Assembly: GCF_006345805.1 (NCBI RefSeq)
Contig: NC_043002.1
Coordinates: 21,452,001-21,516,000 of the forward strand
Reading direction: 5' to 3'
Length of the DNA stretch: 64,000 nucleotides
DNA from: Octopus sinensis
Lineage: Eukaryota
Under the pieces are notes generated by a model. The model was not told the DNA's origin. It worked only from the letters and a program-made list of their open reading frames with translations, and made no database searches. Both the position numbers and the translations under genes were made by a program. Of the stretch, positions 1 through 64,000 are shown piece by piece. The stretch's first letter is position 1. Every line of letters begins with the position of its first letter.

Positions 1-170
1 TTATGCTGGGGTACCGACTTGAACAAGTTAAACACATCGGTCCCAGGACTTATTTTTTATGCCTAGTACTTATTCTACTGGACTCTTTTGCCGAACTGTT
101 AAGTTACGGGCACGGGAACACACCAACACTGGTTGTCAAGTTGTGGTAAGTGGGGGACAAACACAGACAC
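1..170 (-). mobile_element. SINE-associated 3' module of an abundant family
   Basis: Motif ...tagtacttattctac...ctcttttgccgaactgttaagttacggg... recurs in diverged form at ~4100-4290, 8000-8215, 15625-15820, 17190-17345, 35545-35925 and 36985-37155. Confidence 0.7.
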
Positions 171-206
171 AGAGACACACACACATAAATATAAATATAT
201 ATATGA

Positions 207-360
207 CAGGCTTCTTTCAGTTTCCATTTACCAAATCCACTCACAAGGCTTTGGTCTGCCCAAGTCTATAGCAGAAGACACTTATCCAAGGTGTCATGCC
301 ATGGGACTGAACCTAGAACCATGTGGTTGGGAAGCAAACTTCTTACTACACAGCCGTGCC
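207..360 (-). mobile_element. tRNA-derived SINE, family D (ggcatggctgtgtggtaagaag... head)
   Basis: The minus strand reads ggcacggctgtgtagtaagaagtttgcttcccaaccacatggttctaggttcagtcc (A-box and B-box-like). Homologous copies occur at ~1355, 2785, 15410, 18845, 25390, 35100, 55745 and 56418. Confidence 0.75.
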
Positions 361-639
361 TAGTATATATTTCGTCAGCAACTGTTTCGTTGGTTTGACC
401 TTCTGAGAAGTCACCTGCTGGTTTCACAGTGTTTTTGATTCTGAGAGTGAAATTGTAGTGAGATGTGTGACATGGGTGGGATGAACATCAAAAATCACTT
501 TTGTTTGATTCACTGATTTATTATCAATTTCTTGCTGATGTATATATCTTCTGCTGATATGCATGCATTCATACACGCATAATGGTTACAACTTGATTGG
601 ATTAATGCCATCTTTTGATTGTTCTTCTAAACACGATCA

Positions 640-1030
640 GGAGTGTTTGTGATTTTTCAGTCCTGCTACACTCTTGCGAAGATGTGACAACAATGGGCGT
701 CTCTTGTTGTTAAGCAACAAGACGGGTAAGGGTGACTAGGTGATGGTCTAGGGCTTAGGGGCGGGAGACCCCAGACCTTGGAAAAAAAAACAAAACTTTG
801 GTCGTCTTGTTGTAGTCGAGGGCTCTTCGTTGACACCCAACACCACTGGGAAGTGGCCCTCGAAGTTGCTGGAAATAAAGATCTCCAGGTCCAAATTCTT
901 GAATGGCATGGGCGTCTCTTGCAGCAGGTGTTCAGAGAGTTACTGCCTATGATTATACATACTTTCATTCTATCCTGGAATTTTTCATGGTGTGTTTTGC
1001 CCTTTTCAGCTGCGGCCAGCCATTGACTGC
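640..1030 (-). pseudogene. Possible decayed Penelope-like GIY-YIG 3' fragment
   Basis: GC-richer island. Minus-strand frames give LSEHLLQETPMPFKNLDLEIF and STKSPRLQQDD, weakly resembling the EH...N.EIL...KP.LN end of PLE endonucleases. Frameshifted. Confidence 0.3.
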
Positions 1031-1092
1031 AACATATAATAGAGATATTAGTAGAGATGTTAAAATGAAATGATATCTGTGCCTGAAGCTAT

Positions 1093-1317
1093 TTAACCCT
1101 TTAGCATTGGGTCATATCTGACCCAAATATTCTACCTATTTTTATGTTTCGAACTAGTCAGATCTGGCCATTCATACCTACCCTACAATGTCATTCTAAA
1201 AATAATCAATCCCATCATTGAAATCTTTAAGCTGCGAGATAAGGCATAATTAATTCAAACCAATGTGAATAAATAAGCATTACATTTGACTGAATAATCT
1301 GAATACTATTGGGTTAA
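1093..1317. mobile_element. piggyBac-like MITE
   Basis: Ends are TTAA-CCCTTT (1093) and GGG-TTAA (1311-1317), i.e. TTAA target duplication with CCC/GGG termini. No coding capacity. Confidence 0.7.
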
Positions 1318-2784
1318 AGTGCCTTATCCACATACATATATGCGTATGTATTTGATGGAATTTCATCTACTAAACTCCCCTTAAAATACACTGATCAGCT
1401 CGAAGCTTTAGTTGAAAACTCTTGCCCAAGATGCCACTAAGTGGGATTGAACTTGAAACCTTGTGGTTGTGAAACTAACTTCTTAACTTCATACACATGC
1501 CTGTTTTCATACGTATACATAGCAAGTCATGTCATGTCCAAAGTTCGTTTTAATCGACTACAAACTCAACCTCCTTCCCTGACCACTTCAACTACCACCA
1601 CTACAACCACCACCACCACTGCTGCCACTGCCACCACTACCATTGCCGCCACTGCCACCACCATACAAATATATGGTTCTTTGCCAATGTAAATAGATTT
1701 ATATTACATTATATATTGAATGGTTCATCTTAAACAGAAGTGGAAGAGGGGTGCATGTAATTTTATTGAAGGTAATATAGTTTGGTGTGTGAGAGAGGGC
1801 AAAAGAATATAGTTTAAGATATGTGTGCAATTTGTGTGTGTAATATGTACTAGAGCACCAATATTCTGTGGTTTATGAATAAATAAATATATGAACTGTG
1901 TACTTAGTCTTGGGTATGAAATTAGGCCCAGGATGAACAGATTGGTTGTAAATTAAAAACACTTTTTTTATGTCAGTTTCAACAGTGGGTGTTCCAAATG
2001 GGTCATCTGACTCATTGACTTAGTGTGTCAGTGGCTGAGTATTCCACAGTCTTATGTATTCCTCTAACATAGTTTTAAAAGAGAATCAATATTACAAAGC
2101 AGAACCTTCAAATTTTTAGTTCAGTTTGTCAGACAGGCTTCCAGAAAATTTCCATCTATCCAATTTCACTCACAAGGATATGATAAAAGATACTTGCTTA
2201 AGATGTACCACTGTACAGGATCTTAGGGCTGTGAAGCAAACTTCTTTACCACTGACCCAGGATCATTAGTGTCTATCATTATGTAAACGAGGTGTGGTTG
2301 TCACAAGTTTTGTTTACATTTTAATGAATTGTCTTCTATTACTATCACTGTCAGTGTGTGTGTGTGGGGGGGGGGGAGAAGTAAATGAAGTTGAGGAACT
2401 GGTAAACAGTGATAAAGCCAGTTGGTTTGATTTTCATCCCAAGCTATCAAAAAGGCCTTCATCAGACTAATGTCACAACAGTACTAAATATGTATAGAAA
2501 TAGCAGCCAAAATTATGTTATGAGCAAGGCTGTGAGAAGTTGGTACATAAAACTTACAATTCTGACCAGCTCATCAATATGTGGTACCACTAACCCTAAC
2601 TTTAGCTCCAACTTCACAGTTTGTAATTAGACTAATTACGTATTTCTAATATTGATTAACAGCGCACAATGGACATGGCTTATGTGAATCATTAGGCTTC
2701 ATTTTAGCACCCCAATCTGTTGAAGTTTGGGTTGGCTTTTTTGTAATATTATTTATTAAAGAAGTTACAAACAATTAAGCATAA

Positions 2785-2945
2785 GTGCAGGCATGGCTAT
2801 GTGCTTAAGAAGCTCACTTTTCAATCACATGGCTTTGGGTTCAATCCCACTGTGTGGCATCTTGGGAAAGTGCATGTGTACTATAGCCTGAAGCTGACCA
2901 ATGTCTTGCGAGTGAAATAGGTTGACAGAGACTGTGTAAAAGCCC
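2785..2945 (+). mobile_element. tRNA-derived SINE, family D
   Basis: gcaggcatggctatgtgcttaagaagctcactt...gggttcaatcccactgtgtggcatcttggg, homologous to the 207-360 copy. Confidence 0.7.
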
Positions 2946-2971
2946 TCTACCCCTTATATATTTATATATAT

Positions 2972-3151
2972 AAGATACAGATAAGGAAATAATTTTATTC
3001 TCAAACGCAGGATAATGCTAATAGTATAGCATGAATAGGATAAACTATCCATATTGGCTGCCGACAGATTTTGGATAGTTTATCCTGTCCATGCTATATT
3101 ATTAGCATTATCCTGCATCTGAGAATAAAATTATTTCCTTATCTGTATCTT
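2972..3151. repeat. Long inverted repeat (fold-back), 80-bp arms, 20-nt spacer
   Basis: 2972-3051 versus the reverse complement of 3072-3151 gives 75/80 identity. All 5 differences are transitions. Confidence 0.95.
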
Positions 3152-3317
3152 TCGAACCATCTCAACACTTCTAAAGTAAACTTTATTGACTTTCAACATA
3201 ATTTGAATTATATATATATAATCCAAACATGAAAACACAAAGAGAAAACACAACAACGCGAAGATGTGGAACAAATATAGTATTATTGGAAGCTCAGGAA
3301 GGAAGGGAAGAAAGAAG

Positions 3318-3352
3318 GTTTAGCGTTTCGAGCGGAGCTCTTTGTCAGAAAC
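3318..3352 (-). ncRNA. Degenerate minimal type I hammerhead ribozyme motif (Penelope-type)
   Basis: Minus strand: GUUU CUGACAA A GAGC-UCC-GCUC GAAAC GC U AAAC. Stem I (GUUU/AAAC), stem II and GAAAC are in the correct order. G8>A and U16.1>C deviate from consensus. Confidence 0.55.
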
Positions 3353-3429
3353 ATAGGAAAAGGAAAGATCCAGAGAAGGGATATATATATATGATGGACT
3401 CTCCTGTTTTAGATGACATATGAGGGTCC

Positions 3430-3690
3430 GACAGTTTCTTACTGAACAACCACACAGCTGATTTGTTTATAGTGATCAAATGTTTATGTAGACATAGCTC
3501 ACTCCCTCCAGCAGATTGACATTACCTGTACAGGAGCAATGGGTGCTACTACATGTCAGGTGTAAAAATGATTGCAGGGCAACGTGAAATGAAGTGCTTT
3601 GCTCAAGAACACAATGCATCGCCTAGTCTGAGAATCGAACCCACAATCTCGCAATTGTGAATGCAACACCTTAACCACTAAGCCATGTGC
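3430..3690 (-). mobile_element. tRNA-derived SINE, family C
   Basis: Minus-strand head ggcacatggcttagtggttaaggtgttg...gggttcgattctcagactaggcgatgcattgtgttcttgagc. Copies at ~7110, 20595, 33222, 33855 and 58320. Confidence 0.7.
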
Positions 3691-3724
3691 CCTCACTATA
3701 TGTATATATGTATAATGTGGAAAG

Positions 3725-3770
3725 CTTATACATAGCTATCTATCTATCTACCTACCTACCTGCCTACCTA

Positions 3771-3823
<53 letters not shown>

Positions 3824-4075
3824 GTATATATATATATACACACACATATATATATACACACACATACATACACACATATATATGCACATATATACACACA
3901 CATATATACATACACACATATATATACACACACACATATATATACACACACACACATATATATATACATATAGATATACACACATACACCTATATATATA
4001 TATATATATATACACACACATATATACACACACACGCATATATATATATGTGTGTGTGAGTGTGTGTGGTATGCA
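3725..4075. repeat. Compound (CT)n/(TA)n/(CA)n microsatellite
   Basis: Direct reading. It explains the overlapping I/Y/H/T-rich ORFs. Confidence 0.95.
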
Positions 4076-5129
4076 TTTGTATATATCCCTCTCCTCACTG
4101 TTTCACAGCCAGTAATGGTTTGTTTACATCCCTTTAAATTTCTGATTCAGTAAAAAAGGAGATCAACAGTATAACTACTAGCTTAAAAAATAAGTACAGG
4201 GGACCATTTGTTTTATTTCACCCTTCAAGGCAGTGCCCCAGCATGGCTGCTGTTCAATCACTGAGACATGTAAAAGATAAAAGATAAGACAAAAACCTAC
4301 AAAATTAAAAAAAAAAAAATGAGGTATTTTTTAAAAGAAAGAAACTGTAAACATTCTATGAAAGAAAACCAGGAGTATCTTTGTTTACCATTTCAAAAAT
4401 CTGAAGTACATCAAATTTAGAAGTAAAAAGATTGAATGCCTAAAGCAACTTAACAAATGATCATTTTAAAAGAAATCAACTCAGATAGATACATTAGATT
4501 AAAGCTTGGTTTGAATATAAAATTAAAGTGAATGTAACATGAAAGATTACATTAAATAGAATGGAAAATTGTCTTGTAAAAGACTAAGAAGTTTATCCTG
4601 GTAAATTTTTTTTGTATTTTTATTGTCATCATCATCATCATCATCATTTTTTTTTTTTATGGTTGCAAGCTTGCAGAATTGTTAGCATGATGGAGAAGGT
4701 GCTTTGCAGCATTTTGTCTGTCTTTACACTCAGAGTTCAATTTCGACTTCATGTTTCATCCTTTCAGGATCGATGGAATATGTGGTCCCCTGAATTTCAT
4801 GTCTTGTGTCTATAGGCGAAAGGGTTATTATTAGTAGTAGTATTGTTGTTGTTATTGCTAAGGCATCAATCGGGTACACTCATTAATTAGCATGCCAAAC
4901 AAAATGCCATTAAGTATTTTGTCCTTGCATCCTGAGTTCAAATTCCTTCAAGGTCCATTTTGCATTTCATTCTTTTGGGAGTCAATGAAATAAGGACCAG
5001 TTGAGCACTAGGATCAATGTAATTGATTTACCCACTAACTCCACAATTTCAGGCCTTGTGTCTATTATAAAAAGGATTATTATTATTATTATTGTTATAT
5101 AGACAGTTAGCTAGCAGAATTGCTAGAGT

Positions 5130-5487
5130 GCTGAACTGTGTACTTAGTCTCAAAAGGTCCCTGCATAAGGATTGTTTAAGGATGTTGAACAAACCACCCA
5201 TGTTTCCAAAGGTGAATTATCGAAACCTCTAAGAATTCCTTTCAACACATCGCTATGATGCTCCCCTTCTACTTTTGCTCGTGATCAGAGATGCACATAT
5301 CGTTAGCCACTAAGGGACATGCTCAACTGATAAAGGTCAAACAACTGACAAGCAAATCTGTGGTATTGAACAGAATATTTGCTGTAGCCCATCTTTTATA
5401 CCAAGACAAAACAATGTACATGATAACGATTTCCAATCAGTTAAGATCAGAAGCCATGGGAGCCAATGCCTGGTACTGCATCAGAGC
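5130..5487. mobile_element. Unclassified interspersed repeat
   Basis: GC-richer block ending ...gccaatgcctggtactgcatcagagc next to a (TAT)n tract. It resembles a common octopus repeat from memory; there is no second copy in the window. Confidence 0.35.
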
Positions 5488-5488
5488 A

Positions 5489-5534
<46 letters not shown>

Positions 5535-5578
5535 CTTATCATTATTATTATTATGCTTATTATTATTATTATTATTAT
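5488..5578. repeat. (TAT)n microsatellite
   Basis: Direct reading. Confidence 0.95.
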
Positions 5579-7109
5579 GTTGAACCATTGTATTTAGAAG
5601 TAAGGTAGGGGTTAAATAAAAAAAAATCTGTAACTGAAATTTGCTTGTTCTTTGAAACGTTATAGTTTTTACTAGATTCTCCATAGAACCATTTAAGCTA
5701 ATTCGATTATTTTCAGCTTAGAAAATAGTGAAATTAGTATCTGTGAAATTGGAAATTTTAACGATTACATTGCCAATTTCATTTTAGTTGGAGCTAGTAG
5801 AATTTTACTGGCTCCAACAACCCAATAATTGTTTCTGAATTTAACTCCAAGATTTCAATTCCACACTTCTGGTTATGAGAATATAATTATTGAAAGGCAA
5901 GTGTCTGTCTCTTTCTGGTTGTTTGACCTGCTTGAAAATGCAACCAAATCTCCATTAAATCATACTCTATCTTCTTAAACAAAGAAAAAGCATGTTAGAT
6001 GATGTAGTCCTAAATGTTCCTTGATGGATGAGATGGTCATTGTTGGAATATCTATGATCATCGGTATGCTGTGTTAGGGCTGGCCTGGGGCTAAAAAATA
6101 GCAAATAATTATATATGATGAGCTGAAGGATATCGTTTGAGTTTAGCTCCCTTTAACCCTTAACATCCACAGTTTATTAATTTGTTCTAAATTTCTAATA
6201 TCTGCAATTAATGGGAAGGTTGAGTCAACTAAGGAGGCACTACCGAGTCACACAAACTGCTAGAAATAGTCACTAAATCTCTCTCTCTCTCTCTCTCTGT
6301 GCCTCCCATGCATATTATACATATACATATTTTTCTATCCTGAAAGATAATTGTGTTTATACCAAAAGAAGTCTCAAAACAATACCAAACACATATGCAC
6401 CATCAAAGTAATTTATATAGAATAAAAATGGGTCTTCATGACCTGGCACCTTTCAAAACACTTGCCCTGCTCAGTGAACCCTTAAAATACTTCTTCTGTC
6501 TATCTGTCTACCCCTTTCTTGTTCATTCACTCTTTGCCTCATACTCACAAGCTTCTTTATTCTCTCTCCTTATTTTTCATCAACACAATCTCATTCAGAC
6601 TCCTCTAAACTTACTCTTCTCCTTTCTCTCTCTCTTTCTGTCTTGCCTCTCTCTCTCTCTCTCTAATCTACACACTCCCTCTCTGTTAAATGCACCTTAG
6701 CTTCTTTGTCTCACTGTCTTTGATTCTCTCTAATTTCCTCTCAGTCACCCACTCTCTCTCTTGCTCTATTACTATCAAGTTTTCTTTTACTCTCCCCTCT
6801 GCCTATCTCTTCTTCCCTCGCTATCCTTCACTCGCGCTCTCTCACTCACCTCTGTACCCACCATCCTGTTATAAACTCATAAAAAGACCCGCATAGAAAG
6901 ACACACAGACATTCTCCACCCAATATCCATAAACGCATTAAATGCACTCATTCAGATATTTTGTGCTGTATGCACTAACACACATTCACTGATGCATAAA
7001 GTGTATCCATGTGTTTGTGTGAACATGAATATATGCAGTCCTGTTTGTGCTATGGATTTTGTGTGGATGTGATGTGATGTATATGTGTGTGTGTGTGATG
7101 TGTGTGATG

Positions 7110-7335
7110 GTTTGTGGCTTAGTGGTTAGGGTGTTGCATTCATGATCACAGGATCACAGTTTTAATTTCTGGACCGGATGGTGCGTTTGTGTTCTAGAGC
7201 AGAAAATTTCATTGTATGTTGCTCCAGTCCACTCAGCTGTAAATAAGTAATTCAGTGACAGACTGGCATCCTATTCAAGGAGAATATTGTGATGTTGGTC
7301 ACTTATAAGCCATGGAAACTGAGTAACCAGCCTGT
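7110..7335 (+). mobile_element. tRNA-derived SINE, family C
   Basis: gtggcttagtggttagggtgttgcattcatgatcacaggatc...gttgctccagtccactcagctg. Confidence 0.7.
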
Positions 7336-7489
7336 GAGCCCTGGGTTTTGAGAAAATAATGTTCTGCAGTTGCTGTTTCTGCCCTACATATCTCTCTGTT
7401 ACACTCTAACTTTTCGTCATCTGACACAAGATCATCTTCTCCAATGCCCCCTCCCCTCTCAAAAATTCCTTGTCTTGCAAGTTACTTTG

Positions 7490-7680
7490 TGACCCTACCA
7501 GTGTTGGTGCCATGTAAAAAGCACTCAGTACCCTCTGCTGGGTGGTTGGTGTTAGGAAGGGCATCAAACTGCAAAAACAATGCCAAAACAGATATAGTAG
7601 CCAGGTATAATCTTCTACTTGGCCAGCACCTATCAAACCACCCTACCCATGGAAGGTGGTCATTAAATGATGATGATGAT
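7490..7680 (+). mobile_element. 5'-truncated RTE-type LINE 3' end (family A) with (GAT)n tail
   Basis: catgtaaaaagcac...ggttggtgttaggaagggcatc...aaatgatgatgat. The family identity comes from the 30973-31695 copy. Confidence 0.7.
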
Positions 7681-8214
7681 TGTGTGTGTGTGTGTGTATG
7701 TATGTGTGTGTGTGTGTGTGTGATAATTGAATGATCAAGTGGCTAAGCAGTTTGCTTTGCAATCACAAGAACCTGGGTTTGATCCCACAGTGTAGCATCT
7801 TGGGCAAATGTTATCTAGCAAAGCTTTGGATTGACCAAAACCTTGTGAATGAAATTAGAGAAATGAAAGTTGTGAAAATCTGTTGGTGGATGATCTGTGA
7901 TTGAAATTCAAAGGGTTAATAATGTCACATGCTGTGTAACAATACATCTTCTCAAAGATTTTCTGAAGAGTGTAAATAGATGTTAGGGGAATACCCTGAC
8001 AGTTGTCTTTTATATTTTTAACTCGTTTCAGTCATTGGACTGCTGCCATGCTGGGGCACTGCTTAGGAAGGTTTATTCAAGCAAATTGGTCCCACAACTT
8101 ATTTTGAAAGTCTGGCACTTATTCTATCAGTTTATTTTGCCAAACTGCTAAGTTACATAGGTGTCAAGAAACCATCTTTGGTTGTCAGGTAGTGGTGGGG
8201 GACAAGTACAAAGA

Positions 8215-8430
8215 TACAGAAACACACACACATATTTACACACACACATGCACATACTTACACACACACACATGCACATACTTACACACACACATGCACA
8301 TACTTACACACACATGCACATACTTACACACACACACATGCACATACTTACACACACATGCACATACTTACACATGCACATACTTACACACACACACGCA
8401 CACACATACATACATGCACATACATACTCT
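8215..8430. repeat. CA-derived minisatellite (catgcacatactta(ca)n, ~20-24 bp units)
   Basis: About 7-8 tandem catgcacatacttacaca units. Confidence 0.9.
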
Positions 8431-9469
8431 CTCATATGTACACTCATACATAATAGGCTCCCACACTGTTCCATCTACCAAATTCACTCACAGGTTGGCC
8501 TGGGGTTGTAGTAGGAGACACCTATCCAAGGTGCCATACTGTGGGTCTGAACCAAAAGCTAAATCATTGTAAAGCATGCTTCTTATTAGTAATTCTCAGA
8601 ATAGGCAGTTCTGTTCATTGGAAAACTGCAATACTCAGTTTTGAAACTGATGGAGGATCCATTTACTCAGTATATGCATGTGTGTGAGATTGCATTTTAT
8701 GCTCCATGTTTACATGGTTTAGACCAATTCTTATTGTTGAATTAATGTTTTCACATCTCAATGTACTCCTTGGTGCTAATCTTTTTTAAGTGAGGAAGTT
8801 TTTAATTTCACTTATCTTCAAAAATTGTGATTTCTTCACTGGATGGTCTGGAATTGGCAACAGAGAACACCAGCCATACCTCAATGATTATTTTTCATGA
8901 AAATTACTGAATGTAGTTTCACACATGCGCATGCACACACACATACACACACGTATATGTCTGTGTATCTGTCTATTTATGTGTGTGTGAGTGTTTCCAT
9001 GAACTTTGTACAGCTTCCATCTGCTAGATTCACTCAGAAGGCATACATACATACATACATGTGCATGTTTGTGTGCATGCATGCTGAGTTCATTTTGCAG
9101 TTAATATTCACAGTTTTTATGCTTATAAAAACATCCTTGTCCAAAAGGACAGAATCAGAATGAACAAAGGAGCCATGAAATAGTGAGAAAACATCATAAA
9201 AAGTTATGGAAATGGAAACTGCTGTGTATATTAAAGGAATAATTTACAAAAAAATATTATAGAAACTGCACATTTATGGTATAATGACAAATTTCAATGT
9301 GTAATGCTTATTGACATAGCTTCCATAAATGAACTAACCTATAAATTCAGGAAAGCATTAAGCAAAATAAAACTTCACATTACAGTATTTGAAAAGCTAA
9401 GTGGGTCCATTAAATTACAGATAATTAAGATATATCTTTTCCATAAAAGCCATGTATGCCAATAGCAAT

Positions 9470-9799
9470 TGCATAATATGCAAAATGAATCCAAAGATAA
9501 ACTGTAAAACCAGAAATGTTATGCACCCTATGAAATGTATGGAAGGCAAATGCAGGAACACTACCTCAACTCATATGGGAGAAGCTGCCCATAGCATAGC
9601 AGAAAGAATAAATGAATACTAGTGTGAGTATAGAGAAAAGAAACCAACAATGGTACTCTTCTAACATGCAAATGTGAAAATTAACAGCTTGGAATACAGC
9701 AGTGAAGTAAAAATTCTATCAATGCATTCACATGATCACACATTTTGGAAAATACAGGAAACAATACACATATGAGAGACGGTGAATGTACTTAACAGA
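9470..9799 (+). pseudogene. Decayed Penelope-like GIY-YIG endonuclease domain
   Basis: Single frame: CIICKMNPKINCKTRNVMHPMKCMEGKCRNTTSTHMGEAAHSIAERINEY*...VKILSM...WKIQETIHI*ETVNVLNR. This matches the PLE pattern C.T.NVVY...C..C...YIGET.R...R..EH...IL...E.I.I...LN, with 3 in-frame stops. Confidence 0.8.
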
Positions 9800-9955
9800 A
9801 TGTATGTCAAAACTAACAACCACCACAATATTAGTATACTCCCACACTCACACGTGCATACTTACACACATATATATATATATTGGATCCTACTAATAAT
9901 GGTATAGTGCGCTATACACACACATGCATATGTATGTATAAATGAAAATATATAT

Positions 9956-10056
9956 TCTTTTACTGATGAAGTGTGACCTATGGTAGACTAGCTTAATTTA
10001 ATTTAATTAGGCTGGTCTATCATTAAAGACACTGAAACGATGCATCGTATAAAAGA
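9956..10056 (+). ncRNA. Intact type I hammerhead ribozyme with extended stem II
   Basis: Stem I TCTTTTA (9956-62) pairs with TAAAAGA (10050-56). Core CUGAUGA is at 9963-69. Stem II is AGTGT/ACACT plus a 19-bp distal hairpin. GAAAC is at 10034-38, stem III lies in the palindrome ACGATGCATCGT, and the GUA cleavage triplet is at 10047-49. Confidence 0.9.
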
Positions 10057-10187
10057 TGAATTAGGGTAAATGTTTTTAAATTTTCACCTTATTTCCGAAT
10101 TACACTACTTGGCGGTTGGAGTTCTGGCTGCTCTTTCTGGTGGACGAATGGCCTGTTTAGGCCATTCCTAAATTGTTATATATATAC

Positions 10188-10245
<58 letters not shown>

Positions 10246-10368
10246 CAAAATGAATATGTTGTATTGTCTTTTTGATTTTTATTGTGAACCATATATATGC
10301 ATAAATATACATGTGTATATTTATTTATATATACACACACATATATGTAAATACATGTTTATGTATAT

Positions 10369-13300
10369 ATGGTTCGTGATACAAATTTTAGAAGACTACA
10401 ATACATCAAAAAATACAGTACAACAATAGATAATTATATGCATATAATACCTTACATTTTTACAATTGTTTCAAAGCATCAGTATTTTTCATATATGTGT
10501 GTGTGTGTGTGTATGTGTATACATGAATGTGTGTACTATATACACACACATATATGTAAATACATGTTTATGTATATATGGTTCGTGATACAAATTTTAG
10601 AAGACTACAATACATCAAAAAATACAGTACAACAATAGATAATTATATGCATATAATACCTTACATTTTTACAATTGTTTCAAAGCATCAGTATTTTTCA
10701 TATATGTGTGTGTGTGTGTATGTGTATACATGAATGTGTGTACTATATACACACACATATATGTAAATACATGTTTATGTATATATGGTTCGTGATACAA
10801 ATTTTAGAAGACTACAATACATCAAAAAATACAGTACAACAATAGATAATTATATGCATATAATACCTTACATTTTTACAATTGTTTCAAAGCATCAGTA
10901 TTTTTCATATATGTGTGTGTGTGTGTATGTGTATACATGAATGTGTGTACTATATACACACACATATATGTAAATACATGTTTATGTATATATGGTTCGT
11001 GATACAAATTTTAGAAGACTACAATACATCAAAAAATACAGTACAACAATAGATAATTATATGCATATAATACCTTACATTTTTACAATTGTTTCAAAGC
11101 ATCAGTATTTTTCATATATGTGTGTGTGTGTGTATGTGTATACATGAATGTGTGTACTATATACACACACATATATGTAAATACATGTTTATGTATATAT
11201 GGTTCGTGATACAAATTTTAGAAGACTACAATACATCAAAAAATACAGTACAACAATAGATAATTATATGCATATAATACCTTACATTTTTACAATTGTT
11301 TCAAAGCATCAGTATTTTTCATATATGTGTGTGTGTGTGTATGTGTATACATGAATGTGTGTACTATATACACACACACATATATGTAAATACATGTTTA
11401 TGTATATATGGTTCGTGATACAAATTTTAGAAGACTACAATACATCAAAAAATACAGTACAACAATAGATAATTATATGCATATAATACCTTACATTTTT
11501 ACAATTGTTTCAAAGCATCAGTATTTTTCATATATGTGTGTGTGTGTGTATGTGTATACATGAATGTGTGTACTATATACACACACATATATGTAAATAC
11601 ATGTTTATGTATATATGGTTCGTGATACAAATTTTAGAAGACTACAATACATCAAAAAATACAGTACAACAATAGATAATTATATGCATATAATACCTTA
11701 CATTTTTACAATTGTTTCAAAGCATCAGTATTTTTCATATATGTGTGTGTGTGTGTATGTGTATACATGAATGTGTGTACTATATACACACACATATATG
11801 TAAATACATGTTTATGTATATATGGTTCGTGATACAAATTTTAGAAGACTACAATACATCAAAAAATACAGTACAACAATAGATAATTATATGCATATAA
11901 TACCTTACATTTTTACAATTGTTTCAAAGCATCAGTATTTTTCATATATGTGTGTGTGTGTGTATGTGTATACATGAATGTGTGTACTATATACACACAC
12001 ACATATATGTAAATACATGTTTATGTATATATGGTTCGTGATACAAATTTTAGAAGACTACAATACATCAAAAAATACAGTACAACAATAGATAATTATA
12101 TGCATATAATACCTTACATTTTTACAATTGTTTCAAAGCATCAGTATTTTTCATATATGTGTGTGTGTGTGTATGTGTATACATGAATGTGTGTACTATA
12201 TACACACACATATATGTAAATACATGTTTATGTATATATGGTTCGTGATACAAATTTTAGAAGACTACAATACATCAAAAAATACAGTACAACAATAGAT
12301 AATTATATGCATATAATACCTTACATTTTTACAATTGTTTCAAAGCATCAGTATTTTTCATATATGTGTGTGTGTGTGTATGTGTATACATGAATGTGTG
12401 TACTATATACACACACACATATATGTAAATACATGTTTATGTATATATGGTTCGTGATACAAATTTTAGAAGACTACAATACATCAAAAAATACAGTACA
12501 ACAATAGATAATTATATGCATATAATACCTTACATTTTTACAATTGTTTCAAAGCATCAGTATTTTTCATATATGTGTGTGTGTGTGTATGTGTATACAT
12601 GAATGTGTGTACTATATACACACACACATATATGTAAATACATGTTTATGTATATATGGTTCGTGATACAAATTTTAGAAGACTACAATACATCAAAAAA
12701 TACAGTACAACAATAGATAATTATATGCATATAATACCTTACATTTTTACAATTGTTTCAAAGCATCAGTATTTTTCATATATGTGTGTGTGTGTGTATG
12801 TGTATACATGAATGTGTGTACTATATACACACACACATATATGTAAATACATGTTTATGTATATATGGTTCGTGATACAAATTTTAGAAGACTACAATAC
12901 ATCAAAAAATACAGTACAACAATAGATAATTATATGCATATAATACCTTACATTTTTACAATTGTTTCAAAGCATCAGTATTTTTCATATATGTGTGTGT
13001 GTGTGTATGTGTATACATGAATGTGTGTACTATATACACACACATATATGTAAATACATGTTTATGTATATATGGTTCGTGATACAAATTTTAGAAGACT
13101 ACAATACATCAAAAAATACAGTACAACAATAGATAATTATATGCATATAATACCTTACATTTTTACAATTGTTTCAAAGCATCAGTATTTTTCATATATG
13201 TGTGTGTGTGTGTGTGTATGTGTATACATGAATGTGTGTACTATATACACACACACATATATGTAAATACATGTTTATGTATATATGGTTCGTGATACAA

Positions 13301-13406
13301 ATTTTAGAAGACTACAATACATCAAAAAATACAGTACAACAATAGATAATTATATGCATATAATACCTTACATTTTTACAATTGTTTCAAAGCATCAGTA
13401 TTTTTC

Positions 13407-13476
<70 letters not shown>

Positions 13477-13505
13477 ACATGAATGTGTGTACTATATACA
13501 CACAC
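10369..13505. repeat. Tandem satellite, 15 copies of a 207-213-bp unit
   Basis: Unit starts (atggttcgtgat) are at 10369, 10578, 10785, 10992, 11199, 11408, 11615, 11822, 12031, 12238, 12447, 12656, 12865, 13072 and 13285. Units appear to differ only in (TG)n/(CA)n length. Confidence 0.98.
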
Positions 13506-13890
13506 ACACAAGCCTGTATGCACACACAAGCCTGTATGCACACAAGCCTGTACACACACTAGCCCGTACGCAAACACTAGTCCTTGCGCAAACACTAGCC
13601 CGTACACACACACAAGCTCATACACACACACAAGCCCCTACACACACAAGCTCCTACACACACACAAGCCCATACACACACACACAAGCCCGTACACACA
13701 CACAAGCCCCTACACACACAAGCCCCTACACACACACTAGCCCTTGCGCAAACACAAGCCCCTACACACACACAAGCCCGTACACACACACAAGCCTGTA
13801 TGCACACACAAGCCTGTATGCACACAAGCCTGTACACACACTAGCCCTTGCGCAAACACTAGCCCTTGCGCAAACACAAGCCCCTACACA
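13500..13890. repeat. Minisatellite (ca)n-agccc(g/c)ta, ~16-22-bp units
   Basis: Repeated cacacacaagcccgta / cacactagccc variants abut the end of the satellite. Confidence 0.9.
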
Positions 13891-14091
13891 CACACACACA
13901 TGCACATGCAATGCATTTATACATGCACATGCATTGCACACACACAGACAATGGGGTGCATGATGTCTGTCTGTGTTGTTGTGGTGGTGGTGTTGGGGAT
14001 GGTGGTGTTCGACTGTGGGGAATTAGGCTTATAATGGATTCAACAACTGTTTGGTCACTAAAATATCTTTGCAGTTAGCACTGTGTCACAC

Positions 14092-14174
14092 CTACTACTA
14101 TTACTACTACTACTACTACTACTATTACTACTACAACTACTACCACCACCACTGCTGCCACGACGACGACGACA

Positions 14175-14227
<53 letters not shown>

Positions 14228-14330
14228 GACCATGATCACTGCTGGTACTACTATTCCTCCTCCTACTATTACTGTTATGACCACCACCATTGCCACCACT
14301 GATACTTCTACTACTACTGCCGCTGCTGCT
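14092..14330. repeat. (TAC)/(CAC)/(GAC) trinucleotide tract
   Basis: Direct reading. Confidence 0.95.
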
Positions 14331-14559
14331 GCTTTTGAGCTGACATATGAGCTGCTATGTCATGTATCGATGTGCTAGAAATGGCAGCTAGGTCACTTGT
14401 TATTCATGGTCTCTCGTTTCAAATGGAAGGACACCTTGTGCAGTGAACTTGTGGGCTTTTGCTTCGTCCAGGAGAATGATGGGACTGCCACACCCAGAGT
14501 GTTTCGAACTATGTCTGCTTGACCAGGACCGATCTGGTGCTAACCAACAACAGCATCAA

Positions 14560-14780
14560 CTGTTGCCACCACCACCGCCGCTGCCGCCACCGCCGCCACC
14601 GCCGCCACCACCACAACCACCGCTGCCACCACCACCACCACCACCACCACCACCACTACTACTACAGCTTCTGTTGCATATTGCTGCACCTTCTGCTTCT
14701 TGTTACTTCTGCTACTATTGCCTTACAACCACTGTTGCTGCTTCTGTTACTAGTACTACTACTACTACTACTACTAGCCA
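14560..14780. repeat. (CAC)/(CGC)/(TAC)/(GCT) trinucleotide tract
   Basis: Direct reading. Confidence 0.9.
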
Positions 14781-15216
14781 ATGAAGGAATCTCTACGGGG
14801 GTTGCTCAACCCACTAGAATTAACTATCGAATATCCCTCGAATCAAACCCTAAGTTCTTTAAAATGGTAGGACCTATTGGATAATACAGTCGCAGATACA
14901 ACCATCATCATCGTCATCATCATCATCATAATTGTCATAATCCTCATCATTGTCAGCATCATCATCATCAGCTGTCTGGGTTTTTTGTTTTTTTATTTTC
15001 TGTCCATACACGCAAGGGTTGGATGGGTCTTCTTCAGCATAGCATCTCTCGTTATTTGTTGCAGTTCTTAGTTGTCACCTTGGTGATGAGAGAGAGTCTG
15101 TTTGAGATAAGCTTTCACCAGATATTCCTTGCTCTCGTTCTTCATTATGTTTCATCCGCTTGACGCTTCTTTACTCACCTATCATTCTTCATACACATCA
15201 CATGTTCTGTACTAGC

Positions 15217-15256
<40 letters not shown>

Positions 15257-16923
15257 AATATTATATCTGACCCTTGTTATGCCGTGTTTTTACCTCAGTT
15301 CATTTGTGCTCTGTCTTTCACATTATGCATCCAGCAGAGCAGAACAGACTTGTATCATCTTTTTTTCTTCTTTTTTTTCATATGTTCACATTTTCTACAT
15401 ATTATAGGCATTAGCATGGCTGAGTGATTAGGAATCTCACTCTGCATCTTAGACAAATGTCTTCTGCTATAGCCCTGGGCTAACCAATGCCTTGTGAGTG
15501 AAATTGTTAGACAGAAACTGTGTGTGTATAGGTAGTGGTGGTTGTGTGTGTGTATGTATGTAGGTGGTGGTGATTGTGTGTGTGTATGTGTGTGCTTTTG
15601 TGTTGGTCACTCCCTCTCCCACTACATGACAATTGTTGTTGGTTTGTTTATGTCCTCATAACTTAGTAGGTCAGCAAAAAAGACTGATAAATTAAGTACA
15701 GACTTTAAACACTAAACAAAGACATAAAGTACTGGGGTTGATTTATTTAACTAAACCCTTTAAGTCAGTGCTCCAGCATGGTTGCAATCCAATGACTGAA
15801 ACAAGTAAAAAAATAAAAGATCTGTGTTCAAGTTTGAAATTGATGAATGAAAGAAAGAAAACAGAAACCACTGGTTAGTCATAGCTGGAATATCTTTAAT
15901 CATAAATCTATTCAGTCAGAGCTGAGCTGAGGCCAAACAACAGCTGTAACAACAGATCTTTTCTTTTCAAAGACGAATGATGATATGCAAAAATACAAGT
16001 GATGGTGATTCAGGTGTAAAAATTTAAACTGTGCCTCATATGACTGGGGAGAATGCATAAGGCTATGATAGACTCTGTTTCCCCATGAATTCAATATAAA
16101 GTAACTCAACATTAGCTGTAGCCCTTACCCAACCAACATCAACCCCTCTCAGCTCTTCACCTCCCCCAGCCTAATTAGCCTTAAAGGATCTACAGGTTAA
16201 TCCATCCACTTCTTGTCTTCTTCAGAGTAACTAATATATAAATTTTGATTTCTAACATTGGCACAAAATTACAGAAAACCTATAAGTTGATCATATTGAC
16301 ACCAGTTCATAACTGGTATTTACATTTAATCAACCTTGAAAGGATGAAATGGGATGAAATGCTAAAATGGTTTCAATGGAATTTGAACTCAGAGCATAAA
16401 AGGCTGTTATTTGTTACATGGCATTTTGTCTGATACTCTGACAATTCTGGCAATGAAAATATTTAGATAGGTTCCCAAAAGACCTGGCACTAATTCCCAA
16501 CAGCTTGATGTGCTGTGAAATGTAAAAACAAAGTGTTCTCCTCTAAATATACAATGAAATATTTCCAAGAGCTGTTTTTTTTTTTTTGAACTGCATATTT
16601 TAAAGCTGGTTGCTGTTGAGTTCCTTCTTCCTTAAGAGGATGATCATGATGATCAATTAACATCATCGTCATCATCATTATTTAATGTCCATTCTCCATG
16701 CTGGCATGGTTTGAACACTTGTTGTAATTATTGATTGTCAAAGTGGTTGCTGTTGTTGTTTAATGTAAGTCATCTCTGATCAAACAGACATAGTTAAATG
16801 ATCCAGCCATGACAATCACATTTAATGGTATATCTAAGATCATGTTATCTACAGTGTCCTTATATATATATATATATATATATTTAATAAAAGGAGATGT
16901 GGAACACGAGTTGTGATATATAA

Positions 16924-17148
16924 AAAAAGGAAATGAAGAAAATGCTGACAAAATAATTTAAGTAAGGGAGAGTGTATTTAATTAGGTGAAAGTTCTTTTT
17001 ACCGGTTGCGCATTTGTTATGCTTATCAAAAGATATATTTTTAAGAGAGATAGAGTTCCTTTCTGATAGATTTTTTTCTCTTATCTTTCACCTAATTAAA
17101 TACACTCTCCCTTACTTAAATTATTTTGTCAGCATTTTCTTCATTTCC

Positions 17149-17153
<5 letters not shown>
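16924..17153. repeat. Perfect inverted repeat, 69-bp arms, 92-bp spacer, flanked by (TA)n
   Basis: 16924-16992 is the exact reverse complement of 17085-17153. Confidence 0.97.
16994..17033 (-). ncRNA. Degenerate minimal hammerhead motif inside the inverted-repeat spacer
   Basis: Minus strand: UCUUUU GAUAA GCAU-AACAA-AUGC GCAAC CG GUA AAAAGA. Stem I, stem II, palindromic stem III (ACCGGU) and GUA are present, but the core is damaged. Confidence 0.5.
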
Positions 17154-17191
<38 letters not shown>

Positions 17192-17344
17192 TTGTTTAAG
17201 TCATTTGACTGTGACTATGCCGGAGCACTGCCTTAAAGAGCTTTAGTCAAAGAAATCGAGCCCAGAACTTATTCTTTGTAAGCCTAGTACTTTTTCTATC
17301 AATCTCTTTTGTTGAACTGCTAAGTTACAGGGACATAAACCAAT

Positions 17345-18010
17345 CTGTACATTATTTACATTATTTACATTCGACAAATATTTGTCTTCATCTTGTATGT
17401 TGTTAACACAACGTTTCAGCTGATATACCCTGTTCAGTGTTTAAGACTAAAGAGGTTACGGATATGGCTGACCTTGTGTGTGTGTATGTATTCAATGTTT
17501 GTCTGGAATCTGGGTGAGAGTTATAGTGTTGTTTAGCCTGTATTGTAGTAGCATTATGACATGTCATTGTAACATTCCCAGGTATTATAGATGTGTCTTT
17601 GTATTTGGAGGTTGCTGTGCATTTAAAGATAGGGACTGTGTTGTGGCAAATATTGTCCCCTGCATGTCTAAGAGGGTCTTTATTTCATTTGTAATATTTT
17701 TGTGATATTGTGTTGGGAATCTGTTGGTGTGATCTGTGTATAGCCATAAACATTCACCCGTGAGTTTTACTACAGTTTGTGGTGTGTGTGACAGTTTTTT
17801 CCCAGTTTCCATAGCATTTGACTTGCTGACAGTCATGTATTCTTTATCTTTCAACCTCTGGATGGTAATTCTAGTCCATTGCTAATTTGGTCTAAAAGAT
17901 AATTTGATCTTGGTCACTGATGGTTGCTGGGATGCTTGTTGGCCTTGCAGCACTTCAGCTTTTGTGAAGTGCTACACCATTTCATTGAATATATTTACAT
18001 TTTTAGGTGA
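17345..18010 (-). mobile_element. Decayed Penelope-like 3' fragment with partial pLTR
   Basis: Minus-strand frames are reminiscent of a GIY-YIG end (HRSHQQI, PIFKC, LLQYRLNN). They are followed by ...agggtatatcagctGAAACGUUgtgttaac, the 3' half of a minimal HHR. Confidence 0.45.
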
Positions 18011-20226
18011 CTGGGTCATTTATCTTTATCTCCAAAATCTGTGGCCTTGTGCCAAAATGTAAAGTAATAATGATTTCTATCATTGACGCAAGACCATAAT
18101 TTTTTGGAGTGGTGGGTATTATTGATTAAATTGAATCTAATACTTGACTATACTTATGTTATTGATACTTGGAGGCTGAAAGGTATCTTTGACAGGATGC
18201 CATAAAGAATTTTGTCTGGTATTTTATTGATTCTGTCATCTGCAACCCTAACAATAATAATGGCATCTAACAAAAGACAGTGAGACCATCGGGCTTTGTT
18301 GAAGGTGTAGTCAATCAAATTGACCCTATTACTTGACATATACTTCTGAGGCAAAGTTCATCTTGTCTGGATTTGAACTCCAAACATAAAGTGACATAAT
18401 TAAATGTCATAAAACAATTTGTCCAGTGCTCTACTAATTTAGCCAGTTCATCAGTTTAATACTAATAATAATGGTTTCAAATTGTGGCACAAAGCCGGCA
18501 GTTTCACGAGAGGGATAAGTTGATTACATGAACCCCTTTGTTCAACTAGTACTTATTTTATTGACCCTCAAAGGCTGAAAGGCAAAGTTGGCTTCAGTGG
18601 AATTTGAACTCAGAATGTAAAGCTCAATGAAATGCTGCTAAGAATTTCACCCAGTGTGTTAACAACTCTGCCAGTTTGCTGTCTTAATGATAACTAGCAA
18701 TGCACCCCAGCATTGCCTGGGTGTTATGACCTACAGCCACATTGTATTATTTTTTCCTTTCTTATAGGCAGAATCAGCACACGAAGAGTATGAAGCAAAC
18801 AATACTTCTTTATAAACATGTTATTTGGTCATTTTCTGATGAACAACACTGCAGTTTCCGTCTACCAAATCCAGTCACAAGTCTGTGGTTGGCCTAGGGC
18901 TATAGTAGAAAACACTTGCCCAAGGTACTATGCAGAGGGACTGAACATGGAACCATGTGGTTGAGAAGCAAACTTCTCAACCACACAGTCGTTCTTGCAC
19001 CTAATAAGTGTGTGTGTGTGTGTTTACAGTTGTTGTTAAATCGAGTATTGTGTCCCACTATGTCTCAAAGTTAGCAGTTCATCAAGCAGAGATCTATAAA
19101 ATAAATGCCAGATTGAAATACATACTGAGGTCAGTATGACCAATTAAATTTTAAAGGTGATAGCCCATCATGGCAACAGTCAAGAGACTAAACCCAGTAA
19201 AATAATGTTTAAAGACTTAATGGCTTCAAATTTAAGGTAATGGATTACTAACCACAGGGTAATGAGTTTAAAACTTCGTATTGAGCTTCCACTCTGTACG
19301 ATAACACTACTTGACTTTCAAAAATTAACAATTGTAATTTGAAGTTGAATGGTTAGCAGTAAGAAAGATGTCCAGATTTATTAAAATATTATTATGCAAA
19401 ATATTGTGCTCCAGTGTCTGCTTTGGCAAGGTTTTTTTTAGCTGGAACCCCTTCCTAATGCCACCACATCACAGCATTTACTAGGGGCTTTTTTCATGCC
19501 AGAAGCACTTGTGGGGCTACAATGCAGCTTACAAAATTATAAAAAATTATTTTCTCAAAGGGAAAATTTTATTCAAGGAGATAAGGGGTAAAAAATAGGT
19601 AGAAGAAGGAGTGAAAGGACCAGAGCAGAACAGGTTTTTTGTTGTAAAAGAGCTGCATGGCTACTTGCATTTTAATTGTATTAATAATTAGCACACAAGA
19701 CCACCAAATTTGTGGGTGATAAATATAGTCAATAAATCTGATTCAGTAAATTACTGGTTTGTATTTTATTGATCCTGCCACAAGACACAACTAAAGATTG
19801 ATTTTTTTACATTGACACAGGGCCAAAATTTGTTGAGGGTAGGATACAGTTGATTATATTGACCTTATCACTTGATTGGTACTTGATTTTATCAATATTC
19901 ACTCGACTGGTACTTGATTTTATCAAGCCCACTCAACTGCTACTTGATTTTATCAACTTTGGAAAGATAATTGACAAGGCAAAATTTGAACTTATAACAT
20001 AAATATTGCAAGTTGTTGCTGTTGTTTAGCAATAGGTCGACATTTATTTAGCAAATCCAGACCTATGATCAAAAGCATTTTAGCCATAACCAGATTGTCT
20101 TTTCAGAAATTACTTGAAAGGACTACATGTTCCAATGCATCCTTCATAGTTTAAGAAAAGAGTGTATGATTTGAAGGAGATTTGGCTGCTATTTCAAGTG
20201 AGCTAAGTGACCACAAAAATATTCTC

Positions 20227-20428
20227 TCATCATCATCATCATCATTTAGCGTCCGCTTTCCATGCTAGCATGGGTTGGACGGTTCAGCTGGGGTCTGTGA
20301 AGCCAGAAGGCTTCATCAGGCCCAGTCTGATCTGGCAGTGTTTCTACGGCTGGATGCCCTTCCTAACGCCAACCACTCCGTGAGTGTAGTGGGTGCTTTT
20401 TACGTGCCACCCGCACAGGAGCCAGTTG
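20227..20428 (-). mobile_element. RTE-type LINE 3' end (family A)
   Basis: (cat)n ttagcgtccgctttccatgctagcatgggttggacgg...ggatgcccttcctaacgccaaccactccg. Confidence 0.85.
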
Positions 20429-21235
20429 GAAATATATTACAAGTCTTATAGTCATGAAATCTGCCACATTTGAAAACCACTGCTCTTTTTTTATAATTTT
20501 TTCTACCATGGACACAAAACATGAAATTTTGAAGGAAGTTGATTACATTAGACCCCAGTGCTCAACTGAAACTTACTTTGCCAACCTCAAAAGGTGGAGG
20601 TATATGGCTTAGTGGTTAGAGTGTTTGATTCATGATCATAGAATTATGGTTTTGATTTCTGGACTTGATGCAACAATGTATTGTGTTCTTGAACAAAACA
20701 CTTCATATCACATTGTTTCAGTTCACTCAGCAGGTAAAAAAGAGTAGTCCTGTGATGGACCACATCCAGTCCAGAAAGGAATGTATACACCAGACAAACT
20801 GGGAAACTGGCCCTGTGTTCATTATGGAGTAATGTAGACTAACTGACCTAAAGGCAAACTCAGCATTGGTGACATTTGAACTCAGAATGTAGATCTAGAA
20901 GAAAAGTATGCTAATGATTCTGCTAGCTTGCACGCTTTTTTTTTTTTACTTTTTTTATTTCATTTAGTTTCAGCTCATGAGCTGTGGCCATGCTGGGGCG
21001 CCGCCATTCATTCTTACTGCTCTTTATGTAATAAAATGGTAATGTTTAATGTTTTCTACGATAGATTCAAAGATCACCCCTGTTTCCAAGGGAGGGTACA
21101 GTTGATTATATCAACACTAGTATTTAACTGGTACTTATTCTATCACTCACACTTCCTCTTGTCCTTTGGGAGGATAAAAGCAAAGTTGACCTCATTGCGG
21201 CTTGAACTCAGATCATACATGAAAATAATAAAATA

Positions 21236-21468
21236 CCTATTTCTTTATTACCCACGGGGCTAAACACAGAGGGAACAAACAAGGACAGACATAGGTATTA
21301 AGTCGATTACATCGACTCCAGTGCGTAACTGGTATTTAATTTATCGACCCCGAAAGGATGAAAGGTAAAGTCGACCTCGGCGGAATTTGAACTCACAACA
21401 TAGCGGTAGACGAAATGCTGCTAAGCATTTCGCCCGGCGTGCTAATGTTTGTGCCAGCTCACTGCCTT
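21236..21468 (-). mobile_element. Young tRNA-derived SINE, family B
   Basis: Minus-strand A-box (tggcacaaacattagc) and B-box (gagttcaaattcc). Flanking taaaatacc is duplicated (TSD). Closely similar to 42796-43027. Confidence 0.9.
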
Positions 21469-21763
21469 TAAAATACCATCAGTTGTTTTGTCTGACACTT
21501 TACTGATTCTACATGTCTCTAAATGTTTCTTACATTGGCACAAAGGCAGACATTTGAATAGTGGTGATGGTGATGGTGGTGGTGTGGTGGTGGGGAGGTC
21601 AGTATGTTAAAGTGACATAAGCACTTGTCTATTGCTATTTTAGTGACCCTAGGAGAATGAGAGCTAAAAGGATGTAACCAAATACTGCAAAACATTTTTG
21701 TCTGTTGGTTTATCAATTCCACCATCCACAATAACAGAAAATTATTATTATTATTATTATTTA

Positions 21764-21810
<47 letters not shown>

Positions 21811-21954
21811 GATGATGATGTTGCTATTATCACCAAACTTTTCAAGCTGGCTTTCATTCAATGAAAGCCAACTTCATTATAATGTAGCAATTTACTGCTT
21901 CATTAAACATAGGTGTTCTCTCCATCGCCATCTCTCCCTCTTGCTTTTCACACA

Positions 21955-22009
<55 letters not shown>

Positions 22010-23179
22010 ACATGCTTGCATGCATGCGAATGTTTAATTATATGTAATGGCATATGTGTATCTAAACTCATACGTATGGTATATATATACACACATACAC
22101 ACTATACGTACAGTATATATATGTGTCGTATGCCTATATTTATGTGTGTGTGAGAAATGTGCATGCACATATACATATGATGCAAGTGCATGTTTATATG
22201 TGTAATTCGTGCACATAAATACTTATATGTATAATGTGTTTATATGAATATGTGTATAAAAACATGTGTTTGTACCTGTGTGCATGCATGCATGCATATG
22301 TTATAAATAGATTCCAAATGGGTGATTGAAGAAATCCCTAATAAAAACCAAGAATTTAATGTTATAGATTAGGTCTATTCAGTTTTGTTGTTGTTTTGTT
22401 ACAACATGGCCAGGTGTTACAACTCACATCTCATTAGAGAACACTTCTAACTACATTCGTTTGCTCATTCGTTGATTTAGTATATGTCTATTCTTCCACA
22501 TTAGCATGTTAGCTGGATATACATTTTTGATGCGTTGTTTTACAGCTGGATGCTTTTTCTGTTGCTAACCCTTATTTTCCAAGTAAGGGATTTGTTTTTA
22601 TATTTTACACATATTCAAAAGCATGGAGCTTGTGAATGTCAACAAAATGTTGTTGTTTGTTAGTCAATGTTTCTTGAAGCAAGGAATGTAAACAATCTCT
22701 CTTTCTCTCTCTCTCTCCTTTTCTTTCTCTCTCTCTCTCACACACACATACACACACACACATTGTGCTTCCATGCAGTTTTTGTTTCCCAAATAGACTT
22801 GCAAAGCATTAATTGGCCCAAGGCCATTGTAGAAGATACTTGCTCTAGTTGCTGTCCAATGGGAATGAACCTGAGAAAATGAAGTTCAGAAGTGGATCCA
22901 TTACACACACATATACACATACATGAGCTGCAGATACTTACATACATACAGATACACTCACTCTGAACATATCCTCAAAATTCTTTGAGTCTAGCTGGAC
23001 ATATGCACACCTAAACTCAAGCACAGTCACACTCCAGTAAAGTCACGCTTAAGCAGATTCAGACAGTTACATTCAAACATGATTACACTAAAGTACACTC
23101 ATTCTCTATTACAACCACTCTCAAGTAGCTATACTCAAACATTATCTCACTTATACACAATTACACTCAAATATGATTA

Positions 23180-23790
23180 CACTCAAGCCCAGTCACGCTG
23201 AAGCCCAGCCATGCTGAAGCCCAGTCTCCCTCAAGCCCAGTCTCACTCAAGCCCAGTCACCCTCAAGCCCAGTCACCCTCAAGCCCAGTCACCCTCAAGC
23301 CCAGTCTCCCTCAAGCCCAGTCACCCTCAAGCCCAGTCACCCTCAAGCCCAGTCTCCCTCAAGCCCAGTCTCCCTCAAGCCCAGTCTCCCTCAAGCCCAG
23401 TCTCCCTCAAGCCCAGTCTCCCTCAAGCCCAGTCACCCACAAGCCCAGTCACCCTCAAGCCCAGTCACCCTCAAGCCCAGTCTCCCTCAAGCCCAGTCAC
23501 CCTCAAGCCCAGTCTCCCTCAAGCCCAGTCTCCCTCAAGCCCAGTCTCCCTCAAGCCCAGTCACCCTCAAGCCCAGTCACCCTCAAGCCAGTCACCCTCA
23601 AGCCCATTTTCCCTCAAGCCCAATTTTCCCTCAAGCCCAGTCTCCCTCAAGCCCAGTCTCCCTCAAGCCCAGTCACCCTCATGCCCAGTCACCCTCAAGC
23701 CCAGTCTCCCTCAAGCCCAGTCTCCCTCAAGCCCAGTCACCCTCAAGCCCAGTCACCCTCAAGCCCAGTCACGCTCAAGCCTGTCATTCT
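23180..23790. repeat. 16-bp minisatellite ctcaagcccagtc(a/t)cc, ~38 copies
   Basis: Direct reading. The 16-aa periodic ORF (3 x 16 nt) confirms the unit length. Confidence 0.97.
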
Positions 23791-24109
23791 CCTATGGCCA
23801 CATTCAAGCTCATTCATACTTCAGGACATTCATCACTTGATTATTGACCATCTAGTACTTTGTTTACTATCAACCAACCACAGACAGGCCCCTTTTTTAC
23901 TAGAATCTAGTGAAAGGATAAACACACGCACGTACACACACTCTTTCTCTCTCTCACACACACACACAACTGTGGCTATCTGTTGATTCATCAGGTGTTT
24001 TTAATTGCCGATAATTTTGTCTCCCTTTCTCTTTCCGTCATCCCTCCTCACATCATTTCCCATGTTAAGTATGACTCACAATATATCTCTCCTTCGATCT
24101 CTCCCTGCA

Positions 24110-24152
<43 letters not shown>

Positions 24153-24249
24153 ATGCGTGCGTATGTCTCTTTCTTTCACCTCACACCACTACTTATATTG
24201 ACTCTGACTCATCTAAAATATTAATGATACAGGCTCCAGCTGGATCACA

Positions 24250-24361
24250 GTTCCTGGTATGTATGCATATGTTACACATATGTGTGTATACATGTGTGTA
24301 TATGTGTATGTGTGTGTGTATGTATTTATAAGCACATACACATGTATGCATGTATATGTGT

Positions 24362-24396
<35 letters not shown>

Positions 24397-25050
24397 AAAC
24401 ACATACATATGTACACGTTACTATATGAATATGTGTGTGTGTATCTGTGTGCACATATATATATATATGTATGTATATGTATGTATGTGTATATGTATGT
24501 ATGTGTATATGTATGTATGTGTTTATGTATATATGTGTATATGTATATATATGTATATATATATATGTATATATATGTATATATATGTATGTATGTGTAT
24601 ATGTATATATATGTATATGTATATATATATATGTATATATATATGTATATATATATGTATGTATATGTATGTATATGTATATATATGTATGTATATGTAT
24701 GTATATGTATATATATGTATGTATATGTATATATATGTATGTATATGTATATATATATGTATGTATGTATGTATGTATATATATATATGTATGTATATGT
24801 ATGCATATATATGTATGCATATATATGTATGCATATATATGTATATGTATATGTATGTATATTTATGTATATATAACTAAATACGCACACATCTACATGT
24901 ATATGTATGAATATATATGTAGGGTGTATGTGTGTGCGTGTGTGTATTTATATATAGTATATAAACACATACAAACATATACATATGTATATGAAGGTAT
25001 ATGTGTGTGTGTATATATATGTGTGTGTGTGTATATATGTGTGTGTGTGT

Positions 25051-25082
<32 letters not shown>

Positions 25083-25105
25083 ATATATATGTGTGTGTGT
25101 TGTTA
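24250..25105. repeat. Compound (TATG)/(TA)/(TG) microsatellite
   Basis: Direct reading. Confidence 0.95.
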
Positions 25106-25799
25106 TATGACCCCAGGTCATTCTGATTATCCAACAGACCTATGATCAAAGACATTCCACTTATGAGGCTTCTATATCTCATAGGCTGTGTTGAGCTACA
25201 TTATCTAATGCAGGCTTTCCTTATTTAAGTCAGTTCATTGTGATTTGATAGAGGTTTAACAGCTATTTTTTACAGGATGGTAACCATGTAGAGGCTTTCA
25301 TGTTTGCTCATTCATATAAATGTTTGTATGGAATTATGTAGTTTGTTCTATTTTATTTTTATTTTATTTTTTTATATACATCATTCGTGGAGGTCATGGT
25401 TGAGTGGTTAAGAATCCTCCCTTTGTATCTACATGACTTCCAGTTTAGTTCTGCTGTGTGACAGCTTTGGCAAATGTCTTCTGTTATAGTCCCAGGCTGA
25501 CCACTGCCTTCTGAGTGGATTTCATAGACAGGATCTCTGTGGAAACTTGTTGTGAATGTGTGTGTGTGTGTATTGGTGTTTGTGTATGTTCTCACTAGTT
25601 CTTGACAACTGTGTAGGTTTATTCTTTATCATTACTCCAGATTCACCATCCTTAATAAAATTTTCAATAGCAAACATACAGTATGCAACAACCCAAGCTA
25701 TGAAGGTAACCACAAAGAAATGACAAAATATTAGTTACATGAAAACACTATTGTCACCTTCCTAACTTTGTTTGTACTACAAGAATGGTCATATAAAAT

Positions 25800-26260
25800 A
25801 TGGTGGTGGTGGAGTTTCTCTCATACCTTGTACTTTCAGATCATCTACAAAACAAGCAATGTGTCAGGCTGGTGTTTTGTCTTACTGTGAATAAATCTAT
25901 ATCCTTTAGATTTTCTCAGTGAAAAGAACAAGGAGTTTACTGAATTTTGAACAACATCATAAAGAATGACTGTCTCCTTGAAATATATCCCTGTGACGGT
26001 GTGTATCCACATTACACCCACTTATGGTTGACTTCAGAATAGTGGCCCAGGATGAAGTCAGGCTGTCTACGGGTCTGATTATGGTCTCTGGTGCGTTAAC
26101 ATGCATCCATGAGTCAAGCGCAGTCATCTAATCAATTCCAAGAAATCCTCCCTGAGTATCTAAAATGCCACCAGATCTCTGACATCACAGTGATGTTAAT
26201 TAGAAGTTGCTCAACATTCCTAATTAGCCTCCTTCACTTCTTTCCCGCTGCCTGTTTAAC
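25800..26260 (-). pseudogene. Decayed reverse-transcriptase fragment, R4/Dong-type LINE
   Basis: Minus-strand motifs appear in the expected order: EQLLIN, RDIFQGDSHS (cf. RGIFQGDSLSP), HIACFVDDLKV (cf. YMDDLK). Stops and frameshifts are present. Confidence 0.8.
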
Positions 26261-26699
26261 TGTTATATTATTTCTATCACAGTGGTCTTGAAACAGGTTA
26301 AGACAGACTGTGAAGATACATATATGTATCCTGGATTCATTTAACCATACTCTTTCTCTGCCAATTTGTGGCTGTGTGCCAAACTAAGAAAATATTAATT
26401 TTTACAGTAAGGTGGCAAACTGGCTGTACTGTAGGAGCACTGGAAAAACAAATGTTGCAGTATCTTCTGATCCATTACATTCTGAGTTCAAATTCTGCCA
26501 GTTTCAGCTTTGTCTTTCATCTTCCTGGAGTTGATAAAATAAGTACCAGTTGAGCTCTGGGGTCAATGTAATTGACTTACCCCATCCCCTAAAATTGCTG
26601 GCCTTGTGCTAAATTTTGAAACCAATTTTAATTTTTACTATGGTGGAATTGGTAGGGTAATGTCTTGTATTGTTATGTTCTTTGTGTTGCCTTTTATTG

Positions 26700-27165
26700 C
26701 ACCATATGAGCATGGTCAATGCCAATGCCACCTAACACCATTTGAGCATGGTCGTTGCCAGTGCTGCCTGACTGGCTCCCATATTGGTGGCACGTAAAAT
26801 GCGACATTTAAGCATGCTCGATGCCAGTGCCGCCTGACTGGCTACCGTGCTGGTGGCATGTAAAAAATGCCATTTGAGTGTGGTTGATGCCAGTGCCGCT
26901 TGACTGGCTCCCTTGCCGATGGCACATAAAAAGCACCATTTAAGCATGGCCGATGCCAGCACTGCCTGATGGCCCCCATGCCGGTAGCACGTAAAAAGCA
27001 CCCACCACACTCTCGGAGTGGTTGGCATTAGGAAGGGTATCCAGCTGTAGAAATCTTGCCAGATCAGATTGGAGCCTGGTGCAGCCTTCTGACTTGCCAG
27101 TCCTCAGTCAAACTGTCTGACCCATGCCAGCATGGGCAGCAGATGTTAAAAGATGATAATGATGA
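26700..27165 (+). mobile_element. RTE-type LINE 3' end (family A) with internal tandem subrepeats
   Basis: Several aaaagcaccatt...gatgccagtgccgcctgactggc units, then the conserved family A end and a gatgat tail. Confidence 0.8.
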
Positions 27166-28780
27166 TCTTTCAGGGATTGATAAAATTAAGTACTAGTCAA
27201 CTAATGAGGATTAGCTTTAACCAAATATGCTCCTTTCTTGAAAATTCATGCCTGGACCAATGTAATAAACCATGAACAAGCAGATCTATGATCAAGAGAT
27301 ATAGTGTATCCAATCCTTCTTTAAGATGATTGGGTCTGATGTGAGGAGCTTTTAGCTGCTATTTCTAGCTGGTGAAGCAACTATGTAGAGACTACTAGGT
27401 TTGGCTTAATTATTTTTTCAGAGTGCATGACAGGCTTGGTCGGATGCCAAATAATAGAGCTTGTGGTATTATATCATTTTACATTTTGAGTTCAAATCCT
27501 ACCAGGGTCTGTCTACTGTGACTTTCACTCTTCTGGAGTAAGTAAATTAGGTACCAGGTATGTACTGAGGGACAAAGCTGTTTAAATAAATCTACTTTTT
27601 CCTTGGAAAAAATCTTACCTTGCATCTATGATCACATTTGTTGTTGTTCTTGTTGCTGTAGTTACAACTGCTGTTTTAGTTGTTGTTGTTATATTAACTA
27701 TGATATTAGGGATATGGATGTGTGTGTGTGCTCTCCCCTATTTCTCTGAAGATGGACTGAACCAGACTAGGGAAGAAATGGTGTTATGTTACTGACGTGA
27801 ATCATAAAAACTTAACTTGCTGTATGTTTTGCTTTATGTGTCTGTCTGTGTGTCTGCTCTACTTTTTTTTCATGTTTTGGCATCTTTGGCATACAATTTA
27901 TTTTCAAGAGGAAGCATACATTAATGTGAACTTAAATGTGCATGTGTGCACACACACACACAGAGACAGATAAGTACATGCACCTACAGCTACATATGTA
28001 GATATATATACACACACAATGTGCGCATGCGCTCAGTTACATATATATATATACACACACACACACACATATATATTAGCATGGAAAGCGGACGCTAAAT
28101 GATGATGATGGTGATATATATACATTTTTAGTGTGTATATGTGTGTGTATATATGTATATATATATTGATAAATACATATGTATGTTTATATTTTTTATA
28201 TATATTATATGCACACACAAAGATATCCGAATATATATGTATGTGCACACACACATACATGTAACCATGCATTTGTATTTTTGTACGTATAATATATATA
28301 TACATATGTGTATAGCTGTGTATGTGCGTATGCACACTCACATATGCAGACATATATTCAAGTGTTACTTTTTGTCAACAAGTGAGAAGAAGAGTACTCA
28401 GTATGTGTTTATTTGAGAAGAATTCCTTTATTGTGATCTGAATTTCACAGCACAGTAATTGCAAGTGTCTAGTAATTCTTTTATTCTCCAAAGATTAGCT
28501 CCAGGAAGTACAAGATGGTATCAAACACCCTTTCTGGACAGTAGTGGAGAATTTTTTGAGGTGTACTATTGAGCTGTGTTCAATGTTTTTTATTTCTGTT
28601 ATGATATCTGGTATACTAAAAGCTATGTTAAGGGTTGGTTTCCATTGGTACATACAGCCTGAAAATAGAATTGATCTATTTCTGTAGAATTTCCCTAATT
28701 CTTTGGTATCATTATGGAGAATGCTGTTAAGTTTGACAATGGCCCCTTATTTTTTTGTTTTTTATTTTTTTTTATAAATA

Positions 28781-29346
28781 CTAGGTCTGACGAATAAGTA
28801 TTGAGGACTGGTGCTGTGAAAAGAAAACTACAACACATATCAATTGGGCATTTAATCTCCTTTGAAATGGTCCCTTTCTAAAGCCACACACTTTCTCCAA
28901 CATCGTTTCCATTGATGGAAACATTCCTGGAACTCCTATTTTGGGATAGCAGGCAGCTGCTTCATCACATTCTCTTGGTTATCCTCAATAACTTGAAATT
29001 TTGTTGGGGTCTTCGACTGCAAAAACTGAATCTCAGTTTCAAGGTCATAGCCACAAACCTACGATTTGTCACCAGCTACAACCATTTTCAAAATGTTTTT
29101 GTCTTTCTCGGCACAATCAAAGAGCTCCTGTGTAGCTGAAACCCAATCTTCTTTTTAGAAAGACTACACTCTACACACTTTGCTTCCAAGCACTTCTCTA
29201 AGCAACAGAAGTGAATGAGAATGATATAACTTATGTTTGTGCATGCGTGACAGTTTTCAAGGTCAATCTGTGCCTAACGGCTTCACTCTACACACTTTAG
29301 CTCTGTTACCATAGCAGCAGTCCTGATGCTTTTTGACCAAACCTCA
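28781..29346 (-). mobile_element. Internally deleted Mariner element
   Basis: Imperfect ~35-bp TIRs flanked by TA (28779-80, 29347-48). The minus strand encodes EDNQENVMKQLPAIPK*EFQECFHQWKRCWRKCVALERDHFKGD*, a mariner transposase C-terminus. Confidence 0.85.
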
Positions 29347-30189
29347 TAAGTTGAATATATTTAGAGTTGGACAGTGTTCAATTTTCTCAATGACCCAGTC
29401 TTTCTCTGAGGTCCTTTGAGTGTTATTTCTGTTGATTGTGGGTGCTGCAGCTGGTAGTATTTTATTTGATATAGATTTATTTTTGTATTTAATTTCTTGA
29501 TTTTCTTAATGAGTGTCTATTTGTCACTCATGGGTCTCTATTTCTAGTTTTTATCAAGAGTTGTGTTAGAGTGCGGTTTGAACATATATTGATAATTCTG
29601 TCATCATACATTTACCATATCACTTTGATATCTGAAGAAGTGCATGATGCGTCATCATTTAATGTCTGTCTTCCTTGCTAACATAGGTTGGATGGCTCAA
29701 CAGTATCCAACACAAATCGGAGGACTGCACCGTGTTTCAATATCTTCTTTGGCATCACACATAACTGCATCCCAGTTTGTTTTGCACATATCCATATTGT
29801 GAAATGAGCATGTTGTGATGCATGCACTTGGTTTAATCATGCAATTCTAGAAACTAAAGAGCCATGCATCTGTTGGGAAGACCCTTTTAATCTTCCCATG
29901 TTGAGGACACAACAATCTCTCTATTACAGGTGTTATGATAAAATACATCTGATACACTTTTGTAAAGGGACTGGTGTTAAGAAGAAGGGCATCCAGCCAT
30001 AGAAATCATATCAAAATGAAATGTACAATCAAGGTGTGGTTGTGGGACCATACTTAGGAAAGCAGTAACTCTAAATAAGGGCTTGAACTGTGACAACCTA
30101 TTCAACCGTATCAGCATGGGAAGCAATGTAAAATGGTGATGATGATGATGATGATATTGTTGTCTGATTGAACAGTATCCTCAACTGAT

Positions 30190-30410
30190 TGAAAGAAACG
30201 TTAGCACGCCAGGTGAAATGACTAGCCGTATTTCGTCTGTCATTACATCCTGAGTTCAAATTCTGCCAAAGTCGACTTTGTCTTTCATCCTTTCGGGGTC
30301 GATAAATAAAGTACCAGTTATGCACTGGGTCGATGTAATCGACTTAATCCCTTTGTCTGTCCTTGTTTGTCCCCACTATGTTTAGCCCCTTGTGGGTAGT
30401 AAAGAAATAT
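30190..30410 (+). mobile_element. tRNA-derived SINE, family B
   Basis: cgttagcacgccagg...ctgagttcaaattc...gtcgataaataaagtaccagt...aaagaaata. Confidence 0.85.
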
Positions 30411-30972
30411 ATATAATGGCTAATGCTGCAGTAGTTGCTTAAAACTTGTATCTGTTCACTTTGTTGTGGCTTGTTGACTCAAGTATAAATTTTGACCACT
30501 GAAGAAAAAAAGATTGATGAAGTTATATATTCATGTTATTTGTTTTTTTATCTTTTACATGTTTTGGTCATCAGCTTTGATGTAATATGTTTAAAAGTTT
30601 TTTGAGATGTGTTTCAAGCATTGTCAGTTTATTGATATGGCCACATTTGTACAAACAAACACGTAAACATGGAGACATCACAAGCATACATACACATTCA
30701 CATATGTATATATGTGTGTTTATGCACCAGCACATATATAATAATGGACTCCCCTGTCATTAGACAACGTATGAGGGTTTGACGATTTCTTACTGAACAA
30801 GTACGCATATGTATATGTATGTACGTGTGTGTGTGTGTGTGTGTGTATGGAAGGTCACAGTCTAATGACTGAAACAGTATGTATATGTATGTATGTGTAT
30901 TTATGTATGTATCTATATGTATGTATATATGTATGTATCTGCATATATGTATCTGTATATAAATATATATAT

Positions 30973-31695
30973 ATCATCATCATCGTTTAACGTCCGCTTT
31001 CCATGCTAGCATGGGTTGGACGGTTCAACTGGGGTCTGGCAAGCCCGAAGGCTACACCAGGCCAGTCAGATCTGGCAGTGTTTCTACAGCTGGATGCCCT
31101 TCCTAACGCCAACCACTCCGAGAGTGTAGTGGGTGATTTTATGTGCCACCGACACAGGTGCCAGACGAGGCTGGCAGACGGCCACGCTCGGATGGTGTTT
31201 TTTATGTGCCACCGACACAGGTGCCAGACGAGGCTGGCAGACGGCCACGCTTGGATATGGTGTTTTCGGTGTTTTTCTTATGTGCCACCGACACAGGTGC
31301 CAGATGAGGCTGGCAAACGGCTACGATCGGATGGTGTTTGTTACATGCCCACGGCACGGAGGCCAGTCGATGCGGTACTGGCTACGGCCCCGTTCGGATG
31401 GTTTTCTTATGTGCCACTGGCACTGGTACCACAGGGATACAAATTCCATTGATGTTCATCTATTTTGATTTGGTTTGACTTGATTCGATTTGACTTTGAT
31501 TTGATTTGCCTCAACAGGTCTTCACAAGTGTCACAAGCAGGAAGGTATGCACAGGTGGACTGACTACATCACAGGTAGGGGCCACGGGTTATGGCTTCAC
31601 TAGTCTTGCCGGGTCTTCTCACGCACAGCATACTTCCATAGGTCTCGGTCTCTAGTCATCTCCATGGTGAGACCTAACGTTCGAAGGTCGTATAT
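30973..31695 (-). mobile_element. RTE-type LINE 3' end including the ORF2 C-terminus
   Basis: Minus strand 31689-31600 encodes DLRTLGLTMEMTRDRDLWKYAVREKTRQD*, an RTE-like C-terminus with DR..W, followed by the family A 3' UTR and a (GAT)n tail. Confidence 0.8.
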
Positions 31696-31721
31696 ATATA
31701 TATATATAACGTTCGAACGTC

Positions 31722-31753
<32 letters not shown>

Positions 31754-31815
31754 CTATATATATATGTATGTATCTGTATATATGTATCTATATGTATGTA
31801 TGTATTTATATATGT

Positions 31816-32057
31816 ATCATCATCATCATCGTTTAACGTCCGTTTTCTGCGCTTGCACGGGTTGGACGGTTCGACCGGGGTCTGGGAAGCCAGGGGCTGC
31901 TCCAGGCTCCAGTCTGATCTGGCAGTGTTTCTACAGCTGGATGCCCTTCCTAACGCCAACCACTCTGCGAGTGTAGTGGGTGCTTTTTACGTGCCACCTG
32001 CACAGGTGCCAGAGGGGTCTGGCATCGGCCACGATCAGTTGGTGCTTTTTATGTGCC
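31816..32057 (-). mobile_element. RTE-type LINE 3' end (family A)
   Basis: Conserved family A sequence with (cat)n tail. Confidence 0.85.
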
Positions 32058-32521
32058 GTATATATATATATATGTATGTATGTATATGTATGTATATATA
32101 TGTATGTATGTGTAAGTGTATTCATTTTATGTTGCATGAACTGGACAAATGTCTTAGAGCTGGGTGTCCTTCCTGATGCTAACCCTTACCTACTTTCCAA
32201 GTAAAGTATTACTTATTCCGCAAGGTTTTAGAGGAATGAAGTATACCGAACTGTTTGCTGACAGGTGAAACTGACAATGGTATCACTCAGTGCACTTGCT
32301 GCACAAATGATCGCAGATGTAAACAAACACACAGACACACATGCAACACACACACACAAGCATGCAGTGGTCTTTCAGTTTCACTTTCACGTTCAAACTG
32401 CACTCTAAAGCTTTGGTCCATGTGCGCTATACGAGAAGATACTTATTCAAGGTGCTATGTAGTGAAACTGAACCCCAAATTACATTGTTAGGAAGCAAAC
32501 CTCTGTACAATATAGTCATAT

Positions 32522-32701
32522 TATGGCACGTAAAAAAGCATCCACTACACTCTCAGAGTGGTTGGCATTAGGAAGGGCATCTAGCTGTAGAAAACTTGCC
32601 AGATCATATTGGAGCCTGGTACAGCCTACTGGCTTGCCAGTCCCCAGTGAAACCATCCAACCCATGCTAGCATGGAAAACAGACGTTAAACGATGATGAT
32701 A
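32522..32701 (+). mobile_element. RTE-type LINE 3' end (family A)
   Basis: Conserved family A sequence, inverted relative to 31816-32057. Confidence 0.85.
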
Positions 32702-33221
32702 TATATATATATATATATTTGTTGTGTGTATGTGTGTGTGTATACATGCACAATGTACATACGCGTACATATATATATATATTTATTATACACCACACAC
32801 ACATACTATATATATATGAAATGCACAAGACACAGAAACATACACAAACACATTTGCTCATTCACAGGTTCTCCCCATATTTCTACCACCACAACCATTC
32901 TTATCTTTAATTATTCATCTGAGGAAAGAAAAATCTTCACCAAGAAAAGCCAGCACAATATTTCCATACTTATCTAGTATAAGGAGGAGCAAATAACATA
33001 TCAAGATATAGAAAGTAGGTGATCCCAACAATAAATATAAATATATACTGCTTTATTATGTATTTATTCTATAGTGCTCGAGAACCCTGGACAAGGTGTA
33101 TGCATGCATGTGTGTAATTGTGTGTGCATGCATGCATGTGATAGTGAGTTCAAATGCCACTGAGGTCAATTTTGCTTTTCATCTTTTGGAGTTGATTAAA
33201 AAGTATCAACTAATACTTCAA

Positions 33222-33470
33222 GATGTGGAGGCATGTGGTTTAGTGGTTAGTGCTGGACTCATAATTGTAAGATTATGATTTCAATTCCTGGACTGGGTGA
33301 TGCATTGTGTTCTTGAGCAAGACACTTTATTTCACATTGTTCCAGTCCACTCAGCAGGCAAAAAATGAGTAATTCTGTGGTGGATCAACATCCCATCAAG
33401 ACAAGGAATATATGTGCCACAGAATCCAGGAAACCTGCCCTATGAGTTCTGTATGACTCAGGAAGAAGCT
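33222..33470 (+). mobile_element. tRNA-derived SINE, family C
   Basis: gtggaggcatgtggtttagtggttagtgctggactc...cattgttccagtccactcagcaggc. Confidence 0.75.
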
Positions 33471-34339
33471 GATCCTTAGAGGTGGATTGGGCAGAATCGT
33501 AAGAATCTCAGATTGAATACTTTGCAGTATTTGCTCCAGTTGTTTGCATTCTGAGTTCAAATCTTGTCATTGACTACATGGGTTGTAGTTTTAATATTAC
33601 CACCTGGCACTTTGGGGCTAAAAGCATCCAAGATATGGGTTGATGGTGTTAAATATAATGACAGATTTAGCCTGAATGCTTCAATGTCATTGCTTGGCAC
33701 CTTAGATAAGTGTCTTATACCAAGACATCGAGTCGGCCGAAAGCCTATGAGTGAAAGTGAAAAGACAGACACTGTGTGGGAGCCAATCAAGTGTGTTGAT
33801 TTGAGCTTGGTCATATAGTGTCATATTGACTCTGGCTGAGCATTATGTTAAGGCTGGAAGGTGCCTGGCTTAGTGGCTAGAATATTCTGCTTACGATTGT
33901 GAGGTGTGGGTTCGAATCCTGGTGACACATTGTGTCCTTGAGCAAAACACTTTATTTCTCATTGCTCCAGTTCACTCATCTGGCTAAAATGAGTTGTACC
34001 TTTAATTCACTCTGTGTTGAGTCTCCCTGATAAAGATTTTAAGGGTTTGTGTGTCTGTGGAGTGCTGACCTACTTGCATGTTAATTTCACAATCAGGCTG
34101 TTTGATTGGTGGTATCAACTAGAAGACTTGTCTTCATAACTGATGGAGAGCTAGGCTATGAGTGCCTGTGGAATACTCAGCCATTTACAATACAATGCAG
34201 TGAGTTGGTAGCTCTGTCTGAGTTCATTCATTCATTTGTTGTTTTACATACATTTATCTGTGCTAGCATGGGTTAGACAATACTAATACTGAGACATTAT
34301 TTGATAGCTAGATGCTCTTTCTGTTGCTAACCCTTAGTG

Positions 34340-34525
34340 GCAATAGTTGTGGTGAGTGTGATTTGTAATGTTAGTAGTTGAGGTGATTGTAATAGTAGTG
34401 ACAATGGTTGCAGTGGAAGTGATTGTGATGGTAGTTGTAGTGTTGTAATTGTAAGGGTGTTGGCAGCAGTGGTGAGTGATGATAGTGGTTGTCATAGTAA
34501 TAGCAGTAGTTGTGGTTGTGTTGGT
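34340..34525. repeat. Degenerate (GTA/GTG/GAT) trinucleotide tract
   Basis: Direct reading. Confidence 0.85.
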
Positions 34526-35243
34526 CCTGGCAGTGATTCAGATCTCTACAGTCAGAGTTGACATATTCTCTTTTGCATCTGTTCTCTCTCTCTCTTACAC
34601 ACACACATTTGCGTACCACTTTCACATATGCTTTCAAATCTATAAGCTCTCTCTCTCTCTTATGCACTCTTCTGTGACAATCCCATCTTTTATTCATCTG
34701 TAGTATATCAAAGATTATATTACTCAACATGCCCTTCCTTATTTTATGGTAGTCAAATATGATTTGAAGGAAAATTGACTGGTGTTTCATGCCGGTCAAA
34801 CAACACATGGGAGGCCAAAACTAAGGCTTATCACTGAATCAAAAGACTGTCTTTGTTCAAACAGGCTTCATCATTTTGACTCTTTTGGCTAGGTACCTCC
34901 ACTATGTCAGCTAGAGAAGATGGTTGTCTGCTGCTCAACATCCCTACTCTGTTATAGGACTCATCCAATGAAGGAAAGTGAAATCTTTCCTCACTTTCAC
35001 ATGCTGACAAAGTTGTGGATGAATGAGTACACACCCCACCGTGCATTTGTTTATATTTTCTGTTTATATTTTTTGTTTAATGCTGTATTCACCATATTTC
35101 TAGTGGCTGTGTGGTAAGAAGTTTGCTTCACAGCCACATGGTTCTGGGCTCAGTCCCATTGCAATGGTATCTTCTACCAAATCCTTGAGAGTAGTTTTGA
35201 TAGATAGCAACTGAAACAAACTTGAAATATATATCTATATAAA

Positions 35244-35473
35244 GGCGGTGAGCTGACAGACACGTTAGCACGCCGGGCGAAATGCTTAGCGGTATTTCAT
35301 CTGTTGTTACGTTCTGAGTTCAAATTCCGCCGAGGTCGACTTTGCCTTTCATCCTTTTGGGGTCGATAAATAAAGTACCAGTTTCGCACTGGGATCGATG
35401 TAATCGACTTAATCCCTTTGTCTGTCCTTGTTTGTCCCCTCTATGTTTAGCCCCTTGTGGGCAATAAAGAAAT
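35244..35473 (+). mobile_element. Young tRNA-derived SINE, family B, in a (TA)n site
   Basis: Full ggcggtgagctg...gagttcaaattccgccgaggtcgac...aaagaaata with CpGs retained. Confidence 0.9.
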
Positions 35474-35616
35474 ATATATATATATCTGTGTATGTTTCTT
35501 TGTGTCTACATTTGTTCCTCCACCCACACACACTGCTTGACAACCAGTGTTGGTTTGTTTATGTCTTTGTAACTTAGCAGTTTGGTAAGAAATCAATAGA
35601 ATAAGTACCAGGCTTA

Positions 35617-35840
35617 AGGCGGTGAGCTGGCAGAAACATTAGCGTGCCAGCGAAATTCTTAGCAGTATTTCGTCTGCCATTACGTTCTGAGTTCAAATTC
35701 CACTGAGGTCAACTTTGCCTTTCATCCTTTCGGGGTCGATAAATTAAGTACCAGTTATGCACTGGGGTTGATGTAATTGACTTAATACCTTTGTCTGTCC
35801 TTGTTTGTCCCCTCTGTTTAGAGGGGCAATAAAGAAATAG
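35617..35840 (+). mobile_element. tRNA-derived SINE, family B, nested in an older SINE module
   Basis: It interrupts the ...ataagtaccaggctt|aaaagtactagggtc... module at 35545-35925. Confidence 0.85.
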
Positions 35841-36541
35841 GAAAAAGTACTAGGGTCAATTCGTTTGACTAAAATTCTTCAGCATGGCTGTGATCTTATG
35901 ACTGAAACAAGTAAAAGATAAAAGACAAAAATAATCAAGAATTTTGAAGATCTTAGTAAAATAATCAACTTTGGTGCTTGGACCATAATGTAACAAAAAG
36001 GTTTTTTGACATAAAATTGTCTCATGAGGTTTTAATTTTTACGTTAACATTTTAAAACTGAAGATGTTTATGTTGGAACCAGAAGTATTCTTAGATTGGA
36101 TGGTATATCAGAGGAATTAATAAAAATTAATTTATAATTTCTGCTGAAATAATTAACCACCTTCTAATGATTTCTGCTATTTTGGCAGAAGACCACACAT
36201 TTCTAAGAATGGAACTGAATTGATCCCCAATCAATGATTCTTTCTAATTTCCCCAATCACTGAGTGAAACTTTTGATGCTTTGAATCAAAGCTACTTATA
36301 ACAGCTAAACTTTCATGCAGTTTAACAAGCATGCATTTGTAAACTTAAATGAGCAGTGATGTCTACAGGTGCAGGTTCAATACCACAATGTGGCACCTTG
36401 GGCAAGTATTATTTGCTGTAGCATTGGGCTTGTGATTTGGTAGGGAGACTGACAGAAGCTTATTGTATGCATATGTGTGTGTGTGTATATATATATATAT
36501 TATATATATATATATATTATATATATATATATATATAGCAA

Positions 36542-36947
36542 GTGAAAATCCAAAATCAAAATCAAAATCGATCAACATCAATGGAAATTGCAGCTGTGAT
36601 ACCAGTGCCGGTGGTACATAAGAGAGCCATCCGAATGTGGCCATTGCCAGTGCCGCCCCAACGGGCCTCGTGCCAGTGGCACGTAAAAAGCACCATCCAA
36701 TTGTGGCCATTGCCAGCCTCGCCTGGCCCCCGTACCGGTGGCATGTAAAAAGCACCATCTGATCGTGGCCGTTTGCCAGCCTCGTCTGGCACCTGTGCCG
36801 GTGGCACGTAAAAAGCACCCACTACTCTCACGGAGTGGTTGGCGTTAGGAAGGGCATCCAGCCGTAGAAACATTGCCAGATCAGACTTGAACCATCCAAC
36901 CCATGCTAGCATGGAAAGCGGACGCTAAACGAAGATGACGATGATGA
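36542..36947 (+). mobile_element. RTE-type LINE 3' end (family A)
   Basis: Long family A 3' UTR with aaaagcaccat subrepeats and a gatgac/gatgat tail. Confidence 0.85.
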
Positions 36948-37393
36948 TTATTATGTAAGGGTGTTTGTGTCTGTCCTGCATCACTGCTTGATAACTGGTA
37001 TTGGTTTGTTTACATCCCTGTAACTTAATGGTTCAGCCAAAGAGATTGATAGAATATGTAACAGATTTAAAAAAAAATGTTCAGAGGTTGATTTGTCTGA
37101 CTAAACCCAGCATGACCACAGTCCAATGTTTCAAACAAGCAAAGGATAAAAGATTATACTGATATGAGTGGATGATGGAATCAGTAGAGCACCCAACAAA
37201 ATGTTTTGTAGTATTTAGTTATGTGTCTTTTGTGTTCTCACCTGAAATTCCTTCATGTTCTCTCCTTTGTCTTACCTTTCTCTTTCTGAAGTCAATAAAC
37301 TCATTACCAGTCATTTACTGGGCTTCACTGTTTCCTCTTCCGAATGTATGGCTTTGTGTGTTTGCTAGAAAGTATTATTAATGGTTTTTAGCT

Positions 37394-37825
37394 CAGTGTT
37401 TCTCAACCAGGGTCCACATAGCTCTTGGAGGTCCATATAAAATTTTGTTATTAAAATTTATGTGCAATTAAGGCAGCAACAGGCTGGTAGAATCGTTAGC
37501 ATGCCAGGCAAAGTGCTTAGCGGCATTTTATCTGTCTTTACATTCTGAGGTTCAAATTCTATGACTTTGCCTTTCATCTTTTCTGGGGGGAGGGGGGGTC
37601 AATAAAATAAGTACCAATTAAGCACTGGGGTCAATGTAATCGACTTACCCGTCCTCCCACCAACTTGCTGGCCTTGTACCAAAATATGAAATCAAGCTTT
37701 ATGCATAATAAATAGCTTATACAAACATAGCAGGATGTTTTAAACATACAAAAGCTGTAAGGGTCCATCCAAGAAAATTAGTGTCAAAGGGGCCCACAGG
37801 TAAAAAAAATGGTTGGGAACCATTG
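37394..37825. mobile_element. hAT (Charlie-like) MITE with nested SINE
   Basis: TIRs cagtgtttctcaacc / ggttgggaaccattg with an 8-bp TSD ttttagct/gtttagct. An older family B SINE lies at ~37470-37700 inside it. Confidence 0.85.
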
Positions 37826-38039
37826 GTTTAGCTGAATCTCTCCTGTAAATGTTTGGGCTTTTCCAATTTTATTGCAGTTGTTGACGTATTAAATTCAATA
37901 TAGTTTTGTATCTAGTAGTAAGTAGTACTTGGTTTAGTATACTATTTTAAACCATTAGAACAAGCAGTGGTAATTTCCCCTTCATCCTTCACCCTCCTTC
38001 CCTGTCTAATGCTCTTCCCCCACCCTATGTCCCATCACT

Positions 38040-39010
38040 GTTACCATTATCACCATCACCACCCAACCTATATGTTCACCCTTTTCATACCTTCACCACC
38101 ATAACCTGCACCACCACCACTACTACCACCCCGTCCCCACAACAACCATCACCATCGCCCCACCCTCACCTTCACCTCACATTCATCGCCCTTCACCATC
38201 ACCCCTCGCCACCTCCCATCCCTCCACCCATGCCACCTCCAACCCCGCCACCTCCACTGTCACCCCTATCTCTACCCCTGCCTTCACCCTCCCATCTCCT
38301 CCCACTTATTTCTATCCCACCTTCACTATCACCTGTACCCCACTCACCCCCTCACTGCCACATTGCCCCCCCCCCGAACATCAGCAACAGCAGCAGCAGC
38401 AGCAGCAGCACCACCACCACCACCATCGTTATTACTCCCTGCTGTCACCATATCACTATCTCCACCATCACAGCCGCCTCATTCCACAACAGCCCTATAA
38501 CCACAACCACAGACCATCACCAAAACTCTCCTACCACCACACCACTATGACCAATACCATCACCACAAACTCTTAACCAACATCACCATCACAGGCATTC
38601 ACTAATGTCACACCAACTCTACCACCGTGAATACTGCAACCACCACTGTCACTATGTCACTACTATCACCACCTCCACTACTGCCACAACTACAACCATT
38701 ACCACCTCCCCTACTAGTACTGCCATCTTTATTAGTGCCACTATTACCAGAACCACCACCGCCGTCACTATGTCACTACTACCACAGTCACCACCGTCTC
38801 CGCTACCGCCTCAACTACCATCACTGCTGCAACTACCGTCACTACTACAACTACCACTGCCATCTTCACAACTGTTATCGCCGTCGCCACCACCACCACT
38901 GCCACTATTACCAAAACCACTTCCACCACTACCACCACCTTCACTACTACTACTATCGCCATCACGACTACTACCACTACTGCCACCATCACCATCATGC
39001 AACCTGGTTT
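38040..39010. repeat. Cryptic (CAC/CAT/ACT) trinucleotide low-complexity tract
   Basis: Direct reading. A similar tract lies at ~39540-39860. Confidence 0.9.
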
Positions 39011-40062
39011 GCTGTAGCGTCACTGCGACAAGTATGTTTGAATACATCAATTTAAGATGTATGAAGATGCTGGAGTAAAGGAAGAATACATGAATATATA
39101 TATATAAGTAAAGCGAACAGGATGAAATATAAAATAACTATGGCCATCACTACCATTATTACTTCTGCTGCTGTTATTATTATTATTATTATTAGCATTA
39201 TTATTATCATTATTATTGTTGTCGTCATTATTGTAAACAGTTGCCTACACCGTCATCGTTGCAACTGCCGCCATTATCATCTCCATAGCAACAAACACCA
39301 GGCACAATCATCATTGTTATCACCAAACTCATCGCCATTATATGTGTGTATACATCGTCTGATGCCGTTACGCAGTGGCTTTGACTTGCTAGAAACAGCA
39401 GCCTAAATTCCCCTTTCCTAATAGATCCTAATGTTTTAACGAAAAAGACCAGGGTGCTCGTGAATGGTTTGAATGGCTTTGATCAGATGTGTATTTAGAC
39501 AGTGGACCCCACGCCCCCATCTCCTCCTTCTGGGATAAATGACAGCAGCAACAGTAATCATCATCATCATCATCAACAATTACCACCACCATCCCCATCA
39601 TTTACAGTACTATCCTCAACACTGCTATTGTTAACACCCTTCATTATCACCACCACCACCACCACCACTTCACCATCATTAATAAGGCATCACCACCAAC
39701 ATCTCCACCACTCCTATTATCACTAGCAACACATCACCACCATTTCTATAAACAACACACCACTACCATCATACCATCACTACTACCGTTAACACACCAC
39801 CACCACCACCACCACCTCTACTGACAATCACTACTGCAACTGTAATCACCATCACTAACTTGAAATAGTAGCCAAATTTCCCTCCAATAACACCACATTC
39901 TTTTTTTAAAAAAGGGTTATAATGGATTACATAATAATGTAGTTATAGATGCACAGTGTGATCAGATGAGGTGGTCATGGGTTGAATGACTTCTGATTAT
40001 GGGGTCTGCTTGTTTAGTGCTGACCTGAGGCTAAACTATGAAACACCACCACCACCACCACC

Positions 40063-40851
40063 ATGTCTTTACCCATGTAAGATGTTGTTAACTGTTTGGT
40101 GGGATAAGAAAGGTTTAGTCCACTTTGAACTTTTAAACCCAAACCAAACGATAACAAAAGAGATGTACTGTGAGCAGCTTGAGTGGTTTGGTGTTCAAAT
40201 TTCTCTATTGAATGTAATACTTTTTCACTCAAATTGTTTTGAATTAATCATGCATTATGTTATAGCTTTGAGGTTTCAATGATGTGATTGTTTATTTTTA
40301 GAATGTCACTGTAGGTTAGGTGTGAGAGGCTAGATATGGCCAGTTTGAATATAAAACATGTAGAATACTTGGGCCGGATATGGCTGGTTTAAACACTAAA
40401 GGGTTAAGTCAGCGCTAGAAGAAAAACGACTATCTTTGGTTTCAAGACGAAAGGTGCTCTTTCATCAGGATAATGCTTAGCCACATACAGCGAGGGTGAC
40501 ATTCCAAAGGCTGGAGCAGTTTGAATGGGAAATGATGCCGCACCCACCATATTCGCTGGACATTGCCCCATCTGATTATCATTTATGCTGCCGTCTTCAA
40601 AATCATTTGAACAGAAAAAATGTAAATTCTGTAGATGGGGTCAGAACAATACTGGAGGAGTATTTTTTGTCATGGACAAGTGAATTTTGGAAGAGGGGCC
40701 TTGCTAGCCTACCAGATAGATGGAAGAACATTGTAGAAAATGAAGGAGAGTATATTTCAGAGTATAAAGAACTTTGTTTATCTTAATTTTGAAAAAGTAT
40801 TAAAAAAAGTATTAAAAAAAAAACAACACATTATTATAAGATGACTCAATA
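40063..40851 (+). pseudogene. Mariner transposase C-terminal half, interrupted, with right TIR
   Basis: LLTVWWDKKGLVHFELLNPNQTITKEMYCEQLE | LKSALEEK...LFHQDNA*PHTA...HPPYSLDIAPSDYHL...RWKNIVENEGEYI. TIR-like ttataagatgactcaata is at ~40833-40851. Confidence 0.92.
40193..40407. mobile_element. piggyBac-like MITE fragment inserted into the Mariner ORF
   Basis: Ends in aaagggTTAA, like the 1093-1317 and 57277-57507 elements. The Mariner homology resumes immediately after it. Confidence 0.7.
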
Positions 40852-40999
40852 CTTAATTTTATTGAGCCTGAATAGATGAAAGGTTAAGCTGACCTCAGAG
40901 GCATTTGATCTCAGAATGTAAAGAGCTGGAACAAATACCACAAGGCATGTTTTTTTTCTGATGCTCTGACAATATTATCAATTCAAATAAAAATAATAA

Positions 41000-41400
41000 T
41001 AATTATTTCAAATTTTTGCCACAAGTGCAGCTTGTGGGAGGTGGGGATGAGTCGATTACATCGACCCCAGTGTTCAACTGGTACTTATTTTATCGACTAC
41101 GAACGGATGAAAGGCAAGGTCACCCTTGGCAGAATTTGAACTCAGAATATAAAGATGAACGAAATGCTGCTAAGCTTTTTGCCCAGCATGCTAATGATTC
41201 TGCTAGTTCACCTTTCTAGGCCTGAAATTTTGGGGGAAGGGTCAAGTCCATTACATTGACCCCAGTGCATAACTGGTACTTATTTCATCAATCATGAAAA
41301 GATAAAAGGCAAAGTTGACCTTGGCAGAATTTGAACTCAGAACATAAGGACTGACAAAACACCGCTAAGCATGCTAATGATTCTGCCAGCTCACTGCCTC
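41000..41400 (-). mobile_element. Two tandem older family B SINEs
   Basis: Two consecutive aactggtacttattt...ggcagaatttgaactcag...tgctaatgattctgc units. Confidence 0.8.
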
Positions 41401-42795
41401 AGTGATAATGACGATGATGATGATGACCTTTATTTGCCACAAGTGCCCTGAAAGAGGAAGTACATGCACCAACTAACTAGTTGATTCTCATTGACCTCTA
41501 AAGTTTTCCCCAAAAGCTCACCTCTAGTCCTTTATACAACTTAGAAGTCTCACTTATAGCATAGTTCAATTGATAGAGGGCTATGGGCACCTGATAATAT
41601 TTCAGATGCTAGGTTTAGTCTTCATTTGATACACCAAAGAGATGAACTTTGTAAATAGTGGTCTGACAAGGGCCACCACACCTACACACCATGTAGGAAT
41701 TGTTGTAGATGCCACAACCTCAGTGCATGTTTGTGTATCAGCAACATACCAAGTTCTCTGTTTAGAGGGTGTTGACAGTGGATGGAAAGTAGTTTCTCTA
41801 CAAGAAGCTAAAGAATGACCACTCCAGTTTGGTTAGCAGTAAACTTAAAGAAGGCATAGATGTGGCTGTGTTAATACATTGTTTTCTTCATAACAATGTG
41901 GTTTTGTGTTCTTGCTCATTGTGTGGAAACCTGGCTAAATGTCCTTTACTATAGCCTCTGGCTGAGCAAAGTCTTGTAAATGGAAAGGTAGGCACAAATT
42001 TTATGGAGGACCATTGTGTGTGTGTGTGCATGTGTGTGTGTGTGTGTTCTTGCATGCATGCTTGCCTGAATGTTTACATTCTGCATCTTTACATGAAACC
42101 ATTTGTGCTGTATTCTTATGTTGACACTACCTGTTAAATCATCTTGTAGCTCTGTGCTTTCAAGGATGTGTGGAATAAGGGATCTCTTATTTGAAAAAAC
42201 AGGTATTAGTAACAGGGAGTGCCTCTAGCTGTGAATAAGGACTTGCCCAACCCATGCTTGCATGGGTTGGACAAATCCTTGGAAAACTGGAAGTTAAAAC
42301 GATGTGTTGGTGGTGATGAGGATGGGCAAAACCCATGATCCTTTTCAGGGTCACAAAGATTGAGAGGAGGAATAGACAGGAGACCTGGTCTGGATACTGG
42401 CAGCAAAATAGACTCTGCTATATACACCCAGGGACCAGATGGTAGCGTGCTTGACTATGGTTGTGGGCTGGTGATAGTGTGCCTCTCCATGTTTACTACT
42501 GGAAAGTTTGGTTTATAATTACTTCTTGTGTTCTTTCTCACTTTCTGTCTGTCACACTCCTGCTTTCTTTATCTTCAGTCTCTGTATTTTAATTTGGTTT
42601 TTATTCATCTCTGCCTTGGCCAATTTCCCTTCATAATTTTCCTTCTCTATTTCTGTCTTGGATCTTGCTTGAATATAGTTTCTCCCTCTCCCTCCGTGTC
42701 TCTCTTTCCTTTCCATATGATTGGTCTCTCTCTCTATTTTTCACTCCTTTGCCCTCTTTCATTTTTGTTCTCATCTGACTACATGCACAAAACCT

Positions 42796-43027
42796 ATTTC
42801 TTTATTACCCACAAGGGGCTAAACACAGAGAGGACAAACAAGGACAGACAAGCGGATTAAGTCGATTACATCGACCTCAGTGCGTAACTGGTACTTATTT
42901 AATCGACCCCGAAAGGATGAAAGGCAAAGTCGACCTCGGCGGAATTTGAACTCAGAACGTAACGGCAGATGAAATACCTCTCAGCATTTCGCCCGGCGTG
43001 CTAACGATTCTGCCAGCTCGCCGCCTT
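42796..43027 (-). mobile_element. Young tRNA-derived SINE, family B, with 14-bp TSD
   Basis: atgcacaaaaccta occurs at 42783-96 and 43028-41. A and B boxes are intact. Confidence 0.92.
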
Positions 43028-43559
43028 ATGCACAAAACCTACATGCACAAAACCACCACCACTGCTGCTGTTGCTGCTGCTAACTAGTAATTGAGGTTTT
43101 TTGCAACTGTTACTACTTTTTATGTTGTGCACACACTTGTGCACATGTATCTGCATACATGTACACACACTGCACTCACACACCTTCACACATTTTTAGA
43201 CATGTGCACTTTAACCTGCATACTCTAATGGACATGCACATAGACATCTCTGGCTTACTCTTTCTCTCTCTCTCTCTCACACACATATACATGGAAAGAT
43301 ATGAACTAATAGATATACCTTACTCTTGTACATAGATGGATATGTGTTAGTACACACACACACACACACACGCACACACACATATTGTATTGGCACCACT
43401 AATTTTATTGCTAATTTTGGAATAGAAGGCAAAGTTCTAAATTGACTTCAGAACATTTTGGGTGAGTTTGAACTTGGACTCTTGAGATGTCAAGCTAGAC
43501 ACCATATTAGAACATTTGGCATGATACTGCTTGTAACATGGTTGTACCCCACTGGACCA

Positions 43560-43561
43560 AT

Positions 43562-43622
<61 letters not shown>

Positions 43623-43650
43623 TGTTATCATCATTATTATTGTTATTATT
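43560..43650. repeat. (TAT)n microsatellite
   Basis: Direct reading. Confidence 0.95.
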
Positions 43651-44548
43651 ATGTAAATGTCAGTAAAGCAAGAGATAACATGCCCTTCAGTATTTATGTC
43701 TCTGTCTCATTCAGATCCAGCCAGATCAACTATATTTTACCTTCTTCAAATGGATGATAAAATAAGGTCCTGTGAAGGGTGTCTTTCTAAAGAGTTTGCT
43801 TTGCAACCATGAGGTTTCAGTTTTAACCTCACTGTGTGGCACCTTTGGCAAGGCCCCTCCACCATAGCTTCGGATTAGCTAATTTTTACAAGTATCTTGT
43901 GAAAGGAATATGACTATACATGTGTGTATGTTTGTGTATGTGCGTGTGTGTGTATCTATATATATACACACACACTAGCCTTGAAGCTGCCCTTTGGGCA
44001 CTATTCTGGCTACCGCCTTGGGAGGGCACCTTTCAGGCCTTCAACCCCACTATTGGGTCCCTTCACAGCCCTCTACCCTTGTGTAATGTACTAAGCACTG
44101 ATACAATATACATAAGGGCAAGGTAAATGCAGTAAGAATAGGAGGGGTCAATGGGGCCCCATTTAAGTGGCCCTTCAGAAATTGAACCCCCTTATGATAC
44201 TCTCTGGGAGTTCATGGTAAGAAATTCATTATCATTGCTTCAATTTGGTTGCCAATGCCATATGTTTAGTTTAAAATGCAGTAAAAATAGGGGGTGGGGG
44301 ATGTCAGTGGGGCCACAATTAAGCAGCCCTTAAGAAATAGAGCCCCTTAGGACATTCCCTGGGATTAGGTGAGTTCCTGGCTTGAGTTTCATTGTCCTTG
44401 CACCAATAGTCTAGGAGGAGTTAACGAACATAAAAACGTAATGAGCAGAGAAGCACTTACCCAGTATTTCTGCTGTTCCAACGGCAACTTTGGATTTGAA
44501 AAAATATCTTATTTGTATCATACAATACACACACACAATCACACACAA

Positions 44549-44587
<39 letters not shown>

Positions 44588-44602
44588 GTTAGATAAGGTT
44601 GG

Positions 44603-44672
44603 TTTATGGGATTACCCTGGGTTTCATGTCCATAATGCACTTAGTTTTATGGTGTACCATTAGATCCCAAAA
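44603..44672 (-). ncRNA. Degenerate type I hammerhead motif in a Penelope pLTR
   Basis: Minus strand: UUUUGGGAU CUAAUGG ...CCAUAA..UUAUGG... GAAAC C-CAG-G GUA AUCCC AUAAA. Stem I and stem III/GUA are intact. The core has G5>A and A9>G, and the stem II base is mismatched. Confidence 0.55.
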
Positions 44673-44779
44673 TCTGTTGGCTTTAGGCCTCTCAAGTGAG
44701 TGGCCTTTCTGGAATATGGAGGTAGATAGGACCTTGCTACTTGATGTCAACAACAGGGGGTTATCTCCCTTTTGTTATC

Positions 44780-45135
44780 GGTCACAAGAGACCCTGTTAT
44801 CTTGTGGGTTCCAATAGGCCTGCAGAAATTTCCTGAAATGCAAGCACAGTCTGAAGACCTCCATCCTGGAGTTAAGGATGTTCCCCGGGTTGAGGGAGTC
44901 CTTTAGAATCCTTGCCCATTCCACTATGCATAGTTTACAATGTTTGGTCCTGTTTATGTAGGGGCCTGGATTTTCTAGGATTCTCCATGCTGTTGTGTAT
45001 GGAATCCCGTCATCTTTCAGCTGCCATACATTGTTGGCTAGTGACATAATGTATCTCCTTTCTGGTATCCTGAAAGAGGATCTGTGGTTAGAGAGGCATT
45101 GTTTGAATGTGTTACTAGAGCAACTGATGTATCCT
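44780..45135 (-). pseudogene. Penelope-like GIY-YIG endonuclease C-terminus
   Basis: Minus frame: GYISCSSNTFKQCLSNHRSSF...SLANNVWQLKD...WRILE..GPY....KHCKLCIVE..RIL...NILNSRME...CLHFRKF, a typical PLE C-terminal pattern. Confidence 0.85.
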
Positions 45136-45444
45136 CATGGTCGGATGTTGGCAGTGCTTTGTCTGTTGGCATTGCTTTGTCTGTTGGTGTTGCTGCTACC
45201 GCTGTTGTTCATACTGGTACTGTAGGTGTTGGCATCATTGGAGATAGTGCTGGTGTTGGTGCGGTCACTACTGGGGTTGGTAATGGTGCTGTTGTTATGG
45301 TCAATGTCATTGATGTAGGCACTGTCACTGCTGTTATAGATATCATTGGTGATGACTCTGCTGCTGTTTCCATTCAGGATATTGCTATTAATTATTGTTG
45401 TTATCGCTGACAATGGTGCTGTCACTGGTTCTGTTCATGTCTCT

Positions 45445-45825
45445 GCTGCTGCTGTTTAGCGAACGGTCTTCGTCCCAGAGCTCGCAAGATAGGAGAAGTC
45501 CGAAATCTGGTCCTTTGCTATTTGTAAGACCCGCAGAAGAGAAAGCAGGTCAACCCCCGACACCGAGAGCATCGACGGATGGATGAATGCGCATCCAGGC
45601 TCAGCAGTTGCGTAGGAAGTCGGGGACAAGAAACAGGAAGAAAGAGTGAGAGAAAGTTGGGGTGAAAGAGTGCAACAGGGGTCGCCACCACCCCCTGCCA
45701 GAGCCTCATGGAGCTTTTAGGTGTTTTCGCTCAATAAACACACACAACGCCCGGTCTGGGAATCGAAACCGCGATCCTCCGACCGTGAGTCCGCTGCCCT
45801 AACCACTGAGCCATTGCGCCTCCAC
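45445..45825 (-). mobile_element. Young CpG-rich tRNA-derived SINE (fourth family)
   Basis: Minus-strand head ggcgcaatggctcagtggttagggcagcggactc...ggtttcgattcccagacc (A/B boxes), a long non-tRNA body and a (cag)n tail. Confidence 0.85.
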
Positions 45826-46139
45826 TCTGCTGCTGCTTCTATTGAAATTGACAAGCCTGCTACTGTAGTAGCCGTTGGGGAAGCCTCTGATGTTGCTGCT
45901 GCTGTTAGGGATACTACCATTCCTGTCATTGTTGTTATCACTGGCAATGGCACTGCAGCCAGTTCTGTTCATGTTTCTGTTGCTGTTACTGTTGGTACTG
46001 TCATCTCTGCTGCATTTAATATCTATATCTCATTGGATTGTTTGACAGTTTGATGGGATCTGATTAGCCTGATGGGTGCATTAGTCTCCAGTACCTTGGC
46101 AAGGTTTCTATGGCTCGATGTTTGGATGTCCTCCCTAAT

Positions 46140-46467
46140 GCTGGTGCTTTTTACACAACACCAGCACTAAACACCCATGCAGTGCCTCGTAAAAGCACTC
46201 ATGCAACACCATGTAAAAGCACCTGTGCATGTCACATAAAAGTGCCTGTATGGGTCGCATAAAAGCGCCTGTGCGGGTCGCATAAAAGCACCTGTTTGGT
46301 GCCACGTAAAAGTACTCAGCACACTCTGTAAAGTGGTTGGTGTTAGGAAGGGCATCCAGCCATAGGAACTATGCCAAATCAGACTGGACTCTGGTGCAGC
46401 TCCCTAGCTTGCCAGTTCTGGTCAAACCATTCAACCCATGGACAATGGACATTAAATGACAATGATT
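46140..46467 (+). mobile_element. RTE-type LINE 3' end (family A, older)
   Basis: Tandem taaaagcacc subrepeats followed by the family A end. Confidence 0.75.
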
Positions 46468-47917
46468 ATATATAGGTATAGGTTGGATTGATACTTACCT
46501 GTGGTTGTGTTTTTACGGCTAGATTATCTTCCTGTTGCCAACTCTTACTTGTTTTATGAGCAAGAAAGTTTCTATTCAACTACATTGAAAGTGTAGAGCT
46601 ACAGGATGTAATGTTCCATTCCTGTGAATGTAAACATGATTACTCTGTTTACACTCGCGGATGATCTCATGCAGGAAACAGAAACAACAACTTTATCACA
46701 AACACAAGAATAATATGCCTATACACATAAGAAGTGTGTGTTGCCATTAAGTTGTTACACAACCTGCTAAAAATAGCAGCTAACTCACTCTGTTATCATA
46801 CTTTTGCATCTTAAAAAAAGGAAGGACATACTAGGACTGGATAATATTGTCTGGAACAGACTATATCTAGGGAAAAAAATAAGATTGCCTTAGATGAATC
46901 ATTCTTGACATAAGTCTCCTCCTTTTGAGCCTGACTCAGAGCTAAACGAAAATAATTAATCAAGAGTTTGATATGTCATATCGTCTCATGTGTCTAGTTG
47001 CATCAATGGAGCAGGATTCTTAATTCTCAAATAGCCCAGCCTATCTAGCTGAAAATAAGAAGATAGAAACAATATCACAGAACAATATGACAGACAGTTA
47101 GTCAACTTGCAGTTGATTCAACACAACATCGTCTGCAGATTTTGTGAAGCCTTTCTTGTCCTGTAATCAATGGGTTTCCTGGTCAGTTTTACTATTCTAT
47201 TCAGTCTGGTTCTGATCAAATACTGATATCTATATATATATATATGTGTGTATGTATATGTGTATGCTTGTGTCTACCTTTATCTTGACATCATATATTG
47301 ATTGTAAATAATCATCGCTGTCATACAAATGATACCGTTCGTTTCCAGTCTTTTGTGAAAAACATGTCAGGCTGTGGGTATACATATCACCTTGCCTGGA
47401 AAGAATGTGAAGGTTGGTGACAAGGAGGGTGCCTGGTAGTAGAAAATCTGCCTCAATGAATTCTGTCATGCAAGCATAGAAAGGTGGACATTAAAATGAT
47501 GATGATGTCAGACAGCTGGTGTGTGTGTGTGTGTGTGTGTGTTTTGACACCAGCACTTCCATGGTTGATCAGCTAAAGAATTTGTTTCACAATCATGAGA
47601 TTCCTGGCTTAGTTTCACTACAGGCATCTTGGGTCTTTTGGCTAAACCTTGGGTTGATTGAAGCTTTGATCATGAAAGTCAGTTGATGGAAACTGCAGAA
47701 ACCTGTTGGATGGATTCTACTTGTTATTCACTGTTCAACTTTGTCAAACATTGTCACATTGATTCTGTTTGTAGATCATATTAGGGGTATGAGTATTAGT
47801 TGAGTACTTAGCCACACCATGATGTAATGAATAGGGAGTTCCATGCACCAAAGAACTAGAATACCAGAATACACATCATCACAACCAATAGAGAAAAAGA
47901 GTGTGTGTGTGTATATA

Positions 47918-48160
47918 TCATCATCATCATTGTTTAACGTCCGTTCTCCATGCTAGCATGGGTTGGACGGTTCGACTGGGATCTGGGAAGCTAGAAGGTT
48001 GCACCAGGCTCCAATTTGATCTGGCAGTGTTTCTACAGCTGGATGCCCTTCCTAACGCCAACCACTCTGTGAGTGTAGTGGGTGCTTTTTATGTGCCACC
48101 AGCACAGGTGCCAGGCGAGGCTGGCAACAGCCACGATTGGATTGGTGCTTTTTACGGGCC
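47918..48160 (-). mobile_element. RTE-type LINE 3' end (family A)
   Basis: Conserved family A sequence. Confidence 0.85.
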
Positions 48161-48859
48161 ATATATATATATATATATATATCAAATACATTTTTGTATG
48201 TGTGTATATACCTGATCATAGAAAATCTACTTCAACAAATTTTATCTGACCCATACAAACATAACATAGAAAAGTGGATGTTACCAGGATCTCTAGTGGC
48301 GTGAGGTTCTCAAAAAGACTTGCCCTCCTGAGTTCTGGAAGTGCTATGTTTTGGCTACTCCACCCATCACAGTAACTTTTCACCCTGCACCATGTCTACC
48401 TGTTTCCCCTCCCCAACAACTGTATCATCTTTCATACTTCAGCTGCTCATTTCCTCTCCATTCTTCAGCATCCCTCTGTCATCCCCAACTCATGGCTCTT
48501 GTCTTGTCCTCCCTTTAACCCTACCCATTTTGGCAATCTTTTTCTCCATCCCTCATTCACCTTCCCATAAAACCTTACAGATCCACTTCTGCTCATCATA
48601 TGCCTTGTGGGGCCACCCGAGCACCCTATTACCATTATCTATGTCTTGCAGCTCCTACTGACCATTTTCTCTTCTGCTGCCCTTCCTTTGTTTTCCATGC
48701 TAGATGTGAATAGCCATGCAGATCCCTCTGCAACAACCTGCTCTGCACCCACCTCTCTCATAATAAACCCCTCATCTCCTAGCATGAAGCTGATCTCTTC
48801 CACCTACCCCAGGCCTTGTAGTTCTGCAAACTGCATAGCAACCTCAATAGTGCAGGTGG

Positions 48860-49045
48860 CATGAAAATAAAGTACTCAGTCCATACTGTAAAGTGGTAGC
48901 ATTAGGAAAGACATCCAGCAATAGAAACCATGCCAAAGGTGACACTGGAGCTCAATACAGTCCTTGGACATTTAGGATACGGTCAAACCATCGAACCCAT
49001 GCTAACATCGAACAAGGATGTGGATGCTAAATGATGATGATGGTG
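48860..49045 (+). mobile_element. RTE-type LINE 3' end (family A, older)
   Basis: ggcatgaaaataaagtactc...aacccatgctaacat...aaatgatgatgatg. Confidence 0.7.
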
Positions 49046-49254
49046 ATAATAAATATACACGCATGTTTGTATATGTGTATGTTTGTTTATGTATGTGTGC
49101 ATATATATATATATATATATATACATACGTACATATTGGCCTGCTTGCTTAGCCAGCGGGGTGGCGTCATTTCATCGCGAAAACAATGCGAAGCACATTG
49201 TAACCAGCGATGTGTAGCAACATCTGATAGCCTGGTTGGTCACAGTCATCATGG

Positions 49255-49256
49255 TG

Positions 49257-49304
<48 letters not shown>

Positions 49305-49530
49305 GTATGCATATATATATATGTATATATATATATGTATGCATATATATGTATATATATATGTATGCATATATATGTATATATATATGTATGCATATAT
49401 ATGTATATATATATGTATGCATATATATGTATATATATATGTATGCATATATATGTATATATATATGTATGCATATATATGTATGTATAATGTATGCATA
49501 CATATATATGTATGCATATATATGTGTAGG
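49255..49530. repeat. (TA)n with periodic gtatgcat interruptions
   Basis: Direct reading. Confidence 0.95.
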
Positions 49531-49539
49531 TATGCATAT

Positions 49540-49915
49540 GGCAATATTAATAGCATGGCATTAGAACTCAGTATAGATATACTTCAGAATGAAGTATCAG
49601 TCGAGTACAGAGCAGTAATAAGAAATTAGAATGACAAAAGAATAAACAATTATGTTACGATCTTCATTAGCTTACAGCTGTTTCTGCTATAAGATACAAT
49701 GCACTTGTAGACTTATAGGTGAATGCATACATATATGTATATGTTTGTATGTATTATTAATAAAGCTGTAAAGACATCACAAAACTGTTACTCAGAGTTT
49801 CATGTTCCCGTTTGTTGGACAGTTTTGGTTGAACATATTACTCTACCTCTGGTATTTGAATACTATTTTTTTCCACGTTATTTCGCATTTATGTGCTTAC
49901 TCTGGTATACATACA
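49540..49915 (-). mobile_element. Penelope pLTR-like remnant with a half hammerhead
   Basis: Minus strand 49720-49661: CUAUAAG-loop-CUUAUAG CA GAAAC AGCU GUA agcuaaug. The CUGAUGA half is missing. Confidence 0.45.
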
Positions 49916-49918
49916 TAC

Positions 49919-50310
49919 ATCATCATCATCATCATCATTTAACATCCGTTTTCCATGCTAGCATGGATTGGACAGTTTGACTTGGGTCTGGGAAGCCAGG
50001 AGACTGCACCAGGCTCTAGTCTGATCTGGCAGTGTTTCTACAGCTGGATATCCTTCCTAACGCCAACCACTCCGTGAGTGTAGAGAGTGCTTTTTGTGTG
50101 CCACTGGCACAGGTGCCAGGGGAGGCTGGCAGCGGCAATGATTGATTGGTGCCTTTTACGTGCCCCCGGCACGGAAACCAATTAAAGGTGGCGCTGGCAC
50201 CGGCCACATTCGGAAGGTGCCATTTATGTGCCACAAGCACAGGTATCAGAACTACAATTTCCATTTGATTTTTATTTTGATGTTGATGTACTTGACTCAA
50301 TAGGTCTCAT
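49919..50310 (-). mobile_element. RTE-type LINE 3' end (family A)
   Basis: Conserved long family A 3' UTR. Confidence 0.85.
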
Positions 50311-50502
50311 ATATATATATATATATATATACATGCACACACACATACACACACACAGATAGATGTGTATATATGTATACATATATGCATAGGTTTGGTG
50401 ATGGAAACATGAAAATAGAACTGAAAACATGAGTGTATTTATGTCTTTTTATTAGTAATTGGCGGAAGTTACATCGTGATTCAAAAGATGAAAGTTTTGT
50501 GT

Positions 50503-50745
50503 GTTGGCACTTGTCAAAGTGGTTTCAAATCAAGGGGTCATATATACTTACACACCAGTGATAATGATATCTCCTTGCATTGTTCTGGAACAAATTATGA
50601 AAACAATTACATTTGTTCCAGGATAATTACATAGTTTTATAATTTTTTTTAATAATTTGTTCCAGAGCAATCCAGGGAAATGGCATTATCACCAGTAGAT
50701 AAGTATATGACCTCTTGACTTGAAACCAGTTTGATAAGTGCAAAC
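50503..50745. repeat. Diverged long inverted repeat, ~95-bp arms, ~53-bp spacer
   Basis: 50503-50598 versus the reverse complement of 50652-50745 gives about 80% identity by manual alignment. Confidence 0.9.
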
Positions 50746-50789
50746 TGACGGCTCTTAAGTCACTCTGTTTCTATGGCTGATTATTATAA

Positions 50790-50882
50790 AAAAAATGCAT
50801 ATATATATATATATATGTATTTGTGTGTTTGTGTGTATGTGTGTGTGTATAAATATAGATATAAATTGTGTGTGTGTGTTTG

Positions 50883-50914
<32 letters not shown>

Positions 50915-51160
50915 TATAAATATGTGTATATGTAGATAGATATAAATGTGTGTGTGTGTGTGCGTGTATATGTGTGTGTATATATATGCATATGTATGTT
51001 TGTGTATATATATGTGTGTGTATATATGTGTGTATGTATGTGTGTATGTGTATATGTGTATATATATATGTGTGTGTATGTATGTGTGTGTATGTATGTA
51101 TGTGTGTATATATGTGCATATGTAGATGTATATATATTAGCATGTGTGTGTGTGTGTATG
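50790..51160. repeat. Compound (TA)/(TG) microsatellite
   Basis: Direct reading. Confidence 0.95.
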
Positions 51161-51165
51161 TTCAG

Positions 51166-51269
51166 CAAACGCTGAAGCTCAAGACCTTGGCCTCAAGGTA
51201 TCCACCAGCCTAACGGCGGCACACCATCACCAGACTGGCTATTCAAATGGCCACACGAGGAGATTGGGG
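51166..51269 (+). CDS. Candidate internal coding exon of an unidentified gene (phase 1 in, phase 0 out)
   Basis: Acceptor tatgttcAG, donor GGG|GTGAGT. The sequence is GC-rich and unique, and only one frame is open: x-NAEAQDLGLKVSTSLTAAHHHQTGYSNGHTRRLG. Confidence 0.45.
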
Positions 51270-51411
51270 GTGAGTCTAGCTACTACAGAATGACACAAAT
51301 GACCTGTTCCCCTCTACAGCAGTTCAATTCTTCCATGCGGCACTGCTGCACATAGAGCAGTAGGTAGGAAGCATTGCCAGCCTGTTGCTGCAGCTATCAC
51401 CAATGCTGCTA

Positions 51412-51457
<46 letters not shown>

Positions 51458-51759
51458 TATATATCGATCTATTAGCCATTGCCAACAATACAATATAGTA
51501 CAAGAAGGTGGGTGGAAATTAAGGAAGCAGAAGTGGGGGGAGGGTGTTATATGGCAGCAGCAGCAGCAGTTGCAGCAGTCTAACTGTAACTGCAGCCGTC
51601 TAATCAGCTGTGTTAGTTTGATAGAGTAGTAAACTGTTATACTATTGTGTGTGTGTGTGTGGTAAGTCGGTACACTAGTGGCTTGTGTGTGTGCATCTGT
51701 ATAACTTGTTGGTTGGTAGGTTGGTTGGCTGGCTGGTTGGCTGGTTGCATTTGGGTATT

Positions 51760-52210
51760 TCCATTTTAAATGTGTGTGTATTCCTCTATATATATATGTG
51801 TGTATGTGTGTATTCCTCTATATATGTGTGTGTATTCCTCTATATGTGTGTGTGTGTGTGTGTATTCCTCTATATATATATATGTGTGTGTGTGTGTGTA
51901 TTCCTCTATATGTGTGTGTGTGTGTGTGTATTCCCCTCATCATCATCATCATCGTCGTTTAACGTCCGTTCTCCATGCTAGCATGGGTTGGACGGTTCGA
52001 CCGGGGTTCTGGGAAGCCAGAAGGCTGCACCAGGCTCCAGTCTAATCTGGCAATGTTTCTACAGCTGGATGCCCTTCCTAACGCCAACCACTCCGTGAGT
52101 GTAGTGGGTGCTTTTTACGTGCCAGTGTGTGTGTGTGTGTATTCCTCTATATATGTGTGTGTGTGTGTATTCCTCTATATATATGTGTGTGTGTGTATTC
52201 CTATGTATAT
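51760..52210. repeat. (TG)n-tattcctc-(TA)n compound minisatellite split by a family A insertion (51937-52125, minus)
   Basis: The same unit occurs on both sides of the insertion. Confidence 0.9.
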
Positions 52211-53224
52211 ATTCCTCTGTATGTGGAGACGGGTGTCTGCTTCACCCTTTCTCTTTCTCTCTGTGTGTTTGACTGTCTGTCTGTCCCTTCTGTGTGTATG
52301 TATCTCTTTCTCTATCACAATGTATGACATATATGTATATGTGTGTGTGTGTGTCTCGAGGCACACCTCTTTCTGTTCCAATGTATGTTTGTTCTTTGTT
52401 CTTTTGTATTGTTTGTGTTGTGTGTGTGAGTGTGTGAGTCTCTTTCTTCACCTCTCTCCTGCATCTTAGCATATATATATATATATGTGTGTGTATGTAT
52501 ATGCGTGAACATTTTCCTCCGTTTCTCTCTTCCTCTTTCTCTCATTTTCTTATGATGGGGGATGGAAGCAGTTGAAGATAGATGGTTTCTTTCTCAGGTG
52601 TGAATGCATCTCTTATGGTCCTCTCGAAAACCCATCACTGGTTGGATGCTGCTGCTCCACAGATCAGTGAAGTGGTACAGACGCACAAATTTATTTTAGG
52701 TTGGTTTGAATGCTTATTTTCAGCTCTTGAGTTCAAATGGTGATGAGGCATCAACTCCACTTTTAAAATTTTTTCGCATTCAATTGATTATATGGCCATT
52801 TTTCAGTTTGGCATCATCATGATTGTCCTTGTTATTATCACTTCCATTCTTGCCATCATGATAATCATCGTCATTTTTATGTACTTATCCATCTCATCAT
52901 TGCAATCATCATCATTCTGTCCATCATTCTTCTTCTCCTTACCATCTTCATTTCAACATCTATTTTTCCATGATGTCGTGTGGGTTGGATGGGTCTGCAG
53001 TACTATATATTATTATTATTACTATTTGTCTTGTTCTTGTATCAACATCATGAGATCTAGTCTTGTCTGTTTTTTTTTCTGCATGTCTTCATTGGTCTTT
53101 CTCTTTCATGTTTATCTTCTTTTGTCAGCATCAACGTTTTCCCATCCCACCCCCAATATCGATTCCCATCCCATCTCCGTAAGCAGCACATTTGTCTCTC
53201 TTGTGTACATCAGGTGATGCTTTT

Positions 53225-53810
53225 AATACTCTGCAGCATATTCAGCTCACACATTGGAAAATGCTGTTGGCTTGCCTGGAGGTCGATGTTGCATTCCAAC
53301 AAAGTAAAACTTGAATTAAAAAGACTAAGTTTACTCTTCAGAGCCAGAAAATATTTCAGTACTGGACACCTATTATCTGTCTACAAAACTCAGTTACACC
53401 CACATCGAGGTGTTACACCCACGTTGAGGACAGTGCTGCTTTTATCTACACAGATGTTCTAGACCACATAAAACAAGAAGAAAAGAAAAGAAAGCTATTG
53501 ACTGATTAGGATGAAGTTACCATCACACCCCAACTCCTGGCCCACAGACACTGTTTACTCTTGCTGCTTTTTCTACTACCACTCACTATAGTAGGTTTTA
53601 CCCCATCAGAGCTAATTGATTTCATGTTACCTTCATCCAGACAGTCATCTCTCTTCTTTCTATCACCCATATTCTATCTCTTTAGGTTCTTCACTAGCAA
53701 CTTTACTCTGTCCTTTCCACTTGCTTTCTGGAATCCTGTCTTTGCACATGTTATTCCTGTAGCTCTCAACTTTCTGCTGTTCAAGAGGAATATTAACTGC
53801 ATTGATCTTA
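53225..53810 (+). pseudogene. Decayed non-LTR retrotransposon ORF2 3' end (Jockey/CR1-group-like)
   Basis: KRLSLLFRARKYFSTGHLLSVYKTQLHP (cf. LYKSQIRP.LEYC), then LLLFYYH..SELI..HPYSI..FKRNIN.IDL. Frameshifted. Confidence 0.7.
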
Positions 53811-54202
53811 TTGGTCTTGGAGGACTTATGAAAATAAATGTAAACTTTTTCATCCAGCATCATCATTATTTAGTGTTCATGTTCCATGCTGGCATGGATT
53901 GGATCTCATGGGCCCGAAATCTCCAGTGTCTGCTTTGGCATGGTTTCTGTGGCTGAATGCCCTTCCTAGTGCCAACAAGAATGAACTGAGTGCTTTTTAC
54001 GTGCCACCAGCACCAGCGAGGCTGTCTTGTAGTTTGAACCCGGGAGTGAGGGTCAGTTTTATGCTAGTAGATGAGGAAAAAGAAGAAAATCCACTCCTGC
54101 TCCAGCCTTTGCTGAGCTGCCACATTTTCTATGATAAAACATCACACTTCTTATAGTTTGTTTCATACTGCATCTCTTACACAAAGATAGATAGAGAAGG
54201 AA

Positions 54203-54248
<46 letters not shown>

Positions 54249-55149
54249 TGAGAGAAATCGTTCTTCATTATCGTTTAACCCAGATCATCCTTGATCCTGT
54301 TGCCTTATAATTAAATGGCCATCCTATCTTTCTATTCAAATAGTTTATCTTGGACTACATTAAGCAATGTATTTTCATTTTAAGGCAGTGGAATATGATT
54401 TGACTGCTATTCTAGCAGATTAAGTGACCATGAAGGCTTCTTTCATTTACTCAAGAAAGCTCTTTGTTGCTTACAGGGTTATCAGCTCTTTGAACTTTTC
54501 TACTCTGTCTTATCGTAACTACTATACCAATCAGGTTTCTTGATAAGGTTACCCAAGTGACAGTAACTATAATACATCACAGTTGGTCTTCCTGAACTGT
54601 TTATGGACTTGCTTTTATGTGCATTCTTATTGCTAATTACTGTGCATCTATTACATTTCAAGTCCTTCTTCCGTAACAATCTGCCAGTGTTTCCACTGTA
54701 TCTAAGGTAGTGCAGTACAGAAAGTAGTAGAACATCACATTAAATGCATGTCTGAATTTAGTTGTCTCACTCAGTTCTCAGTTTGAATTCTGCTTGAGTT
54801 AAATTTGATTGTTGTTGTTTTGGGTGGTGGTGGTCATGAAATAAAATATCAGCAAAGGACCAACTGTGGAGGCGCGTGGCTTAGTGGTTAGGATGTCAGC
54901 ATCATGATTGTAAGATTGTAAGCCTGGCTAGGCTTTAAAAGGGCACAAAAAAAAAGGACCAACTGAATATACTTACAACCCTTCATCAAAATATGAGCTT
55001 TATGAAGGAGATGACAAAGGACTGAGATATCTGGTGTCTTGCTCTAAGAAGACTCACCCACCATAGCAGAATGGATATCCACCACCTTGGTTAATGCTCT
55101 TCTGCCAGTGGAAGATGTTTTAGCTTTGTAAGTTACTCAGTGATCCTGT

Positions 55150-55335
55150 TGGTGCTGATGCCATTGTAAAAAGCAACTGTACTGGTGCCATGTAAAAAGC
55201 ACCCAGTAAACTCTGTAAAGTGGTTGCTGTTAGGAAGGGTATCCAGCTGTAGAAACCAAGTCAAAACATGCAACTGGGACCTTACCAGCTCTTGTCAAAC
55301 TGTCCAACCTATGCTAGCATGGGAAACAAACATTA
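55150..55335 (+). mobile_element. RTE-type LINE 3' end (family A)
   Basis: Family A end, inverted relative to the 55517 copy. Confidence 0.75.
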
Positions 55336-55516
55336 AATTATTATTATGATGATGGTTTTTACTTGCTGGTTCTGGAAGAAGGGTCAGTGCCGGTAGTGTT
55401 TGTGTCGGCCCTCCTACACTGGTGAGATTGATACCATTAACATTTTTCACTACCATATTTCATTTAACAATTTTTATTTTAATTTCATTCAGAAAATTGT
55501 GAGGAACTTAGTGAAA

Positions 55517-55702
55517 CATCATCATCATTGTTTAATGTCCGCTTTCCATGCTAGCATGGGTTGGATGATTTGACTGAGGACTGGCGAACCAGAAGGCTGT
55601 ACCAGGCTCCAATCTGATCTGGCAGAGTTTCTACAGCTGGATGCTCTTCCTAGTGCCAACCACTCCGAGACTGTAGTGGGTGCTTTTATGTGCCACCAGC
55701 AG
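55517..55702 (-). mobile_element. RTE-type LINE 3' end (family A)
   Basis: Conserved family A sequence. Confidence 0.85.
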
Positions 55703-56104
55703 TCATAATTAAATCAATGTTTAGAACATAAATTAACATGGTTCAGGTATGGCTGTCTGGTTAAGAAGCTCACTTTTCAACTGTGTTGTTTCAGGTTCAA
55801 TCTCACTGTGCAGCACCTTGGGCAAGTGTCTTCAATGATAGCCCCAGGCTGACTAATGATTTGTGAGTGAATCTGATAAATGGAAACTGTGATGAAGCCT
55901 TCTGTGTGTGTGTGTGTGTGTGTGCGTATGTGTGTGTCCCACCTATGCTTCATCTTTATTTTTTATATTTTACTTGTTTCTCTCTTTGGACTACAGCCAA
56001 ACTGAGGAATATCTCAAAAAGTTTAGTTATACAAATCAGCCCCAATACTTATTTTTTTAAAGTCTGGTACTTATTCTGTCAGTCTCTTTTATATATATTG
56101 TTAC

Positions 56105-56377
56105 CAGCATAGCATTATTGGCACCAGTGGTGGTGGCATGTGTAAAATGATTTGAGCAAGGTTGTTGCCAGTACTGCCTGAGTGACCCTCGTGCCGATGG
56201 CACGTAAAAGCACCCACTACACTCTCTAAGTGGTTGGCGTTATGCAGGGCATCTAGCTGTAGAAACTCTGCCAGATCAAGATTGGAGCCTGGTGCAACCA
56301 TCTGGTCTGCCAGCCCTCAGTCAAATCGTCCACCCCATGCTAGCATGGGAAGTGGATGTTAAACGATGATGATGATG

Positions 56378-56380
<3 letters not shown>
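56105..56380 (+). mobile_element. RTE-type LINE 3' end (family A)
   Basis: Conserved family A sequence with gatgat tail. Confidence 0.85.
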
Positions 56381-56418
<38 letters not shown>

Positions 56419-56719
56419 ACAGGCTTCTTTCAGTTTCCGTCTACCAAGCTTTGATTACCTTGAGGCTGTAGTAGAAGACACATGCCCAAGGTGTCACACA
56501 GTGAGACTGAACCTAGAACCATGTGGTTGGGAAGCAAGCTTCTTACCACACAACCATGCCTGCACCTATAATAAGATTTTTTAAAAGTCAAATGGCTAGG
56601 AGGGTCTACCTGAGTAAAATAGGAATCAAAGGGTCCATAGGTGAAAAAAAAATGGTTGAGAAGCACTGTTTTAAGTGTTTCATATATTTGTTGAGTAGAG
56701 TATGTGAATCGTAAAATTT

Positions 56720-57100
56720 TGTTGGATTATGAGAGTGTTTCCTGTGTGCTGTGTGAGTTGTGTTTTAATATCAGATAGTGGTTGCATAGAACATGTGTAG
56801 CATAGATTATGTTATTATATTGGATCACAACTGAGCAGTATGTGGCTTGTCGATGTTATTATAGCATCATGTATCGATTATGTAGGAATATGTCCTTGTG
56901 TTATTTTATTGGGTGTTGATTGTATAAAGTGTACACTAATGGGTTGCGTTATAGTATTGGGTGGTGACAGTATTGAGAATATGTTACATGAGCTGTACAG
57001 AGACTCCTGCTTACATTGCATTATTGCGATGAAAGATTTGGGCAATGCAATGGTTGGATTATTGGAGCATCAGAAAAATTTTTCACAGAATTTATTCTGA
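56720..57100 (-). pseudogene. Decayed Penelope-like linker/GIY-YIG fragment
   Basis: Minus frames give FSDAPIIQPLHCPNL (cf. F..PP.IA.R...NL) and NNIIYATHVLCNHYL (cf. NLIY.I.C..C...YI). Confidence 0.45.
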
Positions 57101-57276
57101 CATTTTAGGTTCTGAGTTCAAATCCTGGTGATGTCAAATTTGCTTTTTACTCTTCTGGGTTCAATAAAATAAAATACCAGCCAAATACTGAGGTTCTCCA
57201 CTCTCCACTAAAAAGTAGATCAAGTACTGAGAATTAGAATTTTGTTGAAAGTTTATTGTAATAGCAATTTTGTGTT

Positions 57277-57507
57277 TTAACCCTTTTGGTACCAATCTGG
57301 CTGAAACCACCTCTGGCTCTGTAGTACAAATGTCTTGTTTTTCCTAAGCTTTGAATAAAAATCTTCCACCAAACATTAGTCACAATTTATGTTCCTAACA
57401 CCAGTTTAATGATAACTAAGTTATTTTACTAAATTCTTTGTTATATTTAAAATTTATTGAAAGAAACACAGAACATCTCAACATAAATACAGCAACAAAA
57501 GGGTTAA
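57277..57507. mobile_element. piggyBac-like MITE
   Basis: TTAA-CCCTTTTG ... CAAAAGGG-TTAA termini. Confidence 0.85.
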
Positions 57508-57690
57508 AAGAATCAGGTATTTTCTGATTGACAGTATTTTCCTTGGGATGTGGGCATTACCCAAGGGACCAATATTTTTGTAGTTCTGATAGTTTTAGGT
57601 TTTCTGGTATTTAGAATAGTGTTTAAAAGTGTCAGTTTGTATTCTCCCTAAAGCTCTGGATGTTCACAGATCATTCTTTGTGACTTGTAT
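57508..57690 (-). pseudogene. R4/Dong-type LINE C-terminus (restriction-like endonuclease end)
   Basis: Minus frames give IRALGRI..., ELQK and LGNAHIPRKILSI (cf. IGALG...LQK..LLGTAHILRK.L). Confidence 0.7.
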
Positions 57691-57699
57691 TTCAGGGTG

Positions 57700-58833
57700 A
57701 CCTGGCTGAATCCTTAGCACACTGGGTACAATGCTTAGTGGCATTTCTCCTGGCATTATGTTCTAACTTCAAATTGTGCTGAGAATTTACCATTCATCAT
57801 TTTGGGGTTGATGAAATAAGTAGCAGCTAAGTGCTGGGGTAAATGTAATTGACTTTCCCACTTCCCTAAGATTGCTGGCCTAGTGGCAAAAATTTGAAAC
57901 CATAACGGCAAGCTGGCAGAATCTTTAGCATGCTGGGCAAAATGCGTAGCAGTCTTTTGCCTGTCTTTACGTTCTGAGTTCAAATTCTGCCAAGGTTGAC
58001 TTTTCCTTTCATCCTTTCAGGGTCGATAAAATTAGTACCAGTTGAACACTGGGGTCATTGTAATCAACTCATCCCCTACCACAAGACTACTTCCCTTGTG
58101 ACAAAATTTGAAACCATTGAGCTGGCAGAATGATTGGCACACCAGGCAAAATGCTTGGTGACATCCCTTCTGTCTTTATGCTCTGAGTTCAAATTTTGCT
58201 TTTCATCCTTTTGGTGTTGATAAAATAAGTACCAGTAAAACACTGGGGTTAGTATGATTGACTAGCCCCTCTCCCAGAGTTTCAGGCCTTGTGCCCTAAG
58301 TAGAAAGGATTTTTAATATTGGAGGTGTGTGGCTCAGTGGTTAGAGCTTACAATCGTGAGGTTGTGACTCCGATTCCTGGATTGGGTTGTGTGTTCTTGA
58401 GCATGACACTTTGTTTCATGTTGTTCCAGTTTGCTCAGCTGTAGAGATGAGTTGTGATGTCACTGGTGCCAAGCTGTATTGATCTTTGCCTTTCCCTTGG
58501 ATAACATTGGTGGGGTGGAGAGGAGAGGCTGGTATGCATGGGTGACAGCTGGTCTTCAACAAACAACCTTGCCTGGACTTGTACCTTGGAAGGGAACTTT
58601 CTAGGTGCAATTCCATGGCCATTTGTGACCAAAGAGGATTTTGATATTTTTATATTATTATTGTCATTGTTATTATTATTAGGTGGCGGGCTGCATTCTG
58701 AGTGCAAATTCTGTCAAGGTTGACTTTGCTTTTCATCCTTTTGAGGTCAATAAAGTACCAGTTACGCACTGGTGTTGATGTGATCAACTAGTTCCCTCTC
58801 CCAAAATGTCTTTAATAGAAAGGATTATTATTA

Positions 58834-58866
<33 letters not shown>

Positions 58867-60870
58867 GATATTATTAGTCATGCACTAAGGTTGATTCAAT
58901 CAACAGTACCACTTCACTCAAATTGGTGTAGCCATGTGGACTTAAATATAAAATGACCATTATTACTATAGAAAAGCTTATAATTATTACAGTTGTTTTT
59001 GTTGCTTTTCCCTTACTAAACTCTGACATTCAAAATTATTCAAACCAATAAATGCATGCATTCTTCCACATGTGTGTGTCTGTTTCTTTACACATATTTG
59101 TGTACACACACACATACACACATGCGCACATGCACACAGCTCTCTCAGTTTCCATGTTCTCTTTCTGTCCTAATGAATCAAATTGTTAATTTTCCTATGA
59201 TTTGTATTTCCTTTTCACTACATCTGCATTAGGATAATTTAGTGAATGACTCAGGGACTGCATTGCTTCATTGAATTAATTGCAGAAACGAAAATATTAA
59301 TGTTACTATTATGATTGTTATGATGATGGTTGTGGATTGCCGGAAATGGTTGAACAAAATACTAAATGCTTTGCAAGTTTTTCTTATGCCTTTCAGTGTT
59401 ATTGAGTTCAAATCCCGCTGGGTCAGTTTGGCCTTTTATCCTTCCTAGGTCAATGAAATAAGTACCAATCAAGTACTGGGGTTGATGTAATTGGCCCTGA
59501 CCCATCCTTTAAAATGTGGTGAAGTTAGAAAAATGAATTCTTCATCTTTTCCTCCTCCTGTATTGCTATGAATGATGAGTGATTAAGTCCACTTGCTGAG
59601 GTCAACTTTATCTCCAGTTCTTTTGAGGTTAATATAAGGAGTGATAGCTAAATACTAGGCATCAACTAAACCCTTCCACTGCAAAACTACTGGTCTTGTA
59701 TCTCAGCCAGAAACAATTATCATTATCATTATTATTAATATTATTATTATTATGCAAGTTGGTAGAATCGTTAGCATGCTGGACGAAATGTTTAGCAGTA
59801 TTTCACCCATTGCTATGTTTTGAGTTCAAATTCCATCACGGTTGACTTTACCTTTCATCCTTTTGGCGTTGACAAAATAAGTACCAGTTGAACATTGGAG
59901 TCGATGTAATTGACTCATCCGCTACCCCAAAATTGCTGCCCTTGTGGCAAAATTTAAAACCATTATTATTATTATTATTATTATTATTAACATGCTGGGC
60001 AAAATGCTTAATAGTACTTTGTCCACCTTTATGTTCTGAGTTCAAATTTTGTTGAGGTCCATTTTACCATTCATCCTTCTGGGGTTGATAAAATAAGTAC
60101 CAGTTGAATACTGGGGTCAATGTAATCGACTTAAGCCCTTCCTGGAATTGCTTGTTTTGTGCCAAAATTTGAAATTATCTTCATCTTTATTTCTTTGTTC
60201 TGAGTTCAAATCCTACCAAGGTTGACTTTGCCTTTCATCCTTTTAAGGGTTGATAAAATAAATGCCACTTGAGCAATGGGATTGATGTAATCAACTTAAC
60301 CCCCATCCCTGAACTTGTTGGCCTTCTGCCAAGATTTGAAATCATTATTACTTCTGCCTTCACAAAGGTGGAGGTATAGTTTTCAGTCATGTTTGTTTGT
60401 CAAATTGTCAAATTTAGAAAAATCATTATCTTCATCAAAATCATTATTTTTAGTAAACAGTGAACTGGCAAAATTGTTACTGTGCCAGACAACATGCTTG
60501 GTGACATTTTATCTGCTTTTACATTCTGTGTTCAAATCCTGCCAAAGTTGACTTTGGTATTTTTTCAACCCCAAAGGAGTGAAGGGCACTGGAGTCAATG
60601 TAACCAACTGTTCCCCTCCTACAAAATTTCAGACCCTTTGTGCCTTTAGTAGAAAGAATTATTATTAAGGGCATTGGAATGGCAGAATTAGTAAAGGGAC
60701 AAGTAGTATTTAATTACATCCTTTAAAATTCTGAGTTCATCACACTAGGTTCAGCCTTCTCTTTAATTTTTCCTGGAGTGTGATAAAATAAGTATTAGTG
60801 AAATTCTTGCTCCAATAATTGACTGAACCCCTTCCCTCAAACTTGTGACCTCATGTCTATACTAAAGGTA
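57700..60870 (+). mobile_element. Cluster of ~10 co-oriented older family B SINEs plus one family C copy
   Basis: B-box-like gagttcaaat variants occur at ~57765, 57974, 58183, 58698, 59403, 59822, 60036, 60200, 60526 and 60731 (plus 57113), often separated by (ATT)n. Confidence 0.85.
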
Positions 60871-61169
60871 ATCATTATGAATTGTTAATCAAGATTAAGG
60901 AGAGCAGCACACTTGACTCTTGTGCCCTCTTTTATTTTGATGGGACTGATGATGCTGATGCCCAGCTTAAAATTTTGTAATTAAAGAATTAGACAGGTGG
61001 TTAACAGATTTTGGGAAGAAGAATAGAGTAGATGTGTAAATGTGGGATCCATTGGGGTGGGGAGGCATAGCGAGACTGATAAGATGGAGAGAAATAAACA
61101 TGCAAAAACAGTGAAGAGGCCCCTGTTTATGGGCTGTGACATATTGGCAATAATCTGTGATAAACTGTG

Positions 61170-61390
61170 TATCTTGCAATATCCCATAATATTCAATATT
61201 TACTACAATATTTCATAATATTCTATATTTACTGCAATATCTCTTAATATAGTGTATTTATTGCTATATACCATAATATACTGCTTTTTCTTGCAATATC
61301 CCATAATATACTGCTTTCTCTGCCATATTCCATGATATATTGTATTTCCTGCAATACCATAATGTAGTTGTTTATTTCAGAATATCTGAT
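61170..61390. repeat. Degenerate ~30-bp tandem repeat (gcaatatcccataatat...)
   Basis: About 7 diverged units. Confidence 0.75.
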
Positions 61391-62984
61391 GGTATGCAAC
61401 ATTTAATATCCGTTAAGCTCATAATTTAACACCTCTCAGTTGCAGTGTTTCATAGCTTGGTAGTAAAAACAAAAACAAAGAGAAAACTGCTTTTACCCCC
61501 AATGATAACTGTAGTTAAAAGGAAGCCTGTTGTTGGAAGAGTTAACTAATATTATTACCAAGCACATGATAAAAGGGAATCCAATAACCCACTTTTCAGC
61601 AATAAAGTAATGATTTTTTTAAGAGTTACGGGTATGTCTCTTTCCTCTGCCCATTCTTAGACACATTCCTCAGGCAAGAAAGCATTGCCTCTTGTAACTT
61701 TCCGCTTTTATTTTTTCTTGTTTTTTCTTGAGCTGACTGATGTTCAGTGATTCTTTCTGGTTAGACATGCTATCAGAAGTCATCATCATCTTCATGTTTT
61801 AATGTCCAATTCCTATGCTTGTATGAGTTGGACAGTTTGACAGGATCCAACTTGTCTTGAGGACTGCATTATGCTCCAGTGTTTGCTTTGACATGTTTTT
61901 TTTTTGTATGACACTGGATGCTCTTATGTGGCTCCGGCACTAGTGAGGTTACTCTTATGTGGCTCCAGCACTAGTGTGGTCTCCTCTGAGTGAGCAGGGC
62001 AAGAGTAGAGAGGGAAGTGGCATTATAGTAAAATACGAGATGTTAAAGTAAGTTAAATTTTTCTACAAGATCTAAGTCTCCCAAGTTGTCGTCCATCTAA
62101 GTACTATCTTCGCTTGACAGTATTTAATGCCAAGGGTTGAATGAGAACTGGAGTTTTTAGTGTGACATTACTGTTTCAGTTCTGTTTAGTATCTCTGTCA
62201 CTGTATTCTGTAGTTTGGTAAATCTGTTAAGGAAATCTCTGTTTTTACGCACATTAGCTCTGTTTGTCCAATCTATGATAAAGCTGTTATCATCCAGTTT
62301 TTTTTTTATTTGCACATAGTGTATCTAGGACTACATTACCCAATATTTTATTCCTTTTTAATGTAGGAGAGTATTTTTTCTCAGACTGGTTGACTATAAA
62401 GTTTCCTTTGTCGGTTCATTACCTTAAGTAAAAGATTGTGTTAAGATTTTAAAAGCTGTTACAGACATGAACTTTTTTTTTATCTTCATTTGTATTAATG
62501 GCTAGCAAAGATCTATAGTGGATTTTATAAACAGAGTACAAGAAAGCCAAGATCTAGCTGTTATTACATTGCAGCTTGGAAATGGAAACTCCAGTTATTG
62601 GTAGATTGGTTACATGACCTATGACATTATAGGATCATGTTGCCAGGGAAGATAAACCTGTTTTCATTTTCTTTCATTTCCTTACCACTTCTTTCATCAA
62701 CATTTAGTTTCTCTCTCTTTCCTCTGTCTCTGTTTTTTGTTTTTTTTTTGAAATCCCCCTTTTCTCCATTGTTCTCTTCTTTTGGTCTCTTTCTCTTACT
62801 CTCTGTCTTTTCTTTGCAGCTTTCTGTTTCTCCTTTTATTTTTTTCTTATTCGTCTCTCTTTGTGTCCCCCACAAGTGTCTTTTCCTATTGTCTCTTCTT
62901 TCACCTTTGTCTTTCTCTTTTTTATCTCCTTCTGTACTTCTGTATCATCCCTCTGTCTTTCTTGTCTTTATTTGCCTTCCTTGT

Positions 62985-63285
62985 CATCATCATCATCGTT
63001 TAACGTCTGCTTTCCATGCTAGCATGGGTTGGACGATTTTGACTGAGGGCTGTTGAACCAGATGGCTGCACCAGGCTCCAATCTTGATCTGGCAGAGTTT
63101 CTACAGCTGGATGCCCTTCTAACGCCAACCACTCCGAGAGTGTAGTGGGTGCTTTTTACGTGCCACCGGCATGGGGGCCAGTCAGGCAGTACTGGCAACG
63201 ACCTTGCCCGAGTCTTTTTACACGTGCCACTGGCACAGGTGCCAGTGAAGTGACATTGGTAACGATCACGCTCGAATGGTGCCCC
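62985..63285 (-). mobile_element. RTE-type LINE 3' end (family A)
   Basis: Conserved family A sequence. Confidence 0.85.
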
Positions 63286-63429
63286 ATTCATTCTTTGTCT
63301 CCTCAAAAGTTGTGGTCAAGATCATAATTGCTGAGCTTTCACACACATTCTAATTGTAAATAACAAAATGAAAAATATAAGAAAAAAGAGAAAAATTGAG
63401 GAGAGAAAAAATTTAAATGAAAGTTAAAC

Positions 63430-63960
63430 GAATGAATACAGATGACATGTATTGAGATGGATGAAACTGTATAAAAATTGAAGCATTATGAATGTTAGAT
63501 GAAACTGCATAAAAATGGATGAAAATTCAATAAAAATTAATGCAAAGTGGATAAAAATTGATGAAAATTAGATGAAACAGATGAAACTGCATGACAACAG
63601 ATGAAACTGTATAAAAATTGATGAAAGGCTGATGAAACATGGCTGAAACTATGAGAATGGATGAAACTGTATAAAAATTGACCATATTATATAAATGGTT
63701 GAAAATTGGATAAAAATTAATGTAATGAAAGCTAGATAAAAATTGACAATAATTAGATGAAACATAGATGAAACTGCTTGGAAATGGATGAAACTTTAAA
63801 AATTGATGAAAATTGGAAGAAAACAGGAAAATTAATAGAAATGAATGCAAGCAGGAAAATTTATAGAAAAATTAATGATATGAAGATAAATTGATTAAAA
63901 CAAGCAAATAGACAGACATAAATTGATGAAAATGAATGAGATGAAATAGATGAACCAGAA
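63430..63960. repeat. Degenerate purine-rich minisatellite (gatgaaactg...aaaaatt, variable unit length)
   Basis: Many recurring gatgaaa / ataaaaattg motifs. Confidence 0.85.
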
Positions 63961-64000
63961 ATATGATTGGATAGAAAAAAATGAAGATTCAGTGTGTGTG

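What the first reader, a model, noticed from the sequence alone, without database searches (positions are those of the whole stretch)
9956..10056. Apparently intact hammerhead ribozyme with a very long stem II and a 12-nt palindromic stem III
Every catalytic-core position matches consensus: CUGAUGA, GAAA, and GUA with predicted cleavage 3' of 10049. Stem I is a perfect 7 bp. Stem II is 5 bp, a 5x5 internal loop, then 19 bp (9980-9998 with 10005-10023) whose three non-Watson-Crick pairs are all G-U on the plus strand. Stem III can fold in cis (4 bp plus a UGCA loop) or pair between molecules through ACGAUGCAUCGU. This is the best candidate for a functional RNA in the window.
Basis: partly seen in the sequence, partly recalled or inferred. 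Interest (0 to 1): 0.9.

Follow-up and report, generated by a model that had tools for sequence, protein, structure and literature searches.

The report
Hammerhead ribozyme beside dead octopus retrotransposon
The sequence is a structurally intact self-cleaving hammerhead RNA motif sitting just downstream of a decayed Penelope-like retrotransposon in an octopus genome, a known kind of association, so it is a believable but fairly ordinary find with some unusual structural details.

Summary
Window 9956-10056 (+) carries CUGAUGA, GAAA and GUA in hammerhead order, framed by a 7-bp helix I, a helix II of 5 bp, a 5x5 loop and 19 bp, and a 12-nt palindromic helix III. Two points were missed. The conserved 10.1-11.1 pair is A-U, not G-C. 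The predicted lowest-energy monomer fold pairs the core UGAUG with CAUCG of helix III; the hammerhead fold is 1 kcal/mol higher, and the dimer restores it.

Rfam finds no hammerhead here, but it also misses a similar motif in Octopus vulgaris DNA.

The window is octopus DNA. At 9142-9775, on the same strand, lies a decayed remnant (5 premature stops, 1 frameshift) of the C-terminal GIY-YIG endonuclease part of a Penelope-like element (PLE) protein. The ribozyme starts 180 nt after its stop codon and is flanked by (TA)n. This is where PLE hammerheads are known to sit.

Palindromic-helix-III hammerhead motifs are about 200-fold enriched over null in sampled octopus DNA.

Verdict: a new member of the PLE-associated type I hammerheads. 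It is either younger than the neighbouring ORF remnant or has been selectively preserved. Cleavage activity is untested. No close copies could be retrieved.

The parts
9956..9962 (+). Helix I, 5' strand (UCUUUUA); pairs with 10050-10056
   Evidence: sequence; descriptor: 7 bp
9963..9969 (+). Core C3-A9, CUGAUGA
9970..9974 (+). Proximal helix II, 5' strand (AGUGU); pairs with 10029-10033; the 10.1-11.1 pair is A9970-U10033, not the usual G-C
   Evidence: PMC3088659 for the conservation of G10.1-C11.1
9975..10028 (+). Helix II extension: 5x5 internal loop (9975-9979 / 10024-10028) and 19-bp distal hairpin (9980-9998 / 10005-10023, three G-U pairs, loop 9999-10004)
   Evidence: the three G-U pairs would be A-C mismatches on the minus strand, which folds 13 kcal/mol worse
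10029..10033 (+). Proximal helix II, 3' strand (ACACU)
10034..10037 (+). Core G12 A13 A14 A15.1 (GAAA)
10037..10048 (+). Helix III: palindrome ACGAUGCAUCGU. In cis it gives 4 bp plus a UGCA loop. In trans it gives a 12-bp intermolecular helix. Its 3' half CAUCG can instead pair with core UGAUG (inactive conformer).
   Evidence: dimer MFE -87.7 against 2 x -36.5 kcal/mol
10049..10050 (+). Predicted scissile bond, 3' of A10049 (H17) within the triplet GUA
   Evidence: inference from hammerhead numbering applied; not tested
10050..10056 (+). Helix I, 3' strand (UAAAAGA)
10057..10172 (+). Unique 3' tail of the hammerhead-bearing island, with two predicted hairpins (the terminal one is GAAUGGCCU/AGGCCAUUC around 10147-10168); ends at a (TA)n/(CA)n microsatellite
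   Evidence: 296-nt region z = -6.2
9142..9775 (+). Decayed remnant of the C-terminal part (linker plus GIY-YIG endonuclease) of a Penelope-like element ORF. It has two frames (9142-9450, 9467-9775), 5 premature stops and at least 1 frameshift. Catalytic Y, Y and H residues are replaced.
   Evidence: tblastn with P0010, E about 1e-29; translations; family has Y-x-DD, GIY-YIG, Cys linker and CCHH motifs
9849..9955 (.). CA/TA microsatellite-like stretch (with one short unique hairpin at 9884-9912) between the ORF remnant and the hammerhead; ends in (TA)n directly at 9955
10173..10244 (.). (TA)n then (AC)22 microsatellite flanking the island on its 3' side

Best explanation
This is a type I hammerhead ribozyme of the Penelope-like-element (PLE) class, in an octopus genome.

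It belongs to the 3' region of a 5'-truncated PLE insertion in a (TA)n/(CA)n microsatellite. There are two possibilities. It may be the 3' UTR of the decayed copy whose endonuclease remnant lies at 9142-9775. More likely, it is a later, very short PLE-derived insertion (9956-10172) next to that older copy.

Proposed mechanism, inferred and not shown. When transcribed on the plus strand, helices I, II and III enclose the CUGAUGA/GAAA core. The 2'-OH of A10049 attacks its 3' phosphate, giving a 2',3'-cyclic phosphate on A10049 and a 5'-OH on U10050. The monomer is predicted to sit mostly in an inactive hairpin in which the core pairs with the 3' half of helix III. Pairing of two copies through the 12-nt palindrome restores the active fold. 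Cleavage is therefore expected to be favoured in multimeric or abundant transcripts, as described for other PLE and newt-type hammerheads. Its role would be processing of retroelement RNA, not a host function.
For: Shown by the sequence:
- All invariant core nucleotides, A15.1-U16.1, H17 = A and three helices are present.
- The motif is the only strict hit in the window, with 0 strict hits in 300 shuffles.
- Strand asymmetry favours the plus strand: -36.5 against -23.1 kcal/mol.
- The dimer MFE is the double hammerhead with a 12-bp helix III: -87.7 against -73.0 kcal/mol for two monomers.

Context:
- The window is octopus DNA.
- 9142-9775 (+) matches the O. bimaculoides protein P0010 (XP_052825841.1) over aa 63-273, E = 1.8e-29.
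- P0010 is the C-terminal 276 aa of longer proteins such as P0105 (E = 5e-72).
- The family has an invariant Y-x-DD, GIY...YIG...R...H...N, a CxCxxC linker and CCHH-like residues.
- Pfam GIY-YIG hits 4 of 10 relatives, one above the curated cutoff.
- The only PDB hits of the family profile are reverse transcriptases, E = 0.006.
- PLE terminal repeats always contain type I hammerheads with a palindromic helix III. PLEs insert next to older copies and into (TA)n.
- O. vulgaris carries PLEs as a major TE order (PMC13282606).

Independent enrichment:
- In 142.6 kb of O. vulgaris DNA fetched for unrelated reasons, a second motif of the same architecture was found at L004, around 4597-4664 on the minus strand. 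It has a palindromic helix III (ACUGAUCAGU), a helix II with a 6x6 internal loop and (TA)n flanks.
- The null expectation is 0.005 per 206 kb, from Markov shuffles and from 750 decoy cores on the real DNA.

Intactness:
- Five stops in 633 nt imply a divergence of about 0.2. A hammerhead of that age would be fully intact with P about 1e-4.
- The best joint probability at any single neutral age is about 6e-4.
Against: - No Rfam hammerhead model matches, even at E <= 10 on 124-601 nt. The L004 motif is missed too, so this negative result discriminates little.
- The 10.1-11.1 pair is A-U instead of the highly conserved G-C.
- There is no recognisable loop-loop tertiary contact. A possible loop II to 3' tail pairing is not significant.
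- The monomer MFE sequesters the core.
- Only one copy is in the window, so there is no tandem partner for dimerisation in cis.
- No homologous copy of this particular hammerhead was retrieved, so there is no covariation evidence.
- The 3' UTRs of three related PLE copies (L001, L009, L012) have no intact hammerhead, and their resemblance to this one is borderline at best.
- The RT assignment of the protein family rests on motifs and weak PDB hits. Pfam RVT_1 is silent.
- PLE hammerheads cleave poorly in vitro even as dimers.
Confidence: 0.66

Rival explanations
1. It descends from a real PLE hammerhead but is a catalytically dead relic. The A10.1-U11.1 pair, the lack of tertiary contacts, the competing hairpin fold and the absence of a partner copy together prevent meaningful cleavage. 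Its intact look would reflect a recent insertion, not function.
For: - A-U occupies the most conserved helix II pair.
- The MFE is an alternative fold, with helix III probability 0.12-0.16.
- The motif is single-copy.
- PLE hammerheads are weak in vitro even as dimers.
- The island is flanked by (TA)n on both sides, like a separate insertion.
Against: - The hammerhead fold lies only 1 kcal/mol above the MFE, and the dimer favours it by about 15 kcal/mol.
- A 4-bp helix III with a tetraloop is more stable than the 1-2 bp typical of dimer-only hammerheads.
- Two other octopus motifs (L002) also carry A10.1-U11.1, with changes between the copies that keep helices I and II paired. This suggests the variant pair is tolerated in this lineage.
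Confidence: 0.22
2. The selected or relevant structure is the long imperfect hairpin (a foldback DNA element, a pre-miRNA-like precursor or a dsRNA editing substrate), and the hammerhead reading is incidental.
For: - The MFE is one long hairpin of 7 + 5 + 5 + 19 bp.
- Weak sub-threshold Rfam matches are all to miRNA hairpin families.
- The L002 octopus element carrying hammerhead-like motifs is itself a large palindrome.
Against: - A hairpin does not explain CUGAUGA, GAAA and UH at exactly the junction positions. Decoy cores on the same real DNA give 0.005 hits where the true core gives 2.
- The miRNA matches score 11-22 bits against gathering scores of 50-102.
- The PLE context predicts a hammerhead, not a miRNA.
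- A 19-bp stem with a 6-nt loop and a 5x5 internal loop is a poor Drosha/Dicer substrate (established knowledge; inference).
Confidence: 0.06
3. It is a chance match to the hammerhead consensus in AT-rich, hairpin-rich DNA.
For: My extrapolation (0.077 loose hits per window, times about 0.38 for each of 7 extra base pairs) gives roughly 4e-5 to 9e-5 strict hits per 64-kb window. That is about 1-4 per 2.7-Gb genome if every window were scanned. Helix I is AU-rich and low in complexity.
Against: - 0 strict hits in 300 shuffles.
- A perfect 12-nt palindromic helix III was not required by that estimate.
- The motif lies 180 nt downstream of a PLE ORF remnant, on the same strand and in (TA)n.
- An independent second motif of the same architecture occurs in only 142.6 kb of octopus DNA.
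Confidence: 0.04

Closest known systems
Hammerhead ribozymes of Penelope-like elements (min-HHR and 'atypical' PLE variants; Cervera & de la Pena 2014, PMC4209133; Lunse, Weinberg & Breaker 2017, cited in PMC6765202)
   Same: - Type I topology.
- Location in the 3'/terminal-repeat region of a PLE on the coding strand.
- Insertion in (TA)n.
- Palindromic helix III that allows an extended intermolecular helix.
- Larger-than-usual helix II.
- No recognisable loop 1 / loop 2 contact.
   Different: - Helix III is 4 bp plus a tetraloop (a 12-nt palindrome), not 0-2 bp.
- Helix I is 7 bp, not 2-5 bp.
- There is no extra nucleotide between A9 and 10.1.
- The 10.1-11.1 pair is A-U, whereas G-C is reported as highly conserved in PLE hammerheads.
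- Helix II carries a 5x5 internal loop and a 19-bp extension, against 6-8 bp.
- No second copy is nearby.
Canonical metazoan type I hammerheads of non-LTR retrozymes and satellite repeats (newt satellite 2, Schistosoma Sm-alpha, mussel, coral, axolotl; PMC7229834)
   Same: Type I topology, a palindromic helix III loop, low-GC repeat context, and dimer-dependent activity in some members.
   Different: - Those sit in 150-450-bp tandem arrays, one ribozyme per unit. Here there is a single copy, and the adjacent 207-bp satellite (10328-13432) has no hammerhead core.
- Canonical members have a 6-bp helix I and a 4-bp helix II with conserved interacting loops. These were not seen here.
Rfam Hammerhead_1 (RF00163) and the other Rfam hammerhead families
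   Same: The same conserved core and three-helix junction.
   Different: No match at the gathering score or at E <= 10. The long helix II insertion and the A-U closing pair probably cost too many bits, which is an inference.
Octopus vulgaris motifs found here: L004 around 4597-4664 (-) and the inverted pair at L002 16105-16247
   Same: - L004 has a palindromic helix III (ACUGAUCAGU), a helix II built as a short proximal stem, a symmetric internal loop and a distal stem, and (TA)n flanks.
- Helix I minus proximal helix II equals 2 bp in both L004 and the window motif.
- All share the same predicted core / helix III alternative pairing.
- L002 has A10.1-U11.1 like the window motif.
   Different: - There is no sequence homology outside the motif.
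- L004 has G10.1-C11.1 and the extra A after A9, and lies in a 285-bp unit with 39-bp inverted termini.
- The L002 motifs have a 4-bp helix I.
- None has a 19-bp extension.

Membership tests
Hammerhead ribozyme (class) | Core strand C3 U4 G5 A6 N7 G8 A9 | tested here: met
   CUGAUGA at 9963-9969
Hammerhead ribozyme (class) | Core strand G12 A13 A14 followed by the A15.1-U16.1 pair, and H17 (not G) at the cleavage site | tested here: met
   GAAA at 10034-10037; A10037-U10048; A10049
Hammerhead ribozyme (class) | Three helices radiating from the core in the right order (type I: helix I open) | tested here: met
   Descriptor hit with 7 bp, 5 bp and 4 bp. The hammerhead structure evaluates to -35.5 kcal/mol.
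Hammerhead ribozyme (class) | G10.1-C11.1 closing pair of helix II (highly conserved, not strictly invariant) | tested here: not met
   A9970-U10033; conservation stated in PMC3088659 and PMC4209133
Hammerhead ribozyme (class) | Tertiary contact between helix I and helix II elements (loop-loop or pseudoknot) needed for fast cleavage at physiological Mg2+ | tested here: inconclusive
   ACCU 9976-9979 could pair with GGGU 10064-10067. The L004 motif has an analogous pairing after the same 7-nt spacer. Neither beats shuffles (P = 0.18 and 0.24).
Hammerhead ribozyme (class) | Score at or above the Rfam gathering threshold for a hammerhead covariance model | tested here: not met
   No hammerhead hit at the gathering score or at E <= 10. 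The L004 motif is also missed.
Hammerhead ribozyme (class) | Site-specific self-cleavage giving 2',3'-cyclic phosphate and 5'-OH ends | not testable with these tools
   Needs an in vitro transcription and cleavage assay or end-specific RNA sequencing
Hammerhead ribozyme (class) | Covariation in the helices across homologues | not testable with these tools
   No homologous copy was retrievable. No eukaryotic genome collection can be searched by DNA. The metagenome scan gave one chance hit.
PLE-associated hammerhead | Lies in the terminal/3' region of a Penelope-like element, on the same strand as the RT-EN ORF | tested here: met
   The ORF remnant 9142-9775 (+) ends 180 nt upstream. [quoted passage not shown] Caveat: the hammerhead island may be a separate adjacent insertion.
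PLE-associated hammerhead | Palindromic helix III / loop 3 permitting dimer formation | tested here: met
   ACGAUGCAUCGU is a perfect palindrome. The dimer MFE forms a 12-bp helix III.
PLE-associated hammerhead | Unpaired nucleotide between A9 and 10.1; short helix I (2-5 bp); helix II of 6-8 bp | tested here: not met
   No extra nucleotide; helix I is 7 bp; helix II is 5 bp + loop + 19 bp; features as listed in PMC4209133
PLE-associated hammerhead | A second copy in tandem (flanking pseudo-LTRs) within a few kb | tested here: not met
   Self-BLAST and the descriptor find no second copy in the 64 kb
PLE-associated hammerhead | Insertion into (TA)n microsatellite | tested here: met
   (TA)n abuts both 9955 and 10173; the bias is described in PMC8557442
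Non-LTR retrozyme | Tandem repeats of 150-450 bp, each unit carrying one type I hammerhead | tested here: not met
   The motif is single-copy. The neighbouring 207-bp x 15 satellite contains no CUGANGA.

The most novel reading that the evidence does not exclude
The hammerhead has been kept by selection long after its parent retroelement decayed. On this reading it is an exapted octopus RNA element. It would work as a conformational switch: the monomer folds into a core-sequestering hairpin, and the dimer or an assisted fold cleaves. Its perfect 19-bp arm would serve as a double-stranded RNA handle, for example for the editing or small-RNA machinery.
Probability: 0.07. Interest if true: 0.65.

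Novelty: new member of a known kind. Interest (0 to 1): 0.36.

Why it matters
If it is active, it extends the PLE-associated hammerheads to cephalopods. The papers I could search do not describe them there. The 2026 O. vulgaris repeat annotation mentions no ribozymes, and two full-text searches found no cephalopod hammerhead.

It also shows a variant design: a stable palindromic helix III, an A-U closing pair, and a helix II with an internal loop and a long double-stranded arm. Current Rfam models do not detect this design. That is a practical warning for ribozyme annotation in large invertebrate genomes.

The contrast between a heavily decayed ORF and an unbroken ribozyme next to it could be used to ask whether such ribozymes are maintained for trans-mobilisation or for host use.

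Otherwise this is an expected by-product of retrotransposon biology.

Tried and rejected
- **Rfam cmscan.** Run on the whole window at gathering score, and on 601-nt and 124-nt sub-regions at E <= 10. No hammerhead was found, only sub-threshold miRNA-like hairpin hits. The same search misses the L004 octopus motif, so I do not read the negative as evidence against.
- **Other copies in the window.** None found. The weak descriptor hit at 28787 (4/3/3 bp) is at chance level.
- **Link to the 207-bp satellite at 10328-13432.** No sequence relation and no hammerhead core in the unit.
- **Exact look-ups of three window ORFs in the contig collection.** Nothing on record.
- **Homology between the candidate's 3' tail and the L004 element.** By eye it looked real (ATTTTCAC, GGAGAATGGC), but the local alignment score of 12 is reached by 18% of shuffles and by 18% of real octopus segments. 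Rejected.
- **Metagenome scan** with CTGATGA N{40,70} GAAACGATGCATCGTA. One hit (L008), lying in what looks by eye like a transposase-type coding sequence (not checked against a profile library), with no helices I or II. About one chance hit was expected.
- **ORF 44778-45134 (-).** It looked like a GIY-YIG domain by eye. Pfam, the word-indexed protein search, tblastn with PLE proteins and BLASTP against L005 were all negative.
- **Hammerheads in the 3' UTRs of related PLE copies (L001, L009-L011, L012).** None is intact. L012 10945 GAAAGGATGCATTTAC resembles the candidate's GAAACGATGCATCGTA, but only at P about 0.06-0.1.
- **Loop II to 3' tail pseudoknot.** Not significant.
- **Terminal inverted repeats around the candidate island.** Only TA-repeat matches were found.
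- **Pfam RVT_1 on long family members.** No hit. The RT assignment rests on motifs and weak PDB matches.

Full report
**Observation**

- Helix I: UCUUUUA with UAAAAGA, 7 bp.
- Core strand: CUGAUGA, 9963-9969.
- Helix II: AGUGU/ACACU (5 bp), then a 5x5 internal loop (GACCU/UAAAG), then a 19-bp distal helix with three G-U pairs and a UAAUUU loop.
- Core strand: GAAA, 10034-10037.
- Helix III: ACGAUGCAUCGU, which gives 4 bp plus a UGCA loop in cis and is a perfect 12-nt palindrome.
- Cleavage triplet: GUA, with H17 = A10049.

A type I hammerhead descriptor that I wrote finds this as the only strict hit on either strand of the window. It gave no strict hit in 300 Markov shuffles, and 0.077 hits per window at a far looser setting. 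The plus strand folds to -36.5 kcal/mol (z = -6.7). The minus strand folds only to -23.1, because the three G-U pairs become A-C mismatches.

First, the helix II closing pair 10.1-11.1 is A9970-U10033. In natural hammerheads this is G-C. It is described as the most conserved pair after 15.1-16.1 (PMC3088659) and as highly conserved in PLE hammerheads (PMC4209133).

Second, the predicted MFE of the monomer is not the hammerhead.
- Core UGAUG (9964-9968) pairs with CAUCG (10043-10047), giving one long hairpin.
- The hammerhead fold is 1 kcal/mol higher (-35.5).
- Helix III pairs have probability 0.12-0.16, against 0.6-0.8 for the alternative.
- For two molecules, the MFE is the double hammerhead joined by a 12-bp helix III: -87.7 against 2 x -36.5 kcal/mol.

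**Rfam**

No hammerhead family matches at the gathering score, or at E <= 10 on 601 nt or 124 nt. The only hits are weak matches to miRNA hairpin families, far below threshold. I do not weigh this heavily. A second octopus motif with G10.1-C11.1 (L004, see below) is also invisible to Rfam.

**Where the window comes from**

A repeated SINE-like ORF (31003-31452) hits only Octopus vulgaris and O. bimaculoides proteins. The window is non-coding, about 38% GC, and full of (TA)n/(CA)n microsatellites. The motif is single-copy in the window. A 207-bp satellite (15 units, 99% identical) starts 270 bp downstream, but it is unrelated and lacks any CUGANGA.

**Context: a dead Penelope-like element immediately upstream**

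Six-frame inspection showed a motif at 9425-9619 (+) of the form C..C...C..RNV....C....C.....H.GE...SIAE..NE. It matches an ORF in O. vulgaris locus L001 with E = 1e-20. An exhaustive profile search then found 79 relatives. The closest is the O. bimaculoides protein XP_052825841.1 (P0010, 277 aa).

P0010 aligns to the window in two frames, combined E = 1.8e-29:
- aa 63-171 with 9142-9450;
- aa 177-273 with 9467-9757.

The frame ends at a stop codon at 9773-9775. The remnant has five premature stops and at least one frameshift. The GIY tyrosine, the YIG tyrosine and the catalytic-region histidine are replaced.

P0010 is the C-terminal 276 residues of longer proteins such as P0105 (E = 5e-72). 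A 10-member alignment of that family shows these invariant features:
- Y-x-DD;
- the GIY...YIG...R...H...N pattern;
- a CxCxxC linker;
- two Cys and two His placed like the CCHH motif of PLE endonucleases.

Pfam GIY-YIG hits 4 of 10 relatives, one above the curated cutoff. The only PDB hits of the family profile are two reverse transcriptases (E = 0.006). Pfam RVT_1 is silent. A reverse transcriptase followed by a C-terminal GIY-YIG nuclease with these zinc-finger-like motifs is the architecture that defines endonuclease-positive Penelope-like elements (PMC8557442). The RT part of this assignment is the weakest link.

**Why that context matters**

- PLE terminal repeats are reported always to contain hammerheads. 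These are mostly type I, have a palindromic helix III and are thought to act as dimers. PLEs also tend to insert into or beside older PLE copies (PMC4209133; PMC6765202).
- Several PLE clades insert preferentially into (TA)n and leave inverted 5'-truncated copies (PMC8557442).
- O. vulgaris carries PLEs as one of its TE orders, with an expansion at a Jukes-Cantor distance of about 0.2 (PMC13282606).

The candidate begins 180 nt after the stop codon of the remnant, on the same strand. The unique island 9956-10172 is bounded on both sides by (TA)n.

**Independent evidence that octopus genomes carry such motifs**

I fetched seven 20-kb O. vulgaris loci for an unrelated reason: they carry the SINE-derived proteins. 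In those 142.6 kb the descriptor found the following.

L004, around 4597-4664 on the minus strand: CCAUG CUGAUGA A GGC [6x6 loop, 5-bp stem, UUGC] GCC GAAA CUGAUCAGU A CAUGG. Helix III is a perfect 10-nt palindrome. The extra A after A9 is typical of PLE hammerheads. The pair G10.1-C11.1 is present. Helix II is built like the candidate's: a proximal stem, a symmetric internal loop and a distal stem. The motif sits in a 285-bp unit with 39-bp inverted termini flanked by (TA)n.

L002 16105-16247: an inverted head-to-head pair of motifs, each with A10.1-U11.1 like the candidate. Between the two copies there is one compensatory U-A to C-G change in helix I, and two changes to G-U in helix II. The pair is again flanked by (TA)n.

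I then required a perfect even palindrome of at least 8 nt from 15.1 to 16.1. The true core gives 2 hits in 206 kb (the window plus L004). The null gives 0.005 from Markov shuffles and 0.0053 from 750 decoy cores scanned on the same real DNA, where 747 decoys gave zero. The L004 hit was not preselected, so the class is roughly 200-fold enriched.

All three octopus motifs share a predicted alternative pairing of the core with the 3' half of helix III.

**Age argument**

Simulating substitutions on the intact homologous ORF of L012 shows that five stops in 633 nt correspond to a divergence of about 0.2. P(at least 5 stops) is 0.013 at d = 0.05. The chance that the 101-nt hammerhead keeps its whole core and every pair is 0.045 at d = 0.05, 0.0024 at d = 0.1 and 1e-4 at d = 0.2. 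The best joint probability at any single neutral age is about 6e-4.

So there are three readings:
- the hammerhead island is a younger insertion next to an old copy, which fits PLE behaviour and the (TA)n on both sides;
- the ORF was already dead in a non-autonomous master copy;
- the ribozyme has been under selection.

I cannot separate these here. I favour the first.

**Mechanism**

Inferred, not shown. A plus-strand transcript forms the three-way junction. The 2'-OH of A10049 attacks the adjacent phosphate, leaving a 2',3'-cyclic phosphate on A10049 and a 5'-OH on U10050. The monomer would be largely trapped in the core-sequestering hairpin. Dimerisation through the palindrome, or a cellular factor, would release the core. 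The biological role would be processing of PLE or PLE-derived transcripts.

**What I could not do**

No tool here searches a eukaryotic genome by DNA, so I found no homologue of this particular hammerhead and have no covariation evidence.
- The metagenome scan gave one chance hit.
- The 3' UTRs of three related PLE copies (L001, L009, L012) have no intact hammerhead. Their similarity to the candidate is borderline at best.
- Apparent similarity of the candidate's tail to the L004 element is not significant.
- A possible loop II to 3' tail pseudoknot is not significant either. It is ACCU 9976-9979 with GGGU 10064-10067, and has an analogue in L004 after the same 7-nt spacer.

**Verdict**

This is a genuine, structurally unbroken hammerhead motif of the PLE-associated type I kind: a new member of a known class.
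- Unusual traits: A10.1-U11.1, a stable 12-nt palindromic helix III, a 7-bp helix I, and a helix II with an internal loop plus a 19-bp arm.
- Probability that it descends from a real hammerhead: about 0.9.
- Probability that it still cleaves detectably: about 0.65.
- Interest: modest.

Noticed in passing
window 10328-13432: A 207-bp satellite, about 15 head-to-tail units at 99% identity (also read as a 416-bp period), starts 270 bp downstream of the hammerhead. It has no hammerhead core and no similarity to the hammerhead island.
   Followed up: partly
window 9142-9775 (+): A pseudogenised C-terminal part of a Penelope-like element ORF (linker plus GIY-YIG endonuclease), with 5 premature stops and 1 frameshift. 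The closest relative is O. bimaculoides XP_052825841.1, which is annotated as 'uncharacterized protein' but is itself a 5'-truncated PLE ORF.
   Followed up: yes
L004 4450-4735 (- strand), O. vulgaris OX597840.1: A 285-bp unit with perfect 39-bp inverted termini (CCAATTAAGGACTGAACACGAAAAGTGGACAGTCAACAT), flanked by (TA)n, carries a well-formed type I hammerhead motif with a 10-nt palindromic helix III. It is either a MITE-like element carrying a ribozyme or a PLE-style insertion with an inverted truncated copy.
   Followed up: partly
L002 16080-16275, O. vulgaris OX597839.1: An approximately 200-bp near-palindromic element flanked by (TA)n. Each arm contains a hammerhead-like motif with A10.1-U11.1. 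The two arms differ by a compensatory U-A to C-G change in helix I.
   Followed up: partly
window 9963-10048; L004 and L002 motifs: In all three octopus motifs the 5' half of the helix III palindrome mimics the core (CGAUG, CUGAU, CUAU against CUGAUG). The predicted MFE therefore pairs the core with the 3' half of helix III. This may be a built-in 'off' conformer released by dimerisation.
   Followed up: partly
window 31003-31452, 36366-36924 (-), 47892-48212, 51963-52466 and others: Many copies of an octopus SINE-like repeat translate to ...MLAWVGRF...DLAVFLQLDALPNANHS... Several copies of it are annotated as 'Hypothetical predicted protein' in O. vulgaris.
   Followed up: partly
window 44778-45134 (-): A 119-codon open frame (…YISCSSNTFKQCLSNHRSSF…CKLCIVEW…LNSRMEVFRLCLHFRKF) looked like a nuclease or zinc-finger remnant by eye. 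It has no match in Pfam, in the word-indexed protein search, or to the PLE proteins.
   Followed up: partly
window 40481-40783 (+): An open frame ending ...PHPPYSLDIAPSDYHLCCRLQNHL... resembles the C-terminus of mariner-type transposases by eye, but Pfam gives no hit at E <= 0.01.
   Followed up: partly
L003 7027-7103, O. vulgaris OX597839.1: A near-perfect palindromic hairpin reaches the Rfam gathering score for mir-9/mir-79 on both strands (62.4 and 61.9 bits against 58.6).
   Followed up: no
L005 8193-8296 (- strand): CUGAUGA and GAAA flank a very long helix (13 bp plus 11 bp) with G10.1-C11.1, but helix I is only 4 bp and helix III only 1 bp, non-palindromic. It may be a degenerate hammerhead or a chance match.
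   Followed up: no
window 23182-23781 and 13500-13945: There is a 16-bp minisatellite (37 copies, 93% matches), plus 18/34/104-bp CA-rich arrays. These are ordinary octopus low-complexity DNA.
   Followed up: no
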